DNA of 20,587 bases, from positions 1-20,587 of IMG/VR virus record IMGVR_UViG_3300029862_000030, one strand, 5' to 3'. The notes beneath the pieces were generated by a model. It searched no databases, was not told the DNA's origin, and worked only from the letters and a program-made list of their open reading frames with translations. Source of the stretch: a virus. Taxonomy: Duplodnaviria; Heunggongvirae; Uroviricota; Caudoviricetes. Below, piece after piece: positions 1-20,587 of this stretch (positions within the stretch are counted from its first letter, which is position 1; every line of letters begins with the position of its first letter). A program made the position numbers and the translations under genes.

Positions 1-265
1 TGACCATGCCGTACAGGTTAGAAACCGTCAGCGTGGGGCGCGTACTGGTGCCTTTGCCATTCAGTTCGAAACCACTCCCCTGAATGGGATATGCCTGATA
101 CTGTCGCCCCTGCCAGGTGACCGGCTCACCTTTTTCGTTCTGCTCATTACAGAAAAAATAACGTTCTCCACCAACCTCTGTCAGATCGATTTCCCAGAGC
201 ACCACGCTGGCAGACTGCTCCGCACGGGTGCATTCATTCAGTGTTTCCTGTCGGATATCCTGCAT
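1..265 (-). CDS. Minor tail protein L (lambda gpL-like), partial: the N-terminal part is in the window and the C-terminus runs off the left edge
   Basis: Reverse-complement translation from the ATG at 265..263 gives MQDIRQETLNECTRAEQSASVVLWEIDL..., which matches my recollection of the lambda gpL N-terminus. The start overlaps the stop of the upstream M-like gene (ATGA). Not in the ORF track because it is cut by the window edge. Confidence 0.75.
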   Translation of the reverse strand, partial: MQDIRQETLNECTRAEQSASVVLWEIDLTEVGGERYFFCNEQNEKGEPVTWQGRQYQAYPIQGSGFELNGKGTSTRPTLTVSNLYGMV

Positions 266-606
266 CAGTTCACCACCTGCTCAATCGTACAGCTGAAATC
301 ACTGTACCGGGCGTTATCCGTGACGCTCCACTCCCGACACACCACCCTCACCGTCCGGTTATGTTTCGGCGGTCGCCACAAAAAGGCACGGTAACCACCA
401 TGCCAGGATAAAAATTCATCCAGCCAGCGCCGGGTTGACTCATCCGTCACCCGGAACACCGCCTGAAACGTCTTCAGTTGAGGATTCAGTCCTGTGGGGC
501 GGCGCTGTTCATAACCGTCACCAAACCGAACCCTCACCACCGACGGTTTCTCACTCACCTGCATCCCTTCACGCGGGACCAGATGCAGCGTTTTTATCTC
601 AGCCAC
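265..606 (-). CDS. Minor tail protein M (lambda gpM-like)
   Basis: 113-aa ORF in the track. VRFGDGY, HGG and the C-terminal EQVVN are shared with lambda gpM as recalled. It sits between the tape measure and L, as in lambda. Confidence 0.8.
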   Translation of the reverse strand: MAEIKTLHLVPREGMQVSEKPSVVRVRFGDGYEQRRPTGLNPQLKTFQAVFRVTDESTRRWLDEFLSWHGGYRAFLWRPPKHNRTVRVVCREWSVTDNARYSDFSCTIEQVVN

Positions 607-3600
607 TCAGCATTCCTCCGTCACGTCGCATGGACAGCATCACCGCCTGCACCCGCTGGTCAATCAGCTGCACAAGACTGCCTGCCGCCTCCGGCCCTAT
701 CTGTCCGTTAGCCCCGTCATTCTGAATGGCGATGTGGTAGACCGGGGAATACACCAGACCGGCGCTGCCGTTCATACTGCCCACCGCGCGTACGCCCAGC
801 GAGCCATCCGCCGCCCGGGTCAGGGGCATAATGGCTTCAGGTCCGGCTTCCCCCATCAGCCCGGCCCCTTTTGCAAACGCAAAGTACGTGGGCGTGTCCA
901 CAATGCTGTTGCTGTACGCACTCAGATTTGCCGATGTGTAAACACCACCTTTTGCGTTTGCCACTGCCCCCGAAATCCATCCGCCGACCGTACCAAGCCA
1001 CCCTCCGGCACCGGAGAGTGATTTCAGTCCGTTAACAATGGCTGCATTCATCAGAATTTTTGAAACTTCCCGGAGAACTGAACTCCCCCAGTTCCTCCAG
1101 TCCACAACATTCCCGGCCAGTGCATCGGAAATATTTGATACCAGCCCGTCCATCGTGGAAACGACAGCATCTGCCGCCTGCGAAGCATAATCGGTGGCAC
1201 TGTCTGCCCAGTTCGTCAGCCCCTCTTTGAGCCCGGCATTCCAGTTACTGCGTAAAGCATCAGCCTTTGCATAATAATCCTGCTGATCGCTGAGACGCTC
1301 TTCCAGATATTTTTTATTCAGCTCTTTCTCCTGTTTCCACAGGGCTTCTTCAATTTCTCCGGCCTGATACTGTCTCAGTAGCTCGTTATTTTTCTGCTCA
1401 AACTCCTGCCGGATGCTCCACATTTCCTGAAGTCGTTCACGCATCCGTGAGCCTTCACCATATCCCAGTAACTGAGCCTCATTTGATGCTCTGACACTGG
1501 CATTACTGTCCGCCAGACTGCTCTCATACGCAGCAAGCTGCTCACGAATCTTTTTCTGGTCGATAAGTGCTGCATTCTGCAAAAGCGTTTTTTTCTGCGC
1601 TTCTGACAGGGTTGATAATTCGCCCTGACTGACCTGATATTTCATCTTAGCCAGTTCAGTATTCTGCCCTGCCAGTGCTATCTGTTCTTTTTGCTGTTTA
1701 ATCAGCCGTTTATAAATATCCTCTGTTTTTTCCGCTTCGGTCTTTTTATGCGCTTTGGGTTTATTTGCCTGGTTATTTCGCCATGCATCCAGTGAGTTAT
1801 TTATATAATTCAGTCTTGCTGTCTGATACGCCTCTCCCACAAAGCCGAGATCATCCGCAGCATAACCCAGGCGGGCACGCTCACGAGCTTCCCCCTTCAG
1901 GCGGGACAGAGCCAGTTCGCGCTCGCTGTTATTCAGTGCGGTCTGCTGTTTATCATCCAGGGTTGCCTGTGGTAGCCGTAACGGTACATTCACCAGCCCC
2001 TGTCGCTGCTGAAGTAATTCATTACCGAGCCCGAGAAGGCGATTAAACTCGGTATGCTGCCCATTCATGATCAACAGGGACTGATACGCTTTGTTTTGTT
2101 CCGCTGCCTGTTGACGGATCAACGCCACCCGTCGCTCCTCCAGCCCGGCAAGCACATCCTGAATGGATTGCGCTTTGCCCTGCATTTGAGTGAGGCGAGA
2201 CTGTTCAACTGCCAGTTGATTTGTTGCTTCTGCAAGCCCTTCTGTGACAGTTTTTACCGACGTCATGTGGTTAATCATAAAACCGTTATCGGTTGTCCAG
2301 CCCGGGTTTGCCAGCACATACTGATAGCCAGCAATTTTTTCCTGTAAGGATTTAATCTTACTTTTCTGCTCGTCAATTAACCTGTTTTGCTCCTTCAGTG
2401 CCTGTCGCGTCTTTTCCTCATTATCTGACGCTTCAGGAAGCGACATTGCCGACGTTTTCTGGCGAATTTCGTCGATTGTTGCGGCATACTGGCGTGCAGA
2501 TTCTCTGGCCTGCTCCTGATTCTGATACATCGTGTACCAGGCCGCAGCCCCCAGCATGACGAGTCCCGGCACACCACCAACCAGCCCCAGCGCGCCACTT
2601 AATAAACGACTCCCCACTGACGTAACATTATTCAGCGTTGTCTGTGCCGCTGTTCTGGCCGCAATATTACGGGTAAGTGACACCTGGGCAGCTGTCAGCT
2701 TCGCTTCTGCTGCGGCCTGCCTTTCGGTACCGCGAGCAGCAACAACCGCCTGTTGCGCACGATAAACCGCCGCACGCGCCCTGGCGGTTGCTATCTGTGT
2801 CCCCCGAAGTTGCACTTCAGCAAGAGCCACTTCGTTTCTGGCTGCAGTAATTAATCCGGCAGTTGCAGATCCAGCAGACGACGCCATATTGCCAAAATAT
2901 CGGGCTACCCCGACGGCAACCAGAGCACCGGCAGCGGTTGCCACGGTGTCAATATTGCCTGCAATACCATTCAGCACACCGGAGAGCGTCTTCGTCACTC
3001 CGCTTGCCTCGTTCGCACCACCAACCCAGGCCATAAAGGCGTTTTCAACTTTGGTTGCAGAGGATGAAACCGTATCAGGCATTGCCGCATATTCATCACG
3101 TAATGCCCCAAGCTGACTAATCAGTGCAGGAACAACCTTATCGGCGGTCAACTTTCCGTTATCCGCCATGGCCTTCAGATCCTTACGGGCAACTCCCATT
3201 CCCGCAGCCAGAGCACGAATAACACGATCGCCGTTCTCATTCACCGAGTTAAACTCTTCACCGCGCAGCACTCCCTGCGCCAGAGCCTGACTGAACTGCG
3301 TGATCACCGAACTGGCTTCTGCTGTACTGGCACCGGATAATTTCAGGCCCGTGGAGATCGCCTCGGTGACTTTCAGTACCTCCTCAGAACTGTAACCATA
3401 CTCCCGCATGGAAGCTGCAGAGCGGGCAAAAAGGCTGGCGTTATCAGAAAAAGCCGTCCCCGTTCTCTGGCTGATCGCCATTAATTCACGCTGTGATGAC
3501 TGAAAATCATCACTGGACTGTGAGGCCTGCTTCAGACGGGCATTTACTGAATTCCACTCATCGGCGAGAGAAATAAGATGACCGGTAGCAAAAGCCCCGG

Positions 3601-3832
3601 CAAATGCCCCCGCCATGTTCAGTGCCGAAGATTTAGCTGTATTTATCTGATCCGTCACTTCTGCCAGTGCACGCCGCATTTCACGGGATGCAGCAGCGGA
3701 CTGTCGGCCTCCGTTCTGCATGGTACGGTAGTAATCCTGCCCCATACGCGAAGCCCGGGAGATCTCTGACTGGAATGACCGGGAATTTGCCGAGATTTTA
3801 ATAATCAGTTCACGTAATGTCGCCACACTCAT
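599..3832 (-). CDS. Tail tape measure protein (lambda gpH-like)
   Basis: 1077-aa ORF with long Ala/Gln-rich, coiled-coil-like low-complexity stretches. The C-terminus (NDGANGQIGPEAA...RDGGMLSG) resembles the lambda gpH C-terminus. It lies directly downstream of the G/GT chaperone pair. Confidence 0.9.
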   Translation of the reverse strand: MSVATLRELIIKISANSRSFQSEISRASRMGQDYYRTMQNGGRQSAAASREMRRALAEVTDQINTAKSSALNMAGAFAGAFATGHLISLADEWNSVNARLKQASQSSDDFQSSQRELMAISQRTGTAFSDNASLFARSAASMREYGYSSEEVLKVTEAISTGLKLSGASTAEASSVITQFSQALAQGVLRGEEFNSVNENGDRVIRALAAGMGVARKDLKAMADNGKLTADKVVPALISQLGALRDEYAAMPDTVSSSATKVENAFMAWVGGANEASGVTKTLSGVLNGIAGNIDTVATAAGALVAVGVARYFGNMASSAGSATAGLITAARNEVALAEVQLRGTQIATARARAAVYRAQQAVVAARGTERQAAAEAKLTAAQVSLTRNIAARTAAQTTLNNVTSVGSRLLSGALGLVGGVPGLVMLGAAAWYTMYQNQEQARESARQYAATIDEIRQKTSAMSLPEASDNEEKTRQALKEQNRLIDEQKSKIKSLQEKIAGYQYVLANPGWTTDNGFMINHMTSVKTVTEGLAEATNQLAVEQSRLTQMQGKAQSIQDVLAGLEERRVALIRQQAAEQNKAYQSLLIMNGQHTEFNRLLGLGNELLQQRQGLVNVPLRLPQATLDDKQQTALNNSERELALSRLKGEARERARLGYAADDLGFVGEAYQTARLNYINNSLDAWRNNQANKPKAHKKTEAEKTEDIYKRLIKQQKEQIALAGQNTELAKMKYQVSQGELSTLSEAQKKTLLQNAALIDQKKIREQLAAYESSLADSNASVRASNEAQLLGYGEGSRMRERLQEMWSIRQEFEQKNNELLRQYQAGEIEEALWKQEKELNKKYLEERLSDQQDYYAKADALRSNWNAGLKEGLTNWADSATDYASQAADAVVSTMDGLVSNISDALAGNVVDWRNWGSSVLREVSKILMNAAIVNGLKSLSGAGGWLGTVGGWISGAVANAKGGVYTSANLSAYSNSIVDTPTYFAFAKGAGLMGEAGPEAIMPLTRAADGSLGVRAVGSMNGSAGLVYSPVYHIAIQNDGANGQIGPEAAGSLVQLIDQRVQAVMLSMRRDGGMLSG

Positions 3833-3842
3833 TCTCCGGACG

Positions 3843-3862
3843 AAAAAAAACCGCCGAAGCGG
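3843..3862 (-). terminator. Candidate intrinsic terminator between the GT chaperone and the tape measure gene
   Basis: Minus-strand reading gives CCGCTTCGGCGG (4-bp GC stem, TTCG loop) followed by T8. It lies in the 40-nt gap between 3873 and 3832. Confidence 0.5.
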
Positions 3863-3872
3863 TTATGTTGAC

Positions 3873-4561
3873 TCACTGAGACACTATTAAAAGCGCGTTT
3901 TCCAGTCCGGCAAATGGATCTGAGACGCCTTCTGTCTGCTCCTGCTCCCACTGAAGAAGCGCATCATTCAGTGGCACTTTGACCCCCTGCGCACCGTAAA
4001 CAGCTGAAACAATCTGGGCAGCCCGGATATCAGCCCGCTCGTCACCCAGCGGGCTGAACCTGTCAAATTCTGCCCACATCATGATTTCTGATGCGGACAT
4101 TTCCCGGCGTAACTCTGACAATGTGCGCCCCATCCTGAGCGCCAGCATCATCAGAAAACGCATCCCCGGAAGCGCTACTTTTTTTTAACCTCGCCGGCAT
4201 CACTGATCAGTTCCAGAGACTGCCGAAGAAGCCGCGCATGCACCGGGCCATACACGGCAATCACCTGTTCACGATCATCCTCTGAAAATACGGGTTGCAG
4301 TCCGGTATCACACAGAACATCAATGAACAGTTCAACATCTGCCTCCAGATTTCGGCGGGCGCGCTCCGCAACGGATAACGGTGTCTCATCATCTTTTGCT
4401 TTAACGATCTCCTGCCAGCGCAACCAGGCTTCTGCAGAAGGTTCCCGTAACACAACCGTTGCTCCCTCCCATTCAGGCACATCAACGGTTTTATGGCGAA
4501 ACCCCGACATCGTTGCCAGTGCCAGATTACGGATATTTTTAGTCATCACATCCATCCTCAT
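3873..4561 (-). CDS. Tail assembly chaperone GT fusion, made by a programmed -1 ribosomal frameshift from G into the T frame
   Basis: The slippery heptamer A_AAA_AAG lies at 4184..4178 (minus strand), just before the G stop TAG (4177..4175). Reading in the -1 frame gives KKVALPG followed by MRFLMMLALRMGRT..., which is exactly the 96-aa ORF 3873..4163 in the track. The frame arithmetic is consistent. Confidence 0.7.
4175..4561 (-). CDS. Tail assembly chaperone G (lambda gpG analog)
   Basis: 128-aa ORF immediately upstream of the tape measure. It ends ...GEVKKK with an A AAA AAG slippery heptamer at its 3' end. Confidence 0.75.
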   Translation of the reverse strand: MRMDVMTKNIRNLALATMSGFRHKTVDVPEWEGATVVLREPSAEAWLRWQEIVKAKDDETPLSVAERARRNLEADVELFIDVLCDTGLQPVFSEDDREQVIAVYGPVHARLLRQSLELISDAGEVKKK

Positions 4562-5265
4562 TAACTGACGGTTACAGTGCAGGAAGTAGAGGTCACTTTG
4601 TTAACCGGGCTTGCTGAATCAGAAATCTCGCAGGTATATGCACCCGCATCACCGGATACTGCCGATGCCTTACTGAACGTTGCCGCCGTCTGTCCGGAAA
4701 CAGGAGAACCACCTTTCTTCCAGACATAAGAATAAGGCGGCATACCACCCGCAGCCTCAACCGCCATTTCAAGTTTCGCTCCGGAAGCAACCCGCAGCGT
4801 GCTTTTTAAATTGGCCTTCACTTTCAGCGGCTCTGTCGTCAGCACAGGTTTACCTTTCAGACGCAGGGAAAACGTTGCAGCCACAACACCATTGGTTCCT
4901 GCAGACCAGGTATGCTGACGCACCTCTGCCATAAAGGTAAATCCGTTGCCTGACGGAAAAATAACTTTAAAGCCATACGTGGTGTCATTGTCATAGGCAC
5001 TGCGCAACGCGTTCTGGGCAGCATTCAGATAAAAGTTGCCTGACATGGAAATCTCTGAAGCAGCCCCAAGGCCGTTAATATTTTCCTGCTCAACAGAACA
5101 CAGCGTGGTGACATCAATATCCTGCTTTTGTCCTGCGGTAAACTGCACCTCTTTGATTGTACAGCTCAGGCCAAGATAGCTGGCAGAATCCAGGGTTTCT
5201 GCTGTTACCGGTGCAGACGAAATCATAATTTTCGTCAGTTGCGAACGCTCAAAATTAGAGGACAT
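4561..5265 (-). CDS. Major tail protein with a C-terminal Ig-like domain
   Basis: The track ORF 4561..5316 was trimmed to the internal ATG at 5265 (MSSNFERSQ...), which has a CAGGAGACGAGT Shine-Dalgarno sequence. It sits between the neck genes and G/GT. The C-terminal ~80 aa (EMAVEAAGGMPPYSYVWKKGG...YTCEISD...TVTVS) look like a bacterial Ig-like domain. Confidence 0.8.
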   Translation of the reverse strand: MSSNFERSQLTKIMISSAPVTAETLDSASYLGLSCTIKEVQFTAGQKQDIDVTTLCSVEQENINGLGAASEISMSGNFYLNAAQNALRSAYDNDTTYGFKVIFPSGNGFTFMAEVRQHTWSAGTNGVVAATFSLRLKGKPVLTTEPLKVKANLKSTLRVASGAKLEMAVEAAGGMPPYSYVWKKGGSPVSGQTAATFSKASAVSGDAGAYTCEISDSASPVNKVTSTSCTVTVS

Positions 5266-5282
5266 ACTCGTCTCCTGAAAAT

Positions 5283-5304
5283 AAAAAAACCCGCCAGCGG
5301 CGGG
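5283..5304 (-). terminator. Candidate intrinsic terminator just upstream of the major tail protein gene
   Basis: Minus-strand reading gives CCCGCC-GCT-GGCGGG (6-bp GC stem) followed by T7. Confidence 0.55.
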
Positions 5305-5324
5305 TGGGTAAATCATTAACGACC

Positions 5325-5669
5325 TCAGGCTATTACCTGAAATTCAAGCGTGGCTCTGCTCAGACGGGAGTCAGGATCATACCCCTGCGTTTTAGAAATA
5401 ACGGAGGGTGCCAGTTTTCTTACCGCATCAAGCGCCTGCTCACGAATATTATCTGCGTCATCAGGTACTGTCGCCCAGACATCGATCTGCACGGTAATTC
5501 TGGATTCAGCCTGCCCATCAAGCACATCAGATGCCGTGTCAGACACCACAGAAAACACCAGCCACGGCGGAGATACCGCAGGCTTTCCCTCCGTCAGCGG
5601 GACCACATAAGGATAAACCTGTCCTCCGGCCAGCTGAGACAACAGGGAATACAGTGTGCCCTCCCTCAT
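5325..5669 (-). CDS. Tail completion / tail terminator-like protein (DUF3168-like; functional analog of lambda gpU)
   Basis: 114-aa ORF immediately upstream of the major tail gene. Size and position are typical for this family; the sequence assignment is from memory and position. Confidence 0.55.
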   Translation of the reverse strand: MREGTLYSLLSQLAGGQVYPYVVPLTEGKPAVSPPWLVFSVVSDTASDVLDGQAESRITVQIDVWATVPDDADNIREQALDAVRKLAPSVISKTQGYDPDSRLSRATLEFQVIA

Positions 5670-6115
5670 TTACTTAAGACCTCATCAATAGCCTGATTCA
5701 TTCGCTGTATGGCAACCTGCGCCGCCAGCTCCTCTGTCGTATCGAAAGCCGGACGAATGAATGGATGCGCGGGCATGTTTATCGTTCCCAGCTCCACAAA
5801 GCGCCAGTAAAATGCATTTCGGGGATCGCTGGCTTTCATGCTGTTATCACTGTTTCCGGTTCGCAGGTTCCGTCCGCGAATGTGGACACCCGAGATAATT
5901 TCCCCCCGACGCTTTGAACGCTGAGTGAGAACAACCACATTTTTCTTCAGTTTCCCGGTTCGCTCCGGCGCACGTTCAACAACTGCATCCCGCATAACTT
6001 CAGCACCGGCACGGGTGGCATCGCGCAGAACCTTATTGTTTTCTGCCCTGCTGAGCGCCTCCAAATCCCGTGCAATATCCGCCAGGCCGGAAAAATCAAG
6101 ACTGAAATCCATCAC
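5666..6115 (-). CDS. HK97 gp10-like neck / tail completion protein
   Basis: 149-aa ORF with a 4-nt overlap onto the neighbouring gene. Position and size match the HK97 gp10 family. Confidence 0.6.
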   Translation of the reverse strand: MMDFSLDFSGLADIARDLEALSRAENNKVLRDATRAGAEVMRDAVVERAPERTGKLKKNVVVLTQRSKRRGEIISGVHIRGRNLRTGNSDNSMKASDPRNAFYWRFVELGTINMPAHPFIRPAFDTTEELAAQVAIQRMNQAIDEVLSK

Positions 6116-6450
6116 ACATTTCCCTTCAGGCTGCAGAGCATTTCAAGCCGGGTAGCGCGTGCATCCGGTATTGGTGGACCTTCTATACCCAGAATCGCGC
6201 CTTTGAATGCACCGGTCAGCACTTTCAGACGTGAAGTCGCTGTCACATCGCGCCGGAATCTCATCCAGACTCTGACCGTAGCCTGAGCGGTTTCTGCTCC
6301 GCCTGAGATTATCTCCCTCCCGCTGATACCCTTAACTTCTGCCCATACGGTAGCTCCCTCCGTCACCGTCTCCACCGGATGCCCTGACGGAGAGCGGGCG
6401 GTGGTGACATTCAGAATAATTACGCGATCACGTAATCTGCCCGCCTGCAT
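6112..6450 (-). CDS. Head closure / head-tail joining protein (HK97 gp9-like)
   Basis: 112-aa ORF between the connector and the gp10-like gene, overlapping its neighbour by 4 nt. Assigned by position and size. Confidence 0.55.
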   Translation of the reverse strand: MQAGRLRDRVIILNVTTARSPSGHPVETVTEGATVWAEVKGISGREIISGGAETAQATVRVWMRFRRDVTATSRLKVLTGAFKGAILGIEGPPIPDARATRLEMLCSLKGNV

Positions 6451-6458
6451 GTCTCCTC

Positions 6459-6776
6459 CTACAAAGGAATAAAACGATAAGGCTCCAGAAGAGAAGAAAA
6501 ACCAAACGGGACTGGTGCCTTGCTGACATCTGAGGAATTTTCCCGGTTTTCGTACCAGTGCCCGACCAGCAACATGAGCGCCAGCAAAACATCATCAGCT
6601 ATAAGCACCCCTTCAGGATCACCTTCCGGCACCGTCTCCTCATAAAGCTTACGGTTGATAAAATTTTCTGCCTTGCGGCAGGCAGCCCGGAAATACAGCA
6701 TCAGTAACTCATCATCAGTTGCATCATCTGTATCAATACGGCACTGCGCCCTGAGTTTTTCCACTATTGCTGCCAT
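6459..6776 (-). CDS. Head-tail connector protein (HK97 gp6-like)
   Basis: The track ORF 6459..6956 was trimmed to the internal ATG at 6776 (MAAIVEKLRAQ...), which has a CAGGAG Shine-Dalgarno sequence 8 nt upstream. The first 60 codons of the track ORF overlap the capsid 3' end and a terminator hairpin. Confidence 0.6.
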   Translation of the reverse strand: MAAIVEKLRAQCRIDTDDATDDELLMLYFRAACRKAENFINRKLYEETVPEGDPEGVLIADDVLLALMLLVGHWYENRENSSDVSKAPVPFGFSSLLEPYRFIPL

Positions 6777-6809
6777 CAGAAACTCCTGCCCGCAACACTG
6801 TGCGGGCAT

Positions 6810-6830
6810 AAAAAAACCGCGTCGGCGCGG
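6810..6830 (-). terminator. Candidate intrinsic terminator directly after the major capsid gene
   Basis: Minus-strand reading gives CCGCG-CCGA-CGCGG followed by T7, 20 nt after the capsid stop codon. Confidence 0.6.
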
Positions 6831-6852
6831 TCTGTAACTGAACAACGAGTGG

Positions 6853-8070
6853 TTATTTGCCAGTGAGCGCCTTGATGGCTGCCACATCTTCCAGCACACA
6901 GTCAAAACGATGGAAAGCCAGAAATGCCACCTGATCAAACTCAGCATAACGCTCAACCAGACGTTTCAGTTCCATATAAGTAACGCGGCGAATGATAAAG
7001 CGGTTGAAATCCCCCAGGAAAATGAATTTTTTTCCGGTACCAATCCCGTCAATAGCCTGATCAATAACATAAGGGATCCCCAGCACAGTAGCCGGCGTAC
7101 CGCCTGCAATATCCGGCAGCCATAACGGGCGTTTCTGTCCATCCTCCATCTCTTCAATAGTCTGCAATGTGGCATCATTGAATGCCCAGCGGTATTTCGG
7201 CCCACCACGATATGCCGGATCAATGGCATGTTTCAGGGCATTCATTTCTTTCCAGGTGAAAGCGGCAGAGGCTGCAGTCTGGATGGTTCCCGTCACCGAC
7301 GCTGCCAGCCCTTTTGGCTGTAACGGTGATCCCGTTCCGGTCCCCTGAACCAGATATTTTGCCTCTCCACGACCAATACGCTGGGCAATACGGTTTGCCA
7401 GATAAGATTCAATATCCACCCCACTGTCCTGGAGCAGCTCATTGGACACACGAATTATTTTTGATGACAGCTTTTTAGCCCCCAGAATAGCGGTCCCGAA
7501 CGTCACATCCTGTTCCGTTGCGGCTGTATTTTCCGCCAGCAGTTCGCCCTCTTCAGTCGTGCCATCAGACGTTGACCAGGTGATATCCTGCCCGGTTGAT
7601 GTGGTCAGAAGTTGCGCCACACTGGCAATCCCGCCATAAGCCTTCATGGTGTCAATGATTTTGTTACGCATCTGCGTGGGCACCGTATATCCGCCCTGAG
7701 AATCCGTTGTTACACTCTGAGCCCGCAGTTCACGCATCAGATTACGCTCTTCAGCATTCAGTTCTGCAAATCCGGCACGCAGAAAACGGTTAAATGCCGC
7801 AGCGCGCTTCTCTTCCACCGCCTTTTTCCCGTTCTCCGCCTCATTATTCTGGCGCTCTTCCGGCCCGGACTCATCCACATATGCCTGATCCTGACGGCGC
7901 AACTCTTCTTCACGGGCGATTTGCTCATCCAGCGCATCCAGCTCAGCTTTCGCCCTGTTCCACTCTGCCCGTTGCTCATCAGTCCATGCGTTATCACCAA
8001 TTTTTTCATGCAGTGCACGCATATCCTTTGCAATGGTGTTTCGTTTTTGCTTCATCTCATGAAGTTTCAT
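6853..8070 (-). CDS. Major capsid protein, HK97 fold, with an N-terminal delta (scaffolding) domain
   Basis: 405-aa ORF. The N-terminal ~100 aa are charged and coiled-coil-like (delta domain), followed by a capsid-like body. It follows the prohead protease, as in HK97. Confidence 0.9.
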   Translation of the reverse strand: MKLHEMKQKRNTIAKDMRALHEKIGDNAWTDEQRAEWNRAKAELDALDEQIAREEELRRQDQAYVDESGPEERQNNEAENGKKAVEEKRAAAFNRFLRAGFAELNAEERNLMRELRAQSVTTDSQGGYTVPTQMRNKIIDTMKAYGGIASVAQLLTTSTGQDITWSTSDGTTEEGELLAENTAATEQDVTFGTAILGAKKLSSKIIRVSNELLQDSGVDIESYLANRIAQRIGRGEAKYLVQGTGTGSPLQPKGLAASVTGTIQTAASAAFTWKEMNALKHAIDPAYRGGPKYRWAFNDATLQTIEEMEDGQKRPLWLPDIAGGTPATVLGIPYVIDQAIDGIGTGKKFIFLGDFNRFIIRRVTYMELKRLVERYAEFDQVAFLAFHRFDCVLEDVAAIKALTGK

Positions 8071-8084
8071 CGTCAGTAGTATCC

Positions 8085-8684
8085 TTATGCATTAAGAAGG
8101 GTCAAAAGACGCTCACGCGCCATTCGTTCGTTAACAGCTTTCTTCAGCGCACCACTCGCCCGCGCTTCCTGCCAGGCTTTCATTGAGCGGACACCAGAGT
8201 CTGCGTCCTGATAGGCCGGATATGTCACCGGGCTGACGTCATACAGACGAGAAATGCGCGTGATTTCCCGGATAACAATCCCCTCGTCGTCTTCATACCA
8301 GCTCTCTCCGTCACGGGCGACACGAAACGCGAACGAGGACTGATTAATGTCACCACGCAACATTGGAGACAGCACCAGGTCACAAATAGTCGGAGTATCC
8401 GGTGCAACAATGTCATAACGTAAACCGCGTTCATCCACCGACAATGACAACGTGCCGGCAGAACTTCGTCCGAGAATGAAATTAGGATCATGATTAAACA
8501 AGCCACGTACATCATCATTCAGTACATCATCAAAAGCCCCCGGCTTGATGATTTCACGAAATCCCCACAGAGGTTCTGAACGACTGTTAAATACCGAGCC
8601 ATAGCCCAGAATGTGGGTCGGGGCATTATCATATTGTTCCGCCCGCACCTCCCCGCTGTAACAGCGCGTTTCACGGTCATTCAT
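8085..8684 (-). CDS. Prohead maturation protease (HK97 gp4-like, S78 family)
   Basis: 199-aa ORF between portal and capsid, with the typical size and position. Confidence 0.85.
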   Translation of the reverse strand: MNDRETRCYSGEVRAEQYDNAPTHILGYGSVFNSRSEPLWGFREIIKPGAFDDVLNDDVRGLFNHDPNFILGRSSAGTLSLSVDERGLRYDIVAPDTPTICDLVLSPMLRGDINQSSFAFRVARDGESWYEDDEGIVIREITRISRLYDVSPVTYPAYQDADSGVRSMKAWQEARASGALKKAVNERMARERLLTLLNA

Positions 8685-9903
8685 CGTTCTTTTCCTCTTT
8701 GCCTTTCGTATCTTTAAAGTTATTCAACGGATTTGCTGCATTTACGCTGACCAGCATTTCATCCAGACCGTCAACCGGGTTCATATCCTCAAATGCCCTG
8801 GCTTCATTCCGGCTCATCCAGCCATCTGTAATGGCAAAGTGATAGAACTGCGCACGCTCCTGTGGGGTCCCACGGAGCAACCCCGTGAGGTTGAAGCGAA
8901 CGTAATACCCGGCAGCCCGTTCTGTACGGGTAAACAGGCGACGGTTAAGCTCCTGCTCCCAGTTCGCAACCCAGGGCATCATCGTGTAGCGAACAAACTG
9001 AATCGCCTGCTGCGTAATATTCGAAAATGTGGCTTTTTCCAGGTCATTAATCATGTGCGCCGGGACATTAAAAATCCCGGCAATCATCGACCGGTTCAGC
9101 TTGGTCATATCAATGATCTGAGCATCCACCGGAGAAACTGTCAGAGCGCGGTAATCCAGTTGCGCAGGCAGCAACATGGTTTTATTTTCCTGGCTGCGAA
9201 GCGCTGTCACCGCCCGCTGCCACATATTCTTGAGCCTGCTCCAACTCTGTTCGTTCAGTTCATTTTTCACAGAAATAATCCCGGCAGGACGGGCATTACC
9301 GTTAAAAAAAGCACTGGTATACTGCTGACCACTCATTCCCATACCAATGGTTTCAGCATGCTGCATGATCGGACTCAGTCCCATTTTCTGATTGTTTCCC
9401 AGCGCCCTGATATGGATCATGTCGTCCGGACTTACCGCAAATGCACCCTCTTCGTTATACACACCGTAGGTATGACGCCCTCCGGTGTTAAGTAACGTGG
9501 TTTCCCATGGCATACAGCATTCAAGACTGGTAACCTCGCCACGACGATTACGTTTCACCCACGTATAACCATTGCCCCACCCCAGCACATGACGCTGCTT
9601 CAGTTCCCGCCACTTATAGCTGGTCTGCCAGGCATTCGGTTCATCATGAACGAGCCAGAACAACGGGTGATCGCGTGCCGGCTGAACATGCTCATTCGTT
9701 TTTCGCATCACATGCAGGGGCATCTGAGCCACACTGGATGAAATAACATAAATACAGGCATAGACAGCAGCCAGCCTCATGGACGTTTCCGGACTGACAT
9801 ACACATCCCGGGCAAAAATATTATCCGTCTCAGCGGCCTCTCCGGTTACCGGAACCGAGGGATTTTCCAGAGGCTCACTGCGAAACAGAGCATCAAGAAG
9901 CAT
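8677..9903 (-). CDS. Portal protein (HK97 gp3-like)
   Basis: 408-aa ORF downstream of the large terminase, with an AGGAGAAAAC Shine-Dalgarno sequence before its ATG. Confidence 0.9.
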   Translation of the reverse strand: MLLDALFRSEPLENPSVPVTGEAAETDNIFARDVYVSPETSMRLAAVYACIYVISSSVAQMPLHVMRKTNEHVQPARDHPLFWLVHDEPNAWQTSYKWRELKQRHVLGWGNGYTWVKRNRRGEVTSLECCMPWETTLLNTGGRHTYGVYNEEGAFAVSPDDMIHIRALGNNQKMGLSPIMQHAETIGMGMSGQQYTSAFFNGNARPAGIISVKNELNEQSWSRLKNMWQRAVTALRSQENKTMLLPAQLDYRALTVSPVDAQIIDMTKLNRSMIAGIFNVPAHMINDLEKATFSNITQQAIQFVRYTMMPWVANWEQELNRRLFTRTERAAGYYVRFNLTGLLRGTPQERAQFYHFAITDGWMSRNEARAFEDMNPVDGLDEMLVSVNAANPLNNFKDTKGKEEKNDE

Positions 9904-10032
9904 GTTTTCTCCTCATGGACACCACCAGTGCATAAAGCAGCAACAAACAGCCAGACAGCATCAGAGACGCTGGCAGACCTGCATACAGATAAACGCCAGC
10001 AGTGAGCAGACCGAAACCGATCAGCCCGGTCA
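9893..10032 (-). CDS. Small hydrophobic protein (~46 aa) between the large terminase and portal
   Basis: Hand translation of the minus strand from the ATG at 10032 gives MTGLIGFGLLTAGVYLYAGLPASLMLSGCLLLLYALVVSMRRKHAS, a probable single transmembrane helix. It overlaps the portal start. It is below the ORF-track size cutoff and the end coordinate is good to about 1 nt. Confidence 0.3.
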
Positions 10033-10050
10033 TATCAGTAATAAGCTGTT

Positions 10051-11808
10051 TCACAGAATTAACAGGTCCTCATCAGGATCAAGCGTGGACAGAAAGTCAT
10101 TCACGCCCCCGCCATTTACCAGAAAGCGGCTCATGGCTGTAAAAAGCGCAACAGGGCCGTCGATTTTGGCTTCCGGCGTGGATTTATTCGGGAAGATGTT
10201 GTCGTTTTTGTCCGGTTTTACAGTAACGTTAGACATCATCCAGTTCATGACCGGATGATTGCTGTGATGGAAACGCCCGGCATAAACCAGTGATTCCGTT
10301 TCCTTCATGGCCTCTGACAGATTGCGGACCGTCTGCGGAACCTCCACCAGCGGTATCCCTTCTTCAGCCAGTGCCAGGCTGAACTGCATTGCGCTCCACG
10401 GGTCAAATCCCAGTTCCCTGAGGTTTTCACCGCCAATCCATTCCAGTAAGTCACTTTTTATCTGAGCATGATCGATAACATCACCATCCGTCAGGATGAG
10501 CTTATCCATCTCCGCCCACTTCCGGTAAAGTTCTGCCTGCTGCCGCGAGCATCGCTCCAGCCGTCCTTCCGGAAGCCAGAATTTAAAATCAGCATGAACA
10601 TGTCCGTTATCGGTTCGCCAGAGTTTTGCCGCCGCACAGATATCAATCTTATGAGCAAGGTCTACGCCGACCCACATGGGATATGTTTTCAGCTCATGTT
10701 GTGGAGCAATGTATTCGCACTTCTCCCACTTAATCATATCCATCCAGGCAGATTCGGCAGTGACCCACACATTCATGTGTTTGGTAAAAAAATTCACCCG
10801 CGCAGAGACCTGCTCCTTCGCTTTTTTCGCCAGACGACGCAGATCATCCCAGCGTTTACAGATGCCCAGGCCAGGATTCGCTTTCTGCCAGACCGTTTCA
10901 TCAAACGGATCATCTCCCTCATCAAGCGTGTAAATGATCGCAAAGTAAGAGTCGTCTTTTACAGCGCCCTCCACGTCGCTGTTATAGCCTCGCAATACCT
11001 TGATGGCGTAATCACGCTGCTCGTAACAAATCCCTTCCTTGTTAAAGCCAGCCGTGGTGATACCAAATAACAGGGACTGCAGACGGGCACCGGTTGCCGT
11101 TTCCAGAACGTCCCACACGTCGCGGGTTTTATGTGCATGCAGCTCATCAATAATGGCGCAGTGGATGTTCAGACCGTCCAGGTTGTTTGCATCCGAGGAA
11201 AGCGGTTCAAATTTTGATGCGCTCTGCTCCTGGTAAATCGCCAGCTTGTTGAAATCAAACAACCGCCCGAGTGTCGACCGGGCTTTTCTGACCATATTTT
11301 TGGCGTCTTCAAACACGATTCTGGCCTGGTCACGCGTGGTTGCGGCTGAATACACCTCAGCTCCGCCTTCACTATCTGCCCCCGTCATATACAGGCCGAT
11401 ACCCGATGACAGTGTTGATTTTGCGTTTTTACGGGCGACTTCGTTGTACGCCGTCCGGAACCGGCGCACCATCACCGGACGTCCGCTGCCATCGCTGCGC
11501 ATGACAACTTCCCCGGTTTCTTCATTGACCAGCGGAATGACAAAACCAAAAATATTAATGAGGATAAATACATGCCAGTCCATCAACTCAATGGGCTGGC
11601 CTGCCAGTGCCCCTTTTACATGAGGCACAAATTTGTAGAAATTCAGGATGTGCTGCGCACGGGGTTCACTGAAATAAATCCCCCGCTTTTCGCCGTACTT
11701 CAGATCATCAAGAAAACGCTGGCAGGCCAGGCGGACAAATTCGCCAGCAACAATTTCTCCTGCAACAACACGTTCGGCGTAGCGGATCCCGTCAGCCACT
11801 TTTGCCAT
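10051..11808 (-). CDS. Terminase large subunit
   Basis: 585-aa ORF. The start overlaps the small-subunit stop, and it sits upstream of the portal. Confidence 0.9.
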   Translation of the reverse strand: MAKVADGIRYAERVVAGEIVAGEFVRLACQRFLDDLKYGEKRGIYFSEPRAQHILNFYKFVPHVKGALAGQPIELMDWHVFILINIFGFVIPLVNEETGEVVMRSDGSGRPVMVRRFRTAYNEVARKNAKSTLSSGIGLYMTGADSEGGAEVYSAATTRDQARIVFEDAKNMVRKARSTLGRLFDFNKLAIYQEQSASKFEPLSSDANNLDGLNIHCAIIDELHAHKTRDVWDVLETATGARLQSLLFGITTAGFNKEGICYEQRDYAIKVLRGYNSDVEGAVKDDSYFAIIYTLDEGDDPFDETVWQKANPGLGICKRWDDLRRLAKKAKEQVSARVNFFTKHMNVWVTAESAWMDMIKWEKCEYIAPQHELKTYPMWVGVDLAHKIDICAAAKLWRTDNGHVHADFKFWLPEGRLERCSRQQAELYRKWAEMDKLILTDGDVIDHAQIKSDLLEWIGGENLRELGFDPWSAMQFSLALAEEGIPLVEVPQTVRNLSEAMKETESLVYAGRFHHSNHPVMNWMMSNVTVKPDKNDNIFPNKSTPEAKIDGPVALFTAMSRFLVNGGGVNDFLSTLDPDEDLLIL

Positions 11809-12290
11809 CAGTCTCTCGCTTTTAAAAGCTCTGCCAGCGGATCAACATTATCCGGTCCGGCGGTATTTACTTTTGCCCGGCTTGCCGGTGACATACCAAA
11901 TTCTGCAAGCATCGCCCGGATCCGCTTCCAGGCATCCGCTTTCATCGCAGCAGCTGGGTGTGCCTTAATCAGCACATCACCGTTCTGCGTTTCCGAGCGG
12001 TAGGTGTACCCCTCAACATCGAGTGTTTCGCAGTGATGCCGGTATTCGGTATAGGCTTCCACCAGTAGCTCAAGCGCACGCGCATCAAGCTGAGAAATGA
12101 TCCCTTCCGCATTCAGCTCTTCCGCCATTCGCCTGAACCAGTACTTCCCCTGCGCCCCTAAATGTTGCGGAATTTTAGGGAGACCTTTTTCATCCTTTTT
12201 AGCGGTTTTTTTGAGGTCTTTAACTGGCCGCTTTGAGGGGTTGCCTCGTATCAAATGCAGGCGTGGCGGGGTTTTCGGGGGTCCAGACAT
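11808..12290 (-). CDS. Terminase small subunit (P27 family type)
   Basis: 160-aa ORF immediately upstream of the large subunit with which it overlaps. It has a basic N-terminus (KRPVKDLKKTAKKDEKG). Confidence 0.75.
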   Translation of the reverse strand: MSGPPKTPPRLHLIRGNPSKRPVKDLKKTAKKDEKGLPKIPQHLGAQGKYWFRRMAEELNAEGIISQLDARALELLVEAYTEYRHHCETLDVEGYTYRSETQNGDVLIKAHPAAAMKADAWKRIRAMLAEFGMSPASRAKVNTAGPDNVDPLAELLKARD

Positions 12291-12519
12291 AATCGGTTTT
12301 ACCTATCAATCATTTAATCACATTCCAAAAAAAAGTTTTCGAACCTGCGGCGATGCGAGGAAAGGTCAGGCGGCGGTACTGAGCAGCCTGGGTTGCAGAG
12401 ATTTGATCCCCCCCCTCCCCCTTGAAGATGGCGGCAAAAAGCAGATACTGGCCACCCATCAGGATGCTCAGCATGGTGTATTCAGTTAATCTCAATAAAT
12501 AAAAGATGGAGTCTAAGAA

Positions 12520-13035
12520 ATGGATAAAACCAGAAAATATGACAGAGCCTTACAACTTGAAATCCTCAATGCCCTTATAGATTGCGCGCCTAACTCTTTA
12601 AACAAGGCACAGGAGCGAGACCTCATTGAGAAGTTTGACAGTTACGATCACTTTGTGGCGTGCATGTTATACCTTGAAATGCATGGTCTCGTTTCCACCC
12701 CCTTCATACGCAGTGACACCATGGCTGGCGTTGAGTTTATCTTCTGTGCCCCTAACTGCTACATTACAGAAAAAGGAATTGATTTTCTTCTCGATGATGG
12801 CGGCTTAAGTGCGATCCTTAAAGTTCAGACCTTTCGGTTACACAGTGACACGATTGTTGCCCTTGAGGATATAATCCGTGTCGCAAATATATCTGAAGAT
12901 CAGAAGAAGGGATTGATTTCAAAACTCCGAGAGCTTCCGGGAGACGCCATAAAACATTTGACCCTACAGTTACTGACTCAGGGGGTTCTGAATCTGCCGA
13001 ACGCACTTCGACTAATTCAAACAACCCTCCAGTAG
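12520..13035 (+). CDS. Hypothetical protein, unknown function; AT-rich gene on the opposite strand to the late operon
   Basis: 171-aa plus-strand ORF with a GGAG Shine-Dalgarno sequence 9 nt upstream of the ATG. Base composition is visibly more AT-rich than the flanking late genes. It is inserted between the HNH endonuclease and the small terminase gene. Confidence 0.6.
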   Translation: MDKTRKYDRALQLEILNALIDCAPNSLNKAQERDLIEKFDSYDHFVACMLYLEMHGLVSTPFIRSDTMAGVEFIFCAPNCYITEKGIDFLLDDGGLSAILKVQTFRLHSDTIVALEDIIRVANISEDQKKGLISKLRELPGDAIKHLTLQLLTQGVLNLPNALRLIQTTLQ

Positions 13036-13170
13036 GGCTAAACTCATCTGAGGGGCGAATTAACTCAAATTTGCCCCATCCCAGTTTTTCACTTAAAACA
13101 ACCCAAAATCCCTCCCGGGTATCTGCATGAATATAGAAACTATTTTTATGCATTACAGCAGTGAATATTA

Positions 13171-13521
13171 TCATCGAATACGTTCCCTTGCTGTCTTCTC
13201 TCTGTGGCATTCCCTGCATAACGACTCAAGATTGGAGTCATCATCGGTGCCGCCATGAGCTTTTGGAATCATGTGGTCTACAGTCCTGGCCTCAACGGCT
13301 CGTCCATTGCGCAGACAGTTCTTACACAGATGGTTATCACGCTTCAGTATACGCGCACGTATAACATCCCATTTCGAGCCATAGCCACGCTGGTGGCGAC
13401 TCAGTCCGCGTTGATGCTGTACCCATCCTTCACCACGATGTTTATCGCAGTAACCAGAACTGTCTGTGGTTGTACCTGCGCATCCACGCTTACGGCAGGC
13501 ACGTGGGATTCGTGATGGCAT
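13171..13521 (-). CDS. HNH endonuclease (packaging-associated, HK97 gp74-like)
   Basis: 116-aa ORF with Cys pairs flanking an H-N-H motif region (CKNCLRNGRAVEARTVDHMIPKAHGGTDDDSNLESLCRECHREK). Confidence 0.85.
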   Translation of the reverse strand: MPSRIPRACRKRGCAGTTTDSSGYCDKHRGEGWVQHQRGLSRHQRGYGSKWDVIRARILKRDNHLCKNCLRNGRAVEARTVDHMIPKAHGGTDDDSNLESLCRECHREKTARERIR

Positions 13522-13563
13522 AAATACCTCATACCCTGCGAAATGTTTACCACGATAAAAAGG

Positions 13564-14028
13564 CTACTTAATGCACTGAGTGCGGATATACTCCTGTGCC
13601 CCTTCCAGTTGCATCTGCATCGTCATCAGCCGCTCTCTGAGGGTGAAATAATCCCGTTCAGCGGTGTCTGCCAGTCGGGGGCTGGTTGCATTATCCACGC
13701 CGGAGGCGGTGGTGGCTTCACGCACTGACTGACAGACTGCTTTGATGTGCAACCGACGACGACCAGCGGCAACGTCAGCGCGAAGAGTTTCATTTTCAGC
13801 CTTCGCATCAGCTAACTCCTTCAGGTATTTTGCATCGAGTGCAGCAACATCACGCTGGCGTATCTGCATGTCAGTAATGATTGCGGTCGCCTGGTTGAGT
13901 TTTTCCATCACATTATCGCGTTGCGCTTTGTAGGTAATGGCATTATCACGGTAATGATTGACCGCCCACGACAGGCAGACGATGATGCAGATAACCAGAG
14001 CATAAATAATCGCGGCGACTCTGCTCAC
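13564..14028 (-). CDS. Rz: Spanin inner-membrane subunit (Rz / i-spanin)
   Basis: Near-identical over long stretches to lambda Rz as recalled ([27 protein letters not shown]..., [25 protein letters not shown]). The track ORF begins at TTG 14043; the likely true start is GTG 14028 (VSRVAAII, aligned with lambda MSRVTAII), overlapping the endolysin stop. Confidence 0.9.
13626..13808 (-). CDS. Rz1: Spanin outer-membrane lipoprotein subunit (Rz1 / o-spanin), nested inside Rz in the +1 frame
   Basis: 60-aa ORF with the lipobox LVVVGC and the proline-rich segment [29 protein letters not shown], almost identical to lambda Rz1 as recalled. Confidence 0.85.
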
Positions 14029-14558
14029 TGATCTATCCCCCAACAGGCTAATGCGCTTTCCTGGTCACGACGAATAACCTGTCCATAGCAGTTATTTGAA
14101 CGTATGCGGCAATCGCGCCCACCATCTTTTATCCACCAGCGAATCGCCTCGCATGCGCCCTTACGATCACCGGCATTCAGCCGCTTATAAAACGTCGACG
14201 GAAAACACTTACCGGGGCCAATGTTATAGGGACAGAATGACGCGATACCCGCTTTTTGTGGTTCGGTCATTGGTACTTTAATATTGCGCTCTACCCATGC
14301 CAGCGCCTTATCACGTTCAATAGCGTTAACCTGGTCGCATTTTTCCTTCGACAGTTTCATACCGGGAAAAACGGGTTTTCCATCCACCATCGTGGCACCC
14401 CGACAGATGGTCCAGATGCCGGAACCATCGCGGTATGCCGTTGTGTGGTTACCTTCTTTTTCATCCAGAAACTGGTCGAGAATGTCAGGCGCAGGCGCAC
14501 CTGCGGCAATCAGCGCCAGAACGGCAGCCGACAGGCCGTATCTGATTTTTGCGTTCAT
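14025..14558 (-). CDS. SAR endolysin (lysozyme, phage 21 R / Qin RrrQ type)
   Basis: 177-aa ORF. The N-terminus ([27 protein letters not shown]) is a Gly/Ala-rich, weakly hydrophobic signal-anchor-release segment. The body is lysozyme-like and matches my recollection of the E. coli Qin prophage lysozyme. Confidence 0.9.
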
Positions 14559-14608
14559 GGATATTTATCAGGATTTATCGGTTCCGAATACCTGGATATG
14601 TTAAGTCT

Positions 14609-14953
14609 TCAGCCCAGCGGTGGAGTCTTCAGAGAACCAGTAATTCTTCCCGGTAGCTTTCCTTTGTAGGTTATCCACACATTCTGCGCCTCTAAAATTA
14701 CGGGGCGCTTTTCCGGCGACTGCTCACCCCCTTCACATAACCCGGCAGCAACATCCAGGAAGACCTGTCTGATGCTCCTTCTGGCTGCTGCCTCATAAAA
14801 CTCCAGCGCGGCACCTTCAACACGGTCCAGCGAGATGTCCAGGTCAAAAATTTCACCGTCAAAGCGTTTTTTGTCCCGTAACGCTAAAGTTACCGTAACT
14901 TTATTCTCAAAATTGCGGATCCCTTTCACAATCAGTTCATAGTTTTGAGTCAT
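14609..14953 (-). CDS. YdfR-like (DUF1327-type) conserved protein of unknown function between holin and endolysin
   Basis: 114-aa ORF. Its position between holin and lysozyme is the same as ydfR in the E. coli Qin prophage. The family assignment is from memory. Confidence 0.65.
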   Translation of the reverse strand: MTQNYELIVKGIRNFENKVTVTLALRDKKRFDGEIFDLDISLDRVEGAALEFYEAAARRSIRQVFLDVAAGLCEGGEQSPEKRPVILEAQNVWITYKGKLPGRITGSLKTPPLG

Positions 14954-14957
14954 TGAA

Positions 14958-15173
14958 TTACTCTCCCCGTGCAGCCTTACGCTTGTCTTCTCTGATTTTG
15001 AAGTACAGATTTGTCAGATAAGTCAGGAAGCCCAGAACCAGACTCCCCAGTACACCAATCGCAGCCCACTGTGACGGACTGACCTGATCAAGCCACTGTA
15101 AAAACCAGTAGCCAGCACTGCCTGCGGAGGTGCCGTAGGCAATGCCCGTTGAAATTTTGTCCATGGATTTCAT
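14958..15173 (-). CDS. Class II pinholin (phage 21 S-type) with a dual-start motif
   Basis: The 71-aa product [71 protein letters not shown] matches the phage 21 S holin as recalled. The track ORF 14958..15272 was trimmed to the ATG at 15173, which has a GGAGG Shine-Dalgarno sequence. M1 and M4 give the antiholin/holin dual start. Confidence 0.9.
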
Positions 15174-15310
15174 AGCCTCACCTCCGCAGCGAACGGATGG
15201 CGTAGTTATAAGGGGAGCGAAAAAGAAAGAATGCGCGATTGCGCAATATGGTAACGTCAGGGTATTATCCACTGGCTGAATAGATCACTTCACGTTTTTT
15301 GTTCCTTGCC

Positions 15311-15338
15311 GCCCGTATCCATATGCGGGCTTTTTTTT
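15311..15338 (+). terminator. Candidate plus-strand intrinsic terminator
   Basis: Plus-strand hairpin GCCCGTAT..ATATGCGGGC (imperfect) followed by T8. Confidence 0.45.
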
Positions 15339-15344
15339 GCATGT

Positions 15345-15374
15345 AAAAAGGCCCCAACACATGTGCGTGGGGCC
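15345..15374 (-). terminator. Candidate minus-strand intrinsic terminator upstream of the holin (possible tR'-like element)
   Basis: Minus-strand reading gives a GGCCCCA/TGGGGCC stem around an 11-nt loop containing the palindrome CACATGTG, followed by TTTTTAC. Confidence 0.45.
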
Positions 15375-15574
15375 TGAGAGTATACATGGTTTCAGTCAAC
15401 TGCATGGTGCCGGGTGCCTCCCGGTGAATTCAGTACCAGCACCTGAATCCGCGATTATCCCATATACCTACTCGCTGATTGCCCATCCGCACAGGGGGAT
15501 TCACCATGCCAGTTTCTTTTAACAAACTCCCCGCAAAACAGACAACTGTCAACCGTCTGAATTGTGAGACATTT

Positions 15575-15603
15575 AAAAAAAAGGCCCGCAAAAGCGAGCC
15601 GGG
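15575..15603 (-). terminator. Intrinsic terminator downstream of the tRNA cluster
   Basis: Minus-strand reading gives CCCGGCTCGC-TTTT-GCGGGCC (7-bp stem with one G-T pair) followed by T8, about 12 nt after the 3' end of tRNA-Arg(TCT). Confidence 0.6.
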
Positions 15604-15614
15604 AAAAATAAGTC

Positions 15615-15691
15615 TGGCGCGTTGTACTGGATTCGAACCAGTGACCGATTGCTTAGAAGGCAATTGCTCTGTCCGGTTGAGCTAACAACGC
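15615..15691 (-). tRNA. tRNA-Arg (anticodon TCT, reads AGA), argO-like
   Basis: Hand-folded from the reverse complement: acceptor stem GCGTTGT/ACAACGC, D arm GCTC..GAGC, anticodon stem ATTGC/GCAAT with loop CTTCTAA, T arm CTGGTTCGAATCCAG, discriminator G and an encoded CCA. Similar to E. coli argU. Confidence 0.8.
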
Positions 15692-15704
15692 AGGGTACAG
15701 ATAA

Positions 15705-15781
15705 TGGACCGCCATCGAGGACTCGAACCCCGCGCAACCAGCTTCGAAGGCTGGTGCTCTATCCTGATGAGCTAATGGCGG
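15705..15781 (-). tRNA. tRNA-Arg (anticodon TCG as read by hand, reads CGA), argN-like
   Basis: Hand-folded: acceptor stem CCGCCAT/ATGGCGG (C1-G72), D stem GCTC/GAGC, anticodon stem CCAGC/GCTGG with loop CTTCGAA, T arm CGGGGTTCGAGTCCTCG and an encoded CCA. The anticodon call depends on my loop assignment. Confidence 0.65.
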
Positions 15782-15788
15782 TATGTGA

Positions 15789-15864
15789 TGGTGGCCCTTG
15801 CTGGATTTGAACCAGCGACCTGGCGATTATGAGTCGCTCGCTCTCACCACTGAGCTAAAGGGCC
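15789..15864 (-). tRNA. tRNA-Ile2 (anticodon CAT, lysidine type, reads AUA), ileZ/ileX-like
   Basis: Hand-folded 76-nt sequence GGCCCTTTAGCTCAGTGGTGAGAGCGAGCGACTCATAATCGCCAGGTCGCTGGTTCAAATCCAGCAAGGGCCACCA, which closely resembles E. coli tRNA-Ile2 (ileX) as recalled. Anticodon loop CTCATAA. Confidence 0.8.
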
Positions 15865-15904
15865 GGGAGCCGCATAATAACGACGCGTAATTAATTCTTC
15901 AATA

Positions 15905-16243
15905 TCATCCGTTCTGGCTGACTAAATCCTGTACTTCCCGAACCGTCTGCTCAAAACGTTCAGTCTCCAGCTCAACGCCAATTGCACGACGCCCGAGCGC
16001 CAGTGCCGCTTTCACTGTCGAACCCGACCCCATGAAAAAATCTGCAATCAGGTCACCCGGACGACTGCTAGCGCTGATTATCTGCTGCAGCATTTCTGCC
16101 GGTTTTTCGCACGGATGTTTCCCGGGATAGAACTGCACCGGTTTATGCGTCCAGACATCGGTATACGGCACCTGCGCCGTCACGCCAAAATACCGCCGCA
16201 GTCGGCATTCACAACCACCAGCGCATTTAACGTTCAGGCACAA
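15905..16243 (-). pseudogene. 5'-truncated DNA N6-adenine/N4-cytosine methyltransferase remnant (C-terminal part only)
   Basis: The 112-aa ORF contains HPCEKP (the HPTQKP-type motif) and DFFMGSGST (the FxGxG AdoMet-binding motif) near its C-terminus. These are the C-terminal half of beta-class amino-methyltransferases. No DPPY motif or N-terminal half is present; the reading frame runs into the AT-rich region upstream of the porin. Confidence 0.6.
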
Positions 16244-16693
16244 AAAAACCCGCTCATCGGCGGGTTTAAGCTGTGTGACGAAGTAACTACTCTTAACAGC
16301 ATAACCAATTTTTTACGTACGTAAACTACTAAATGATATTTGTGAGAATGCCACCGAGTGTTCAAAACACCACCACAAATACATAAGAAAATTTCAACAA
16401 ATAACCAATTAATAATTTCAGATGTTATTTTTAGTTTGTTTAAATTAAGCTAAAGAATTATAGACTGCTTATAAATAAGTTCCATTAATATAAATTAGCT
16501 AATAGATTTATTTTTGTTCAAACAAGAGCCATAAATAGGATTAGATAGAAAAGGTTCAGATAAAAATAGAGATCTACTTCACAAATTAAATGAGAAACTA
16601 AAACTTACATCTTGAAATAATCACATTGATTAGATGAATATTTATCGCGCAGTGACATCATTTTTTAATAATAGTTCAAAAAAAGGGTGTACA

Positions 16694-17776
16694 ATGAAAA
16701 AATTAACAGTGGCAATTTCTGCTGTAGCTGCATCAGTACTGATGGCGATGTCTGCTCAGGCAGCTGAAATTTATAATAAAGACAGTAACAAGCTGGATCT
16801 ATACGGGAAAGTTAATGCCAAGCACTACTTCTCCTCTAATGATGCAGATGATGGTGATACTACTTATGCCCGTCTTGGCTTCAAAGGTGAAACCCAAATC
16901 AACGATCAACTGACTGGTTTCGGTCAGTGGGAATATGAATTCAAAGGCAACCGCGCTGAATCTCAAGGTTCTTCCAAAGACAAAACCCGTCTTGCATTTG
17001 CAGGCCTGAAATTTGGTGATTACGGCTCAATCGATTACGGCCGTAACTACGGTGTAGCATACGACATCGGTGCGTGGACTGACGTTCTGCCAGAATTCGG
17101 TGGTGATACCTGGACCCAAACAGATGTGTTCATGACTGGTCGCACTACTGGTGTTGCAACTTATCGTAACAACGACTTCTTTGGTCTGGTCGATGGCCTG
17201 AACTTTGCTGCTCAGTATCAGGGTAAAAATGACCGCACTGACGTAACTGAAGCCAATGGTGATGGTTTCGGTTTCTCCACTACTTATGAGTATGAAGGAT
17301 TCGGCGTGGGTGCAACCTATGCTAAATCAGATCGCACTGACGGTCAGGTCGCCTATGGTAAGAGCAAATTCAATGCCTCCGGCAAAAATGCGGAAGTATG
17401 GGCTGCAGGCCTGAAATATGATGCGAACAATATCTATCTGGCTACCACATATTCTGAAACTCAGAATATGACCGTTTTTGGTAATAACCATATTGCAAAC
17501 AAAGCACAAAACTTTGAAGCAGTAGCACAATATCAGTTTGACTTCGGTCTGCGCCCATCTGTTGCTTACCTTCAGTCAAAAGGTAAAGACCTTGGTGTTC
17601 ATGGTGACCGAGACTTAGTCAAGTATGTCGATGTCGGTGCTACTTACTACTTTAATAAAAACATGTCCACTTTTGTTGATTACAAAATCAACTTAATTGA
17701 CGATAGTAAGTTTACCAAAACAGCTGATATTGATACCGACGACATCGTCGCTGTAGGTCTGGTTTACCAGTTCTAA
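16694..17776 (+). CDS. nmpC: Outer membrane general porin, NmpC/OmpC/OmpD family
   Basis: The track ORF 16634..17776 contains the signal peptide [23 protein letters not shown] followed by [16 protein letters not shown] and a C-terminal ...VGLVYQF beta-barrel signature, matching NmpC as recalled. The start was trimmed to the MKKL Met; my nucleotide count in that line disagrees with the track frame by 1 nt, so the start is good to about 1 nt. It is on the opposite strand to the phage late genes and preceded by about 370 nt of very AT-rich DNA. Confidence 0.9.
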
Positions 17777-17779
17777 TCT

Positions 17780-17950
17780 GATTACGAAAAAGATATGTTG
17801 CGGGAGGCGTTGCCTCCCCAACATATAAGTGGCTCCCTCAAGCCACTTCCTTTAGAAGCACAACCTTGCTTCTAACTATATAAACCTTCTGTTATATATT
17901 ACCCTTTATTTTTGGGGGCGTCTCAACGCCCCATTTTTAATAATTTTTAG
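17780..17950 (+). ncRNA. Candidate structured 3' region / small RNA downstream of the porin (IpeX-like position)
   Basis: Three successive plus-strand hairpins (GGGAGGC-GTT-GCCTCCC, AAGTGGCT-CCCTCA-AGCCACTT, GAAGC..GCTTC) followed by an intrinsic terminator (GGGGCG-TCTCAA-CGCCCC then ATTTTTAATAATTTTT). In E. coli K-12 DLP12 the IpeX sRNA is reported downstream of nmpC; I cannot verify identity from sequence alone. Confidence 0.35.
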
Positions 17951-17965
17951 TAAACAATTGGCATA

Positions 17966-18349
17966 TTAATTAGAGTTATTAACAACGATATCCATCTCTA
18001 ACTGGATATCTAATGCCATTAACATCCCTTCAATTATGCCCTCAGCCTTCTGTAACCTTTTCCCGATATAACCATCAGAGCAGCAATGCTTACCTGCCAG
18101 TGACATGAATGTCATACCGACTACATAATAATCTACTAATAAATCGTGCAAATCGCTGTTGTTCTTTTTCAGACGGGCCATGCACCCGCAAATGATCATA
18201 GCGTCATCGTCACAACATTGCGGGCGAGATTTTACTTTTGAAGTAATTAATCCCTTAAAACCGGCGGCAATGGACGACCAGGTCACATCTTCATGATTAT
18301 TAGCCGCCCACGCTCCCCAACGCTCAAGAACCATCTGAATATCACGCAT
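17966..18349 (-). CDS. Late-gene antiterminator Q (DLP12 QuuD-like)
   Basis: The 127-aa product from the ATG at 18349 ([22 protein letters not shown]...) matches my recollection of E. coli QuuD. The track ORF starts 5 codons earlier at an alternative TTG. It lies downstream of rusA and ylcG, as in DLP12. Confidence 0.8.
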
Positions 18350-18434
18350 CAACTTACTCCACAAAAATCAGACCAGAACGCCAATTACAAGCAAAAATCA
18401 ACAAAACAGTATTAGTTGATTGTTATCTCTGACT

Positions 18435-18572
18435 TCATACTCCTGCTCCTGTCAGGGTTTTGGCGTAATTCTTCAGTATTCGGTAATCGGTCAAAACAGA
18501 ACCGGGGAAACGATATAAGCGCAGATGCCCCCAGCGGTGGCGAAGAAGTTCTGCCATATAAAACTCAAACAT
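18435..18572 (-). CDS. YlcG-like small protein
   Basis: Hand translation from the ATG overlapping the rusA stop (TGATG) gives [45 protein letters not shown] (45 aa). It is below the track cutoff. The position between rusA and Q matches ylcG of DLP12. Confidence 0.45.
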   Translation of the reverse strand: MFEFYMAELLRHRWGHLRLYRFPGSVLTDYRILKNYAKTLTGAGV

Positions 18573-18934
18573 CATTCATTCCCCATTTCGGTGATGGTCA
18601 GTTCCAGCCTCCCACCTTTGGTAACAGGCATCTTCACAACGCGGTAATCAACGACCTGAGCATCATCCAGCCAGAAACCTGCTTTGGTGAGTGCGTCAAA
18701 AGAGGCTTTTTGTAGATTATCCAGGTCACGGCGACGGCGATCCGGCATGTGGCACTCAATGCGGATTTTCACAGGCATAGCCAGACCGATATCCAGCATT
18801 GAGCCTTTAATGATTCGGGCGACGTTATCGCGGTATGCCTGCCCTTCTGCGCTGATGTGCGTGCGCCCTCGATTATGGCGGTAGTAGCGGTTATTGCTCG
18901 GCGGCCAGGGTAGTGTGATGTGGTAAGTATTCAC
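18572..18934 (-). CDS. rusA: Holliday junction resolvase RusA
   Basis: The 120-aa product [26 protein letters not shown]...ITEMGNE is nearly identical to E. coli RusA as recalled. Confidence 0.9.
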
Positions 18935-19221
18935 GCCTTAATTACCCCCTCTTTCAGCCAGATAACCTGCGTTCTCGCCATACCTTCCAGCGCGCATTCT
19001 TTTGCATATCCAGCGTCAACAAAATGCGTGCGGCGGTCGATTTCGTCGTGGCAGGCAGAACATGCAATGGTGGCAATCAGGTCTGGCGGTTTCGTACCGG
19101 TGCCGCACAATCCAGTCAGCCGGATATGTGCCAGTACAGACGTTTCAGGGTTGCCATTACATACGCCAGGGATTCTTACCTGGCATTCCCGACCACGCGC
19201 TGCTTTTCTCAAATCAGCCAT
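18931..19221 (-). CDS. YbcO-like protein (DUF1364, putative nuclease)
   Basis: 96-aa product from the ATG at 19221 ([28 protein letters not shown]...), with an AGGAGG Shine-Dalgarno sequence. It is Cys-rich and overlaps the rusA start. The track ORF is extended 13 codons upstream. Confidence 0.7.
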
Positions 19222-19384
19222 GATTCCTCCTTGCTGCCAGTCGCAACCATTTTTTATCAACCAGGCTAGCGGTATATCCGAGCAGTGTTGGTATTTCGGA
19301 TGGCTTCAGCTCAGGTTTACGCTTACGACGATTTGGTACTTTGTAGATGTGTCCGTTCATGACACGAATAAGCGGTGTAGCCAT
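19214..19384 (-). CDS. ninE: NinE-like protein
   Basis: Hand translation gives a 56-aa product [56 protein letters not shown]. Its start overlaps the upstream stop (TAATG) and its stop overlaps the ybcO-like start. Below the track cutoff. Confidence 0.65.
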   Translation of the reverse strand: MATPLIRVMNGHIYKVPNRRKRKPELKPSEIPTLLGYTASLVDKKWLRLAARRNHG

Positions 19385-19839
19385 TACGCCTCCTGCTTGT
19401 CGCGCAGCAGCTGGAACTCGCAGCTCTGCGGAATAGTCAGGTGGCAGCCAATATTCATCGCCCAGGCTTCAACCTTACACAGGAAGACATACATCTCTCC
19501 GGTATCAAGATCGGAGGTATGGCGTAACGACTGGATAGTAGTGATTTCGCCGGTTACGACATCAACCAGGTCCTTGGTTTCATAACCGAGGTATGTGTGT
19601 TTGAGAGCATCTTTTACCCATGCTGCGGTAGCGAACGATTTCCCCCTGCTGATGAGGTATTCACTGATTTCGCTGTACCACATGTGGCTGAGTGCATTCT
19701 GGGAAAGACTGCGTCTCTCTCGCCACGGTTTAAGCACCATGCGAAAGCATTTGCCGTCTTCCAGATAAGGCTGGATCTGCTGACCGATAGCGGTGAAGTT
19801 ACCGCGATGCAATTTGATGCCATCTTGTGGGAGGTTCAC
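19384..19839 (-). CDS. NinB/YbcN-like DNA-binding recombination protein
   Basis: 151-aa ORF with an [13 protein letters not shown] motif, similar to the SLDQN region of lambda NinB. It sits at the head of the nin block and matches my recollection of DLP12 YbcN. Confidence 0.65.
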
Positions 19840-20045
19840 GCTTCACCTCCACAGAGGTCAAACGCTAGATGCAAAGAATTGCAGGTGCATTTCTGCATCT
19901 GTGAAAGGAGAAGATAGTTTGGATTGTATGTGCGCATAAACGTCCCCGTTTAGCGCAGAAGTCACCGGAGTTGTTCAGGCTCCGATTACTTAATTATGGC
20001 AAGTTGATTATCGCAAATCAAAGGTTTTAATTGTGCTTTATTCTT

Positions 20046-20246
20046 TCAAGCGTTTCCTTCATACCAAAGCCTATAAAGTTTTTCTTCTTCGTTTGGGTTA
20101 ATAGGCTCACCATGTTTTAATTTTTCAGTGTACAAAATTGTTGAACAAATCGCGGAAGTTAATCCAGTGATCGCCATCTGCTGCAGATCGGATTTTTGTG
20201 TCCCCCCCAACAGACGATCTCCCATCCATGTAATAATTGTATCCAT
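20046..20246 (-). CDS. Hypothetical small protein (66 aa) in an AT-rich segment
   Basis: ORF in the track (MDTIITWMGDRLLGG...). The local composition is AT-rich compared with the nin genes. No family recognised. Confidence 0.3.
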   Translation of the reverse strand: MDTIITWMGDRLLGGTQKSDLQQMAITGLTSAICSTILYTEKLKHGEPINPNEEEKLYRLWYEGNA

Positions 20247-20465
20247 GCTTCAGCCCTTCTTAGTAAATAGTGTGTAGGGCGACTGAAGGACCGAGTTTAT
20301 GCTTTTTCGCATTGCTTTCAGTTAGTAGACCGGTATCGCACCGGAAACAATCCTACGGCAAATTGGTTGTCTGACCTCTCGGTTTTTCGTGCATTAACCG
20401 ATACCCACTACAGTCTCGGCGAAAGCTGCACACCCCCAAGGTGTACTGGTAGCACTCGGCACAGC

Positions 20466-20587
20466 CTAGCGCGCCACTTTCTTCTCACTATCCAGTCTAA
20501 TTTTATCCCCTTGAACCGCCCCGGGTTTCCTGGAGAGTATTTTATCTGTGAACTCAGGCTGCCAGATCATCGTTTCCGATGGAAGCA
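20466..20587 (-). CDS. Possible 3' end of a minus-strand gene whose start lies beyond the right edge of the window
   Basis: The minus-strand frame stays open from the window edge to the TAG at 20468..20466 (...ETMIWQPEFTDKILSRKPGAVQGDKIRLDSEKKVAR). Other minus-strand frames have early stops. Not recognised; could be chance. Confidence 0.2.
   Translation of the reverse strand, partial: LPSETMIWQPEFTDKILSRKPGAVQGDKIRLDSEKKVAR

Follow-up and report, generated by a model that had tools for sequence, protein, structure and literature searches.

An intact NmpC/Lc-type porin cassette in a lambda-like prophage lies outside the predicted Q-dependent late transcript

The porin gene of this lambda-like prophage raises a question about transcription: does the Q-dependent late transcript run antisense across the porin, and what would that mean for porin expression in a lysogen? 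The window, by which we mean the whole stretch of DNA analysed, comprises 20,587 nucleotides of a tailed phage (Caudoviricetes; IMG/VR record IMGVR_UViG_3300029862_000030). Its phage genes for Q, lysis, terminase, portal, and tail are all encoded on the minus strand, and the porin is encoded on the plus strand. Pfam matches place NinB-like, YbcO, and RusA genes, followed by Q (17966–18349), in order of descending coordinates on the minus strand. Past the porin region, at lower coordinates on the same strand, lie genes for a P21-type holin, DUF1327, lysozyme, and Rz. Genes for HNH, small and large terminase, portal, protease, major head protein, major tail protein, and tape measure are also found at lower coordinates on the minus strand. 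The tail fibre genes of the phage fall beyond the window. This layout agrees with a preliminary description of the sequence, which had placed a porin gene on the opposite strand between Q and the late genes. The same description proposed that, unless the late promoter lay further downstream, late transcription would have to cross the whole porin gene, such that induction would silence it by transcriptional interference.

The porin gene occupies 16694–17776 of the plus strand (1083 nt, encoding 360 amino acids plus the stop) and was assigned to the NmpC/Lc/OmpD type by Pfam, by alignment to solved structures, and by identity to known relatives. The open reading frame as listed extends over 16634–17776 (plus strand). 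However, the ATG at 16694 (MKKLTV...), rather than 16634, is where translation biologically starts. This ATG is preceded by the Shine-Dalgarno-like AAGGGTG, and the resulting length of 360 residues is that of the annotated genes of E. coli VR50 and phage 4A7. Neither a frameshift nor an internal stop, either of which would speak against the complete porin of the preliminary description, was found when the frame was checked at base level. The Pfam Porin_1 match spanned the whole profile (residues 29–360 against positions 1–337 of 337, E 9.5e-151), and this full-length match identifies the protein as a general bacterial porin of the OmpC/OmpF/PhoE type.

Alignment to the solved chains of OmpC, OmpF, PhoE, and OmpK36 paired their mature residue 1 with porin residue 24 and continued to residue 360. 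Residues 1–23, which end in SAQA and are followed by AEIYNK, are therefore the signal peptide (16694–16762, plus strand), again as the preliminary description had it. The loop-3 motif PEFGG was found at residue 133, and the last three residues are YQF. Based on the match to solved trimers, the protein is predicted to form a trimeric 16-strand barrel with channel activity.

Comparison with known porins placed the protein close to phage-borne relatives, with 91% identity to K-12 NmpC over 342 amino acids and 99.4% to the porins of 4A7 and VR50. The identical protein was present on 213 contigs. Its cluster is named differently by source, as porin OmpC or OmpD, and JGI lists a member of the 90% cluster as 'outer membrane porin protein LC'. 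The OmpC/OmpD label is a product of automatic naming only. The gene should be annotated as a phage-borne NmpC/Lc porin, and not as host ompC as automatic pipelines label it.

The gene order matched that of the cryptic K-12 prophage DLP12, in which quuD is followed by nmpC on the opposite strand, a spacer, and essD. The locus is the classical quuD-nmpC module of DLP12, alias lc of phage PA-2. As in that module, the porin is flanked by a Q21-family quuD on one side and the lysis genes on the other, and is encoded on the strand opposite to both. Every fetched locus with a near-identical Q that reaches far enough has this layout. The porin itself, its location between Q and the lysis genes, its orientation, its part in lysogenic conversion, and the regulator in its 3′ UTR have all been known since the 1970s to 2000s. 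The stretch containing the AT-rich DNA, the porin, and Q (16244–18500) shared 98% identity with sequenced temperate phages, 4A7, ev017, and Perceval among them. Of 5426 complete E. coli genomes, 2466 contained 80% or more of 16250–17960, such that the module is present in about half of them.

Some genomes carry just the AT-rich part, and we considered whether it might be an independent mobile element. This was rejected, as these copies are deletion relics: they belong to DLP12-like prophage remnants between yedK and fliE that have kept the first ~13 porin codons.

Variation among related copies offered a view of selection on the gene. Of 80 IMG/VR loci with a near-identical Q, every one that reached far enough contained the porin. 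Among fetched loci, all full-length porin genes next to a near-identical Q were intact (78 of 78), and together they encoded 16 distinct proteins. The 78 porins differed at 51 alignment columns, which fell at precursor residues 182–187, 216–231, 263–267, 302–312, and 335–347. These five segments presumably correspond to surface loops L4–L8 of the OmpC structure. Gene integrity and the focus of variation on these loops indicate a porin that is probably functional and selected at the cell surface.

Directly upstream of the porin lies a divergent control region (16326–16693), defined by its composition and reaching from the late promoter to the porin start codon. GC content over 16320–16690 (~370 nt) was 25.6%, whereas the window as a whole averages 50.0%, with a standard deviation of 5.2% among 370-nt segments. 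This was the lowest GC content in the window and the sole part of it below 30%, consistent with the ~370 nt of extremely AT-rich DNA noted in the preliminary description. By part, GC content rose from 25.5% in the upstream region to 43.7% in the porin coding sequence and ~51% in the late genes. The upstream region shared 87% identity with the K-12 nmpC/essD spacer, and the last ~135 nt before the ATG were almost identical. Judged by this identity, 16326–16693 is the orthologue of the K-12 nmpC/essD 'promoter island', one of 78 such islands and bound by H-NS in all ChIP data sets (PMC3661553).

The preliminary description called this DNA typical of foreign genes silenced by H-NS. As a binding target the region is plausible, given its composition and the ChIP data for its K-12 orthologue. 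Silencing, in contrast, was overstated. In K-12, PnmpC is a sigma-70 promoter with start site 'G', no more than 199 bp from the start codon, and yields detectable nmpC-IS5 fusion mRNA; it is described as activated by CRP and repressed by OmpR, IHF, and MprA (PMC11677980). Expression of nmpC was 16.5-fold higher at 37 °C than at 23 °C (PMC8544407). In CFT073, two porin genes labelled nmpC were likewise up at 37 °C in both mRNA and protein (PMC12890032). By analogy to these orthologues, regulation in the prophage would be conditional control, not permanent silencing. For the orthologue, both H-NS binding and thermoregulation have already been published.

Candidate elements for this control could be read from the sequence. 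A putative porin promoter, picked out by eye, comprises TTGAAA at 16612–16617, the −10-like GAATAT at 16636–16641, and a start at G ~16647 (16612–16647, plus strand). A consensus promoter scan did not list this candidate, and the stretch is identical in K-12. Farther upstream, the CRP-like site AGAGATCTACTTCACA (16568–16583, plus strand) is conserved in K-12, and CRP activation of PnmpC may act through it. Within the gene, CAGTGGC at porin codons 5–7 (16707–16713, plus strand) is a putative RybB pairing site, presumably complementary to the RybB 5′ end. In E. coli, nmpC mRNA is a target of RybB (PMC3333887).

At its other end, the porin gene is followed by a structured 3′ UTR (17777–17940, plus strand), recognised by its identity to K-12 and by its fold. 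The stretch 17777–17965 was 100% identical to the K-12 nmpC-quuD spacer. On the plus strand, 17777–17925 folds into 4–5 hairpins (−54.6 kcal/mol, z −6.7), and the 3′ UTR ends in an intrinsic terminator with a T-run (17915–17932, plus strand). The regulator ipeX is reportedly located in the porin 3′ UTR, and we take it to map to the nmpC/lc 3′ UTR, i.e. the region 17777–17940. A permissive Rfam search of 16150–18050 for the IpeX and StxS families returned chance-level matches only. IpeX is assigned to phage PA-2 in a review, which credits it with lowering OmpC and OmpF (PMC8065619).

The minus strand of this interval has a terminator-like hairpin of its own (17795–17827), followed by UCUUUUU. 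The 61-nt stretch that holds it has a predicted folding energy of −29 kcal/mol (z −5.05). Located 140 nt past the Q stop codon, the hairpin would be expected to halt unmodified polymerase arriving from Q ahead of antisense entry into the porin. With a terminator for each strand in the interval from porin to Q, the cassette would be insulated in either direction.

The antiterminator gene encodes a QuuD-type Q of the Q21 family (17966–18349, minus strand; 127 amino acids from ATG; Pfam PF06530, E 3.5e-53). PF06530 corresponds to the Q21 family (PMC9388147). The Q protein shared 99% identity with K-12 QuuD and 77–80% with the Q proteins of Stx phages. The likeness to Stx phages extended to the late promoter, PR′. 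A block of the Q21/933W type was found at 16239–16327 (minus strand), composed of the −35 hexamer TTTACG (16325–16320), a 16-nt spacer, the −10 hexamer TATGCT (16303–16298), and a start at ~A16291. These are followed by a leader hairpin (16267–16246) and T7. The assignment as PR′ is by homology, with 79–81% identity over 89 nt to the block found just after Q in Stx phages; the flanks are unrelated. Indeed, the record of the Stx phage 06-3462 annotates this block as pR′, overlapping the Q stop codon.

To place the start site, we drew on a published map in which the PR′ start was determined by dRNA-seq and the tR′ 3′ end lay 258 nt downstream (Sy et al., PMC7547250). Adding 258 nt to the start that our motif implies in the Sakai genome leads exactly to the end of the second terminator's U-tract, which validates the start-site assignment. 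This Stx-type tR′ at +258, the second terminator and the effective one in Stx phages, is absent from the window. Relative to the mapped Stx PR′, the promoter, the start region, and the hairpin with its T7 run are conserved, and the late genes lie downstream of them in the same orientation.

The PR′ assignment was also consistent across related loci. A degenerate 43-nt PR′ pattern matched the window once, with 0 matches expected by chance. It matched VR50, 4A7, and K-12 DLP12 with zero mismatches, and in K-12 DLP12 it lies ~170 nt upstream of essD. Nearly all IMG/VR loci contained the pattern as well, and its distance beyond the porin start codon was always ~370 nt. One exception, locus L044, contains the porin without a match to the PR′ motif.

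As the PR′ block at 16239–16327 is on the far side of the porin, the porin cassette lies between Q and PR′. Late transcription is thus predicted to begin ~400 bp before the porin ATG, at ~16291, and to head away from the porin. The proposal that Q-dependent transcription crosses the porin antisense, and with it the proposed transcriptional interference, is not upheld because PR′ lies beyond the porin and fires away from it. This is the sole substantive correction to the preliminary description, and it is a negative one: interference does not follow from the architecture.

The lysis genes may have an additional start. A reporter for the K-12 DLP12 lysis operon was described as '-121 to +650' (PMC7918800). 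Its primers map to positions 3518 to 2748 of the K-12 locus (L003), a fragment of 771 bp that matches this description. From this fit, the start used by those authors is position 3397 of the K-12 locus, equivalent to A16645 on the minus strand of the window. The reporter fragment lies wholly on the essD side of nmpC codon 24. A candidate promoter for this start consists of GAACTA (16677–16672) and TCACT (16655–16651) with the start at A16645 (16645–16677, minus strand). GAACTA-N16-TCACT may be read as a sigma-E-type promoter directed away from the porin. From either start, 16291 or 16645, lysis and late transcripts miss the porin coding region. That Q controls the DLP12 lysis operon has itself already been published, as cited in PMC7918800.

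Downstream of PR′, the window contains the C-terminal third of a DNA methylase gene as a remnant (15905–16243) and three tRNAs of the ileZ-argN-argO type (15615–15864). After the tRNAs, a terminator, an STnc100-like RNA, and the P21-type holin make up further contents of this region. The DNA downstream of PR′ corresponds to an Stx-phage late region that lacks stx. DLP12-like sequence gives way to Stx-like sequence inside the PR′ leader hairpin, where the loop and T-run have the Stx form and the upstream part has the DLP12 form. This suggests that the shared PR′ block may have served as a recombination joint. Among fetched loci, the mosaic arrangement past PR′ was common only to VR50.

The preliminary description had also raised 15345–15552 as a possible late promoter. 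This segment instead corresponds to an sRNA of the STnc100 family (15339–15538, minus strand), which scored 133 bits against a gathering score of 47. A preprint ties PasD, a relative of STnc100, to lambda-type Q genes. In Stx2a phages, however, STnc100 homologues lie ~2 kb downstream of Q and are not adjacent to it. We therefore rejected 15339–15538 as a late promoter or leader. The late operon carries the STnc100-like RNA as a passenger, and this Q does not target it. Also considered, svsR (PMC12247714) is unrelated.

Taken together, we think it highly probable that the locus is an intact NmpC/Lc cargo cassette, expressed in the lysogen, altering permeability or receptors, and positioned outside the Q-dependent transcript. 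Such a cassette would consist of the AT-rich promoter region, the porin, its structured 3′ UTR, and the terminator, located between Q and PR′ and transcribed toward Q. In the lysogen, the porin would be expressed from its own host-controlled promoter, which by homology to K-12 would be activated by CRP, repressed by OmpR and IHF, bound by H-NS, and induced at 37 °C. By the same homology, its mRNA would be a RybB target. The protein would be exported via its 23-residue signal peptide and then inserted in the outer membrane. With this porin added or substituted, and with the 3′ UTR lowering OmpC and OmpF, permeability and the display of phage and colicin receptors would be expected to change. 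Upon induction, Q would act at PR′ (~16291, minus strand), leading to transcription of the methylase remnant, the tRNAs, the STnc100-like RNA, and the lysis genes. Late and porin transcription would thus be divergent and would not overlap.

Other readings of the locus have to be weighed against this one. In lambda and in Stx phages, PR′ immediately follows Q. Were this also the case here (17780–17965, minus strand), with the hairpin at 17827–17795 acting as tR′, Q-modified polymerase would silence the porin from the antisense strand. The strong minus-strand hairpin with its U-run, so close to the Q stop codon, fits such a scheme. However, a consensus scan of the minus strand of 17780–17965 found no sigma-70-like promoter. 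Alignment of the minus strand of 17700–18060 to Q-downstream DNA of Stx phages likewise gave no meaningful similarity outside the Q coding region. With neither similarity to the Stx block nor a promoter-like site there, a PR′ directly after Q was rejected. The PR′ homologue sits at 16239–16327 instead, in a layout common to every long-enough locus except L044, and the K-12 lysis-operon reporter does not reach from the essD side past nmpC codon 24. We consider this reading very improbable. Antisense polymerase could also come from the early operon, if antiterminated complexes passed Q and the hairpin at 17827–17795 and went on to cross the porin. The nin-region genes (RusA, YbcO, NinB-like) share the orientation of Q and, together with it, converge on the porin, and the minus-strand terminator at 17795–17827 suggests that such read-through poses a real problem before induction. 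In lambda, N-modified transcripts from PR read past Q. However, the window does not include the immunity and antitermination region, and the early region of the closest genome, VR50, encodes a helicase and a toprim-domain protein, unlike that of lambda. Such read-through is possible but rather unlikely, and would be compatible with a lysogen-expressed cassette outside the late transcript.

The porin might, alternatively, be a silent relic like K-12 nmpC, without a role in the lysogen. K-12 nmpC is disrupted by IS5, and its upstream region is bound by H-NS. Yet the copy in the window has neither IS5 nor any other defect, and every related full-length copy is intact. Moreover, the orthologous promoter is transcribed in K-12, and the nmpC-labelled porins of CFT073 are induced at 37 °C. 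These observations leave us giving almost no credence to a silent relic. A further idea concerns the phage promoter itself. The PR′ −35 hexamer abuts the AT-rich island, which is H-NS-bound in K-12 and also contains the putative porin promoter and the candidate sigma-E-type promoter. Temperature acting via H-NS/Hha, envelope stress acting via sigma-E, and cAMP-CRP might gate the late/lysis promoter in DLP12-type phages. We regard this as unlikely. If it were true, PR′, which is constitutive in Stx phages, would be conditioned by the host, and the porin and the leakiness of lysis would be coupled through a shared 400-bp region.

The preferred reading, a cargo cassette expressed in the lysogen, keeps the porin a lysogenic-conversion candidate, as the preliminary description had proposed, now as a cargo gene of the NmpC/Lc type. 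A porin of this type can alter the antibiotic permeability, the phage and colicin sensitivity, and the surface antigenicity of the lysogen. As the porin lies outside the Q-dependent late transcript, it would be expressed in the lysogen, unlike stx, which is expressed upon induction. The placement of PR′ also matters for models of prophage induction.

Among known systems, NmpC of the K-12 prophage DLP12 (qsr′) is closely comparable. Both have quuD, an opposite-strand porin, an AT-rich spacer, a PR′ block, and lysis genes. They differ in that IS5 has inserted into K-12 nmpC, at a CTAA site ~60 nt ahead of the stop codon, whereas the copy in the window is intact. In K-12, essD directly follows PR′, whereas the methylase remnant, three tRNAs, and STnc100-like RNA intervene in the window. 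Phage PA-2 is alike in having a phage-borne general porin, Lc (gene lc, 'protein 2'), with ipeX in the 3′ UTR. Its Lc porin is said to be expressed in the lysogen. OmpC and OmpF are lowered by the PA-2 Lc porin and its 3′ UTR (ipeX), and this down-shift is also known from overexpression of ipeX.

The Stx phages 933W, Sakai Sp5, and H-19B, whose PR′-tR′ cassette is the source of the sRNA StxS, share the Q family, the PR′ block, and downstream tRNAs of the ileZ-argN-argO type. In those phages the PR′ block overlaps the Q stop codon, whereas here a ~1.65 kb porin cassette lies in between; the window also lacks the StxS 3′ part, the tR′ at +258, and the stx genes. The chromosomal porins OmpC, OmpF, and PhoE, as well as Salmonella OmpD, resemble the protein in fold family, signal peptide, the PEFGG motif, and a C-terminal Phe. 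In contrast to them, the porin described here is prophage-borne and has its own AT-rich control region. With its own promoter (by orthology) and terminator, its odd composition, and its insertion between Q and PR′, the cassette has the features of a phage 'moron'.

The porin (16694..17776) varied between loci, being only 90-100% identical across those that share a ~99%-identical antiterminator Q. Its variable residues, which include 3-aa and 2-aa indels, fall in five short clusters (residues 182-187, 216-231, 263-267, 302-312, and 335-347) that probably represent surface loops.

The AT-rich region preceding the porin may also carry a signal directed the other way. A sigma-E-like promoter candidate, GAACTA-N16-TCACT, lies on the minus strand (16645..16677) and shares sequence with the inferred porin promoter, the two being arranged back to back. 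Transcription from it would start at A16645, the same position as the '+1' that follows from a published reporter fragment of the K-12 DLP12 lysis operon. Copies of the AT-rich region with the first ~13 porin codons, ~80% identical, were found in E. coli O111:H8 99.1145 (L006, 3001..3325) and in isolate VREC0761 (L007, 3001..3370), neither copy being followed by a porin gene. Both are situated at the yedK-fliE locus, with an IS200/IS605 remnant on one side and ybcM-ybcL-emrE on the other, and are what deletion has left of a DLP12-like prophage. Two IMG/VR loci were also atypical. In L080 the porin is located ~1.3 kb farther from Q and its alignment covers only 349 residues, a pattern that fits an IS5 insertion such as that in K-12 (L003). 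A search of L044 for the PR' motif gave no match, though Q, porin, and AT-rich region are all present.

A mosaic joint was located within the hairpin of the PR' leader (16239..16270, minus strand). Sequence upstream of the loop has the form found in DLP12 and phage 4A7, while the loop and T-run have the Stx-phage form. Because this switch occurs inside the leader hairpin, sequence comparison suggests recombination within the common 89-nt PR' block. Among the 87 fetched loci, the same mosaic arrangement was present only in E. coli VR50. Right behind the hairpin begins the remnant of an N6/N4 DNA methylase (15905..16243, minus strand), which lacks its N-terminus and retains the C-terminal third (positions 135-220 of the 221 in the Pfam profile). 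The VR50 annotation likewise describes this remnant as an incomplete gene.

Farther into the late region, a 171-aa ORF (12520..13035, plus strand) lies between Rz and the HNH/terminase genes and is oriented against the late genes. It matched PHROG 3983, a family of unknown function (E 1e-56), and had no Pfam match. This ORF may be another cargo gene.

An STnc100-family sRNA (15339..15538, minus strand; Rfam match of 133 bits against a gathering score of 47) occupies the site where the preliminary description had suspected a late promoter. It has its own terminator and is flanked by the holin and a tRNA cluster. Stx2a phages carry STnc100-type homologues, ~70% identical, at a position ~2 kb downstream of Q. 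The cluster comprises three tRNA genes (CAT, Arg-TCG, and Arg-TCT; 15615..15864, minus strand), the first labelled Ile2/ileZ in relatives, and is followed by a strong terminator (15600-15583). Stx phages have the same tRNA arrangement upstream of stx, whereas the window has the tRNAs without stx genes. Its late region is Stx-like, minus the toxin.

Follow-up and report, generated by a model that had tools for sequence, protein, structure and literature searches.

The 189-nt spacer between the porin gene and the convergent Q gene of this prophage is, judging by sequence identity, almost certainly the ipeX locus, that is, the 3'UTR of the porin mRNA. We consider it very probable that ipeX serves as the 3'UTR and Rho-independent terminator of a porin carried on an inserted cassette, and that it lowers the host porins OmpC and OmpF. 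As to how it does so, our duplex modelling somewhat favors direct antisense pairing through positions 17883-17911, a reading that conflicts with the reviews of this RNA. The element is already known and its occurrence here is routine annotation. The added value lies in a concrete, testable mechanism for an RNA whose action reviews call unknown or indirect, together with the architecture of the cassette. All positions refer to the window, the whole 20,587-nt stretch of DNA that was analyzed.

The spacer (17777-17965) is bounded by the stop codons of the two genes and is 100% identical to the nmpC-quuD spacer of prophage DLP12 in K-12 (NC_000913.3 574340-574528), to the sequence 3' of lc in phage PA-2 (J02580.1 2590-2778) and to phage 434B. 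The sequence-only reading had proposed an IpeX-like RNA from the region corresponding to that of DLP12; because the alignment with ipeX revealed full identity over 189 nt, including the DLP12 and PA-2 copies, the region is ipeX itself and not a mere analogue. The porin mRNA bears the structured region as its 3'UTR, and the encoded protein shares 90-91% amino-acid identity with PA-2 Lc and K-12 NmpC. From the first base past the porin stop to the end of the terminator, the element measures 162-167 nt, the published IpeX being 167 nt long. It thus agrees with DLP12/PA-2 IpeX in sequence, position 3' of the porin stop, strand, terminator end and convergent quuD. IS5 interrupts the nmpC gene of K-12 58 bp short of the stop codon, whereas the present porin gene is intact; the ipeX element itself is no different. 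A 43-codon open reading frame on the minus strand (17693-17824) overlaps the porin 3' end and hairpin 1 and matches in position the 'ORF1' of the 1980s PA-2 record J02580, and is unlikely to be a gene.

Of 5426 complete E. coli genomes, 2510 contain the ipeX spacer, as do 36 phage records. An Rfam search of the region returned no family at gathering score (best permissive matches, E of at least 1), and RefSeq NC_000913.3 (K-12 MG1655), in which micF is annotated, carries no ncRNA annotation for ipeX. Lacking both a family and a RefSeq entry, ipeX will keep being missed by automatic annotation, and we consider it worth recording, given that nearly half of the complete E. coli genomes contain it.

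Reviews describe IpeX as a 167-nt RNA of DLP12 and PA-2 that arises as the 3'-terminal portion of the transcript started at the porin promoter, is then processed, and lowers both OmpC and OmpF. This picture matches the coupling of prophage porin expression to host porin shut-down that had been suggested from the sequence. The reviews also state that IpeX lacks complementarity to the mRNAs it targets, which different reviews name as ompC and ompF or as ompC and ompA, and that it acts without, or not solely via, base pairing. In the literature, the effect on ompC is Hfq-independent, at least some IpeX targets need Hfq, and ompA is a non-target. The RNA was reportedly defined in DLP12/PA-2 by Castillo-Keller, Vuong and Misra in 2006 (J Bacteriol 188:576).

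The plus strand of the spacer folds far better than expected by chance. Its minimum free energy is -65.5 kcal/mol, compared to -32.2 +/- 3.7 kcal/mol for 200 dinucleotide-preserving shuffles, none of which folded as well (z = -8.96), and the minus strand also folds well (z = -6.3). The structured region seen between the porin stop and the convergent Q stop was therefore borne out. The claim of three perfect hairpins held for hairpins 2 and 3, whereas hairpin 1 contains a bulged C, and a fourth, weak hairpin had gone unlisted. The 5' portion of the 3'UTR, unpaired in the centroid fold, would be the start of the 167-nt IpeX if the RNA begins directly past the stop codon. The coordinates of all parts are compiled in the table.

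Table. Parts of the porin 3'UTR and neighboring features, in window coordinates.
Feature	Position	Strand	Basis and details
Late-promoter/leader/terminator module (candidate)	16242-16326	-	Far side of the porin in the window; terminator flagged by scan
Prophage porin gene, NmpC/Lc type	16694-17776	+	Pfam Porin_1, E = 9.5e-151; stop TAA 17774-17776
Unpaired 5' part of porin 3'UTR	17777-17792	+	Centroid fold; 4/16 sites vary among copies
Hairpin 1	17793-17826	+	15 bp, bulged C at 17801, loop GTT
Hairpin 2	17827-17848	+	8 bp, perfect, loop CCCTCA
Hairpin 3	17852-17875	+	9 bp, perfect, loop CAACCT
Sequence CUAACUAUAUAAACC	17872-17886	+	
Hairpin 4	17877-17898	+	Weak, 7 A-U pairs only, loop ACCTTCTG; overlaps predicted seed
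Predicted antisense seed AACCUUCUGUUAUAUAUUACCCUUUAUUU	17883-17911	+	Duplex search, cofold
U-rich single-stranded linker UUACCCUUUAUUUUUG	17899-17914	+	Unpaired in fold; directly 5' of terminator
Rho-independent terminator, 3' end of porin/IpeX transcript	17915-17943	+	Fold and terminator scan
Variable spacer up to Q stop	17944-17965	.	13/22 sites vary
Convergent Q antiterminator gene, QuuD type	17966-18349	-	Pfam PF06530, E = 3e-53; quuD label in identical loci

The strong intrinsic terminator that had been proposed was recovered by both the fold and the terminator scan (17915-17932 plus T5). Its stem (17915-17921 / 17926-17932) comprises 7 bp, six of them G-C, closed by the loop CTCA and followed by T5 at 17934-17938. 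Because the T run lies on the plus strand only, the terminator by itself is a one-directional element. Read on the minus strand, hairpin 1 precedes CTTTTTC (CUUUUUC in the RNA) and could act as a weak terminator for Q read-through, before antisense entry into the porin gene; in L008 and L160, two divergent copies, this U run has shrunk to 3-4. Of the two-way transcriptional barrier that had been suggested, the plus-strand half thus stands, with a terminator and U tail, whereas the minus strand offers only the U run of hairpin 1, which is shortened in divergent copies. The linker resembles an Hfq-binding stretch, by analogy with the known architecture of sRNA 3' modules: a U-rich linker (UUUAUUUUUG) and a G+C-rich hairpin are both present, and the tail consists of U5 followed by AAUAAUUUUU. 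A tail of 5 U is short for a classical Hfq-dependent sRNA.

We analyzed pairing with the host porin mRNAs by a windowed duplex search that includes the opening energies of both RNAs; unrestricted duplex folding was unusable, as it returned meaningless whole-length duplexes. The search predicted that IpeX 17883-17897 (AACCUUCUGUUAUAU) pairs with ompC positions -21 to -7 (AUAUAACAGAGGGUU), forming 15 contiguous base pairs with one G-U pair and covering the SD sequence GAGGG. Cofolding added a second ompC helix, in which 17903-17911 pairs with -31 to -23 (9 bp). For ompF, 17897-17906 (10 bp) and 17891-17895 (5 bp) were predicted to pair within -14 to +2, covering the SD and the start codon. Opening the IpeX side of the duplex costs about 3.4 kcal/mol. 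The total energies amounted to -12.3 kcal/mol for ompC and -9.0 kcal/mol for ompF, compared to -4.1 kcal/mol for ompA and -5.3 kcal/mol for the start region of the phage porin itself; the non-target ompA scores at background level. Cofold ddG values followed the same order (-16.2 for ompC, -10.6 for ompF and -4.9 for ompA). When the targets were shuffled with dinucleotides preserved, the observed energy was matched in 0 of 100 cases for ompC and 2 of 100 for ompF. As a reference, the same pipeline gave -11.8 for the validated MicF-ompF pair at its known site, and -6.3 and -7.7 for the MicF off-targets ompC and ompA.

We then ranked ompC and ompF within a set of 117 start regions, composed of 113 annotated K-12 regions (including ribosomal-protein operons and strong SDs) and 4 test regions. 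Here, ompC took rank 1 and ompF rank 3; by chance, two named genes would both place among the best three of 117 with a probability of about 4e-4. The only gene between them was yheV (L162, NC_000913.3 ~3478792), whose start region reached -10.3 kcal/mol with IpeX 17899-17912. Being an unrelated gene, yheV is either an extra target or a false positive of the method. Across 2.9 Mb of natural sequence, contiguous helices this strong occurred at about 1.8e-5 per nt, and in most of them it was a G+C-rich, tightly paired segment of IpeX that took part. Of 5372 genomes, 5359 carry an ompC leader with at least 99% identity. Owing to the single G-U pair, the longest Watson-Crick-only run left in the ompC helix is 10 bp, which is shorter than the 11-base word of blastn and may explain why word-based searches overlooked it. 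The stronger ompC duplex would be the one needing no chaperone, which fits the reported Hfq-independence of the ompC effect. In the 2006 study, the Hfq-dependent target was reportedly ompF. According to these predictions, it seems somewhat better than an even bet that IpeX is an ordinary antisense RNA directed against the SDs of ompC (15 + 9 bp) and ompF (10 + 5 bp), sparing ompA and its own porin mRNA. The predicted 15-base match to the ompC ribosome-binding site, unreported so far, could explain how IpeX acts.

To follow the variation of the element, we collected 199 copies; across their first 166 nt these fall into 25 distinct sequences, with identities of 89% or more throughout. Among 23 distinct variants the stem of the terminator was unchanging, and the three variable sites of this element all lie in the loop. 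Within the seed (17883-17906), 1 of 24 sites varied, as compared to 28 of 99 in the upstream part comprising the 5' tail and hairpins 1-3 (Fisher p = 0.014). Changes in hairpin 1 were mostly confined to the loop (G to T or A), with one A-U to G-U change in the stem. A single compensatory double change was seen, converting U-A to G-C in hairpin 2 of copy L117. In hairpin 3, A-U was replaced by G-U in 8 of 23 distinct variants and U-A by U-G in one, pairing being kept on the plus-strand RNA only. Overall, three A-U to G-U changes pair on the plus strand only, and one change favors the minus strand. One compensatory pair and a 3:1 plus-strand excess are too little to prove the structure, and because all copies are closely related, seed conservation and covariation alike count as weak evidence. 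H126 was considered as a Q-linked sub-fragment and rejected, being an IS insertion. Two sequences with divergent downstream parts, L092 and L100, appeared on inspection to be host ompC loci, the downstream ORF looking ApbE/Ftp-like by eye. A scan of viral sequences for more distant phage porins with other 3'UTRs returned only porins 99-100% identical to this one.

The surroundings of the spacer were addressed by comparing 30 loci that encode relatives of the present Q. Porin-less relatives, from E. coli/Shigella, Trabulsiella, Pantoea, Citrobacter and Xenorhabdus, showed no similarity to 17777-17965. In the porin-less loci L011-L021, a conserved module of about 85 nt begins 3-30 nt past the Q stop and contains, in order, the partly palindromic GTTTACGTACGTAAAAAA, a -10-like TAnnCT, a short leader and a terminator of the form CCCGCC...GCGGG plus T run. 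In the window, the module lies beyond the porin, with TATGCT as -10-like element, a leader of about 35 nt and the terminator CCCGCC..GCGGG plus T7. A strict sigma-70 scan flagged no promoter at 16242-16326, and we regard the module as a candidate for a late promoter dependent on Q, followed by a brief leader RNA that ends at the terminator. Because porin-less relatives keep this module right after Q, the porin, its upstream region, the ipeX 3'UTR and the terminator (~16327-17949) together represent, by sequence comparison, an inserted cassette, i.e. a moron. The unit is absent from otherwise collinear relatives, in which its flanks are adjacent, and it sits in reversed orientation between the Q gene and the Q late promoter. 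The hexamer GTTTAC is found at both edges, at 17950-17955 by the Q stop and at 16321-16326, where the module starts. The copy by the Q stop, which repeats the first bases of the module, likely marks the cassette edge; the pair looks like a short duplication left by insertion, and could also be due to chance.

Several further elements lie on the minus strand in this part of the window. The ORF at 15905-16243, which starts right past the candidate late terminator, aligns to just the last third of a DNA methylase (PF01555, C-terminal profile positions 135-220 of 221) and has the look of a gene remnant. Three phage tRNA genes (15615-15864), for Arg (TCT), Arg (TCG) and Met/Ile2 (CAT; tRNA-Ile in RefSeq of similar loci), are flanked by the late-promoter module on one side and the lysis genes on the other. 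At 15339-15538, immediately upstream of the holin gene, Rfam STnc100 matches over its full length with 133 bits (gathering score 47). The stretch 15300-17000, which combines the porin cassette with the methylase remnant and the tRNAs, is rare, being covered to at least 80% in only 12 of 5426 complete E. coli genomes. In what lies beyond the porin, namely the methylase remnant, the three tRNAs and STnc100, the present prophage thus differs from DLP12/PA-2.

The direct antisense reading has to be weighed against the published view of an indirect action, in which the structured 3'UTR would lower OmpC and OmpF without pairing, for instance because it sequesters an RNA-binding protein or an RNase, or because it triggers an envelope response. 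The reported absence of complementarity and the ompC effect without Hfq speak for this view, and an RNA with three stable hairpins and a terminator could offer proteins a good scaffold for binding. Nevertheless, a 15-bp helix on the ompC SD does exist, with a Watson-Crick run that a BLAST-type search would miss; the two porins rank first and third among 117 start regions, and the non-target ompA stays at background. Moreover, none of the hairpin loops (GUU, CCCUCA, CAACCU, ACCUUCUG, CUCA) carries a CsrA-type GGA motif, and hairpins 1-3 are more variable than the seed. We assign indirect action roughly the weight of a one-in-four alternative. Less probable still, and in our view unlikely, is that the region merely protects the 3' end of the porin mRNA and insulates the cassette, host porin repression being a multicopy artefact. 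IpeX was discovered as a multicopy suppressor, its levels did not follow OmpC in clinical isolates, and its terminator stem is invariant; inserted cassettes, moreover, typically end in a terminator. Such a role, however, requires neither 140 nt of upstream structure nor a little-varying, weakly folded stretch that matches two porin starts. In addition, single-copy PA-2 lysogens are said to make Lc and lose OmpC.

A function of the minus strand, either as Q late promoter and Q-utilization site or as terminator for transcripts leaving Q, appears very improbable. In lambdoid phages a late promoter normally follows Q, the minus strand folds well, and hairpin 1 with its CUUUUUC would be suited to stop transcripts. 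Against this, nothing in the region recurs in porin-less relatives of the same Q type; these carry the module right after Q, and here it is found at 16242-16326. The minus strand of 17777-17965 also contains no sigma-70-like promoter. The G-U substitutions would become C-A mismatches on that strand, and the A run that yields the U tract is shortened in L008 and L160. We thus rejected the structured region as Q late promoter, qut site or tR': since the location of the module points to an insertion, the promoter/qut reading is largely refuted and the cassette ends, on its 3' side, with the structured region.

Taking the antisense reading as a working model, the porin promoter would give rise to an mRNA whose last ~165 nt form the structured RNA. 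Whether still part of the porin mRNA or released by processing as a 167-nt species, this RNA would lower OmpC and OmpF synthesis post-transcriptionally, as the literature reports, such that the lysogen would exchange its own porins for the phage porin. The weakly folded stretch 17883-17911, directly 5' of the terminator, would act as the antisense seed on the ompC and ompF SDs, and its pairing would block 30S binding. Hairpins 1-3 may be stabilizers or processing barriers, and the U-rich linker, terminator and U tail would constitute the usual 3' module of enterobacterial sRNAs.

If the prediction holds, IpeX shares with MicF and MicC, which repress ompF and ompC, both the targets and the imperfect antisense pairing to start regions. 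IpeX and MicF both carry UUAUUACC, complementary to GGUAAUAA of ompF, and the predicted energies of IpeX-ompC and MicF-ompF are comparable (-12.3 vs -11.8). MicF and MicC, however, are encoded by independent genes of the core genome, each with a promoter of its own, and have their seed at the 5' end, whereas IpeX derives from the 3'UTR of a phage mRNA and has an internal predicted seed. In this respect it resembles the class of CpxQ, MicL, SroC and DapZ, which likewise originate from mRNA 3' ends, share the mRNA terminator and have a conserved seed 5' of a U-rich stretch and terminator; IpeX is also reported to need processing from a longer transcript, as in 3'UTR-derived sRNAs. Compared to that class, IpeX has three extra stable hairpins between stop codon and seed, a short U tail and a reportedly Hfq-independent effect on ompC. 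As a genetic unit, the porin cassette is similar to the lambda bor and lom morons, being a self-contained promoter-gene-terminator unit that is expressed from the prophage and alters the host surface, and IpeX is like the prophage sRNA DicF in acting on core-genome mRNAs. What sets the porin cassette apart from these morons and from the prophage sRNAs DicF and StxS is that it supplies a substitute protein together with an RNA that eliminates the proteins being replaced.

If the predicted pairing is true, a single cassette mRNA would, via its protein and its antisense seed, replace the two main porins of the host. Porins are phage receptors and entry routes for antibiotics, and the pairing would therefore matter for superinfection exclusion as well as for the lowered permeability of clinical E. 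coli.
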